From Octopus sinensis (Eukaryota), in NCBI RefSeq assembly GCF_006345805.1, contig NC_042997.1, positions 65,658,001-65,722,000 of the forward strand: 64,000 nt of DNA. The letters are read 5' to 3'. A model generated the notes under the pieces. That model saw only the letters and a program-made list of their open reading frames with translations, searched no databases and was not told the origin of the DNA. Each line of letters begins with the position of its first letter. The stretch's first letter is position 1. Positions 1 through 64,000 of this stretch are shown in pieces. A program made the translations under genes and the position numbers.

Positions 1-604
1 ACCTTGAATACTGTTGTCCACTGTGGTCTCCCCACACAATACAAGGTATCATAAAAGTTGAAGCACCTCAAAGGGCAATCACAAAAAAGATAGATGGCAT
101 GACAGGCCTCGACTATTGGGGTCGGCTAGAAAAGCTAAAACTCTATTCTCTCCAACGTCGTCGTGAGCGCTACATCATCTGCATGATGTGGAAAATATTC
201 CATCAGCATTGCCCAAATGATGTTGGCATCACCTTTAAGGTACATCCAAGGCTTGGGCCCCATGCCATCCGCCCAAAACAAAAATCGCACTCTCATCTCA
301 TAACAACAATACGGCACAATTATTTCACCTCAATTGGCCCCGCTCTCTTTAACATTACACCAAAACACATTAAAACAGAAACTGACCCTATAGGGTTCAA
401 GAAGTCTTTGGACATATTCCTTCAAGAAATCCCGGATAAACCCCCTACACCCGGATATGTCTCTGTAAACAATAATCTCTACTTGAGTGGGCCATAGTGC
501 CCAAATTCTGACTTGAAAGACTTCACCAGGTGGTGCTATTAAGTTAGACATGGCCTGGGCCAATAATGGCCGAAACCTATCAAAGTATCAAAGTATCAAA
601 GTAT
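1..604 (+). mobile_element. 3' end of a CR1-group LINE (ORF2 C-terminus, 3' UTR, tandem-repeat tail); truncated by window start
   Basis: Frame from nt 3 reads LEYCCPLWSPH...VEAPQRAITKKIDGMTGLDYWGRLEKLKLYSLQRRRER, the typical post-RT motif of CR1/L2-group LINEs. Stop at 497; ends in (TATCAAAG)3 at 578-601. Confidence 0.85.
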
Positions 605-1842
605 ATATGTATATATGTACATATTTGTATATATATATATATATATATATATTATATTATATGTATATATATGTATACATATGGGTATACATATATATGA
701 GTTTATATATATATGTATGAATGTGTATGTATATATGTATATCTATGTATTGTAATAAATGGTAATATTTACTAGTGTCTCAATCTAGAATTATATTGAA
801 GAGTTTAACTTTGCTTTAATTCGTATCTATCGTCCCCTTTAAATCTATTTCTTTGAATAAAAATATGAACGCTTTGTTTAAAGAACATATATTTTGTGAC
901 CTTTGGAATTTCACAATGTAAATACTTCATCATTATGGTAGAGACCAAACTCTGCAAAGCGGAATCGCTTCTGTAGTGAAACTATTACAATCCTCTTAGC
1001 TCACAATCTCACCATCATTGTAAAACCACATGCTTATTGCTAACATCTCCTGGCAATTATGTTTAACTTTAAAATGATACATCGTCATATATCAAGTATT
1101 AGTGTACATAACAATATTAATCTCGCAATTAATTTTGGAATAATCCTCTACTGAATTCAGAATCTTTTCAGGAAGGGATTTTCTTAAGAATAAACTGGAT
1201 TCTACAACATTGAGGTCCTTAAAATTTGTATTGCGTAGCATGGAGAGCAGGACAAAAACTCTTAAACACAAAAATAGAAAATTAATTATAATTTGTAATT
1301 CCCCATATAGTTTAAGTGAGCGTTCCAATATTGCTAGCAATTCCCTAAATCTAATAAATAAATATTTCACCGTAGACACTAGATACAGAATAGTTGTTGT
1401 AGTGATACCATCAAGTTAGCGGCATTTGCTCCGAAAGCTTTGCAACATCTATTACACATAAACAAAAAAAATGATTGAATCACTTTTCTGACAGAATAGT
1501 TGGCCAACTATTTTGTCGCAGGTGGAGGCTGAGTCGATTACATTGTTTCCAGCTTTTGAAAGTACCAGTGAAGCACTAGAGTTGATTTAATCGACTAAAA
1601 ATCTCCCGCTAAAATTATTAACCTTGTACCTAAATATCGATTATTATTATTTTAAAAAAGAGAAAGAAATTGTTTTTGTTATCGTTTTTATTTTTGTTAC
1701 ATTAGCTTCGCTGGAGACTATGGTTTGTGACGTCTAAACCATAAAATTGGCAATACTGTCAATACTTTTCCAAGCAAGGCACCATTTAACTGTCATTAGG
1801 CCACATAGGAAAGCAAATATTTTTGGATTTTAAATCCTGGAA

Positions 1843-2065
1843 CAGTGGTTCTCAATCGCTTTGTGTTTGCGGCGCTCTAAAGATTAAACCAAAATCTTAC
1901 TGGCGCGTTTCAAATGGAAAGTTAAAAATAGCCGATTCATTCCACAATGGAAGCTTAAAAATAATCATGTTTTCAAGTCAGAAATTTAGAAAACAAACAG
2001 AAAGATATTGCTTATTTTGTTTCTTTGATCATATACTTGTTATAAGATAACTAAGAAAACACATT
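1843..2065. mobile_element. Degenerate hAT-type MITE
   Basis: Starts CAGTGGTTCTCAA like the MITE at 61989; right terminus is degenerate. Confidence 0.35.
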
Positions 2066-2344
2066 TGTCAAGATGGTCAACGATTACAAAAGATTTTCTA
2101 AACCTTAACCTTTCACTGTCCTGTGTATCACGCGATACACAGAACATATTTCACTGGCCTCCATGCGTCATATATTACGCAATAGCCATATTTTTTTCAA
2201 CCACCAGAATAACTTGGGACTTATGAAAGGAAAGCTTTATATTACTCAGAGCATATGAAACAACGGCTTACCAAAAGTCTGAAAACAAATATAGGCATTA
2301 AAACTTGCAAGACTGCTTTCGACTGACAAACAGTTAAATAATCT

Positions 2345-2490
2345 ACTACAGGCACAAGGCCTGAAATTTGGCATGAAGGCCAGGCAAGGCAAGGCAAGGC
2401 CAAGTCGATTACATCGACACCAATGCGTAACTGGTACTTGTTACATCGATCCCGGATGGATAAAAGACAAAGTCGACCTGGGCGGGCAAA
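2345..2490 (-). mobile_element. SINE family A fragment
   Basis: Matches the body (gtcgattacatcgac...actggtac...aaagtcgacct) of complete copies in the window. Confidence 0.7.
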
Positions 2491-2609
2491 CGGTTAATAA
2501 TATATTTTTTTTATTAATCCGCAGTGTACTGTTTAAGAACCACTATGCTAGGATATGAAACTTTTAGGTGCGTTAATTGTTTAAGCAAACTTTGTAATAA
2601 TCCTTTCGA

Positions 2610-2999
2610 TTAAAGGTACAAGGCCTGAAATTTTAGGTGAGAAGATTAATCACTTATATCTTTCCCAGTGTTTCACTCTAGCACTTAATTATCAACTGCG
2701 AAAAAATGAAAGCAAACTCAACCCCGGCGGCAAATGTACTCAGAATGTAAAGACTGATGAACTACCTATTTATTTACTACCCACAAGAGGCTAAACACAG
2801 AGAGGACAAACAAGGACAGACAAAGGGATTAAGTCGATTATATCGACCCCAGTGCGTAACTGGTACTTAATTTATCGACCCCGAAAGAATGAAAGGCAAA
2901 GTCGACCTCGGCAGAATTTGAACTCAGAAGGTGACGGCAGACGAAATACAGCTACACATTTCGCCCGGCGTGCTAACGTTTCTGCCAGCTCACCGCCTT
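2610..2999 (-). mobile_element. SINE family A: young full copy (2765-2999) joined to a headless older copy (2610-2762)
   Basis: Minus strand has head GGCGGTGAGCTGGCAGAAACG, B-box-like GAGTTCAAATTC, body and tail TTTAGCCTCTTGTGGGTAGTAAA, then a second body. Confidence 0.85.
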
Positions 3000-3699
3000 G
3001 AACAAACTTTATAATAATGACCGATCTTTTACACCGTGCATTTATCTATAATGACTATCACTGAATTCTGACATATACATATATCCTGCAGTTTATGAGA
3101 TGTGAATAACCAGAGCTCAAATGGCAATTATTCACACCGAAAGTATAACAGACTAAGTCGACACCCGCCTGGTTTGAAATCAGAATGTATCGTTACGCAA
3201 TTAAATATCACCGATCATTTTAGTTAATCTAAAAAAAATCTCCTAAATTACTAACATCAAACAGAGAACGATTATTTTAAGAGTTTGCTAACTCAATGCT
3301 TTAAAGAAGGATCTTAAGATAGACTGAGTATGCAATTAGGTAATTATAGAACTGATGAAAAAAGACTATGAAAATATATTATCGACAGTAAGAACTTTTG
3401 GGGGCGTTTTCTAAAGTGCTTTAGGACTGTGGTTCGGCGATATACTGATTAATATATCAAATATAAAATATAAAGAGTTTAATCACTTCAGAAATAGGAG
3501 AGTTAGTACAACAGGAAAAGTGCTTTCAGTACATTCGTTAGGAAATGAGAAACTATTCGAATGATGTGGCATTAGTATTAAAACTTCGATCAACTATTTT
3601 TTATGAATACTTCAATAATATATAAGTAATGTTCTATCTCAAAACTGGTATATTCAGTAGTGACATTGAAGTTCGTGTATTATGATTAATTACATCACC

Positions 3700-3834
3700 T
3701 ATTCGCCGACCATATGGTTCCGGCTTCGGTCCCAGGGCGTGGCACCTTTTGTCACTGTTTTCTACTGTAGCCTCGCGCGAACCAAAGCCTTCTGAGTGGA
3801 TTTGGTAGACCGAAACTGAATCAAGCACGCCGCA

Positions 3835-3835
<1 letters not shown>
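3700..3835 (+). mobile_element. SINE family B, 5' part
   Basis: catggttccgg...gcgtggcacc...ccaaagcc...gagtggatttggtagac.gaaactga matches the copy at 7670-8087. Confidence 0.75.
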
Positions 3836-3879
<44 letters not shown>

Positions 3880-3917
3880 TGCATATATATAGATATATAT
3901 ATATATATATATATATA

Positions 3918-3955
<38 letters not shown>

Positions 3956-3957
3956 TA

Positions 3958-3989
<32 letters not shown>

Positions 3990-4022
3990 GCATATATATA
4001 ATATATATATATATATATATTA

Positions 4023-4113
<91 letters not shown>

Positions 4114-4275
4114 ATATATATATAATATATTATATATATATATATATATATGCTATATATATATATATATATATATATATGCATATATATATATATATAT
4201 ATATATCTATGCATATATATATATAGATATATATATATATATATATGCATATATATATCTATATTATATATATGC

Positions 4276-4339
<64 letters not shown>

Positions 4340-4347
4340 TATATATA

Positions 4348-4383
<36 letters not shown>

Positions 4384-4452
4384 GATATAATATTATATAT
4401 ATATATATGATATATAATATATATATGTGTTGTGTGTGTGTGTGTGTGTGTG
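3836..4452. repeat. Long interrupted (TA)n array with TGCA variants, followed by (TG)n
   Basis: Seen directly; source of the YIYI ORFs. Confidence 0.95.
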
Positions 4453-4719
4453 TACAGACAGAGAGGGCAATAATGATGAGACAGATACATAACGGCCGAG
4501 AAAAAAAATTTCAGAGAAAAAGCATTACAGGGAGTGAGTAAAAGAAAGGAAAAGGAGGTAGAAAGAGTGTTACACAGCTACTAGACAGTTGCTTATTTCT
4601 TGTGTCGTTTCTGTCAATATTGTATCCTTTAGTTTGATTTATGTGTAGGAGTGTTGTATGCATACGTCTGTGTATTCCTTGAGTGTATTTGTTTGTGTGT
4701 GTTTTATTTTTTTATCTTT

Positions 4720-5080
4720 TAAAGTGTTTCAGTCATTGGACTGCAGCCATGCTGGGGGCACCACATCGAGAAGTTTTTAGCTGAACATATCGACCCCTGC
4801 GCTTAATTTTATTTTCTTTTTTTTCTTTTTTGCTAAGGCTGCTACTTATTCTATCGGTGTCTTTGCTACAAACACAGGTTGTGAAGCAGTGATGAGAGAC
4901 AAACACACACACACATGTATATATCAACGGCTCCTTTCAATTTCGGCTACCAAATCCAGTCACAAGGCTTTGGTCGGTCCTAGGCTATTGTAGAAGACAT
5001 TAGCCCAAAATACAATACAGTGGGACTGGACCCATGTGGTTCGGAAGCAAGCTTCTCACCACACAACAGTGCTTGCACTT
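4720..5080 (-). mobile_element. SINE family B, diverged
   Basis: Colinear with 7670-8087 (gtttcagtcatt...gccatgctgg ... agcttctcaccacaca). Confidence 0.8.
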
Positions 5081-5844
5081 GTGCGTAAGTTTGTTTTCTA
5101 CGTATATGTTTTGTAGCTCAGTGCAGTTGTATACGAAGCGTGACCAATCGATCAACATCCACTGTGGAGAGAACCTATTACCACGCTTTTCAAAATCTGT
5201 TCCATGATGGTAGCTTCTCATTTAAGAATATTTTACTTGTATCTGTATCATATATAGCTGGTAATTGTTTCAGTTATACAGCACCATGAAACTTTAAACA
5301 TACATACATGCAGTCATACATAAAACTGTAAGATGTGATTTGATGATCAAGTAACTGCTACTTCTAGCAGGTCTAGATTCCACATACATGTCTGCTTTGT
5401 TAACTCATAATACATGACAGCAATGTGAGTGTAGTTTGAAGGAAATTTGGTTGCTATTGCTTGCAGGTCCAGCTAATATGTAGAGGTCTCTGTCCTTGTC
5501 TCAGTAACATTGACATTAAGCAAGAAGCAATTTTGAGGGTAACTGTCAGGTTTTCCTAAATAGATAGAGTATCTGGTATTGGCTTATACATACATATTGA
5601 AATACGAAAGGAGAAGGGTCTGATTTGAAGATCTGCCTGCTATATCTAGAAAACATGGTACTATATAGAGGCCTTCGTTTTTCGTTTATAAGTGCAGATA
5701 TTCATAAGACAGTAAAAAGATATTTGAGGAACATTTGGCTTCTATTACTAAGATGTCCAGCGACTACTTGGATGATCACTCGTAAAACAACATCAGCAAA
5801 CACAACGACAACAGCGTTATGTATACTTGTTGTGTGCTCTTCCC

Positions 5845-6030
5845 TAATTTTGGCACAAATTCAGCAGTTTTGAGGGGAAGCCAGTTCCATCGACACCAGT
5901 GCTCGACTGGTATTTATTCTATCATCTTTGAAAATCGACCTCACCAGAATTTGTATTCAGCACTTAAAGCCGAAATAAATACCACTAAAGATTTTGTCCG
6001 GTGTACTAACAATTCTGTCCTTTCGTCGCT
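5845..6030 (-). mobile_element. SINE family A, old degenerate copy
   Basis: tttggcacaa...catcgacaccagtgctcgactggtat...cagaatttgtattcag. Confidence 0.55.
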
Positions 6031-6359
6031 ATTTGATATAGTTTTATATGCCAGTAAATATATTATTAAGTATGACCTTTACTTAAAACAGTGGAGGATG
6101 ACATTTGGCTATTATTTCTTAGAAAGCAAGCGACTATAGATTTCCCATGAATTTCGAACGAACTTACTTGTCAATAACTCTTGGTCTTTTCTTTTTCTTC
6201 TTTGTCTCTCTAAAATGAGTGTAGCTTTGTAAAAGTGTGACTATATATGCGTGTATGAACGCACGTATGTATGTTTGAATGTATGTTTGTATGCATAGAT
6301 GTATGGAAGTAAGCGTGTGTCTTCGTATATTTACGTGTACAGAAAAGTGGCTAGGTGTA

Positions 6360-7205
6360 TTTGTATGTATGTGTGTATGTATTTTATCTACGCATGTATG
6401 TATGCATGTATGTATGTATGCATGTATGTATGCATGTATGTATATATGTATACATGTATGTATGTATGTATGTATGTATGTATGTACGTATGCATGCATG
6501 CATGTATGTATGTATGTACGTATGCATGCATGCATGTATGTATGTAATTATTCAGCTCTATTTCAAGATTTCTTGCCAAAAGAGAAACAGACGATTCACA
6601 ATTCTAACCTAGATCCAAGGCTCCTTTATTGGAATTTCAACATCAGAGTATTTTTCCATGTATGTGTTAATATGTGAAGTATTTGGAATCGGTGCATGTA
6701 CAGATTTATACATGTTGTTCTTTGTATGCATTCTCATGCTCTCATGAATATAGTTGCGTGTCCTGACATGCGCATATATACTTAAATGATAAACTGGCGA
6801 ATAGTTTTACAAATTTTTTACAGTTCCAGCGATGGCTTAGATCTGTAGCTTTCGAATCAGCTTTCTATATATGTATGTATGCATGCATGTCATTCAGTTT
6901 CATTTCAAGATTTCTTGCCAATAGAGAAAGATTCGGTTTCTCATCTTGATCCAAGGCTCCTCCATTGGAATTTCAACATCAAAAGCAGGGTATTTTTGTA
7001 TGTATGTATGTATGTATGTATGTATGTATGTCTACGTGCAGATTTGTATGTTTTGTTTTATGTGTGTATTCTCATGCATATACTGGCATATCTAGAAATG
7101 CTCATATATACTTAAATGATAAACGTCTAGAAAATTCTACAGATTTTTACAGATCCAGTGATGGCTTAGATCTGTAGTCTTCGAATCAGCTTTCTCCTTT
7201 CTGGT
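6360..7205 (+). repeat. (TATG)n array followed by two tandem ~320-bp copies of an unclassified repeat (6550-6868 and 6890-7205)
   Basis: Both copies share tttcaagatttcttgccaa, gatccaaggctcct, tggaatttcaacatca, cttaaatgataaac and gatggcttagatctgtag..ttcgaatcagctttct. Confidence 0.85.
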
Positions 7206-7229
7206 AGATATATATGTGCATATATATAT

Positions 7230-7324
<95 letters not shown>

Positions 7325-7328
<4 letters not shown>

Positions 7329-7665
7329 AATATTAGGGAATAAATCCAAACTTACAGGGAAAAATCAGATTTAGGATTGAATCCAATTTTATAGTAAAAT
7401 ATTATATTATATTAAATTAGAGACAAAACCACTATTAGGCAAATAAAACAATGAAAGACTTAAGCCAATACATATGATTAATTTATATTATTTAAATATG
7501 TAACAAAATTATTAAAAAATATAATTAATATCCCACAATTATATTATATTTTTTAATAATTTTGTTACATATTTAAATAATATAAATTGATCATATGTAT
7601 TGGCTTAAGTCTTTCATTGTTTGATTTGCCTAATAGTGGTTTTGTCTCTAATTTAATATAATATA
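7325..7665 (-). mobile_element. (TA)n-anchored Penelope-like terminus with long inverted repeat (arms ~7403-7525 and 7543-7665)
   Basis: First ~150 bp match 39760-39900, which leads into a hammerhead; arms are near-perfect reverse complements. Confidence 0.65.
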
Positions 7666-7669
7666 TATA

Positions 7670-8087
7670 CTCTTACTCTCTCTTTTACTCTTTTACTTGT
7701 TTCAGTCATTTGACTGCGGCCATGCTGGAGCACCGCCTTTAGTCGAGCAAATCGACCCTGGGACTTATTCTTTGTAAGCCCAGTACTTATTCTATCGGTC
7801 TCTTTTGCCGAACCGCTAAGTGACGGGGACGTAAACACACCAGCATCGGTTGTCAAGCAATGCTAGGGGGACAAACACAGACACACAAACACACACATAC
7901 ATATATATATATATACATATATACGACAGGCTTCTTTCAGTTTCCGTCTACCAAATCCACTCACAAGTCATTGGTCGGCCCGGGGCTATAGCAGAAGACG
8001 CTTGCCCAAGATGCCACGCAGTGGGACTGAACCTGGAACCATGTGGTTGGTTAGCAAGCTACTTACCACACATCCACTCCTGCGCCT
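7670..8087 (-). mobile_element. SINE family B, near full length
   Basis: Minus strand has a tRNA-like head (GTGTGGTAAG...GGTTCAGTCCC), CTTGGGCAAG core-like segment, internal (TA)/(TG) tract and (GTAAAAGA)-type tail. Confidence 0.9.
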
Positions 8088-8372
8088 ATATATATATATA
8101 TTATATATATATATATATATTATATTATATTATATTATATTATATTATATTATATTAACCATGTCTTTACTATTCATATCATGTCTTTTGAAATAAACAA
8201 TGAAATATGAAGTTGCACAAGATTCTTTCTTTTTCACTTGAATTGAAATCCCATTACAAAAACAAACAAACATTGATTGCAGTAGAATGGTCATTAAATG
8301 GTTTCAAATCAACCATACGCTCAGTCAATTCTTCCACATTAAGTCATCAGTAAAATGTATGAATTAGCATTA

Positions 8373-8820
8373 CTACAGTAGAATTAGCCTGATTCGTCTT
8401 TGGATAATTCGTTACTTCACCTAAATCGTCACTTTCAATTTTCTCCTAGGGATGAATAATTAGGCAAATTCTACTGCTATTTTAAAAAACAAATTGCATG
8501 TTATTTCATTTTTAACTGCTTTTTTCCAAAAATAAGCCCATGGGCTTAAATACAGACTTAAATAATTTTGCTTCAATATTTTTTTTCTGAAAATAATAAA
8601 AATACATGAAACAAGTTTCTGACTATAAGCCCATAGGCTTAAAATCGGATGGGCTTACTTTTGGAAAGCCCAGTAAGGTTTTTATAATTTTTGTTCTAAT
8701 AAAATATAGTCAATTTTAAAAGTTTTTCTTGGCTGTAATATTTTAAGTACAGTAGAATTTAAATTTTAAGTACTTTTTAGTTTCCTTTAGAGGTGAAGAA
8801 TTAGGCAAATTCTACTGTGG
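8373..8820. mobile_element. MITE-like units with CAGTAGAATT.../...AATTCTACTG ends, with a second TIR element at 8524-8666
   Basis: Inverted pairs at 8375/8478 and 8750/8818; TTCCAAAAATAAGCCCA versus TGGGCTTACTTTTGGAA. Confidence 0.45.
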
Positions 8821-9940
8821 AAATCTTGTTCTGTATTTTTCTAGGTGTAATAACTTAAGAATATTAACATGCATGCGCCCGCATTCTTCATTGTAATTTT
8901 TAAAATACAAAAATAGCCAACGCATCCACCGTAAAAGCAGTAGGAGCTATCTGCTCTTGTTAAGGGAAAGTTAGTTTGTTAGTCGAAATTCATGCAAAAT
9001 AACGACTGCAATCCAGCTACAGTTCTTTTCAACTTAACTAAAAAAAAAAATGTCTGGATCTTGCTACTCTGAAAATCATTTCATAGTATCTTAAAGAGAA
9101 AAACCTTGTCAATTTACCCTAAGAAATAATAATCTAAATTCTGCTATTCTTGATATTGAATTAAAGTTTAAAAGCAAAGAAAAGACGTAGTAAAACTTCA
9201 GAAGTTCTTACAACTTTGGTTGTCGTAATGCTTTGTTTTCGCTTGTTTAATAAAAATTCCTTCTCTTGCTTTCATTTTGTAATAGACAACTATCATGCAG
9301 AAAATGCCAACTTCTAAATCCTGTTTTACAAAAATATGCGAATCAGTAATATGATGCGGTACAGAAAGTTATTAAACACTTTATAAATCTAAATACGAAA
9401 GAAGCCAGGATACACGTTCAAATAACAGTGAGAAATTCAGTTTGTACACACATGGGTTTTATTCAAGAATATCATAATTGAAGAAATTCAACTGTTTGTA
9501 AAAATAATCAAAAGGCAATATTTTTGTTTTGTTCTAAAAAAAATAATTTATTTTACATTCTTTTAGAACGCTGAATAATTGTGAGCAAAAGGAATTTTTA
9601 CTGTGTACAAACATTAAAATTCAGACCTCAGTCGGACGAGTATATAGTGGAAGATATGAATGGATTTGGTTTCACATACTACATATTTACATACGTTCAA
9701 CTGCCTTAAAGATGAAGCTGGATATAAAATGCATAGTATAGACGCGAGTACTGCTGAAAAGACCAAATTCCGAAATCCTGCCTGCCCAAGAACACCTAAC
9801 TTGCGCCCAGTGAAACAAATAGTTTCATGTCTTACTGTTTTCTGATTAGGTGAAAATAATTAAACCTTAAATCTTAGTAACATTTTTCTGCAATAAGTAT
9901 ATATGTATGTACGTACGTATCTATCTATCTATATATATAT

Positions 9941-9996
<56 letters not shown>

Positions 9997-9999
<3 letters not shown>

Positions 10000-10550
10000 G
10001 AAAATGCTGACAAAATAATTTAAGTAATTTAATTAGGTGAAAGTTCTTTTTACCGGTTGCGCATTTGTTATGCTTATCAAAAGTTTTTTCCTCTTATCTG
10101 ACTTTATGTTGGGTTTGCTGTCTCTTATATATGAAAAAAGAGGCTCCAGAGTTGTTTAAGATTTGCTTGGTTTCGCGCCTAAAATTTCTTGTGGGCAATG
10201 GTCAATACAATTTTGATTGGTCATTATGAAGGGGTCACGTGAATGTTTGAATGGAAGTTGGTGTTGGGGTAAGAAAAAAGGCTCCAGAGAAGTTAAAATT
10301 TGGCTAGTGTCGCGCCTAAAATTTCTTATTGGTCATAATAAAGAGGTCACGTGGATGTGGTCATAATAGAGAGGTCACGTGAATGTTTAGAATTTTCGAA
10401 AATAGCGTTGTTGAGAATTCTTATTGTTCAGGCTGGTCAGTAGACGTCATGTGGATATTTTAAATAGCTTTTTAGCGCGTAGTTAGGGAGTGTATTTTCC
10501 GCTTGACTGAATTTGAGCTGGATAAGTAAGTTCGTTTAGGACAAGAAGAG
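9997..10550 (-). mobile_element. (TA)n-flanked repeat, probable Penelope-like pLTR, with internal duplications and a degenerate hammerhead-like motif
   Basis: Bounded by (TA)n on both sides; duplicated aaaaag(a)ggctccagag...tcgcgcctaaaatttctt; hammerhead-like motif at ~10046-10085 on minus. Confidence 0.45.
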
Positions 10551-10845
10551 CTATATGTATGTATGTGTGTGCGCGCGCGCGTGTGTGTGTGTATGTATGT
10601 ATATATATGTATTGTATGTATATATATGTATATATGTATATATATATATATATATAATATATATGTGTGTATATATATATGTATATATATTGAATATATA
10701 TGTATGTGTATATATATGTATATGTATATATATATATATGTGTGTATATATATATGTATATATATATGAATATATATGTATGTGTATATATATGTGTATG
10801 TATATATATATGTGTGTGTATATATAAATATGTATATATATATAA

Positions 10846-10902
<57 letters not shown>

Positions 10903-10948
10903 AATATGTATATATATATATAAATATGAATATATATATATAAATATG

Positions 10949-10982
<34 letters not shown>

Positions 10983-11007
10983 TATTATATATATATATAT
11001 ATATATA

Positions 11008-11042
<35 letters not shown>

Positions 11043-11080
11043 CAAATATATATATATGTGTATATATGTGTGTGTGTGTA
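10551..11080. repeat. Compound (TA)n/(TG)n microsatellite
   Basis: Seen directly. Confidence 0.95.
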
Positions 11081-11392
11081 GATTCCTGTCGTTGTGGTCT
11101 ATCATATAAGCTGAAATGAAATATAGATTTATTTGAAAATATACTATTTGGACTCAGTCAATTTCAGGCGTTATTCTCCCGTTAGTGACTTCACATATTT
11201 TACTTAAACTTTTCTCTACTGAACCAATATTCATCTTTTTTGCTCGAAATGTAGCTTATGATGTGACCAATCTAAAAATGTTAACATTATATAATTTGTT
11301 CTATATTTAAAAGTTGAGGAATTATGTATATTATTTATATTATTTACATTATTTACATTCGACGGATATTTGTCTTCATCCTGTTTGTTGTT

Positions 11393-11438
11393 AACACAAC
11401 GTTTCGGCTGATATACCCTCCAGCCTTCTTCGGGTGTT
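11393..11438 (-). ncRNA. Minimal type I hammerhead motif, core mutated (CCGAAGA)
   Basis: ACAC CCGAAGA A GGCUG-loop-CAGCC GAAAC GUU GUGU. Confidence 0.7.
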
Positions 11439-11456
11439 TGGGGGAAATTTGCCCAC

Positions 11457-11531
11457 GGGCGTATGGCGTAGTGGTTAAGAGCGCGGGCTACTAACCCCAT
11501 GATTCTGAGTTCGATTTCAAGCAGTGACCTG
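11457..11531 (+). promoter_or_regulatory. tRNA-like Pol III promoter module (A box and B box) inside the pLTR
   Basis: A box TGGCGTAGTGG 11464-11474; anticodon-like hairpin GGG-CTACTAA-CCC; B box GAGTTCGATTTC 11507-11518. Acceptor stem is poor, so not a real tRNA gene. Confidence 0.7.
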
Positions 11532-11672
11532 AACAATAATAATAATAATAATAATAACAATAATAATAATACTAATAATAATAACAATAATAATAATAAT
11601 AATAATAATAATAGCAATAATAACATAGAAAAATACCTTAGAAATGAGAACCCAGGTTCGAAATTTCCTCAA

Positions 11673-11718
11673 GATACCTAAAGAAGTATGGAGGGTATAT
11701 CAGCCGAAACGTTGTGTT
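11673..11718 (+). ncRNA. Minimal type I hammerhead motif, degenerate (CUAAAGA, broken helix II)
   Basis: AUAC CUAAAGA A GUAUG-loop-CAGCC GAAAC GUU GUGU. Confidence 0.6.
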
Positions 11719-12967
11719 AACAACAAACAAGATGAAGACAAATATCCGTCAAATGTAAATAATGTAAATAATGATCATCTAATTTGTCCCTAACTGAGTT
11801 ATGGACAAATCCTAGAAGTGGTCGTGAGTGAGTAAATGTTGACCTTAAGAATATTATTCACACACTACCATGTGTGAATGATATCTTCTTAAAAGATTAG
11901 CGCCACAACACTTGTGTTGATGAATTCTATCATATGTAGGTTTTTAATTTTATTATAGGTGTTACCACTGTTTTCGGGACATTTGGCCCTAGCAATTTTT
12001 AATTTAAAAATATTTTCTAATATAACTGGTATCATCGGATTTATCTACTGGTGACCAATCAGAAAAATTAAATTTACATATAGTTTTCTTTAGAATAATA
12101 TTTCTAAGAATAATATTTGGAGTCAAAGTTAATTTCAAACGCTAATCTCCTTTTCTTCGCCAGTTTTTACCACCGTACATTTTTCTACTGAATTTTTTTT
12201 CACATAAGTACAATGGATAGATACCTCTAACCAAGGTCTACCTTATAAGCTAATGTAAAATATTGATTTCTTTCAAGAATAATAAAATTTGGCCTACAAG
12301 TCCGTCTCAGGCGTTACTCTCCCGTTTTTGACCTCACATATTTTACTCAAACTTTTGTAACTGAAAATGTAGCTTAAGATGTGACCAATCAAAAGCTGTA
12401 AACATCATCTAATTTGGTTAAAAACTCAGTTAGTTACAAAGCGTAGAAGTGGTCGCGAGTGAGAAAATGTTGACCTTAAGAATATTACTCACACACGTCC
12501 GTGTGTGAATGATAAAGCTGTACATACTTTATCAAGGCCTTTGAACATATGCATTGAAGTATCAGTTAGAGGATTACACCAAAGTAATGCCTAAGGGTGG
12601 GATCTCAACGTTTTATCATTAAAGACGTAAATAACAGTGAAGCAAATATGTTTTCAATCTTAACTTACATAACAAGTTTCGGTGATTGGCAGAACCAAAA
12701 GTGCGTTGAAAAATGCTCGAGTAATTTGTTGCTTATGTTCTGAGTTTAAATTCCACTGAAATAATATTTGCTTTTTGGTCCTTCCGGGGTCGATAAAAGA
12801 GTACCAACCGAATACTGGAGTTGATGGCATCGGCTATTCCCATAGCTCAAAAGTGCTAGCTTTCTGACTAATTTAGAACAATTATCCTGCAATTTTATTT
12901 TTATTTTCATGCTTTTTATTATTAACTATTATAAAGGCAGTTATCTGGCAGAATCGTTTGCAAGCCG

Positions 12968-14893
12968 TCGTTTGTGTTTTGTTTGAATTAGTGAGTACCA
13001 TTTTTGTTTAACTGTTATTTATTGAATTGTTAGATTGTTGTTACCTGTTGAACTTGTTGTTACCGTTTTTAATTTTCTTCCCCATTTATAGGTGAAGTCG
13101 TGAATAATATGGAAAGTACACCAATGCAAGCGGGCAGTTATGCTGCGGTGACTGGCAAAAGCCTGTCAGCGGAGGGACTTTAGGTTACAGAAATCAAATT
13201 ACAGGAGAATTTTTTTTTTAAATTCAATGAATAATTGAAAAAGGGGGGAGATAGCCTGAGGTTGACGCCCCAAAGAAGTAACGGAAGAAGGGAAAAGTAA
13301 CAATTGTGTACAGAACATTGAAAATTGCAACAAAAATGTCGAAATAGTACGGTGGAGGCGGTCGAGGAGTGCCTCCGAGATATTAAGGACGCAGTGATGT
13401 ACTACACCAGACGAAGTAAATACAGCACAGTGGGGGTACGCTTCGTGAGTGAAGAAGAAGCGAGGAAATACGCCACTGTGCCTTTGAGATCAGCGGAGTG
13501 GGAACTACTGCCGACTTACTGTGGCAAACGTGCGTCCAGAGTAAGAATAGGTAGAGTTTCTCCAGAAATTGATGTGGCATGGCTGGTGGCAGCCATCCTC
13601 TTCAACACAGAAGACACGGAGATAATAAAAATATCAAGAACTATGGAGGTGAACTGATGGTATTGGTCCATATAAGCTTGCCAGACCTCCACAAGGTGGC
13701 GGAGGAACTGACTCTGCCGAACGAAACAAAGTTGAGGATAGCGGTCCAAGGAAAAGGCGGCGAGCTGGCAGAACCGTGAGCCTGCCGGGCGAAATGTGTA
13801 GCCGTATTTCGTCTGCCGTCACGTTCTGAGTTCAAATTCCGCCGAGGTCGACTTTGCCTTTCATTCTTTCGGGGTCGAAAATTAAGTACCAGTTACGTAC
13901 TGGGGTCGATGTAATCGACTTAATCCGTTTGTCTGTCCTTGTTTGTCCCCTCTATGTTTAGCCCCTTGTGGGTAATAAAGTGGTGGAAGGAAGACCGCCG
14001 GTATGTTTCCTTTGTGGAGTAAGTGGACACATGGAAGCAAGGTGTCCCCAGCAACAAGAGAAGGAAGTAGAACAAGAGAAGCAGGAAGAGGAAGAGAAAC
14101 AAACAGCGGAGGTACAAATACAAGTAAGCGAAAAGATAGAAAATGTAGGAGAAAAGTATACAGTTGGAAAAAGAAAGAAGAAAAGAAGAAAATGTGAATT
14201 CACCACCCAAAAGTTCAAAGAAAAAGAGAAAAGAAAATATAGAGGGGAATCAATGCGAAAGGCCAGAAATGAAAGAAAAAGAAAATTACGGAGGAGGAAT
14301 GAAGTGCGCAGAAAGGAAAGGAAGAGAGATAGCCACATCAAAGTGTAAGAGAGAAACAGAGAAGGAGAGAATAACGACGGAAAACGGGGGTTGGTACCAA
14401 AAGGAAAACACATTCGAACGAGGATAAACTGTAAAATGAGTGTAGAGATCGAGAGAAAGATTACAAAAATGAAAAATGTAACTAGAGTCAAGGTATCAGG
14501 GAGAGACAGATGTGAAAGGTTAAAGGAACTATTTGGCGAAAAAATTGAAATATCGCCGCTACAGGTTCGATACGGCGAGATGCCACCAGTGGTGACATTT
14601 GAGGATATAATACAATATTTGATATGAAAGTAAGTGAAATATTTAAATTTTCAAAATAATGACTTTAAAAAAAACTATGCCAAAAAAGAATAATGAACTG
14701 TAAGTCAATGTGATAACATAAACAGTTAAATGACCCTACCTCGTATGGGAGCAGGGAAGACATTTCATTTTTCATTATATCATTATATTCATGATTTCAT
14801 TCGTTGTATGGTTTATGTACCCCACTGTGTTGTGTTGTTTGTCTTTGTATTGTCCCTTCTTTTGTAGATCGATGTGCTCATAATAAATAAAAT
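12968..14893 (+). mobile_element. Degenerate ORF1-only (HAL1-like) non-LTR element of L1/Tx1 type
   Basis: Broken ORF from 13109 (MESTPMQAGSYAAV) through 13325-13657 to zinc knuckle CFLCGVSGHMEARC and a charged tail ending ~14627. ~270-bp 3' UTR ends AATAAATAAAAT. No endonuclease or RT sequence. Diverged ~18-bp flanking duplication AGAATCGTT(T/A)GC... Confidence 0.65.
13755..13980 (+). mobile_element. SINE family A, young full copy inserted in the ORF1
   Basis: Complete head to tail. Flanked by the diverged duplication GCGGTCCAAGGAA / GTGGTGGAAGGAA; removal restores ...KLRI-VEGRPPVCFLC. Confidence 0.9.
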
Positions 14894-15955
14894 AGAATCG
14901 TTAGCGCGTCTGACAAAATGCTTAGCGACTCTTCGTCCGTCCTTACGTTCGGAGTTCAAACGCCGCTGAGATTGATCCTTGCTTTTCATCCCTTTCAGAG
15001 TCGATATGTAAACCGACTAGCCCGCTCGCTCAAAAAATTTCAAATTTTGTGACTACAACAGTAAGGATTAATAACTATTCCAAGTTCTGCGTTCATATTT
15101 CACCGTGGTCAACTTTGCCTTTCACCTTTTTGAAATCGCTAAAATAAAGTACTCGTTGAGCACTGGGGTTGATGTAATCGACTAAGTTGATCCCCAGCAA
15201 AATTTTTAGCCTTGTGTCTGTTGTAGAAAGAATTATTCATTATTTGGAATAAAAGCAATTGTGCGTGGATGAGATAGAGTACAATTACTACCAGGTTGAT
15301 TGAACATTTCGTTTGACTGAGATCGGTAAACCAATCGACAGTATGTTATTTTTATTATTATCGTCTGTAATCGATTGTATTATTGCTTACCACAAATGTC
15401 CACTTGGAACTAAGATTTGAAAGCATTATTCAAATGAAATAAAATAACTAGAAGCAGATATGCGACAATGCTGCAGAAAATAGCTTGCAATATTAAAGAC
15501 GGTGAGTTTGCAGAACCGTAAGCACGCCGGGCATAATGCTTAGCGGCATTTTGTCCGTCTTTACGTTCTGAGTTCAAAGTCCGCTGAAGTCCACTTTGCC
15601 TTTCATCTTTTTAAGATCAATAAATTAAGCACCAGTTACAGACTGGGGTCCATGTAATCGATTGTAACCCCCACCCCACCCGAAATTGCTGGCTTTGTGC
15701 CAAAACTTGAAACCAATATTTATTTATCTCTGAAGGCGGGCGAGATGGCAGAATCGTTATCACGCCGCGCGAAATGGTTAGCAGCATTTCGTTTGCCTTC
15801 ATGTTTTGAGTTCAATAACCGCCAAAGTACACTTTGCTCTTCATCTTTTCGGAATCGATAAAATAAATACCAGTTTAGCACTGGTGTCAATGTAACCGTC
15901 TTACCCCTCCGCCGAAATAGCTGGTGGCTTTGTATCAAAATTTGAAATCAATAAT
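14894..15955 (+). mobile_element. Four SINE family A copies (about 14894-15070, 15080-15240, 15495-15720, 15733-15955)
   Basis: Repeated gagttcaa...actttgcctttcat...aagtaccag...ctggggtc body. Confidence 0.85.
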
Positions 15956-16019
15956 TATTTATTTCCCTCCACGTAGGAAATCTCTTTCCCCTCGGGTATT
16001 GATGAAATAAATAATAATA

Positions 16020-16644
16020 ACCTTCCCAAGTTTGATACAAGACCGGTAACTCTAGGAAGAGGAGGCAAGTCCATTACATCGATCCTAGTACTTGACTGAT
16101 ACTTTTATTTTATCAACCATGACAGAATGAAAGGCAAAGACGACCTCGGCGGAATTTGAACTCAGAACGTAAAGAGGTACGAATACTGACAAGCGGTTTT
16201 CCCGGTGTGCAAACGATTCTGCCTGCTCATCGCCTTTGCCTAATAATCTTTTCTACTAAAGGCACAAGACCTGAAATTTATGGGGAGGGGACTAGTCGAT
16301 TACATCGACCCCAGAACTTGCCGGTACATCTTTTATCGACCCCGAAAGGATGAAAGTGAATGTCGACTCCGGTGAAATTTAAACTCAGAACGTAAAGACG
16401 GAAGAAATAGCTATTTCTTTACTACCCACAAGGGGCTAAACACAGAGAGGACAAACAAGGACAGACAAATGGATTAAGTCAATTATATCGACCCCAGTGC
16501 GTAACTGGTACTTATTTAATCGACCCCGAAAGGATGAAAGACAAAGTCGACCTGGCAGAATCTGAACTCAGAACGTAGCGGCAGACGAAATACGGCTACG
16601 CATTTCTCCCAGCGTGCTAACGCTTTTGCCAGCTCGCCGCCTTC
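16020..16644 (-). mobile_element. Three SINE family A copies (16020-16240; headless 16245-16410; young full 16411-16644)
   Basis: Reverse-complement matches to 13755-13980. Confidence 0.85.
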
Positions 16645-17202
16645 GATAAATTCGAATAATAAGGGCATATTTAATCAACTGTTGGTCGTATACGAATGTA
16701 CATGATCCTTATTTCGTTGGAGGGCTGATCTTATATAATTTGTAAGCTTTAACTAAGAGATACGGTCCATCCGGTTGATGTTCGGATACATTTCATGTCT
16801 GTAACATAAGAATGAACAGGAAAGCAGTTTCGAAAGATTGCTATAAGAGAAAGGAATGATTTAACATAAGAGATTAATGTGTCATTTTGTAGCTGAGATA
16901 TAGTGTGGGTTATGAAAAGGAGAAAGAGCAGTTAGTACATAAAGTGAGCTGGACTGGTGTATGAAACCGCTTGTTAGGTCAGGGAAATAGAAGCGATTAG
17001 AGCAACAGTGGTATGGCCAAGACAGAACACAGAATTGACACTGAATAATTTGCTATATGACTCGACGGTTGTGTGTTTGTATGTATGTGAGAGTCTATAT
17101 CGATGCGCGTTTGCATATATGTGTGTGTGATGCGTATGCATGTGTGTGTGATGCGTATGTATGTGTGTGATGTTGTGTGGTGTCTTTGTGTGTGCATGTG
17201 TG

Positions 17203-17245
<43 letters not shown>

Positions 17246-17426
17246 CTGTGTTCAATTATGTGCAATGCATATGTGTGCTTGCGTGTGTGCGTGTGTTTGT
17301 GCGTTTGTGTTCAATTACGTGCAATGCATATGTGTGTTACGTGTTTAAGTATGCTTTGATTCAACTCTTTGATATCAGTCTTTTATAATCAATAATATTC
17401 ATAGCTTTCATACATACGTACATATG

Positions 17427-17497
<71 letters not shown>

Positions 17498-18466
17498 GCT
17501 ATATAGATATCGTTTACATTTTTGTATATAGTTTTATATATATATACATATACTTACATAAATGCGTGTATTTTATATTTCTCGGAATGTATATATATAT
17601 ACACACACACACACTTAAAGTCGTTACATCGTTAGGTTATATCTAAAGAGAAAGGAAAGTGGGCGGAGAAAGAGAGCGGGGGTCAGTGAAAAGTCAGAAA
17701 ATAAAACAGACACGAACATACGGGCTGACAGACTCGCATAATTCTGTTTTTTCTTTCTTTCTTTCCCCCTCATGGTTTAGAAGATTTTCTATTGGTAAGA
17801 ATAGAGTTAATGTTCAAAGCTAAGAAGAAATAATTCATCCTCCTATTTATTTGAAACGACTGCAGACTTGTTTACTTGTTTCTACAGTAAAATTAAAGTA
17901 ATGTCTACGTCGAAATGGATAGTGTCGTCGTAGTTGTTGTTGTTGCTGTTGTTTATCCCGAGGTCAACCGCAATGGAGCAGAGTCTTTCACACCTGGTTT
18001 CCTGTATTCTTAAAAATCTACGACCACTACATTTTCCAGTTTGTCCTTATTTTCTTTAATTGAGTAAGGTGTGGTTTGCGGAAGATTTCACTGCTATTCG
18101 TAGCAAGTTGAATAACCGTTCAGAGCAGTCATGAGTAAGCTACAGCCCATGGGAGTTTCTAAATGGTACGTCTAACGAAGAAGCTATCTTGAATTCATTT
18201 AGTAGTGCTACCTGGCCATATCTCATGCGGCCTACTTCTCAGAAAAAGGTTAACCATGTCTGTTTTAGAGGCTACGCTGAACGCTCGAGGATGCTACATT
18301 TGTTGTTGGTGGTAGTAGTGTTTTGCCCCCAGCCAACCCCGATGAAAAATATTTTAACCCCATTATTATCCCATCCTTTCCCTTGGAGCAAATTATCCAG
18401 TATTATTGTTCCCTTTTCTGAGACAATATGATGTTATTTATTGTTGGTTTTGCTACTATTTATAGA

Positions 18467-19140
18467 AGCAAACATAGATGAGTGGTTAAGAAGCTTGCTT
18501 TGTAAGAACGCGGTTTCCAATTCACTCCCACTTGTACGGCATTTTGAACAAGTGTCTCCTACTATTGTTTCGAGTCCACAAATTTCTTGTGTGAATTTGG
18601 TAGACAGAAATACATAAATTATGTGGAAGTATGTTGTATATATATGTATATGTGTGGGTGTGTGGGTGTGTGTGTGTGTGTGTGTGTGTACAAGGTCCTG
18701 GCAGGGTATAAATGTAGAGTATTACCAGAGAAGTTCTCAACCCGAGTTCTGGGCTATCAACATAGTCGGATTCCACACTAATACTGAAATTCTTCAGGTG
18801 TAGAAAATCCTGAGCGAAGAGTAAAATGTGTGTGTGTATGAGGGATGTGTGTATGTTTGTTTGTAGACGTATGTATGTGTGTGTAACTGCTTGCGTATAT
18901 GTGTGCATGTGTGTCTTTGGGTTTGCGTTTTTGTGTTTCCCCCCCCCTCCACTTGACAACCCGTGTTGATTTGTTTACGTCCTCATAACTTAACGGTTAG
19001 GCAAAATGATGCGACAGAATAAGCAACAGTCTTTTAAAAAATAAGTACCAGGGTCGATTTGTTCACAGAGCTCTTGCAGACGATGCCCAAGCTTGGCCGC
19101 AGTTCAAAGATTCAAACGTTAAATGATAAAAGAATACGAT
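18467..19140 (+). mobile_element. SINE family B, diverged, with ~130-bp unrelated insert in its (TG)n tract
   Basis: Head gtggttaagaagcttgctt, then aagtgtctcctactat, gttgatttgtttacgtcc and aataagtaccagggtcgatttgttc. Confidence 0.75.
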
Positions 19141-20489
19141 ATTTTTTTTTTACGAGAAACGAGCACAGAGCGATAAAGTACATAAGTAATGGTGTACTTA
19201 TTATGCTAAGCCATCGAATAGTTTACGTATACATTATCTCGCTTTCAAATCAGTTCACGTTTCTGCAGAATAACTTTTCATCTCCTAAGCTGTTAGGATC
19301 AGAACAATTGTTAATCAAATACAATTGATCCTCCGGGATTTGAACTCATTCATACATTACAGGAATCTAAATAACTATTCTTCTTTCTTTTCTTTTGTGA
19401 GTGTGTAAATTAAATTAGAAATAGAAAATAGCATATCAATATTCATGGGGAATTTTAAAAATCCAATATCTACCGTTTAATCCAAATGTGCTTACTAAAA
19501 TTATATTCTAATCCATGGAATCTGTGTGTTGTCATATGTAAGATTAAAGGTTGTGTTTTACATCAAATAGTGTTTTTCCCATTTTATTTTCAATAATAAT
19601 AAACAGTTTCTTGAAATAAATATAGCAATATTATTGAAGACAAACAAATGTTGTTTTTGATTTTTTTCTTTAATTCTTTTCAAACTCGGATTTATTCAGA
19701 TGAGAACTGTAGTCAGATAATTCTTAGTTTGTTGATACTGGTCACGTCTGTAATAAAACCATTTTGTACATGTTTACAGTACAATATAACATCCATCTGA
19801 CGTTTCCAATCTTAATTCCAATAGAGATTCAAGGATTTTACAAGGAGCTTAAATACAGCACAAACCATTTTATTTTTTTATTTTTTATTTTAACAACGAC
19901 AAAATTAGAGTTCTTTCACAAATAGAATAACTTTTTATCGCCATGTAATAGTTATTTATCGATCTAAATTGGAAACTAAATCAATAATATATTTATCATA
20001 TTGCACATGTTTTTCTATATTAACAAACCTATAGTCATTCACAGAAATAATTGCTCGACCTGTGAATATAATAGGCAGCTTTTCTCTCAAGTAAATGTGT
20101 TTTATTAAATACTAATGTTCACACGTTCCAGAGAACAATAATGTCTAATTCAGTTGTTTAGTGAAAAAGTATTCCATTATGTCAGCTGTTCGCTTTTCAT
20201 TATTGTTGCTAATCTGTGTCTATGGCTCTAGCAGCAGCATTTTTGATAACAAACATTTTATTAAAAATATCAGCACTCACAGCTGTAAGCAATATACATG
20301 CATACTGAATGTTCAGTGATGCCTATAGTGGTCAATAGATTAGGGCTCTCGCGATTATAACCAGTCAGGTCATTTTTTACGTACATCAGAGAAATCATTT
20401 TCAGATAACTGAAGAAAAAAATGATTATGATGTCGTTGCTTCGTTTCAGAAACATTTGTAATTTAACCATTATATCTGAAATCATATGG

Positions 20490-20494
<5 letters not shown>

Positions 20495-20542
<48 letters not shown>

Positions 20543-20614
20543 CCTCTCTCTCTTTCTCTCTCTCTCCCTCTCTCTCTTTCTCTCTCTCCCTCTCTCTCTC
20601 CCTCCTCTCTCTCT
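20495..20614. repeat. (CT)n microsatellite
   Basis: Seen directly. Confidence 0.95.
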
Positions 20615-21552
20615 AAAATTCATGCTTCATAATTCATGAAATTATTGGTTTCGTTTTGACGAGTCAACAAAGTTATCTGCCTTAAGTAATTAGCAACAGT
20701 GTTGTGACGTCCCGTGTTCCTTGTGCATTTTAATTGTTAAGGGAATTTGCTTCTACCGTATTTCGAAACTGAAGATACAATCTTAATGTATATTCTGAGG
20801 CACTTAATCTAAGTCTTGAGCAGACTTGAGTAATGATATACAATATACTACATTTTCGGCCTATTTCATGTACTATGTAATCTAGATACCCCATAGTTCA
20901 CACTTTAAGATTACACAGAATTTCAATATACTTTTGACTCTAATCAACATTACAAATTATCCAAATGGTTAAGAATATAATTTTTATAATTTCTGAATAC
21001 ATTTTTTTTTATTCACTCTCACATTCCTTTTCTTGCCAACAATAACTACTTCTCTAATTGGAAAATAGCTTCCATCTCACTAGACAATTAACAAACTTGC
21101 TTTTACTTATCTAAATTATCAGCACTTCAAAGAAAACTTGATTAGACGTGTGATACTGTGATAGTTAATAAATATAATGTGCGATTCGTTTCTGACTTGA
21201 GAGGAATATTTGAAATTAATTAAATATTAGCTATTTTACTATTCTTAGTCTAAGAAGATTCTAAGAGGAATTTAAATAATTTATTTGCGGTTGATATGTT
21301 CTCTGCAAGACTAAAACAAAAAATTACTTTAAGCCAAATTTGTTTCGTACTGAACAAAAAGTGTTCCCATACAAAAATATGTAAATATAGCTTAACAGCA
21401 TACTCTCATGGAATTATCTGATTGACATAGATGGTTTTGGTTGCGAAGAGTACACCAATAGATTAACAATTTACTGGTGTAAAATTAACAGCGATAGGCA
21501 GAATTGGTAAAGAGAATCAACTAAAATTTCTTGCACTATTTCTTTACATGAA

Positions 21553-22100
21553 TGGCGGCGAGCTGGCAGAATCGTTAGCACGCCGGGCAAACTGCTTAGC
21601 AGCAGTTCATCTTTACGTTCTGAGTTAAAATTCTGCCGAGGTCGACTATGCCTTTCATTCTTTCGGGATCGATGAAGTAAGTACCAGTTACGCAGTGGTG
21701 TCGTTGTAATCCACTGGACGCCTCCCCTCAAATGTGAAGCCTTGTGCCTATAGTAGGAAGGATTATTTCCTTACATTAAGGTGGCGAGCTGACAGAATGG
21801 TTAGCTCGCCGGGTAAAATGCTTAGCGGTATTCTTTAGGTCCTGAGTTCAAATTCCGCCTAGATCCACTTTACCTTTCATCCTTTCGGGGTCGATAAAAT
21901 AAGTACCAGTTGAACATTGGAGACGATGTAAACGACTCATCCCTTCTCCCGAAATGATGCCCTTGTGGCAAAATTTGAAACCCTAATTTCTTTACACCTC
22001 ATTATGTTGAATTCAAATCCGGTCGAAACCTACTTTAGAATATTCTCCTTCCGTGTAGATAATACAAATATCAGTCAAGTACTGGGGTAAATATATTCAA
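21553..22100 (+). mobile_element. Tandem SINE family A copies (21553-21770, 21778-21990, degenerate third)
   Basis: Heads GGCGGCGAGCTGGCAGAATCG and GGTGGCGAGCTGACAGAATGG; the two copies have different 3' tails. Confidence 0.85.
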
Positions 22101-22924
22101 CTGTTTAGTTCCACTAATTCTCAGCCTTATAAACAAGATTTATATTTTACTAGTTTAAAATGTAGTGAATGAGAAATATAGCTGAATGAAGGGAAGTTGT
22201 AATAGAGTACAAAAAAGTAGAGAATGAAAGCCGTTGTGAACTTCGGAAGAGCAGTGCAAAGCAGATGCAGTAAATTACAAATGAGCAACGAATGGTATGT
22301 GTAGCAGCATACTAAGAGAGTAATGCATAACCATTGCAATAAAGTGTGGGCATAATGAATAACAGTATCTATTTATTCCAGTTAATGATCAAACTAAAAA
22401 TCTCGCTGGATTGAGAATCAATTGTTTAATGATCGATAAATTTGAACCAATTAATTTCAAGGTTCAATTTAATTGGTTACTTTGTCTCTCAAAATCTTTG
22501 GCATTAGGTTACTGCTACACATTAGTATTAGAAAGGGTGAGAAATGGCAGAAAAGACACGTCACTCTATAAAATTCTTTCACAATTGTTCTAGTTCATGT
22601 AATCGAGCACATTTCTTGACTTAATAAATTGACAAGTTTATGCCAAAGTAAGAAATAAACGTTTTACTTGCTGAGAAAGGTAAGTATCAGCAATGCTTCT
22701 GTTATAGACTAAATGCGTCGCAGTATTTTATTTACTACATGCACACAGTCAATAAAACGAATGTCGTATTGCGTATATATTTGCTATGCTAATTAATTAC
22801 GTTATGCCAACGTAAGAAGTCACTTGATTTACAGTAATAATACTAATAATAGCGTTTTTTATTTGAGACACAAGGCGGACAATTTAGCTGTGGAGGACTA
22901 TAGTCGATTAAATTACCTCATAGG

Positions 22925-23420
22925 CATTATGTTTCCTTATGACTTTCAGAGAATGGGTAGTTTTTATGAAATTTTCAACAAGTAAATTTCAGACGATGTA
23001 GATTACGATTATAGCCGAATTTACTGGAAAAAGATGGTAGGGTGGTTATTTTATACTTTCGTCTTTCTTTCTTCAAACATTTTGAAGATTTAATTATAGT
23101 TACATTGAAAAAGAAATTACTTTCTTTCATTATCTTCTTTTAAGTAAACTCAAAGGTGATTCATCCTCTACGAAGTCGTTTACTATGCTAGAAATAGTAT
23201 GGATCAAGTGGATCAGAAAAGTAATTTTATTTCGACATCGTTGTAATTAAATCATCAAAACGTATGAGGAAACAAAGTGGAAATGCGTGAAATATCCACC
23301 CCATTCCCATTTTTTTCACACTAAATTCCATTATAATCCTAATCTACACCGCTAAAAGATACTTGTAGAAAATTTCTTTTATAAAATCCCCATTTTTCCG
23401 AAGTTGAGGGGAAATAAAAT
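22925..23420. mobile_element. Degenerate foldback/MITE-like element with ~200-bp inverted arms
   Basis: gaaattttcaacaagta / tacttgtagaaaatttc; tgtagatta / taatctaca; aaattactttct / agaaaagtaattt. Confidence 0.55.
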
Positions 23421-24994
23421 CGAAGCGTGGAAATTATCTGAAACCCTTCCCCAACTCTCTTTGAAAAAGGTTTCTTCGGCACAAATTCCACTATAGAGGT
23501 ACTCTACACCATCTGAAAGGTATTTGTACAATATGCTGTTAACTTCTGACAAGTCTGGGCTAGAATATCACACGTTCATACCCTCCTGATCGTGCTGCTG
23601 ACCCGTGTAATCAAATGTGAACTTTTGGAGTGGACTGAAGTAGATGGCATTCTGCATCTTCAGGATATGACCGATTCAGGTCCTTGTAATGCCTTTGACT
23701 GGTGCATACCAACAACCTTTCCTTCCAGTGTCTCCTATATTCCAATCTCAGATGCACTCCTTTCATTTTTATATCATCGAAATATTGGTTTCAAATTTTG
23801 GCACAAGGCCAGTGATTTGGGCGAGAGATAAGTCAATTACATCGACTCCATTGCTCTAAAAGGCGTAATTCGAAATCAGAACGTAAAGACGGGTGATATC
23901 AGTGAAAATATTGGTGGCATCACAGACACATGATTTTATCTATTAAATATTAATTTGACCTTCGTTGGTCAGGTGAATCGCAATTCATCGTCCTTTTCGT
24001 CTTCGTTTCATTATTTTTAATGAAGGTGTCAGTATTGTTGAGGAGGTTACTCCTTCTCACCCATTTTTTCTGTGGCTCACTTTTCGTATTGTTGTGGGGT
24101 TTTTTTTCTTTTTTAACAACCTGTTTGGTAGCCTTTGTTCTACCAGTTTTTCAGGTATTAAAAGTCACACAAAGTGCTTTAGACTTCCTACACAACCCTC
24201 TTGTTCTCAGCACCTGAGGACGTATGTAAGGATTGGAAATCTTCATGTGTGCATATAGATTTCAATATTGTATATGCAGTTAAGTTTCACTTTGTTGTTC
24301 TTGTCATATTTCTAGGAATACAGGATTCATATTTTTCAAATATTTTTATAACAAAAGTTTTGTATACACTTGTGTGTTTTGTTACTTTTCTTAACTTACT
24401 CCAGTTCAGCTTTGAACAAAAAGACATATGATCAAAATTTGTCCATGTTATAATCATCTTCTTTTTATCTGCATCATGATTGCATTGCCTAATATGTTTT
24501 TATTTTCTAAAAAGCAATAAGGTATAAGATGACGAAAATAACAGATCGAGTGACAAATAAAATGTTACTCATTGGCTAGCAAATTTTGCTGGTGCTGATG
24601 TATTTGTTCTTGTCGTTGATATATTTGTTGTTATTATTGCTATTAAAATGTTGGTACAAATAGCAAGCGGCACTTTTAACATATCAATGTGAAAGAATGA
24701 GCTGAAGTTTAGATAATGATTAGAATTACAGTGCTAATCATACTAAGTTAATATATCTAATCACATAAGAGACTGTCTCCGATAACTTTACCAGCCAACA
24801 GCTAATTGGATTTCTTTTCACCATGGTTTATAAAGTTTAGACATGTGTGTGTGTATGCACACACACACACACACACACACATAGATACATACAAGTATAT
24901 ATATATGCCTCGTGATTATGTTTGAGGTATTTCTCAACATATGAAACTATTAGTAGCACATGATAATATGTAGTGTCTTGTAATTAATATATAT

Positions 24995-25065
<71 letters not shown>

Positions 25066-25899
25066 TACATACACACACAGGTTCAAAATTATTTCAAGAA
25101 TTTTCAAATATTTATGTTAACTACAATCTAATCGTCGCCAAAGGCACCTATCTATTATATCTTGCGTTTCTGAATTTGGAGTAGTGCCTCTAGAAAGGCA
25201 CATGATCACCTTGATAAAGCACAAAACCGCAAATTCTAAATTTCCTGTTTTTTTTATTATTTAGGTTGCCCAGAATAAAAGGTCCTACAAGCTCAAAAAT
25301 AAAAGGTACTATTAGCTCACAGACGTTTGCTTCATTGTAGCTAACCATACTTATAAACGTGCCACGCTGAAAAGCTCATCCCCATATCGTTTAGCACTAA
25401 AGAATTATCTCGGAAAAGCATTGATTTTACAATATTTTAAAAACCAAGATATCATTATGATCTGCAAATGAACTGCCAAAGTGAGAGTATTTAAAATGGT
25501 GTTTGTCTTGTAAGCTATTAAACTCATTGATTGTCGGCGTGATATTACTCGATGAGAGTAACTTGGCGACTTATGTGATTTTGAAGTTAATGGAACCTAG
25601 ATAGTTATTAATTTTACATTAATATATCTTTTTTTTTATTTTGTATGATTAATTGGGCTGCACATGTAATTAGGAAAAAATTTATATTTTCATGTTTGAT
25701 GCTTAGATGAACATTCATCTTAATAATGTTTTTTAGTTGAGGTAAGGGCGGCTAGTGAACGTGCTGCTATGCTGATATATTTGTCTGGGGTAGAACTTTA
25801 TTTGAAAGACTAATATATGTCTGCTTTGTATCAATTTTAATTGTTCTAAATATATATTGACAGGGAAAGAGAGAGGCTAGGTAGGTAAGCAGATAGCTA

Positions 25900-26122
25900 G
25901 ATAGATACATACATACATACATACATACATACATACATACATACATACATACATACATACATACATACATACATACATACATACATACGTACATACATAC
26001 ATACATACATACATACGTACGTACATACATAAATACATACATACATACATACATACATACATACATACATACATACATACATACATACATACGTGCATAC
26101 ATACATGCATACATACATACAT
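25900..26122. repeat. (TACA)n microsatellite
   Basis: Seen directly. Confidence 0.95.
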
Positions 26123-26214
26123 AGAACACTACACGTCATTTTATCCAACACTTTAACGATAATTATCATTAAAACTATTACATGCTAATTTAATTAGCGG
26201 AAATTCTACCCTGA

Positions 26215-26504
26215 GAATTAGAAACAAGAAACAAGAATTCTTAGAATTCTTGCAGAATACAGAGAATCACTTTCTGCTGTTCTAAAATGCGGGTCTTAAT
26301 TCCAGTATCCTTCAGCTTCTTAAGTAGCAGTTTGGGTATTGTACCGACTGCACTAATTATAATAGGAGCAATTCTCACCTTTACGTTCTACAATGTTTTG
26401 ATCTCTCAAGGTAAATCCTGTTTTTTCTTACTTTTTTTTTACTTTCTTTAATATCCACCTTATTATCACATAGTATTGCTAAGCCTGTGAATTAAAGCCG
26501 TTAT

Positions 26505-26554
<50 letters not shown>

Positions 26555-28515
26555 CATCATCATCCTCATCATTATTATCATGTGATAAAATCTCGCAGTT
26601 TATTTTCCAGGTATGATGGGAAGTGTCAGTTATCTACAGCCAGCAGACTAAGGTGACACTTGTTTACTGGTCATGCTTCAAGAGTCCTGCGAAGAATTCT
26701 TGCAGTTCCAAGCAATGCTGACTTTTATAGGTGTTCTACCTTCACACTCGCACCAATCCTTCTCATCCATACTAGTAGTTGAGTGCTGATACTTCCAAGT
26801 GCACCAATCACTGTTGGTGTCACGTCTACAGTCTTCATTCATCACAACTTTCCTATTTCCCACTTCAAATCGGCGTAGCTGTTTACTTTTTCTTCTTTCA
26901 CATTGTTCATGTTGTCACCGGGGCATGCTATGTCGATTGTCATACATGTTCTTTCTTTTCTTATTCACTACAACAATATCCGTTTTCCATGTCTGGCCAG
27001 GTGATTGCACTGTATCATGACATCCCACAGGATATTGCAATTCTCATCCTCGGTGACTTGTTCTGGGGTTTTCTCATACCACGTCTTTGTTCTTTGTAGG
27101 CCGTGATTTCCACAGAGCTCCCAATGGATCATTTTTGCCAAATTGTAATGGCGTCTTTTGTATTTGCGTTGTGCCAATTTCGGGCATTCGCTAACGATGC
27201 GCCGTAACGTTTCTCCCTTCTCACCACACATTCTGAATTTGTCGCTGTCGGTAGTGTTGTTAATTCTGCATTTCACAAAGTTAGTTGTTATCGCTTGTTC
27301 TTGAGCTGCGCATATTAGTGCTGCTATCCCTATCTTCAAGTCACTCCTCATCCATAGACACCGTTTTCTGTATCTGTCTTGGCGATGACATTTCTTGCAA
27401 CCTGACCGTACCTCTTTTCCTTCTATGCTTTTTTTCTTTTTTGTCGTATTTTTATTATTATCATCTTCCTACAATTTTGTTTACATTTCTTGCCGAGTGT
27501 CTTCTCAATACCTAAGGCAAAGGAGCTTACTGCATACATTGGTCGGCCATTAAAATAAACACACCAGATTGTACATTTTCATGTGATAGAAAAAAGGGGA
27601 AGACAGACAGGGGAAAGAATGGAAAAAGAAAAACGGTTGCTTTCTCATTTTCTGTGATCTTTTCTGGCGTGTGCCTATGCCATCTTTTTTCTGTTATTCC
27701 ATAGTATTGGCTTAGCTTCCAGTGTATATAGGTCTCAACTTGGTCGTGCCTGTGAATATATCCTTCTTTGCCAGGACTGGGCAGTCAGAGACAATATGAT
27801 TTATTGTTTCTTCTCCATCTCCACATATTCTGCAGTTATTTGTAATTATTTTCATTACATGTTTCTGGTAATTTCTGGTGGGAAGTCTCAGTTGCATTCT
27901 GAGTCCAATTCTGTCGAGTTCAACTTTGCCTATCAATCTTCGGGTCGATAGAATATGCACGTTTGATTACAGGGGTCGATGTAATTGACTAGCCACATCC
28001 CACGTATAATAGAAAAAATCATTATTGATGGTTTTGACTCAGGTTCGTTCTTATTCCAGGTTGGATTTATGTGGGAAACATGTACTACCTGTAACCTTAA
28101 GTATTCTCAAGCTTTCAGCAGACTTTGAAGTGCTTAAGACCCTCTTCATAATCTTTTCTATCCTTAAGAGGCAAACTTTCTGTAAAAATTCTGCAGGACA
28201 TTCTATTTCAATCGCTTTCAACCATTTGTTTATACTTTTACTTACAGTTCCCAACGCACTAATTATTACAGGCAAAACCTTTACAATTTTTTATATTTCA
28301 AATTAGTGTAATTTCAATTTTTAAGGGATTTTTTGTTTTGTTTTGTTTTTGTTTGTCATCCTCTACATTTACAATCCTGGAATCAAACGGACTTGATGGA
28401 TCAATTAGTAAGCAACTTCGTTTTTTCTTGTCTATTATTGTTTTCGCCGGTCTGTTATTTTCTAGCTTCTTTTCCGTTTGAATAAGAGAATCCCATAAAA
28501 TTTTGAATTTTTCCG

Positions 28516-28569
<54 letters not shown>

Positions 28570-29290
28570 GTTATACTCTAAATTCCAGTCTTTTGGGTAG
28601 CATTTTAGATGTTCAGCCATGTGCTCCAATTACCACAGGAATAATTGTTGTTTTAGCCGTTCAGTCTCTAATGTTATGGCTTGGTCTTCATATTGTTCTT
28701 TTTTTTTTCAATTTCTTTAACATCTATTCTGTTATCATAGGAAAATCTACGATCATACTATGTTTATTTTGTCTCTATAATCATAACAGTTCTTCTTGCT
28801 TTTATAATAACATGGTCAGACTTTATGGGGAAGTCTCATAAGTTCCTGTAATTTTTATTTTTTATCAGACTCTGATTCGTGCTCATGACATTTTCATATC
28901 ATTTTGAATCTACATGCTCGGCTAATATCCCAATGCCCTCTCTTACCGACATAATCATGTGCTTATATTAGTTGCGCTAGCTTTCTGCATTCATTCAAAA
29001 AAATGATAGGTACTTTCGTCTCCTTTCTGCATATTCCACATTTGCTCTCTGATTGAGTTTTTTCGATCTTTACTTGCATAAAATTTGTCCGAATGGTTTG
29101 TTCCACAAGTACTATAATTAGCGCTTTGATCTTTCGTTTCAGTTTTCTGTCCGTCAGCCATACGTCAGCCATACGTCAGCCATACGTCAGCCATACGTCA
29201 GCTCTTTACGTCCAACATCATTGGTTTGTTGCATGAACTGGTCATGTAATTCCTTTTCTTTTCACCTACCCGCTCTGTTGTCCTTTTTTC
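26215..29290 (-). mobile_element. Cluster of about five R4/Dong-like (restriction-like endonuclease) LINE 3' fragments
   Basis: Minus-strand motifs AAQEQAI.TN, CRICGDGEETINHIVSDC, KRRH, ILWD..IQ, NRP, VIGALG and LLGTARILR recur in separate pieces: 26215-26505, 26580-27515, 27680-27890, 28030-28515, 28570-29290. Pieces abut (TTA)n at 26508 and 28517. Confidence 0.8.
29152..29202. repeat. 11-bp tandem repeat (CGTCAGCCATA) x4.6
   Basis: Seen directly inside the LINE fragment. Confidence 0.9.
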
Positions 29291-29819
29291 TGTTCTTGAA
29301 TTATCCTACTGTTTCAGTAGCTTTTTATGCGTCTACCTGCCGACACCCCCAAAACTCCCCCAAATTGTCCCACACCAGCACATGCACAGGAAGAACACCA
29401 AGAACAACAAAAACAACAGAACACAAAACAATCACTACAACCACCAAACTTCCTCCTGTACTTCGTACAACCAACAAGAAGAAAGCACACAGCACAACAA
29501 CAATAACATGAAAACACACAAACACAGGAAACAAAAATACACAACAAACACAACAAACGCAAAAACAGAAAACATAGTGAATTTCATCGTGATAAACAAA
29601 AACAGGAGTGAATGGACTACATTGAAAAGTATTACAAAGACGAAATAATAACAGAAAAGAAATTTGAAAACTTCATCGTCTAAACCACCTAACGGGAGCA
29701 CTAATAAAAACAAATCAAATTTACCTCACTTTCTTGCTTCAAAAGAACATAGACCATCCGCGACTTGAAATGACTCGAAGCGACGCAAGTGAGTAACCCC
29801 TCCCTTTATTTTTAATAAT

Positions 29820-30296
29820 AAATATGGTGGCACACAAATTAGGGTATAGAACGTACGTGGTCTGTGGTTAGCTTAGAAGCAAGTTTACTTGCTCAATGAC
29901 CTCAGATAAATATGGCTTAGATGTAGTAGCCGTTGTTGAAGCCAAAATTTCTGGGAATTTTATGGCTATGTGCGGGAACTGCTTATTGACATGGCAAACG
30001 TCTATCACAACTGACACAAAAACGGGAGAACTCCTAGGTCTGTTAGCCCAAGTGAAATAACTTTGCTGGGAAAGGACACCAATAAAGAGGATATTATAAA
30101 CAAATTCCGGATCATAACCTTGCTAAATGCAGAGTTTAAATTTTTGGTCAAGATGTTTGCAAAGAGGCTGGCGCTTAAGAATGGCTCGATCGGAGTAGCT
30201 CAAACATGTGCGATCCCCAATAGATCTATCTACGACCACCACCACCTCATGCGTTACATCTTAGGGGGAATGGGTAGCAAATCTGGCATCGGATAG
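29820..30296 (+). mobile_element. Internally deleted L1/Tx1-type ORF2 remnant (APE start fused to RT start)
   Basis: NVRGL...LLNDL...GLDVVAVVEAK (frameshifted), then FRIITLLNAEFKFLVKMFAKRL...QTCAIPNRSIYDHHHLMRYI. Confidence 0.7.
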
Positions 30297-30304
30297 TAGA
30301 AAGG

Positions 30305-30355
<51 letters not shown>

Positions 30356-30387
30356 GTTGTTGTTGTTGTTGTTGTTATCATCATTAC

Positions 30388-30460
<73 letters not shown>

Positions 30461-32120
30461 TTATATATAAGTGAAGGTAAAAGACGAAACGAAGATTGAT
30501 GATGTACTATAACGAGTGTTATGATATTGTTATTGTTGTCGTTGTTGTTGTTATTGGCGGCAGCGGTAGCGGTGGTGTAAATCGGTGACGTTGGTGAAAG
30601 AAACGATGAAGAGGAGATGATGGATGAGATGGACTCTGCGAGAGAGACCCTTTGAAGCTACAAATGATGGTAGTGGTGGTGGTGGTGGTGGTGGTGGTGG
30701 TCGTCGTCGTCGTCGTCGTCGTAACGTCGATGGTGATGAAGATTATATAGAAGTAGAAGCGGATAGATGGATGAATGTATGGATGGAATGGAGGAGCAGG
30801 AGAATTCGATGACGGAACTGTTGTAGTAATGATGCAGTGTTTCATATCTCTCAGTCCTTTGTTTTAGGATTTTTTTCTTCTCTCAATCAGTCAAATGAGT
30901 GCATTTCGTAGATGTCAAGATTGTTCATTTAATTATGATATAAACCAGATGACAAAACTGTTCATCGTGGTTATTGTTGCGGTTTTTTGGGGGAAGGTGG
31001 GGAGCAGAAGGTGAGAGCGGTTGTGGTGGTGGTGGTGGTGTGGTGGTGGTGGTGGTAGTCATGGTATCAATCGCAATGGTAATACAGGTAATTGTCAAAG
31101 AAGTGTAGTGATGTTGGTGGTGGTGGCAGCGGCGGCAGTGGTGGTGGTGGTGGTGGTGCCGCTGCTGCTGGTAGTAATATTGATGGTGGTGATGGTTGTG
31201 GTGGCGGTGGTGAATTTGGTGGTGATAGTTGTGGTGGTAGTATAGTGATGTTGGTGATGGTGATGGTGGTGGTGGTGGTGGTGGTGCTGCTGCTGCTGCT
31301 GTTGGTAGTAGTGTTGATGGTGGTGATGGTAAATTTGATGGTGCTGCTAGTGGTAGTGGTGTTAATGATAGTGATGATGGTAATGGTGGTGGTGGTAGCA
31401 GCTGTAGTGCTAGTATGTTGACATTGATGACAGCGGTGACGGTGATGGTGTTGGTTGTATAAGCAGTGGTTTGTTGTTGTTGTTGGTGGTGGTGATGGTG
31501 GTGGTGGTGTGGCGGCGGCTGTGGTAGTGGTAATGATGTTGGTAGTGGTTGTGGTAGTGTTGTGGCGGCGGTGGTAGTTGTAATGATGGTGGTGTTGGCA
31601 GAGGTAGTGTTGTGGCGGCGGCGGCGTCGGTAGTAATGGTGATGATTGTGGTGGTATTGGTGATGGTGATATCGAGAAGGCTGCCTCTAGTTGTGATTAA
31701 ATAACATTAAATGAATACGCAAGATAAATACATAAGATAAATAATGAGATATTCTTAACTTAAGCCTAATAAGTTTAAAAGCTGATTAGCATGCGATAGA
31801 AACGTTAAGTTTTTTGTCACAAATTACACTGTGTAAGAAAAAAAATGAAATACAGCAGCAAACAAAAAGAGCAAAGTTGATTGGCAACAAATTATTGACG
31901 CGCTAACCATTTCTGGACCATTTACTACACTGATTTTGAAAGGAACACTATTGTTATTAATGTTATTCTATTAGTAGTTGTGATTTTTTTTAATGTTTAT
32001 GATGATGACGATGGCGGCGGCGGCGGCGGTGGTGGGGCTGTTGTTGTTATGGTGGGGCGAGGGTGAAGAGGATGATGATGGTGATGGTGGTAATGGTGGT
32101 GGTGGTGGTGGTGGTAGTGG

Positions 32121-32156
<36 letters not shown>

Positions 32157-32290
32157 CAGTGACGATGATGATGGTAATGACGATAACTACGATGACGATG
32201 ATGATGATGACGACAAGGATAACGACGATAATGATGATCACGACGACAACGATGACGACGATGATGATGATGATTATAATGATGATGATT
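30305..32290. repeat. Compound trinucleotide region: (TTA)/(TTG)/(TAG), (GGT)-rich 30660-31670, (GAT)/(GAC) 31995-32290
   Basis: Seen directly; source of the poly-G/V/D ORFs. Confidence 0.9.
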
Positions 32291-32394
32291 TCAAGATTTT
32301 CCTAAGTTTTATTCCTGTCCGTGTTTGTAGTATGTCTTTTTTGAGTTGTAGCTAAACAAAAAAAAAAAGCATGAATTATTGTTACTATTCTTGT

Positions 32395-32670
32395 ACTTGG
32401 AAAAGAAGGCAACCGACTTCCCCAAGTAAATCTTCAATGGCCAATTAAGAATATAAGTGGCGAGGGAGGAACGGGGGAGACATCTGAAGTACTTCAAGAG
32501 CTATTCTAGATGTAACGCTGAAAAACCAGTAACTTCAGCGTCCGAAAACTGAGAACCTTTACGTTCATGACAGAACAACCTGGAGTTTCTACATTCGTGA
32601 AGGAGTGGATCATTCTAAATGACCCAGATGTGAACGTTGTGAGGTTAAGAGATATAGAAGAAAAGAATCA
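32395..32670 (+). mobile_element. Degenerate RTE-like LINE 3' fragment
   Basis: Frameshifted NRLP... and VHDRTTWSFYIREGV, resembling the RTE C-terminal DR..WR..I..G motif; followed by (CAT)n/(CAA)n. Confidence 0.45.
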
Positions 32671-33031
32671 TCATCATCATCATCATCAACAACAACAACA
32701 ACAACACCATCGACGCCACCACCACCATCACCGTTATCAATATCAAAACGAACAACAACAGCTACTAACTGTCAAAACCTACTCTTCATTCTCAACAGAT
32801 CTGCCCTCACTGTCAGACAATTTATGTCACTATGATTGGACTTATCAATTAAGTGTGCTCGCGTGCTAATAATCCTGATCTTGAAGACCATTATCCTCAA
32901 TTTCAAGGGATTACCGCCATATGTTTCCGAAGGCGATATGATTAAACGTGATACGTCATGATCATCTTGTTATTTTTGTCAAAATGACCACATTGTGTCT
33001 GGAACACTATTATATCGGATACGTATTATTA

Positions 33032-33088
<57 letters not shown>

Positions 33089-34597
33089 ATTATAGAATGT
33101 GATTTGATGGGCGTTTGGTAACTTATTCTGACCGGTTGTCAAGTAAGTAAAACGAAAGTTGTTAGAGTTGCCGTTTTTGTTTAACTCAATGGCAGCTCTG
33201 AAGCCGTAGACCTATGATCAAAAGCGTTCTATTCATGACCAATCAGTATAATTTATTCGGATTCATCCTCCATTAGTAAGACTATAGGGTGTGGCCTGAA
33301 GTACATTTGTTTGCACATCCTGGCAATTTGGGCTGTTAATTGCGAGAAAATTAGCTACTCTGTCAAGCAGACTACAACTCGTAAAAGTTCCAGTGTAGAA
33401 GATTACCCGGCTCTGAAATGCGTATTTCATTCAGAAACTTGTGTTCGTCATGAAACAACCTTTGATCGAAAGGCTCACGAAGATTTGACAGAGTTCTCTG
33501 TAACGGATTCACAGAACTTCACGCAAACTTGATGTAGATATTGCTTGAACTTGTCAGCAATCGTAAAAATTGAAGAATCGTTGTTTTACTGTTGGCTTCT
33601 GTGGTTCGTTCATGGTTGTGGTGGTGGTAGTGGTGGTGATGATGACGATGATGATGATGATGATGATGGTAACAGTGGTTTATATGCTGTAGTTCATAAA
33701 ATGAAATGCGCGTGAGTATATATTTCTGTAGGTCATAGAAACTTTGTCTAAGCTTTTAAAGCGACATTAACAAATATTATGGTAGCGTTTTAACACATTT
33801 AAATATTTGTTCTACTATGTAAAAACAGTAGTTGCTTTCGGTTCCTTTAGAGAATTACAAGAATTTATGTCGAAAACATAAAATATGCAGTTAGTAACAG
33901 AATTTTTATCTCGAAAGATTTTAGCCCTTCGTAATAAATTGTAATATGTTTTTTATTATTATTTGGGAAAATAAACATTTTCTTTCTCATTAAAACCAAA
34001 TAAACAGAAAAGATATGCATCCTAGACTCAAAACCATTCATATGTTTACGAGGCAAACATGATTGCTTGCTTAAGACTTTTACATTCCGACTATACCAAA
34101 CCGGGTTCAATCTATTGCGTAGCACTTAGTTGAAAATTGTCTTCGGATCAACCAAAGGAATGTGAGTAAATTTGGCATGGGAAACTGCGTGGAAGCCCAC
34201 TATATGTGTATGTATGTGTATGTATGTGTTTCAATTTTTCTGGGAATATCTATTGATGTATATATATATGTGTGTGTGTGCATATATGTGTGTGTATGTA
34301 TGTATATACACATATATATGGGTGTGGGCGTTAGTGTGTATGTATGTGTCTGCGCGTGTGTCCGTGTGTGCGTGTGTGTGAATATGTGAAGGTTACAGAA
34401 AATGGAAAGCAGATGTCAGAAAGGAGGAGGGGGAGGAGGAGAAAGAATAAGCAGAAGAAGAAGAAGAATTAAAAGAAGAACAACAACAAAGGGTAGAAGA
34501 GAGGGTGAATCGGAGACGGAAGATGGAGGACTAGAACAATGAACTGACTTCAACTCGGTTGTAGATATTTGTGTTGATTTATGCATGAGTGTGTATG

Positions 34598-34731
34598 TAT
34601 AATCTTTTCTATAAGTCAACTATTTTAAAGATTTGTACCACGACCGACAGCATCACATTTTCTACATGAGTTGTGTAACTTAAAAGACATCAATTTCTCT
34701 ATGTTATACCGAAATACAGTCAGTCACTCTC

Positions 34732-34771
<40 letters not shown>

Positions 34772-35712
34772 GCACACGCACACATACATGCAAAAAAAGA
34801 TATATGCATATGTATTTATGTATGTGTATATGAAAGATGCGTGTGTGTGTGTGAGACAGCGAGAGAGAGACACAGACCGATTGAGTGCCACTTATACAGG
34901 ACAAGACACAACTTCACTCACTCAGTCTCTCTATCTCACTCTGCTTTTCTCTTTCTCTCACACACGCACGCACGTACACACACATTCACGCACGTTCATT
35001 TCATATATACGTACATACATCTTTCACTTTCGCCTCTTTCATTTTCTGCTCTCACTTCAAAGAAAATGTCGCGGTTTCACTTTCTCATCTCTTTCAATTT
35101 CTGCTCTCTTCAAAGCATAAAGAAATTGTCAAATTTACGGACATTAACGAACACATTCGAAAACTGAGTTTCCCTGTATAGTATCAAGATATTCGGTAAT
35201 CTTTCGGCTAACAAGTAAAATTTATTTTCATTTACATATTTGCACTACAAAACTTTGACATTATAATCTTTCTATAATTCAACTCTCCTAAACGACGTTT
35301 TATACCATTTTCTATGAGTGTGTTCCTTAAAAGACATCTATTTCTCTGTATGTTATGATAGATAGACACTCACTTTTTCTCTCATATGCACACGCACACA
35401 TACATACAAAAAAAATGTACGTATATGTATTTATGTACGCGTATATGAAACATACACGTATGTGCGTGTTTGTGTGTGAGAGAGTGCCACTAACACAAAC
35501 ATACAAAAAAATACATACATGACAGCACACACCTTCACTCCCTCTCTCTCTCTCTCTCTCTCTTTCTCATGCACATACACACACACACACACAACACACA
35601 CGCCCATTTCATATACATGTGCATACGTCTTCCACTTTCTCCTCTCTTTCAATTTCTGCTGTCTTCAAAGCATGAAGAAATATAAAACTTTTTACGGAAA
35701 TTAACGAACAAT
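34598..35712 (+). repeat. Old tandem duplication (34598-35160 versus 35263-35712)
   Basis: Shared ordered anchors tataatcttt..ctataa.tcaact, aaaagacatc.atttctct, atgcacacgcacacatacat and tttcaatttctgct.tcttcaaagcat...attaacgaaca. Confidence 0.8.
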
Positions 35713-35803
35713 CATATGATCTCATGTGATTGACCATATGATAGAACTTTCCTGCTTCAAACGAAAGAATGCCATAGAATAACTCCTTTGGTGCACGCGC
35801 GTG

Positions 35804-35842
<39 letters not shown>

Positions 35843-36739
35843 TAAAACGTCTGTATGAATTATTTCTTTCTATGTCCACGCGCAAAATTACAGCTCAAAT
35901 CCAATTGAAATCATCTTTTTCTTTTCTGTAATTCGTGTTTGTGATGAGTGTCTTTAAAAACCTGACCTTCGGTATAAATTTAAGTGGAAGTTCTCCCGGA
36001 AATCCTGTCCTTTACCTTTTTTTTTTCTAGCATGTCCGAGGTGATATTGGCGCCTCCACCCCTGATATTTTTTCTAAATTTCTCCCGATTTCTATGTTTT
36101 CAATGAAGGAGATTTAGAATTCGGCGAAAAAACACGTTCTCTATATTTTCATTTTCTCCCTCCCCATCCCAATTTCTTAGTTTTTTTTTACTTTTTTCAA
36201 ATTTTTCTTAATAGTCCACTAAGAAAAAGCAGAGAGTTCGAATCTTTAAGAATTTTCTTCTTTCTTTTTTCTTAAAGAAGCACTAAAATCCCCTTCCCAA
36301 ATATCTACATATAACCTCACCACTTTCAAAAAGCTACAAACTCCCAATGTTTCACTTTTAGCTCTTTGGAAAGTGGGGAAGTTTCTTCAGATATAATGTC
36401 GTTTACCTGTTGTTTCTAGCATGTCGGACTTTCTGGGGCTGCTCTAATACTTTTTACGTCTGCTATTTCAGTATAATTCTACGCATTCTTCAAACATCAG
36501 ACGAAAGTGAAAACATAAGGTGATTTTAGCGTTTTGAAAGTGGGTAGGTGATGGGTGGGCATGGTGGGGGAAGGGGCATTGAGTGTTTCTTTAAAAAAAT
36601 TAAACCTTCAGAAAAATATATTTCCCAGATTCGTAATCTCTGTACTTTTCTACATGGATAAAAAAAATTCGTCAAAAAGTTACAAATTAAGGAGTGTTGA
36701 CGAGAGGAAACTAAAATTTTGAAAACGTGATTTATTGGC

Positions 36740-36964
36740 AAAATCGTGTTAACCCCCTTTTATACGATGAAACAATACGTAGTTTGTGATCCTTCTTAAG
36801 AACAGAAAACGCTTTCGGGAAAACCCATGCATATTGTACCCTCCCCCATTCACTTTGAAACAAACAATAACTTCCATTATACCAGTAATCCAGTTCACTA
36901 TATATCCTGCCCATAAGAAAGGAACGCATAATACAATGGCAACGCCGGGATGCATATTGCTAGT
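36740..36964 (-). mobile_element. Helitron-like non-autonomous element end
   Basis: Minus strand begins ACTAGC...CCCGGCGTTGC, similar to the start of 54620. Confidence 0.4.
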
Positions 36965-37669
36965 GTGTCTCTGTGTGTGTGTGTGTGTGTGCATGTATAC
37001 ACACAAATTTACATACATAGACACATATACTCATGTTTCTAAAAACAAATTTTCCCTAGTAATCTACCCTGCGTTTGAGCACAAAATTTCTCAGGGCTTG
37101 CAATTGATATCATAATAAGTATTATACATGCGATCACAGTTGTTAGTGACCTGAAAATCATGGACGTTGTTATTCAATTTCGTGAGGTGTAAAACTAAAC
37201 ATTTCTATTTCCATATGATCGATGTGATGGATGTTCATTAGAACACCTTCATGTCAATGTTTCCAGGGGAAAATATGACTAAGATGAATCTTCCCAGAGT
37301 TGTAGTTCTGCTAAGAAAGATTTGACAAAAATGCTTCACATGGTTGGAAGGCAGATTAAAATGAGAGGAGAAATTATGGCTGTGTGTAATTGGTCTAGGG
37401 ATTTAGATAGAATAAATATTCATTTTGTTGTTGCAGAGCAACAGAAGTTAGTGTTTTGGCAATAGAAGTTACACAGGGAGGAAACAGTGCGCCCATAAAT
37501 AAGCGGCCGTAGTTTGTTGATAGTTGGTCTTTGTAGATTTCTCTTTGTATATTTGTAGTCTTAGATGTGTATTTAAAAGCAGCATCTTGCCGCACACATC
37601 AGAAATATTCTGATATGGCTCCTGGGTATTGTAAACATTTACAAGCAGATGGATATTTCTGAGCTATAT

Positions 37670-37890
37670 AAGACGGTGAGCAGGCAGATTCGTTAGCTCA
37701 CCGGGCAGAATTCATTGCGACATTTTGTCCGTCTTTACGTTCTGAGTTCAAATTCTGCCGAGGTCGATTTTGCCTTTCATTCTTTCCGAATCGATAAAAA
37801 CAAGTACCATTTGAGCATTGGGATCGATGTAATCGACTAGCCACCGCCGCAAAATGGCTGGCCTTTTGCCAAAATTTGAAACCAATATTT
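37670..37890 (+). mobile_element. SINE family A
   Basis: Full head, body and gccaaaatttgaaacc tail. Confidence 0.85.
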
Positions 37891-39409
37891 CTGGGTTATA
37901 AAGCAGAACATTATCTTTTAGATACAGCTTTGTCAATATATGTAAGAGATTATTAGGAGGAATCATCAAGTACTGTAAAATTTTGCGCCCGTTTTTATAT
38001 TGAAGATTTATTTGTATATTGTCCGTAAAAAAGAGGGGAGTATGTATAAGATTGATTCTTGGGTATGGGTGTTTGCTGCATTGTTTTGTGTTGTTATTTC
38101 TTTGTCATGAATGATGCATTAATAAAATTGTTAAAAATTCCTACAAATGGTGAATCTCACAGTCTCAGTTAACTTTCCAATAATGCACCACACATATGTA
38201 ACACTGTTAAAACTGCATCATCATCATCATCATCCTCACTATCACGGCCGCCACCATCATTAACATTGCAAAGAATAGGACTTCTATTTTTAGAGTCTAT
38301 ACATAGCTAGCTTCTAATCATTTGTTAACCAGTCGCCAACACCTTTTAGGCTAAATCCCAAATATGATCATTGTGTTATTGAAAAGTAATCAACCCCTAT
38401 TAACAAGCATCAACTAAAGCACAGACAAGACGACTCTTCTTTTTACCTCATCTATTTCTTGTACGGTCTCTGCCCCTCTAAGCAAGGTAACTACATACCG
38501 TCTTCTCCCAAGTACACTCCTACTGCTTCTGCTGTTCATCCACGCACTAAAAACTCCCAGCCCTTTATTCACTTTATTCGAGTCTTTGGAATACTCCCAT
38601 TCACTTCTGCTGTCATCCAGAGATGCTCTGCACAAATCATAGTTATGCTTTTCACTGTTTCTCACTGTTTCTCTGACATACCAAAAACAAAAATAATAGA
38701 ACAACACCAGAAAATGCGATTTTATCATAATCCGTTCACCAGTTAATCATACAACTTCTACAGTTTAGTTAGAGAGGAAAATGCAGCCATCATAGCATTT
38801 ATAGGTCTGTGGGAAGAGAAGGGAAAGAAAACACAACACGCATGTTACTAGAGTAGAAAGTGTTGTATTTAGAGGCAGAGCTATTCGAAAACCGGACACC
38901 TGCTTTGAAATTTTGTAACAGAGTGAATTCTAGTAAGAATCAAAGTTGGGGTGGTGGTGCTAAATCTAGAATTCGATCTACTACACAAAAGCAAATACAG
39001 TCCAGTTTTTACCCATACAATCCTTGTTGACCAAAATTCACTGTCAATATACCAGGGAAAGTAGTGCAATCCAACACCATATCATTACCAAGTAAATTTC
39101 TTAACTACATAGATATGACTGTGTTACTTAGCAAAAGCTAAATTTAATCCATTATACAAATTAAACAAACCTTTTTAGTCATATAAATTTAAGAAAAATT
39201 TAATCTACTCAATTTCATCATTACATCTAAAATTTCTCATTTCAATTTTGTAACTTTCTAGAAATCATTCTAAAGAAAAAAAATAACTCAAATATTTAAA
39301 ACTCTCAAACCACTCACTTTGATTGTTTAATTTCAATTCAGAAGACATATGTTCAGTTTTTAGTTCTACTTTAAATCAAGGCAGCCGTTAAACAAGAAAA
39401 TACAAATCC

Positions 39410-39658
39410 CCGGGCAGGCGTAGCGTTTTGGTTCAGAAGCAAGCTTCCCATCCATGTGGCCTTGATTTCAGTCTACTGTATACTGCGTCAGCAATTGTTT
39501 TCTACTATAGTCGCAACCTGCCAAAGCCTAGCGAGTGAATTTGGTTGACAGAAACTGGGGTCGATGTAATTGACTTAATCCGTTTGTCTGTCCTTGTTTG
39601 TCCACTCTATGTTTAGCCCCTTGTGGGAATAAAGAAATAGGAAACTGGAAGAAGGCCA

Positions 39659-39660
<2 letters not shown>
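39410..39660 (+). mobile_element. SINE family B 5' half carrying a 5'-truncated SINE A tail (39555-39640)
   Basis: Insert flanked by GAAACTGG at 39551-39558 and 39641-39648. Confidence 0.75.
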
Positions 39661-39756
<96 letters not shown>

Positions 39757-39759
39757 ATA

Positions 39760-41843
39760 ATAAATATTAGGAATAAATCCAAATTTACAGGGAAAAAATC
39801 AGATTTAGGATTAAATCGATTTTATAGTAAAATATTATTCGAGACAAAACCACTATTTTGCAAAACAAACAAGGAAAGACTTAATCAATACATAAAATTT
39901 TAATAAATAGTCAAAAAAACCGCCACTACAATCGTTTCTTGTCTTGATCGACAATCTTCAGGTGGACTTCCAATCTAAAAAATCAATATTTTAAAATATA
40001 AAATAATAATTTTAAAATAATTAAAGTATGAATGAAAAAATATAAGTATATAATCCATATATAACCTATCTATAATCCATATATAATCAATATATAAACA
40101 ATATATAAACTAAAAAAACCTATCAACAATTAAATATAAAATATAAAATATAAAATATAAAATATAAAACAAAACAAAAAAAATAATAATAATATAATAA
40201 TAAACTATATATACACCCATACGCATATACCTAATTATATATAACCATATCTAACTACATACACTAAATCACACACCTATATATATATCCCTATACATAC
40301 ACATAAAAATGTCTAGGCAACTATAAATAAATAAAATAGCTAAATACTTCAACACAATACTTATTCATACTCCCACACACACACACATACAACCCACATT
40401 CACGCTCTAGAAAACGGACATCACTCAAAACTATGAACGGAGAAATGGAATAAATGGAATTAAAAATTATATTCACTTGGTAAAACGAACACTACTTAAA
40501 AATTATGAATGAAACAATGCAATAAAACAACAGACATCGCAAATAGACACAAATAACTACAAATTCCTTATCAAACCTACCATGATAACCAAAACTCATA
40601 AAAACATATAATGATAAAATCTCCCTTTACTAAACTCTATAACAAACCTATATAGCAATCCCCCTAACCTAAACATTCACACACAAATACACACACGTAA
40701 ACCACACACCCACGACATATACAAATACCCACACCACTTACACATACCAATACATACATATAAACCTCAACATATACTCCAAAAACCCACTCAACCCCAC
40801 ACAGACATAAACACAAAAATTATGAATGGATTCTTTTATAAAACTACCATGATAAGCTAAAACTCACAAAACAGAAATGATAAAACCTCCCTTTACTAAA
40901 CACTAAAACATACTTATATAGCAATTCCTTTAATCTATACATTCACACACAAAACCACTCGTAAACCACACACCCATAACAAATACAAACTCCCACCCCA
41001 CTCACACACACCCACAAGTACATATAAGCCTCAACATATACACCAAACAAAATTACTTTACCAAGGAACTTAACATATATATAAAAAGTATAACCGCTCT
41101 GGAAACGAACATCTCTAAATTAATGAATGGAGAAATGGAATAAATGGAATTAAAAATAAAATTCACGTGGCAAAACGAACACCACTCAAAAATTATGAAT
41201 GAAACAATATAATAAAACAACCAACATCGAAAATAGACAAATTACTACGAATTCCCTAAAAAAAAAACCATGATAAACCAAAACTCTTAAAAAACATATA
41301 ACGATAAAATCTCCCTTTGCTAAACTCTATAACAAACCTATTTAGTAATCCCCCTAACCTAAACATTCACACACAAACACACACGTAAACCACAGACCCA
41401 CGACTTATACACATACCTAAACTAACTTATAAACCTCCATATACGCCAAAACCCACTCCCTCCCACACAGACAAATTAACTCATACATCCCAAAACCTAA
41501 ATAACAAACCCATATACACATTCACACACAAACACACACACACGCAAAACACACACACACAACAGATACATATACTCCCTCACATATACGCATATACATA
41601 CTCACTAAACTCAATATATACAACAATATTTACACACCCACACTCATACAGATAAATAAATTATACAACTAAAAACTCGCACACAATCTCATATACATAA
41701 ACACTCCTATGAAAACAACATTAAATACATCGTAATTAACCAGAATATCAAAAATAACAATATGACATAAAGGTAAATAAAATACATACTTACAATTCAG
41801 TGTCAAATTATGGAGTGAAATTAAATTCTTAGCCGTTAAAAAT

Positions 41844-41846
<3 letters not shown>
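39760..41846 (-). mobile_element. (TA)n-flanked 2.1-kb non-coding Penelope-like element with hammerhead and internal direct repeats
   Basis: Terminus shared with 7325. Hammerhead at 39923-39965. Repeats 40403-40815, 40815-41050 (partial) and 41096-41475. Strong A/C skew on plus; no ORF of 60 aa or more. Confidence 0.65.
39923..39965 (-). ncRNA. Minimal type I hammerhead ribozyme, intact core
   Basis: CCAC CUGAAGA UUGUC-GAUCAA-GACAA GAAAC GAUU GUA GUGG: helix I 4 bp, helix II 5 bp, all core residues present, GUA cleavage triplet. Confidence 0.85.
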
Positions 41847-41895
<49 letters not shown>

Positions 41896-41898
41896 TAC

Positions 41899-41969
<71 letters not shown>

Positions 41970-42299
41970 GGTTTCCTTTCAAAACATTTCTTCGAAAAGT
42001 TTATTCTGTTTATGGGGATAGGTTATCCAAGCGGGCGCAGCAGTTATGCGCGACTATCGATTGATAATTCTGGTTATCGTCCGTGTGCTTATGTAATAAT
42101 ATTTGTGGTTCGTTCGTTTAACTATTCTTACCACTTCTGGAAATCCAGTTGTCCATATAGATTAAAAACAGTGAATATTCTGTGTGTATACTTATTTTTT
42201 CTTTAAACTATTAAGTATGTATGTATGTATGTATGTATGTATGTATGTATGTATGTATGTATGTATGTATGTATGTTTGTATGTATGCCTATGGATCTT

Positions 42300-42510
42300 T
42301 GTGTTTGTTCTTTGTTTGTGCTGTACCACCGCTCGACAAATAATGTTGGTTTGTTTACGTCCCCGGTTCGGCAAAAGAGACCGATAGAATAAATACCAGG
42401 TTTTAAAAAATAAGCAATGGTGTAGATTTGTTCGACAAAACCAGCGAATACAATGCTCCAGTATGACTGCAGTTCAATGGCTGAAACAAGTAAAAGATAA
42501 AGATAAAATG
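42300..42510 (+). mobile_element. SINE family B, 3' half
   Basis: tttacgtcccc..ggttcggcaaaagagaccgatagaataa...ctgaaacaagtaaaagataa. Confidence 0.8.
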
Positions 42511-43080
42511 GTACACAAAACCCTGTTTACATTAAGATTACTGTAGGCTCATTTACTCTCTTAGCACCACTCGAATAAATCATGAATATTTTGAGCCAAA
42601 GAGGAAGCTACTATAAAGTCGTTCTAGAAACAGAAATAGCTAATTACCTCCTCTCCCGTCCCAAATTTCATTATACCATTTATAAAAAGATACAATGGAT
42701 ATTACAACACGAAAAAGCAAATGGAATGGTCGTGGTTGAAATAGTTTCGATCATAGATCGACTCGATCAATGCCAAGCTAGAGATATATAACATAGCCAT
42801 CATTATCATTAACAGCTGATTTTTGAGTTTAAAAATCCGTAAATAATATGGTATATGTAATCTTTCAAAGCAAGGTAAATATTATCATCTAAATATTCCT
42901 CCACGATTTCTTACTCCTTCCTGGATAAATTTCCGTTGATTGTCCTCTCAATTTCGATATCTACCGCGAGAATAAACTAATAAAACAAGTGATTATAGCT
43001 GTAAGGAAGGTTTCATACCCATTTAGATAGTTACACACACACAAACACATTTATACGTATGTACATATATATTTGTGCGT

Positions 43081-43127
<47 letters not shown>

Positions 43128-43132
<5 letters not shown>

Positions 43133-43760
43133 AGAATTCACAAAAAACAAAAGACGAAAACAGGTGGTGTAGACAATAAACAAATGTATTAGTTTAACGC
43201 CGGGAAGTGAAAAAGTCTTTAACGTTTCGAGCCTACGCACTTCCACAGAAAGGGACACAGAAAGAAACAAGGAGAGAAAATAAAGAATGTGTAGTGGCTA
43301 GCGATCCATCATGGCGAATTCCGGACAGAGGGGTTCCACAGGTAAGCTAGGGAGAAGGGGAGATGATAAAGCAGTGATGCTCCCAAAACGAAGGTGCGCG
43401 TGCGCGTGTATAAGAGAGTATGTATGTGCGAGTAGAAGAGGGCTGGTGACCTTGTCGTGTGTGTGTATGTGTAGGTGTGTGGATGTGGGGCTGGGAAGTG
43501 GTCAGTGTTAGTGTGTGCGTAGTGGTGTGATGTGATGTGATGTGGTGTGGTGTGGTGTGATGGTGTTGGGAGGTGGGGGAAGCGAGAGTGGGGAAAGCAA
43601 GGGTGGGGTATGGGTTAGGCTGAGGGTGGGGGTAAAGGTGGGATTACGTGGGAGGGGTGACGAGAGAGGGGGAAGGAAGAAGGTTGGTAGGTGTGAAGAG
43701 AAGAGAGTCGGAGCAAGAGAGGACAGATGGGAGCGGAGAAACAAAAGAAGGGCACTCAAC
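43128..43760 (-). mobile_element. (TA)n-anchored repeat, probable Penelope-like terminus
   Basis: Begins at the edge of (TA)n; hammerhead-like motif 90 bp in; G-rich skewed body on plus. Confidence 0.5.
43217..43252 (-). ncRNA. Atypical hammerhead-like motif (core CUGUGGA-A)
   Basis: CUUU CUGUGGA A GUGC-GUAG-GCUC GAAAC GUU AAAG. Confidence 0.55.
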
Positions 43761-43854
43761 AAATTTATTGGGAGTTATATATATGGGTGCAAGATGGCCT
43801 TCTTTTTACCTAGTGATGTTAGTTAAATAGAAATAGAAATAGAAATATAAACGC

Positions 43855-44055
43855 CTCGGATACAGAATCATTAACTTGCCGGATAAAATGCGTAGCAGCA
43901 TTTCCTCTAGCTCTACGTTCTGAGTTCAAATTCCACCGAGGTTGACTTTGCCTTTCAGCTCTGAAGGGCCGATAAAGTAAGTACCAAGCAAGTAGTAGTA
44001 TCGATGTAATCGATTCGCCCCTCCTCTGACTTTTCAGGCCTTCTGCCTATAATAA
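43855..44055 (+). mobile_element. SINE family A, diverged
   Basis: tacgttctgagttcaaattccaccgaggttgactttgcctttca...tcgatgtaatcga. Confidence 0.8.
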
Positions 44056-46104
44056 AATGAAAAGAATAATTAAAAATATGAAATCTATGGCACAGATTCG
44101 TTATTGGATGCTTTAAGGTGTAACTGCGCTCTCTAAATATATTCTCACCATCATCATTAACTACCTCATTATCATAACAATCATTATCTTAATCACTAAC
44201 GTCATAACTATCATCATCTTGGCTATCATTATTACCATCATCATCATCATCATCATCATCATCGCAATCACCAGTATAGTTAAACCATCATCGTTGACGT
44301 AAACTTTTACAGTAGTCTCTTAACATTCGTAACCATCATCATCCTCATCATCATGCTCTTTCACCTCATCATCAATATGATAGCCTTCACCATCAGTATC
44401 ATTACTATTAATACCACCAGCACCAACACCATTACTCTGAACATCACTGTCATACATATTATCACCACCATCTTCGTTACCGTCGTAAGAGCAGTCATTA
44501 TTTTCATCAACATGATTGCGAACCACCACATGACTAGACTCCTCAATTACATTACGACATTCCTATATTACGCCCCCATGACACAGAAATAAAACCCCGT
44601 ACATATTCAAATAATAAAGCTTGATTGATATCTTATAATGTGGCATTTATTGACGTTATTATTGCTTAGCGAGATGATCTAGAAACATCAATGGTCGAAA
44701 ACGGTCCAGCAACAACCGTTCCATCTAAGACTACTTTGAATAAATTAAAGAAAATACAGTCCGTACGTTTTGTGAGAGAATTAGTGTTATTCCTAACAGA
44801 TCGACTGTCGAGAAAATGCGTCTTCGTTGATTGTGTGTATGTACGTGTGTATGTATTTGAAAGTAAAAGAAAGAGAGAGAGAGAGAGCGAGAGACCAAGG
44901 CCATTAATAAAATAAATATTGCAGATGCAATTATTCTCTGTCAATACAGTTTATAGATTTATATTTTCTCTCTTTAGACATAAAATATTGAAACAATATT
45001 CTTTCAATGACAACTCAATATATTATATTTCGTACTTTTTTCTTGCATTTTTCTTATTTTTCTTATATTTCTTTCATCATCCATTGTTACGCACTACACA
45101 CGCTAAAAACAATTATAAACCAAAATATGAACACAACACAGTCATACATTTTATGTGTTTGTATGTCTGTATATTTTTGGGAGCGTGTGTATTTTTTAAG
45201 GTATGTATCTATATTTGAAGATGGATGAATATATGTGTATGTGTGTACATATATATGTGTGTGTGTATATGTATATATACATCTATATATATGTATATAT
45301 ATACATGTATATATACATACATATATATATATAAACATACACAAATTCATATGAAACATGATTATTTAGGAAAATATTTAGTCATAGTTATGACATTCTT
45401 CCAGAATATTTGATTAATAGAGACATAATGTCTTACTTGTGCGCAAGTCAATCACTCTTTGACCTCAGCTGCTTTCTTATCAGTTCGTATTGCTCGCTTC
45501 CTTGAGCAAGTTATCTTGACAGACTTCAGAGCTTTTCGCATTTATCTTACTATTAAGCCATCACTTATGTTATATGCTTGCCTATGCAAACACGATATAT
45601 ATAAATAACCACATACGTACGCACACGTTACACACACAAGCACCCATACACACATATATATGTATGTACCCATATATACTCCTACATACAGAACTACATA
45701 CATGCATGTATACATTGTATGTGTGTCTGTATGTATATATATATATATACACATACACACATATGCTCTTTTACTCTTCTACTTGTTTCAGTCATTCGAC
45801 TGTGGCCATGCTGGAGCACACACACAGACACACACACACACACACATACACACATACACACACACATACACACACACACACATATATATATACATATACA
45901 TACATATAAAAGGGATGACCACTAAGTGGACATCCAATATGGTAGAAGTAGACCCCATATGGTCTACTCTTATATGTATGTAATATAATTTTTCTGAATC
46001 TTCAGATTTTCAATATGCTAAGCCACTGGTTTAAATTGATGTTAATCAAATTAATATTCAATTTTTACCCTTATTATTTAAATATATATATGCGCGCGTG
46101 TGTA

Positions 46105-46153
<49 letters not shown>

Positions 46154-46542
46154 GTGTGTGTGTGTGTGTTTATGTGTGTGTGTGTGTGTGTGTGTATTAT
46201 TCTTAAACAAGAACATTATTGACGGTGACTTCAAAGTTTCGGCCTAAATTCATTTCGCAGTTATGAATTCCTCTGAATTATCGGGGCTCTGGGATATGTA
46301 ACACACTGCCTAAGTACCAATCTTGAGAAATTAGGCTTCTCAAAACCAGAAAGGATAAAGCTAATTCGAAGACTATAAATCCAATCCATCGTTGGAACTG
46401 TAAAAATCTGTAAAACTTTCCAGAAGTTTATCATTTAAATATACATGAGCATGTCAAGACATGCAACTATATGCATGGCATGTTTCTTTTACCTCAGCCC
46501 GAATCTATCCAAGATTTGTGGGTGATGTGTAATGCCCATCGG

Positions 46543-47668
46543 ATGAACCAGCACATGAAATTTACAGATCCAGCCTTGCCGCACATTGAGTTTTGCTGAT
46601 TGTGCTTGATTACTACATTAAGGGTACACGTGCCTGTGGAATACTATTTCCGGTATAGTTTCAGATTTAGAGTTTTTATACAGTATTCTTTGGATGTTCG
46701 TAGTTATTCGATTTTTTCCTTTAATTTGAAAAAAGAAAGAAAACATTTTGAATTTTCCATTTGCACAACAGTTGAAATGTTCACTTCATGGAATATTTCT
46801 CAGAGTTGAATTTTTGATTTGTTGTTTATGTACTTTAACCTGATGTATAAATTTTGATCGTGTTTGGCCGATATAATTCTCATTGCCTTGTGAATACGTG
46901 ATGCAATTTATAAGTTTTGTGCGTTTTTTCTTTTATTTTGTTTTGCAATTCATATTCTTGAATTTGTTGTTGTTAGCTCTTCAGTTATTTCACACATCCC
47001 ACCACGAATATTTTCGACGTTTGTTACTGTTGTTTTTCTTCTTCTGTTGTGAATTTCACCCTCGTTAAGAATCATTTAAGATTTGGTTGTTATCTTCGCT
47101 TGTTGATAATTTGTGATTCTATATTTTTCTGAGATTGAATGATTGATGTAGAATTGGGAGGTATTGTGTGGCCAAATGTAAGATGTGGTTTATAAGAGTA
47201 AGGGAAAACTACAAATGGAATATATATATTTTATCTTTGCTTTTGCCCTCGTTGTGAGGTTCCACCATAAGAGAGTGATTTGAGATCTCTTTCGCTGTGG
47301 TTATGGCATAATTTACTAAGATTTTGGAGGGGAATATTTTTGTTTCTGAAGGAATATATTTAGGTCTACCAGTTATTTCTCCTATATATTTGTGTCCGAA
47401 ACTATTAAACATATACGTTTTGCCTTCTCGAATAGGCTGTTACTATTACTGTGGCATGGGTGGAAGTTATCCAAAATTTAAATATTCTTGTATGTAACTC
47501 TGTCTTTGCAGTAAACATCGTCTAATTTTCTTCACTTATGAACCAGCACATGGAATTTTAAGATCCAGCCTTGCCGCACATTCTGTCATGCTCATTGTGC
47601 TTGATTAGTACGTCAAGAGTACACGTATCTGTGGAATACTATTTCGGGTAGAGTTACAGATTTAGAGT
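46543..47668 (-). mobile_element. Degenerate Penelope-like element (RT thumb and GIY-YIG) between ~130-bp direct repeats
   Basis: Minus-strand translation with stops: DVYCKD...FHPCH...AKRICLIVSD...FLQKQKY, KRR*QPNLK*FLTRVKF, ENYIGQT, VHKQQI...SEHF. Repeats 46543-46672 and 47539-47668. Confidence 0.75.
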
Positions 47669-48163
47669 AAAAAAAAAGAAGAATTTCGTTCCGTTCATTT
47701 CCTTAGTAAACTGGATCGATTTGTTTATTAATTAAAGGAATATTCTTTTCTTTTTACTTCTTTTTACTTATTTCAACTACAATATATGAAGCAGTCAACT
47801 TCGAATCTTTCCCAGTTTCTTTTAAAATAGGATTGGAAATGCTGATCAAAAGGAGACGGTCACAGCTAATCTCTATAAAATATCAATATTTTCAGTGAAA
47901 GAGTTTATAAATATTACTTTACTGAGAAGTATTGAGTAATCATCCTTCTGTTTAATGCTAATTTTCTATTTTTATATATCAATATATCACTTACATACAT
48001 ATGTGAACAGCTAAGCACAATATAACACCATGACAGAAAAGTTTTATCGTCACTAATTGTGCCTTAGTGTGCCGAAGCACCTACATTGCAAGAAATAGAA
48101 GTTAAAAACCCTTAATGCTGCATGAAGCGCACACGGGAGACAGCTATCACATACATTACTAGG

Positions 48164-48211
48164 ATCACTGGACTAGTTTCGCCTATCAGTCGTAGGCCCC
48201 TCAGAAGTGAT
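48164..48211 (-). ncRNA. Minimal type I hammerhead motif, one core change (CUGAGGG)
   Basis: AUCACUU CUGAGGG GCCUA-CGACUGA-UAGGC GAAAC UA GUC CAGUGAU; palindromic helix III ACUAGU; GUC triplet. Confidence 0.7.
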
Positions 48212-49356
48212 AGCTCAACAGCTCGCTGGTTTCGTCAACATACATATATGAATAGATATATACATATAGACATACGTATGTACATACTCTTATATATATA
48301 TATATATATGTTTCTTTTCCTATGATTAGTAGTGGAATAAATACAGAAGTCGCACAATTTATGTTTATATTTTTACTTTATTTTCTATGTAATATAATGA
48401 CATTTAGTTTTAGAAGAACTTTTTATCAAACAGATATAAATGAATATTTAAGTGAAAACTGTGAAAATCATCTTGTGTAGTATTAAACACAAACAGTACT
48501 AAATTTAACCAGAGGAACAAAGTGTATTTTTGCATTAGAAGATTAGGCAAAAGATTCCGATAACCTTCATAGGAACTGACAAAATAAATAAACCCAATAA
48601 ATCGCATCGTAGTATTTGGGAAGAGACTCCATAGTACATTTTCGACTTAATTTTCTAATTTTCCCTTCTCCCTTCAGATGCTGAACGGTGGCTTACGAAA
48701 ATTTGTTTCTTCAAATTATTTTCTAATAATCCTAAAAATATCTTAATGTTTTATGTAAAATATCGTAATGTTTTATGTAAAAATAATTTAATTATTTCGA
48801 TGTACTTGTTTGGCGGGTGCAAAACCACTAACTTCTCTTCGTCATTTATAATTTAGTGTCAAAACGTTCGTCGTGCTAATAGATGCTTAAAAGAAGTTAA
48901 GATGTTTTTTGTGATTTTGAATGGTTAATATGCGTCTTCCAACCTGTAGGTGCTAATCATTAGATTACAATATGTATAAATATTGAAACCTTACAATACA
49001 TGTTTATTAAGCAGGTTTTAAATTTCAATGAAGATTTCGTAGATGTCCATTTATAATTACGTATATCAGATATCAGACTTTAGAATTGAAATTAAAAGTT
49101 TAATTTTTACGTTCAGCACACGAAGATAAGAATTAGGATGAATGTAGAAGCCGCACAATATAATCTTTAGTGCTACAGACGCTAGATTACAATGGTGATT
49201 TAGAAAATTTTCAAATCTACACACCCATTCATGTTTGCTTGATAAGGATTTTGCTTTGTTAAATCATACAGTTCTATATTTAAGAGATGAGGAATTATAT
49301 GCATTATTTACATTATTTACATTTGACGGAAATTTGTCCTCATCTTGTTTGTTGTT

Positions 49357-49402
49357 AACACAACGTTTCGGCTGATATACCCTCCAACCTTCATCAGGTG
49401 TC
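49357..49402 (-). ncRNA. Minimal type I hammerhead ribozyme, intact core
   Basis: GACAC CUGAUGA A GGUUG-loop-CAGCC GAAAC GUU GUGUU; palindromic AACGUU helix III. Confidence 0.85.
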
Positions 49403-49437
49403 TTGGGGGAAATTTCGAATTTTCGATGTTATTATTA

Positions 49438-49503
<66 letters not shown>

Positions 49504-50195
49504 TCACTGCCTGGAATCGAACTCGGAATCCTGGGGTTAGTAGCCTGTTTTTGGTCATATTCTCTTCTATTGGTGGTTTTACTCGGAGATATTTGCGAAG
49601 TGTCATATTACTCTTGAATACTGTCCTGATATCATATGGGCCACATATCTTTTGTATCTTTTCGAAGAGGCCTTTCACATAGGGTAGACAGACTGTGTAC
49701 AGTTTCTTGATTTCTTCCTCTCTTTTCTTCATACTTGGAGTGGATAGTATGTTTTGGGGTAGTTGTTGCTTAATAGATTGTTACTGAGCTTGATCATTTC
49801 TTCGTGGTGGGTATCACGATCGCTACATATATACTTTCCTCCAATCCCTCCCTTTACACTGTATGGATGGTGGGAATTAAAGTTGAGGTATCGTCCAGTG
49901 AAGGTCGGCTTGCGGTATACGGATGTCCTGAATCCATACTTGGTGCTAGTTATTAATACCTCCAGGAATGCTAGCTGATTGACTTCTTCCTTTTCCATTG
50001 TGAACTGTATGGATGACTTTATTGAGTTCACATGATCTAATACCACTTGATTTATAGGCCCTAAAATTCACTCTATAATTGCCCACGAGCAGACGGCGTA
50101 GTGGTTAAGATCGCGGGCTACTAACCCCAAGATTCCGAGTAATAATAATAATAATAATAATTAGGAATGAGAACCCGGGTTCGAAATTTTCCAAA

Positions 50196-50241
50196 GACAC
50201 ATGATGAAGGCTGGGGGGTATATCAGCCGAAACATTGTGTT
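50196..50241 (+). ncRNA. Hammerhead motif, mutated (AUGAUGA; GAAACAUU)
   Basis: Inverted pLTR copy of 49357-49402 with two core/helix III changes. Confidence 0.65.
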
Positions 50242-50729
50242 AACAACAAACAAGATGACAAAAATCCGTCAAATGCAAATAATGTAAATAACTGTTAAAT
50301 CATAGGTTGATATTTTATGCGAAAATATAAACTTGCCTTGTAAGGTTTCTACATAAAGCTCCCTTTATAATTTTTGCACGTAAAACATTTCTCACAACGT
50401 TATTAAATAAAACTACCTCTTACCAAGATTATGAGAAAATCATTTTAAAATGAAATTCTTGTAGATTAATTTTGAACATCATAGGAGACAAGAGAAGATT
50501 CGATAATCTACGTGAAAATAAAAAATGTTTATCCTATTAGAACAGACACACATGTATGGAGAGATTGCCGTGACAATGTTTATATCACAGACGCTAAATT
50601 TCATAGAAAATTACGAAATATTCAATTCAAAGTACATATATATGAGGATGAGTTCTTCAACTTAAAATATCATAAAATGTTATCCATTATTTTATATAAC
50701 AAAATTATATTTGTATTATACGCTTTCTC

Positions 50730-50952
50730 TGCGCGCGTATATGTGTGCGAGCGTGCGCATGCGTGTGCGTGCATGCGTGTGCGTGCATGCGTGTGCGTGC
50801 ATGCGTGTGCGTGCATGCGTGTGCGTGCATGCGTGTGCGTGCATGCGTGTGCGTGCATGCGTGTGCGTGCATGCGTGTGCGTGCATGCGTGTGCGTGCAT
50901 GCGTGTGCGTGCATGCGTGTGCGTGCATGCGTGTGCAAGCATACGCGTGCGT
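50730..50952. repeat. 14-bp minisatellite (GCGTGTGCGTGCAT) x~12.5
   Basis: Seen directly; perfect units from 50761 to about 50936. Confidence 0.95.
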
Positions 50953-51107
50953 TAACGATAACCCATTTGTTTTTCAAACGACTATTTTTATCATTCTTTA
51001 TATTCTTCTGATGAAGTAATAAACACGTTAAAATTCTATCCCTTCTTTTTAAGTACTGATTTTTGTCCTTCCCGGGATGTCTTCTTTCTTTATGTACTTA
51101 TCGCCAA

Positions 51108-51150
<43 letters not shown>

Positions 51151-51414
51151 ATATATATATACATATACATACATACATATATATACACATATTTATATAT
51201 AAATATATATTACTGTACATATATGAGTGTGTGTGTGTGTGCATATATAAATTTATATGCCATAATTTGTTCATCCCTGATCACTTTACCTATTACTGCT
51301 CGATAATCGACTGACACTTTCATATATAAATGTATGTTAAGTTCTAACACCAGATATTTAGTATCGATATGCCTAAGGGAAATAATAATAATAATGATAA
51401 TAATAGTAATAATG

Positions 51415-51467
<53 letters not shown>

Positions 51468-51559
51468 GTTGATGATAATGATAATAGACAAGACGAAGAG
51501 TGCGGTTTTTATAATGGCGCATAAAAGTATTTGCAAGTTTCCAATAATCCCAAATGTCT

Positions 51560-52025
51560 GTGCTAATACGTCTAATCCTTGAAAACTGACAAAAATAAAT
51601 CAACACAAGGAATATATAAATTTGTCCGCCGTCACAAGCTCCAAGAATATTTTTTGAAAGAATTGGTAACCGGATGTTTGAAAACACCATGTCTATTGAA
51701 AAAAATGATAATGATGATCGAATCTGGCATAACTGGATTTCACAGAATCAAAATTTTTATCCGGATAAAGTTCGGGAGAGACAAACACAAACACTGTTGG
51801 AATTTCTCGAATCTTGTCAGACAGTAATTACGGAAAGCCTTAAAGCCTGTCAGAAAAAGAAATGGAATAACCTTACGGATTCCCATCGTAGCGCACCCCA
51901 CCGCCTAGCAACAGTAGCGGATAAAGGAAGCGTTATTGTAATTATAGACAAGGACGGGTACATTTCAGCTTGTGAAGAAGTCTTAAGTGACAAAACTTCT
52001 CATGAAGAATTAACTGGAGATCATG
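51560..52025 (+). mobile_element. Penelope-like ORF N-terminal/RT-start fragment
   Basis: IYKFVRRHKLQEYF and VADKGSVIVIIDKDGYISACEEVLSD (PLE DKG motif). Confidence 0.7.
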
Positions 52026-52029
52026 TGGT

Positions 52030-52380
52030 ACTCATTTGTTGACCGTTTTTGATTTTCCGATCGCATGCAAATGGTTGCAGTCAGTTTTCTGGCTAACTTT
52101 AAGTTTTTTTGCCAGCTTTCGAGCCGTTTTACGTGGACCTTTCTTAACGACGGTCTTTAATTGATCGTCTTTGATGAAAGATGGGCGTTTTCTACGCTCA
52201 CGATCTTCAAGGCTCAGGTCTCCACTGCGAAATCGTTTCAGCCATTTTCGAGCTGACCACTCAGAGATCATTTCCTCACCAAACGCTTCGTTGATATTGC
52301 GAGCAGTTTCAGCTGCTTTTCGTCCTTTTTTGAAGTTGAATAGCAAAATTGCTCGAATATTGCATTTTTACAGTTCCATT
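52030..52380 (-). mobile_element. Mariner transposase N-terminal (HTH) fragment
   Basis: MLFNFKKGRKAAETARNINEAFG...WLKRFRSGDLSLED..R..RP...LAKKLKVSQKT..NHLHAIGK; catalytic domain absent. Confidence 0.85.
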
Positions 52381-52394
52381 TCAGATGATTGTAA

Positions 52395-52968
52395 CAATTT
52401 CTTCATTTACCCACAAAGGGCTAAACACAGATGGACAAATACAAACATATAAGTGGGGACGAAGAAAGACAAACGAAAGAGAACAATGAAAAAATGAATA
52501 ATGAAATGGAATGAAGCCACTCGACCCCACATCCGAGTGACTTCATTTACACTTTTTTTTTTACTTTTTATTTACAAATTTATAATTTAGTTTAACTTCG
52601 GCGGCAACTTACTGACGTTTGCTGTCACGCTTGTGTCCAATGTTTCTGTCCCACAGCTTCCATTAAACCAAAATACTTTTCTGGTGGGTTGGGGTTGGGG
52701 AATTTTGGGGCACTTGTCTGTGTTATTGTCTGTCTCAGAAGGGAGAGAGGGAGAGTTCGTGACAGCATGGGATCGGGTGGGAGTGGGGTAGAAGTAGGGT
52801 GGGGATTCACATTTTTTTCCTCAGACCTTTTTTTTTGTTTTCCTTCTTAAAGCTTGTGTCCATTCCTGCTCTTCTTCCTTTCCAGGCTCCTCCTCGCTTG
52901 TAGACGACTTCACCAGAGGCGGAGGTGAGACTTCTTCTTTTGCACTAGATGATCTCCACCATGCTTTC
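52395..52968 (-). mobile_element. 3' part of a second ORF1-like non-LTR element ending in the SINE A young tail
   Basis: EEEPGKEEEQEWTQALRRKTKKK, a Pro-rich stretch, a (TTCAT)-rich UTR, then TTTGTCCATCTGTGTTTAGCCCTTTGTGGGTAAATGAAG. Confidence 0.5.
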
Positions 52969-52998
52969 TAGATATATAGATAGATAGATACATGTATA

Positions 52999-53048
<50 letters not shown>

Positions 53049-53088
53049 CACACACACAGACATGTAAATGTATGTGTGTGTATGTAAG

Positions 53089-53145
<57 letters not shown>

Positions 53146-53278
53146 ATATATATAACAATTAAGGATAACCTCTTAATAAGGGATCTTAACAAGAAATTAT
53201 CGGGTAGTTAGCGTGAAAACCTCATAAAAGAAAAGAATTCGAAAATAATTTTTTTCTTTTGAACAAATTAATTATATC

Positions 53279-53411
53279 TATATTGTATAGAGGGCATTAT
53301 TACACATAAATGCCTCACACTAAGAGGGACAAAGTCATTACTCATAAATGCCTCTAGTAATGACTTTGTCCCTCTTAGTGTGAGGCATTTATGTGTAATA
53401 ATGCCCTCTAT

Positions 53412-53419
<8 letters not shown>
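53279..53419. repeat. Perfect 64-bp inverted repeat with 13-bp spacer, within a (TA)n-flanked insert (53155-53419)
   Basis: Arms 53279-53342 and 53356-53419. Confidence 0.9.
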
Positions 53420-53468
<49 letters not shown>

Positions 53469-53629
53469 ATACATACATATACCTTATTTTTTCTTGTTTC
53501 AGCCATTTTGACTGCAGCCATGCTGGAGCAGCGCCTAATATATATATGTGTGTGTCTGTCTGTCTTCTGTCTCTATGTGTGTGTGCACATATACGTATAT
53601 ATATATACATGTTCTTATATATAATTATA

Positions 53630-53788
<159 letters not shown>

Positions 53789-54619
53789 TTTAAAATTCAG
53801 TTCCGGATAGCGAACATGTGTTCTTAGTATGACATTTACTGCCTCACTCTTACTTACAATTTTAAAAACGTAAATTGAAGTGTTTGTACATTCAAACATT
53901 TGTAAACTACACATTCGATCCTGAGAAACTGCTTTTGAATTGTTCATGTTTGTTTTGTTTTGCTTTGGGGTGTTACATTTTCTGACTGTTGTTTTTCTTT
54001 TTGTTTTTTTTTATTCTTTTATTAGAAATAAATTGACATCTGTAAGGAGAACTCTCCCTATGCAACCAGCTGCACTTATCTCTTACGACGTGATAATATC
54101 AATGGGTACGAAATTTATTGACTATGTTCCTTTAGGTTACAAACTTTCACTTCTCTTTGCATTCAGAAACAGCTGCTAGCATTTTTGTCATGAATTTTGT
54201 AAACCTTACTTTCATTCATTGATATTATTTCTCTTTCTCCTTCGTTCCTTTTCTCTTCTCTCTCTCTCTCTCCCTCTCTCTCCCTCTTTCTCTCTCTCTT
54301 TCTCTTTCTCTCTCGCGTAAAGATACTGAAAATGTTCTCTAGGTAGTATGACGCCATCGTAAAAACTTAGTGTTGCTCTGACTTTCTTACTTTGCTCGTC
54401 AACATTACATAATCCTCATCATTATCATCATCTTCGTCGTTGTTGTCTTTGTCACAGTCATCGTCACCATCATCAGCATCTGTCATCAGATGAAGCAGCG
54501 ACGACATTCAGTATCTTCATGACCATGATCTTAGTGATCACGATCATGTTTATGAACGTTATCATCATCAGAGAATATTTGAATTTGTGTGTGTAAATAT
54601 ATATATATATATATATATA

Positions 54620-55222
54620 TACTAGCAGCTAAGCCCGGTTTCACTCGGTTTGTTTGGATGATGTGACTGTGATCGTTTTCGGTTAGGCATAATTTGATTT
54701 ATGGAAAAGATTATGTTAAATTTTTGAAATGCAAATATGTGAATGAAAATTAATTTCAGGCCTCTACATGTTAGCTAGACCTGGTAGAAATAGCAGCCAA
54801 ATCTCTCTCAAAACACCCTTGTGTCCTAATCCGACAATTCTGCATATTATGTAGTTTAAATGAGAAACTGTAAGTAAAAGTTATTAATCCCACAAAGAGG
54901 TGAAAGACGAGAGAGAGCATAGCGAAAGTTTTGGCTGACTGTCATCCTGTACTCCCTTTGTTGCTAGCGAAATGGTATATGCCGGCTGTGTAAGCAACTG
55001 GTTGTTTTAACGGCGGAACAAAGAGGGGAATTCCATTAGAAAAGTTTTAATCGCTTTTCTTAGTTACTATGGGGGCTAGGAAAAGTACAAACCGCAACAC
55101 AATCTACGCACCCGTTTCCACAAGTGTGCCATTTTCACGCGAATCCATCCAACCGTTTGGCTGTGAACCTCAAGACAAGAAATAATACAACGATCGCCCA
55201 TTTCCAGTTTATATAATAGATA
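54620..55222 (+). mobile_element. Non-autonomous Helitron-like (Lep1/HINE-type) element in (TA)n
   Basis: Starts ACTAGCAGCTAAGCCCGGTTTCACTCGG; subterminal ttttcacgcgaatccatccaaccgttt; ends TTTATATAATAGAT. Confidence 0.55.
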
Positions 55223-58200
55223 TATATTCCGACACTAATTTATATGCATGAGCATGTGTTTAAGCGTCCGTTACTTTTAATAAGCTATTACATCATTCAT
55301 CAACCCTTCTTTAAAAATGGGAAGGCGGGTTTCTGAGAAGCAGTATATTTCCAGTAAAAAATGACAAGCGAATGAAAGTTTGATACAAAGAAGCGGATGT
55401 AAAGAAAATAAGAGAAAATGGGAGGAGGTGGGAGAATTGTTAAGAGGGGAAGGTAGATACTGACGGTGAATGAAACGATAGGAAGAGATTTCTTGTTAGG
55501 CGTTCAGAAAAATTATAAAACATCAACAGTTTTATATTCGTGCTAGCTTTTTCCAACTAACTATAACTAATTGGACAGTGTAGCGTGATTGAAGTTATAC
55601 TCAGTTGTTGTTGTTTGTTGTTTAACCCTGGCTCGGCCGTATTTCAAGCCGCAGACATATTTTCCTTCTGTATGTTTTGTTCAAACATATAGTATCAAAA
55701 ATTACATTCCCATTGTGTTTAATCTGACAATTTTGGTTTGTAATTTCAATGTTACAAGTGGTAGGACTACGCCAGATTAATGCATGATTAAAATTTAAAC
55801 CAGAAAATCTCACAAGTATCAAAATTTGCTAAGAGATAGAGTATCTAGAATTACATTATATAATGAATCACTTTGGCTCGTATTTAGCAAAATAAGCAAT
55901 AGAACAGTGCCAGATTTGGATAAGTTGAGGCCTCAAGTTATATAATACTTGGTAGCTTTTTGTTAAATATCTACACCAGAAGATCTCACTAACAGTCGAA
56001 ATGTGTTCAGATATGGAGTATCTAGGATTACACTCTTCAATGTCAATGTGTTATTTTGTGGCATAAACTGTAAGATCGACTCGGGTATAGAATAGAGGCG
56101 GTCTTACGCTTATAGGTCTAGTGTTAGATAAATACACTGGAAGTTCTCTCAGAAATCCAAAGCATATATGCCCTTCTTACTATTGATATTCTAAGCTATA
56201 GTTAGCTTCACTTATGCTGAAATCCGAATCTGCAATAGCAATATAACTATTATAATTGGTTTTATTATTTGATGCAAAAAGGCTTGAGAACTGGCACAAT
56301 TGTAAATACTCGGGTCAAAATACTTAGCACCATTTCTTCCAGCTTTACATTTTGAGTTCAAATTCCACAGAATTTATAGCTACAGTTGTCAATAAATATG
56401 CCTTTTTCAAAACATAATATAGGATTTTTTTAGTAAATACATTCTACTTAATTACTTGTCTACCATCATACTTTATTACATGTTAAGGCAAACGCACTGC
56501 CTTGCCAGAAATTTGCTTAAGCCGAATATTCTTTGTTTGAGAAACATGGCTTGATCACCCTTTTTTAAATCTCAACTGCAAACCTCTTTCTTGTATTCTG
56601 GGGAACCTTACCAGTAAGTTCTGCCTGACAATTGGATTCATTTGGTTGTTTGTGCTCTTGCTACCATTCGTTCAGACTTATTTGAATACGTATATAAACG
56701 TCCCATATCATAGCAACAAGTTCCTGAAGTATCTCATTTGAAAGCAGTAAAAATTTAAAGTAACAAACATTATCCTGTGAATATAAAAAGATCAGAGAGA
56801 CCGTCAGAGAGTCCCATCATTTATTTTATGTTCAATATTGAATAATTATTTTCTTAGCTGTAGACGTCATTGAAAATGCAAACATTTATGTACAGTGAGG
56901 AATTTAAGTCATTTCCATAACATCTCAAAACGATAGGAGTGTAATGCAGCCCACAACTGTCTTGACAAGGAAATATAGAAAATGTGTAAAACATGGAAAA
57001 AATACTATAGTAAACGATGACATGCATGTTTATTCTTAATACGTTTCCATAAATTCGAACGCAAATATACTAACTGTTGTTGTGTACGACACGGGAGAAC
57101 AGCTACTTAATACAAAAATGTTCTTCATAAAACACACCACCCATTGGTGCACGGGATTTTGGGACACCGGTATTTCAACATGTATCTTGCCAGCCAGAGA
57201 TACGCAGAATCTTGCGTCTTATGGCTTTGCCCATGGCTTTGCTTAAAATTTTAGAGAACAGCTATTTCGCTGATTAGTGCTGGCATCTGTCAAAACTCTC
57301 TGTGTAAATTTATTTTTAATGCTATTGACAATCACTTTATTGTTTTAAAACTCCTAGGCAGTTGCAAATCGTTAAATAAATGTGTTGCGATATGATAAAA
57401 TAATCTATGTTGAATTTATATTTAATTCTCTGGCAAGAGCGTGTTTTATTAACTTATTGGATGCAATTATTGTTTGTGTTGTTGTTATTGTCGTTATTTC
57501 CATTTGTTTTGATGCTGAATTATTTGATGATGGATGATATATTTCCTCTTTTATAATATAAAATTATTCTGATTTGTTGTAAATAATTGTGTTGGACTAT
57601 TGGTCAAAATAGTTCCTTAGTTACTTAAATTTATTATTACTCGAATAAAATTCTCTTTATTAGTTTAAAAATACTCCAGTTAAATCATTTGTAATATTCA
57701 TATCATTTTCTAATGGAATAATTTCTATTATTTTACCACACTGGTGTTTTGATGAAGACACTCGTGCTGCAAAACTCGCAACGAAATTTCCCATATAATT
57801 ACTCAATACTAACTTAAACAGCAAAAAATAAACACAATTTCTAAACATATCCTGAATGACATGATAAATCTTAAATAATAAAAGCACAATAGCAATTCAA
57901 CAACGAGAACGATTAAAAACATGAACAACAATATCAACAACACAAACTATCATTTTTAATTACACCCAAAAATAACGCCTGGCAAACAATGACACGAACA
58001 ACACAACACAAATGAATAACAACAGAAAAACAATTCATCATAATCAGTCTTAATTGCAACCTATAAAATAAAATATCGTACAGAAAACAGTATTTTTTAC
58101 ATTTGTTACTAAAAATTTGGACAACGTAAAGGATCTCTTAATACTAATTACTAGCCAGCAGAATTTTAATTATGCTATTAATGGACCTATGCTGTATATT

Positions 58201-58818
58201 AGTGTCTAACATCATATGTAAATGTGAACCAGCTTGGTTCTCAACAATAGTTAGAATCACGCAAGGACGTGTTGTTAAAACATTCACAACGGAATCACGT
58301 GATTAAGTTATAAAAATGATATGGTGAGACCCGTGCTGAACGTTATTGGTGTAATTATGGTTTCTACATTTTAAAATACTTTTCGTCCTATGCGTTTTTT
58401 ACGGTAGTCTTCCTTATTGACATATTAAGGAGAGATTCGCAATTGTAAGTTACCATGTCAATGCCAAATGAAAGAAGCAAAGAACAGAGGGGAAAGAAAG
58501 TAAAGGGTACATCAGACACTACGTTTTTGGGTGTTGATTGGGCAGGGCTGAAGCTACATTTCTGTAAAAAATATATTAAAAGCGGATTTTTTAATATTCT
58601 ACAATTTATTTTAAACTGAAAAAAAGTTAACTAGAACAAGATTTATCAATACACTCACATACACACATATATATATATGTATACATATATATACATATAC
58701 ATACGCACATATATGTAAATAATACATACACACACACACATATAAATATATATATGTGTGTACACACACATACATTTCATATATAAATATTGTCATACAC
58801 ACATACATATAGATAGAT

Positions 58819-58852
<34 letters not shown>

Positions 58853-58869
58853 ATATATATATATATAAG

Positions 58870-59265
58870 AAGAAGAAAATGGATATAATAACAATGGGAA
58901 ACTCATGGTTTACGCTGGCATGTCTTTAATTAAATAGGTAACAAAGGTGCAACTAAGAACCAAATAATTTTCTGATATAATACGCATCTATCCAGCTTCA
59001 GAAATTGGAATCAGGCAAACTCAGCAGGACTTAGTGCATACATATGAGAACTTAAGGATAAAAAACATAGATTTTAGCTTAAACTGGCGTATACTCACAA
59101 AAACAACTTCCCACAACTCCGAAAGTAGACGCTGCGATCTCTGCCTATCAGAACGCCTAGCTATACTCAAGGCTATACAAAATCTTCTCAACAAGAAATT
59201 TGAGAACAACATTTTTTTGTCCCCACATGTGCCAGTATGTATTTTCGAAATACTGGTAGAATAGC
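58870..59265 (+). mobile_element. Penelope-like GIY-YIG endonuclease C-terminal fragment
   Basis: HLSSFRN...SAGLSAYI*ELK, then IDFSLNWRIL...RRCDLCLSERLAIL...NLLNKKFE. Confidence 0.75.
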
Positions 59266-59292
59266 CTCTATTGTCTTCGTGTAGTGCTATAC

Positions 59293-59368
<76 letters not shown>

Positions 59369-59379
59369 ACACACACACA

Positions 59380-59426
<47 letters not shown>

Positions 59427-61494
59427 TGAGCATACTCAATTTGATTTATACGAAATAAGTTACGAACATGAATGGGCTATTACCTTTGGCTATATATAAG
59501 GATCCCTTTCAGGAGCGAATGAGTTATTTCCCTTGGATGTTTAAAAATAATATAATAGTTATATGTAGTAGATATAAGAAAGAATAAAAAGAGTCAAAGG
59601 AGCTAGTTGGATGTGATAGCAACTTTCTCTGTCATTGTCAAGGTGACGATCACACGCCACGCACCTTTCTTCCAAGCACTACTGTAAACAGTAGTAGTGA
59701 GCTAGAACGTTTAAACTTAGTGCACATCCATGCATGTACAACAGTGTTCAAGATCAATCTGTGCCAAGCGACTTTAGTCTGCGTGCTTTAGCTTCATTGC
59801 TATACCAACAGTCCTGATATTTATTGATCAGACCATGTATATATGCATGTGTGTGTAAGTGTTTTAATATATATATATAATCAATTTTAAAAAACAGAGA
59901 AATGAAAGAAAAAACAAACGTGTGGACGTGGCACAAGCAATGTATTAATAACACGCACAGAGGAGGAAAGGAGTAGTAGTTTTACGTTTCGAGCATAACT
60001 CGCATAGTATCAGGTTAAGACAAACAACAAACCAGATGTTGTTCAATTACTGAAACCAAATCAAAAGAAAAACAAATGGTTTTAATATATGAATGACACG
60101 TGATTCTTACATCATTGGTACTGGATTTTAATTCATGATTTAAGCAACAGATTGGAAAGGATGCCTTTACGACATTGAGAAATGGAAAAACACAATTCAA
60201 ACTTTTCAAGGTTTTTTTTTTTTTTTCAATTTCCTTCAAGTATTTAGAAATTAATGAAATGTATTTTGCCGAAACAGCTTTATTGTTCTTTCTTGATTTC
60301 TTCTCTTGTATTTCATAGCATGTCCTATTTTCAGCGACTCAAAAAGAAAAAAAATATGTAAATAGTTGAAAAACCATTCCCAATTCCCTATGAATGCTGT
60401 GTTAGTCGCAGGAATCTGCATTCTGTATATATACAACTAAAAATGGATTATCCAGCGTAAAGCTATTGTTTCTTTCTTTTCATGTTGTTTCAAGTCATTT
60501 CAATTACTTCTACTCTAACTCTTCTACTGCATTTTCTATGCACAAATACGTACATAAATGTGTGTCTATGTGTATGAGTGTGTATGTGTGTGTATGTGTG
60601 TGTGTGTGTGTGTGTTATCTATTATGTTCTTGTACCAAATCATTTTCTCCCATCTTCATTTCCGTTATGAACATATAACAAATAAATTATATTATAAAGA
60701 ACATATATTGAGCATGACGTATGTACGCACTTACATACAGACGCATACACATCTACATGCTCACGCACAGAGACACACAGACTCACGTACACAAACATAC
60801 ATACGTCTTAAAGGCCTGTATCTGACGAAAAATAATATCTCCAAACTATATAGTAAGCAAGTTTATCATATTAATTAAGAGGACACCACTAAAGATATTG
60901 TTTTCACTTGTAATAGTGGATTACACTGCAGTGTTCATTGTTTCTCTCTCTACGTGCCTAAGACAGTATCTGAGGGTTCGGCAGCCTAGATTAACAAGAC
61001 GCAGATAATTGTAGTGTATTGGCGTAGTAAGAACCGCAACAAAAACATTATGCATACGCTGAGATGAGAGGGCGTCACGAAGTGGCTTCAATTCTTATTA
61101 GAAGTTTCTTCCCGTTCAGTACTAATATCCGTAAGAAAATAGCACGAACGTCACCTGCTATATTCCCTATTCTTCCAGGATATTGATTAGAAAAAAAACG
61201 CTACGGCGGTATTTGACTTAAGCGCGCAGAGAACCCAGAACAAATACTGGATGTTTTTTTGTTACAAGATCTAATGAATCAGTCATTTCAATTTTGGACC
61301 AGTTGAGAACTTAAATGGTTAATCTCACTTTGATATAGAGTGATGAGGGGAGTTATTTTGTTATAGATGTCAGAATTATAGAAACGTAAGTCAGTTCTAG
61401 TGAAGGTTTTGATTAGAAATGGAAGTGACATAATTAGGCATCGCAAAGTATATAGCCGGTACACTATCGCGTTTACCTTTCCACGGCAGTAAAT

Positions 61495-61900
61495 AATATT
61501 GATTTCAAATTTTGTCACAAGGCCAGCAATTTCGGAGTAGGGAATAAGTCGATTACATCTAGCCCAGTGTTCAGCTGCTACATATACTGACTTCGGAAGG
61601 ATAAAAGGCTAAGTCGACCTTAGCAGAATTTGAGCTTCAAACGTAAAGACGGACGAAATGCCGCTAATCATTTTGCCGTACGTGTTATCGATTCTGCCAG
61701 CTCGTTATTCTAATCCCGCGAGACGGAACAGCAATAAATAATATTACTTTCTCACATAAGTACAAGGTCACAAATTTTAGATACGGCACTGTTTAAGTCG
61801 ACCCCAATTTTGACTATTACTTATTAAGTTAACCAAATAAATATAAAATGCAGGGGTCGACACAAATTTTAGCTAAGAATGCAGATACGTAACGAGATAC
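61495..61900 (-). mobile_element. SINE family A (61495-61705) plus a degenerate second copy
   Basis: gtcgattacatc...aaggataaaaggctaagtcgacct...attctgccagctcg. Confidence 0.75.
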
Positions 61901-61988
61901 GGTAAAGCAGTTAGTTTCAGTGCTTTACTAAATCCAGTGAGGTGAATGTGATAGCGAAGTAATGAGGCAACGAAGAATTCCGCTACAC

Positions 61989-62216
61989 CAGTGGTTCTCA
62001 ACCACTGCATATGAACCTTAGGGATCTATGTTAAAATTTTATTGTTAAAATTTATGAGCAATAGTTTTAACAGCAGAAACATTTTTTTACGCAATTCTTA
62101 ATATTTAATTATAAAAATATAATAGGACTTTTAGACATCGAATGGCTATGTGGGTCCAACTAAGTAAAAGGGGAATCAAAGAGTAACCATATGTAAAAAA
62201 TGGTTGAGAACCACTG
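61989..62216. mobile_element. hAT (Charlie-type) MITE
   Basis: Perfect 16-bp TIR CAGTGGTTCTCAACCA; flanking 8-mers CGCTACAC/CGTTGCGC match at 5 of 8. Confidence 0.8.
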
Positions 62217-62816
62217 CGTTGCGCAGTCTCTCGACTTTCTAGAAACAAAAATCCAAATCTTTTGAAATTGATTCAAACGTTTTAAAGTGACTGAAATATG
62301 CTCATAAGGGTTAGGCTTCTCTCACAGAAATAAAAGATGCACTGGAATAAAATAAAATTGTTGGTACCAGGTATTGAATCCTAGTAACAAAGTCGAATCA
62401 CTAAGAGCTTTCTACAGTTTTCTATAGAATTTTCAGGAAGTTGTATAACGCAGAGGTATGCAAATTATTGCATTGAAAACTGGATTTTGTATTGAACGTT
62501 AAAGATTACATTAGCAGTGTGTTAAACACTTAATATGATATGCTTTGCATAAATATAATAAACATTACACTAACAATGTTTCTCATTATTGGTTAATCGA
62601 AAATGTATTGAATCAACATCAGTAAAGCATTTCATTAAAGACAAACAGAAAATATACTGAACGTTGTTTTATGAAACAGTTTCTGATATAATATAGATTA
62701 AAATAAACATTTTTGTATCTGCCATCTTATTGAACATACTCAAAACCACGTATGCAAACATGCAGGCATACACACGCATATCTGTATGTACAACAAATAT
62801 AGGAGGATAGATAGAG

Positions 62817-62852
<36 letters not shown>

Positions 62853-62853
<1 letters not shown>

Positions 62854-63013
62854 TGTTTCTTTATTAGCCACACAGGGCTGCACCAGATAGAACAAATTAC
62901 AAGGTAGAGCTTTTCTTTGAAGGTATTAAAAAAAAAAAAAAAAAGGGAAAGGGGGAGGTTCGATCAAAAGGGATCGTAAAAGGAGAGAAAGAGGACAAAA
63001 ATAAGTGGGGTTG

Positions 63014-63044
<31 letters not shown>

Positions 63045-64000
63045 GGGGGGGGGAGAGGAAAAAAATGATCAATAGGGATCGTTATCACAGAAATGTCAAT
63101 ATGAAGTGTAAAGGGGGGACAGGTGAGGTTTACCCGGGAAAGAAAGCCTGCGGAAAAGACCACGGTAACCTCGTCAATGAAGTCACATTTATATTTCTTT
63201 TTTTTTTTTTTTTTTTTTTGCAATAAGAACTCTCTGTTTTCGATTTCTGGGTTCATAGGACTATGCTCAAGTGGCTTCGTCATTCATACGTGCCATTCTT
63301 GCTACATTCACCCATCTTTTTTTAAAACATTCGCTAGACAAAACTTGCCTCTCTACTCTCCACTTTCCTTTTCAAGTGGTACTTGAAGAAGTTGATGAGA
63401 GATTGACCAGAGAGGAAAGTGTTTGTCTCCAATCCTTTCAGACGCGTCCACCAGATACATTCTTTCGCCATAGCCACAAGGATGATGAAAATAGCTCTTC
63501 CTTCCCGTTTGAAGGAAGGAGGCGTGACAATATTGACGATAGACTCAGCTGATAAACCGACTCGTCCCACACGTGACAGCAGTTGTTCGACATAAGCCCA
63601 CAGGTCGGAAATTGTTGGACACTGAACGAGTGCGTGCAGAACGGTTTCGTCGCTCTGACCGCATCTCGGGCAGGTCGGCCCCGTGTTTCTCGAGCCGTGT
63701 CTGTAGAGCTTATCCCGAACGGGTAGCGCTTCTCGGTAGCACTGCCAGGCCAGGGATCTCTGGAAGTTGTCCATGGGCCCTGGCCCGAAAGTCGTCCCGA
63801 ACAGGCGGGTCAGGTACTCCTCGTCGACGTCCAGGTTCGCCCCGAGCTCGTCGTCGTACCTCCCCTCCACTAAACCCCTATAGAATGCTTGGTTGTGTTG
63901 AAGTCACTTAAGGTCGACCCAGGACGGCAGAGTTGCTTGAGAGCAACGCGACACTCGCGGTGCCATTCGCCCTTCCTCGGCCTCTTTTTGATCCACGACT
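62853..64000 (-). mobile_element. Young L1/Tx1-type LINE 3' end (ORF2 zinc-binding domain and 3' UTR); runs off window
   Basis: LAWQCYREALPVRDKL...TCPRCGQSDETVLHALVQC (zf-RVT-like); GC-rich; ends GCCCTGTGTGGCTAATAAAGAAAC next to (TATC)n. Confidence 0.9.

What the first reader, a model, noticed from the sequence alone, without database searches (positions are those of the whole stretch)
11298..11772. Penelope pLTR with a tRNA-type Pol III promoter, (AAT)n spacer and hammerhead in series
Seen: the order A box/B box tRNA-like head, (AAT)n, hammerhead occurs three times: 11457-11718 (+), about 50087-50241 (+, B box truncated) and 49545-49357 (-, head truncated). At 49270-50292 it flanks a PLE RT fragment. 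Established: PLE pLTRs often carry minimal hammerheads, and schistosome Sm-alpha repeats combine Pol III boxes with a hammerhead. Inference: this family captured a tRNA/SINE head inside the pLTR. That would give a Pol III-initiated RNA of roughly 260 nt with a ribozyme-cut 3' end, and possibly a SINE-like unit mobilised by Penelope machinery. I do not know of a description of this arrangement but cannot search.
Basis: partly seen in the sequence, partly recalled or inferred. Interest (0 to 1): 0.8.

Follow-up and report, generated by a model that had tools for sequence, protein, structure and literature searches.

The report
Penelope retrotransposon with tRNA-type promoter
A protein-coding Penelope jumping gene, likely of an octopus, starts its terminal repeat with a tRNA-derived sequence and most copies begin just before it, so the element is likely transcribed by RNA polymerase III, the enzyme usually thought to serve only short non-coding elements.

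Summary
The arrangement is real and family-wide. It is the terminal repeat (pLTR) of a Penelope/Poseidon-type element: a tRNA-derived head with A and B boxes, then (AAY)n, then the ORF start with a minimal hammerhead inside it. The head's first 18 bases match exactly at 666 places, and 84 of 90 sampled copies are tied to other element parts. New here: 54 of 90 copies stop within 7 bases upstream of a site 6 bases before the tRNA-like +1 (2.6 expected). A second Penelope-like family in the genome has no such wall. Four of six ORF-bearing copies with an upstream head start there too. The 2.3-kb sense strand has no TTTT shared by copies (control family 10; codon null P about 0.03). Best reading: a likely Pol III promoter yields short SINE-like RNAs and probably the coding RNA. 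The proposed ribozyme-cut 3' end is not supported: 0 of 69 copies end at the GUU site, and the cited copy's core is mutated. Pol III use is inferred only; RNA-seq was uninformative. Repbase and Dfam could not be checked.

The parts
11286..11299 (+). left copy of a ~14-bp target-site duplication (12 of 14 identical to 11774-11787); overlaps the element end by about 3 bases
   Evidence: an uninterrupted related host repeat near 12380-12440 is visible
11297..11450 (-). inverted arm: hammerhead 3' part and full tail of the pLTR
   Evidence: 91% identical to 11661-11772
11451..11456 (+). 6-base leader; inferred RNA start at G 11451; forms a small hairpin with the first bases of the head
11457..11531 (+). 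tRNA-derived head; A box 11464-11474, B-box core 11509-11517 (C61 changed to T in this copy)
11532..11623 (+). (AAY)n spacer, length very variable among copies
11644..11772 (+). ORF start (ATG 11644) and first codons, ending in the 9-base tail repeats
11674..11717 (+). minimal type I hammerhead inside the ORF start; catalytic core mutated in this copy; predicted cut after 11713
11774..11787 (+). right copy of the target-site duplication
49257..49268 (+). left copy of an exact 12-bp target-site duplication
49269..49545 (-). pLTR of the inverted arm: 3' half of the head (49545-49498), (AAT)n (49499-49429), hammerhead with intact core (49397-49391), full tail
49560..50049 (-). broken RT C-terminal fragment; the endonuclease, spacer and 5' half of the head are deleted between it and 49545
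50050..50291 (+). direct arm: ORF-stop spacer, leader at 50081, head 50087-50140 (cut in the B box), (AAT)n, ATG 50167, mutated hammerhead, short tail
50293..50304 (+). right copy of the 12-bp target-site duplication

Best explanation
This is the terminal repeat of a protein-coding Penelope/Poseidon retrotransposon that carries a tRNA-derived head, which likely acts as an internal RNA polymerase III promoter starting RNAs 6 bases before the head. Shown: the unit is head, (AAY)n, ORF (hammerhead in the first codons, RT, C-terminal GIY-YIG-like domain), stop, a spacer of about 30 bases, then the head again. Shown: most copies begin at that one site, often with a fold-back copy of the head. Inferred: solo and 3' pLTRs give short uncut RNAs that the element's enzymes insert as SINE-like units, because a lone minimal hammerhead does not cut. 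Inferred: the 5' pLTR gives a full-length RNA, since no TTTT terminator lies in the way. Inferred: the cDNA end folds on the leader hairpin and primes the second strand, which makes the palindromic junctions.
For: 5' wall: 54 of 90 position-ordered copies stop within 7 bases upstream of the leader G, 23 of them with fold-back arms of 8 or more bases. 2.6 are expected from the stop rate further upstream. The control Penelope-like family has 5' ends spread from 14 to over 1500 bases, at most 3 of 30 in any 8-base window. The wall is 13 bases before the A box, at a T|G step, which fits a type 2 Pol III start (recalled knowledge). Hairpins of similar stability and three other perfect 5-bp stems in the last 700 bases of the ORF show no such pile-up. 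Four of six ORF-bearing copies with a direct upstream head start between about -8 and +4, read by eye. TTTT sites shared by half the copies: 0 in 2316 columns against 10 in 2289 for the control family at the same T content, 16 copies each; codon-usage null 3.2 expected, P(0)=0.033. No recurring spliced form among 148 ATG contexts. Single minimal hammerheads did not cleave in vitro (PMC4209133).
Against: No transcript evidence: three unstranded RNA-seq runs of a related organism showed no start pile-up, and 68-72% of reads ran into unrelated flanks. The TTTT result is modest. The control protein has about twice the Phe content (about 5% against about 2.5%), and 11 metagenome relatives are also a little below expectation (22 seen, 28 expected). 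36 of 90 copies run past the wall and some stop near -24 to -33. Two copies counted at the wall (L267, L308) look like ORF-linked copies with the spacer deleted, which would make the count 52. The sample required an exact 18-mer starting at the leader, so copies starting inside the head were not counted. The wall coincides with a hairpin. Pol III is held to be too weakly processive for coding elements (PMC10886601), and an uncapped RNA must still be translated.
Confidence: 0.5

Rival explanations
1. The head is a working Pol III promoter only for short SINE-like units. The coding RNA is made by Pol II or by host read-through, and the lack of TTTT in the ORF is chance plus low Phe content.
For: The wall is strongest among short copies. 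The TTTT null gives only P about 0.03. Close homologs are also Phe-poor, mean 2.9%. The Drosophila Penelope pLTR has a TATA-less, LINE-like internal promoter and an intron (PMC2377424).
Against: Four of six ORF-bearing copies with an upstream head start at the same site. Shared TTTT 0 against 10 in the control family. No solo-only subfamily was found (p=0.24).
Confidence: 0.27
2. The head is an inert captured tRNA or SINE piece. All RNAs are long Pol II products, and the wall arises because the cDNA folds back at the leader hairpin.
For: The wall sits on a hairpin (about -7 kcal/mol). 39 of 54 wall copies have AT just upstream, the fold-back signature. An initiator-like motif lies in the spacer (read by eye; consensus recalled). 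No RNA start was seen.
Against: Similar hairpins in the ORF do not stop 60% of copies. Fold-back arms copy the head and not the spacer, which is simplest if the RNA ends there. The A and B boxes match consensus and the wall lies at the expected distance from the A box.
Confidence: 0.18
3. The head belongs to an independent SINE family that inserted into some Penelope copies.
For: 6 of 90 head copies show no other element part within about 780 bases. L013 is a head plus a few AAT units between short direct repeats.
Against: 84 of 90 are linked, always at the same position. All six unlinked copies begin at the same leader with the fold-back signature; three break off inside the head and three in the triplet run. 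Other tRNA-like heads in the held DNA score no higher against it than true tRNAs do (at most 59).
Confidence: 0.04

Closest known systems
Penelope/Poseidon clade of Penelope-like elements with minimal hammerheads (Cervera and de la Pena 2014, PMC4209133; Craig et al. 2021, PMC8557442)
   Same: Single ORF with RT then GIY-YIG-like domain, pLTRs, inverted arms, minimal type I hammerhead with an extra base before stem II and a palindromic stem III.
   Different: The pLTR begins with a tRNA-derived A/B-box head and copies have a sharp 5' start. The one mapped Penelope promoter is TATA-less and LINE-like, with an intron (PMC2377424). Two metagenome relatives with a hammerhead-bearing pLTR have no A/B boxes.
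TRIMp3: Cassandra, Helenus, Ajax (Kojima 2024, PMC10886601)
   Same: A small-RNA-derived Pol III promoter inside the terminal repeat of a retroelement.
   Different: Those are non-coding LTR elements of 0.3-1.3 kb, and the paper argues their autonomous partners must use Pol II. Here the head sits in a coding Penelope of about 2.5 kb.
Schistosome Sm-alpha/Sj-alpha SINE-like repeats (as reviewed in PMC6765202)
   Same: Pol III promoter followed by a hammerhead.
   Different: Non-coding, often tandem, with a canonical hammerhead active in vitro. Here the hammerhead is minimal, lies in an ORF, and inserted copies are not cut at it.
Animal non-LTR retrozymes (PMC7229834; Li, Clavereau and Pollet 2026, 10.64898/2026.07.22.740005)
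   Same: Short hammerhead-bearing units proposed to derive from pLTRs and to be moved by Penelope enzymes.
   Different: Defined as tandem arrays; the preprint's main text has no mention of tRNA. Units here are mostly solo or inverted pairs with a fixed 5' start.

Membership tests
Penelope/Poseidon PLE | RT in a single ORF | tested here: met
   Pfam RVT_1, E 3e-10, on a 432-aa open stretch of L108; 562 homologs at E<=1e-20
Penelope/Poseidon PLE | C-terminal GIY-YIG endonuclease | tested here: met
   Indirect: no direct Pfam hit; the C-terminus aligns (29%, E 4e-21) over the PF01541 region of homolog P0031
Penelope/Poseidon PLE | No zinc-finger motif in the RT-EN linker (unlike Neptune and Nematis) | tested here: met
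   Read by eye in translations; the control family has such a motif. No tree was built.
Penelope/Poseidon PLE | pLTRs, inverted 5' arms, variable tail | tested here: met
Penelope/Poseidon PLE | Minimal hammerhead motif in the pLTR | tested here: met
   83 of 124 anchored copies keep CTGANGA and 59 keep GAAACGTT; layout as in PMC4209133. Rfam gives no hit.
Penelope/Poseidon PLE | Hammerhead cleavage activity | not testable with these tools
   Needs in vitro assays; inserted copies are not cut at the site
tRNA-derived SINE | tRNA-derived head with A and B boxes | tested here: met
   parent isotype unresolved (Ala-TGC and Arg-TCT score alike among the tRNAs retrieved)
tRNA-derived SINE | Discrete 5' end shortly before the A box | tested here: met
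tRNA-derived SINE | Non-coding family that replicates independently of its partner's sequence | tested here: not met
   The unit is the pLTR of the coding element; no solo-specific variants held up
tRNA-derived SINE | Transcription by Pol III | not testable with these tools
   Only unstranded RNA-seq was available
Non-LTR retrozyme | Tandem arrays of non-coding hammerhead units | tested here: not met
   Copies are solo, inverted pairs or ORF-linked; one short tandem of hammerhead-tail units in L030, 1 of 30 loci
TRIMp3 | Non-coding, true LTRs with primer-binding site and polypurine tract | tested here: not met
   Coding element with pLTRs and inverted arms; PBS and PPT were not searched for separately

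The most novel reading that the evidence does not exclude
An autonomous, protein-coding retrotransposon transcribed end to end by RNA polymerase III. It captured a tRNA promoter, lost every TTTT terminator over about 2.5 kb, translates an uncapped RNA behind a tRNA-like and (AAY)n leader, primes its second strand on a built-in 5' hairpin, and sheds SINE-like units from every terminal repeat.
Probability: 0.4. Interest if true: 0.9.

Novelty: new variant of a known kind. Interest (0 to 1): 0.72.

Why it matters
Pol III promoters are known in non-coding retroelements (SINEs, TRIMp3), and the coding partners are argued to need Pol II (PMC10886601). A coding Penelope with such a promoter would be a counter-example. 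It would also free the element from the partial tandem that Penelope usually needs for its promoter (PMC2377424). The family gives a natural handle on open Penelope questions: the fixed 5' start shows where fold-back inversions arise, and the fixed 3' ends show that inserted RNAs are not cut at the hammerhead. It also suggests a route by which tRNA-bearing non-coding Penelope parasites could arise from a pLTR.

Tried and rejected
Rfam and ARAGORN found neither tRNA nor hammerhead; single-strand folding gave no clear signal for the head (z -0.7 and +1.45) and mixed ones for the hammerhead stretches (z -0.1 to -2.4). My recalled guess of a tRNA-Thr(AGT) parent failed: one motif search returned only family-like heads, a second nothing, and Thr genes scored below Ala and Arg. 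A solo-only subfamily looked possible (1 of 7 variants, p=0.011) but did not hold in a second grouping (p=0.24; two RT-selected loci were mis-oriented there and counted as missing). Phe codon bias is not special (TTT:TTC 28:41, like Tyr 40:63). No RNA holder listed in the run search. Raw RNA-seq of organism B was unstranded and dominated by host read-through. No intron signal. Metagenome relatives are distant (25-51%) and mostly lack a pLTR in the contig, so they say little on when the head was gained. DNA for the 60-72% identical homologs was not obtained. Three papers were not held: Lunse et al. 2017, Ohshima and Okada 1994, Ferbeyre et al. 1998. Earlier-finding look-ups by words, by sequence and by place in this genome were empty.

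Full report
Observation. The three units are in the window as described. They belong to two insertions. 11297-11772 is an inverted hammerhead-and-tail arm followed by a direct pLTR, inside a roughly 14-bp duplication with 12 of 14 bases identical. 49269-50291 is a long inverted arm (RT fragment, internal deletion, half head, triplet run, hammerhead, tail) followed by a direct pLTR, inside an exact 12-bp duplication. The cited copy is decayed: its hammerhead core reads CTAAAGA and its B box has T at C61. Rfam and ARAGORN call neither feature. A natural head copy aligns to tRNA genes retrieved from this genome with best scores of 56.5-60, against a best of 43.5 in 300 shuffles. The top matches are Ala-TGC and Arg-TCT, so the tRNA origin is supported and the parent is unresolved.

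The family. The closest named protein is an Octopus sinensis one at 86% identity over 39% of the query, so the host is likely an octopus. Natural copies show a unit of about 2.5 kb: head, (AAY)n, ATG about 20 bases later, hammerhead within the first 25 codons, tail repeats of 9 bases that keep the frame, N-terminal region, RT, C-terminal endonuclease-like domain, stop, about 30 bases of spacer, and the head again. RT is a Pfam hit. The endonuclease is assigned through homolog P0031. No intact ORF was seen in the copies fetched. L097 runs from a 5' head through the ORF to a 3' head. Contig pieces from four coded organisms (A, C, D, E) bridge ORF end, spacer and head, and all four show the fold-back loose end at the head; A may be the source of this genome.

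Is the head part of the element? The head's first 18 bases match exactly 666 times, the reversed control 0 times. Of the 30 best head matches 27 have a hammerhead hit in the locus. Of 30 RT-selected loci, 23 have the head downstream, 3 have hammerhead sequence without a head hit, and 4 have neither. I took 90 of the first 100 listed 18-mer places, in genome order; two are neighbours in one locus. 84 are linked to hammerhead, spacer or ORF. The six others start at the same leader and break off in the head or the triplet run.

5' ends. Of the 90 copies, 54 stop within 7 bases upstream of the G six bases before the tRNA-like +1. 31 stop bluntly or with a very short fold-back, and 23 with a fold-back arm of 8 or more bases. 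9 stop 8-59 bases upstream and 27 run 60 or more bases into the ORF. Two of the 54 look like spacer deletions. The stop rate further upstream predicts 2.6. Among 30 copies chosen by hammerhead and tail, only 1 runs past this site, read by eye. A second Penelope-like family in the genome, sampled the same way from a 3' anchor, has 30 ends spread from 14 to over 1500 bases. Six of 30 loci chosen by the ORF N-terminus have a direct head upstream. Four start between about -8 and +4, one at about -31 and one inside the head. The site is 13 bases before the A box, as expected for a tRNA-type Pol III start (recalled). It also sits on a small hairpin, but hairpins of like strength in the ORF end do not produce a wall. 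Fold-back arms copy the head rather than the spacer, which is simplest if the RNA template ends there.

3' ends. 69 of the 90 have a direct hammerhead-tail match. None ends within 4 bases of the GUU site and 66 run 40 or more bases past it, nearly all in two clusters at about +49 to +75 and +91 to +104. The proposed ribozyme-cut 3' end is therefore not the end that gets inserted. Short units with one hammerhead fit an uncut RNA, since single minimal hammerheads were inactive in vitro (PMC4209133). ORF-linked copies could also come from re-joined circles, as that paper proposes.

Terminators. Pol III stops at runs of four or more T (recalled; threshold untested in molluscs). Across 16 long copies no TTTT site is shared by half of them in 2316 columns; single copies have 0-6, each site in at most 3 copies. 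The control family has 10 shared sites in 2289 columns at the same T content. A null that keeps the family's own codon usage expects 3.2, with P(0)=0.033. Against this, the control protein is about twice as rich in Phe, and 11 metagenome relatives show 22 runs where 28 are expected. The evidence is suggestive only. No recurring spliced form was found among 148 ATG contexts.

Expression. No RNA holder was listed. Three raw RNA-seq runs of organism B, about 6% of each read, gave 7,429-10,840 reads on a family copy, with equal strands, no start or end pile-ups, and 68-72% running into unrelated sequence. This neither supports nor refutes Pol III transcription.

Mechanism. Shown: anatomy, linkage, the 5' wall, the 3' clusters, the lack of shared TTTT. 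Inferred: Pol III starts at the leader; solo and 3' pLTRs give short RNAs that end at the next genomic T run (9-203 bases past the tail in 13 of 14 copies); the 5' pLTR gives a full-length RNA; RT primes in the tail; the cDNA end folds on the leader hairpin. How an uncapped RNA would be translated is open. I give 0.5 to this whole reading, 0.27 to Pol III for short units only, 0.18 to an inert head with a hairpin wall, and 0.04 to an independent SINE.

Known work. Seen as passages: PMC6765202, PMC6962438, PMC8557442, PMC7229834, PMC10886601. PMC4209133: parts 1 and 2 of 4 and a term search. PMC2377424: abstract and Discussion. The 2026 retrozyme preprint: part 1 of 5 and a term search. No supplements were read; those of PMC4209133 list hammerhead families and could include this one. 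Ten searches listed no paper whose title, abstract start or read passages describe a Penelope pLTR with a tRNA head. The library lacks most subscription papers, and Repbase, Dfam and SINEBase were not available, so the short unit may already be catalogued as an octopus SINE. Unchecked notes from other genomes report non-coding tRNA-bearing units inserted Penelope-style; they are leads only.

Verdict. A real, high-copy new variant of Penelope/Poseidon with a tRNA-derived head in the pLTR of the coding element. Interest 0.72. The boldest reading, a coding retrotransposon made wholly by Pol III, has probability about 0.4.

Noticed in passing
L131:125-928 (-); L181-L210; L314-L343: A second, younger Penelope-like family (copies 96-98% identical, open stretch up to 712 aa in L210) with a zinc-finger-like RT-EN linker, so probably Neptune-type. 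A 3' 18-mer has 455 exact matches. My simple hammerhead pattern found none in it. Used as control.
   Followed up: partly
L013:1480-1590 (-): Head plus about four AAT units between short direct repeats, the only SINE-like head-only insert among the 30 best head matches.
   Followed up: partly
L078 about 2140 (oriented) and L102 about 1000: N-terminal ORF pieces join through a short A run straight to a head starting near the leader, which looks like template jumping.
   Followed up: no
L006 and L061/L059, upstream of the head: Two unlinked copies share nearly the same junction: inverted arm reaching about 16 bases into the spacer, direct arm starting right after the ORF stop. A minor second start or a shared parent copy.
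   Followed up: no
L030: Three hammerhead-and-tail units in tandem at about 150-base spacing beside a head, retrozyme-like.
   Followed up: no
window 11100-11296, 11773-11890 and 12290-12510: The cited insertion sits in a host repeat that has an uninterrupted relative about 600 bases downstream.
   Followed up: partly
window 63334-63903 (-) and 26968-27468 (-): Open stretches with cysteine-histidine motifs typical of non-LTR retrotransposon C-termini (family labels not tested).
   Followed up: no
L141, L124, L128, L143, L039, L087: Other abundant tRNA-like heads with their own bodies, probably ordinary SINE families, unrelated to this head beyond general tRNA likeness.
   Followed up: partly
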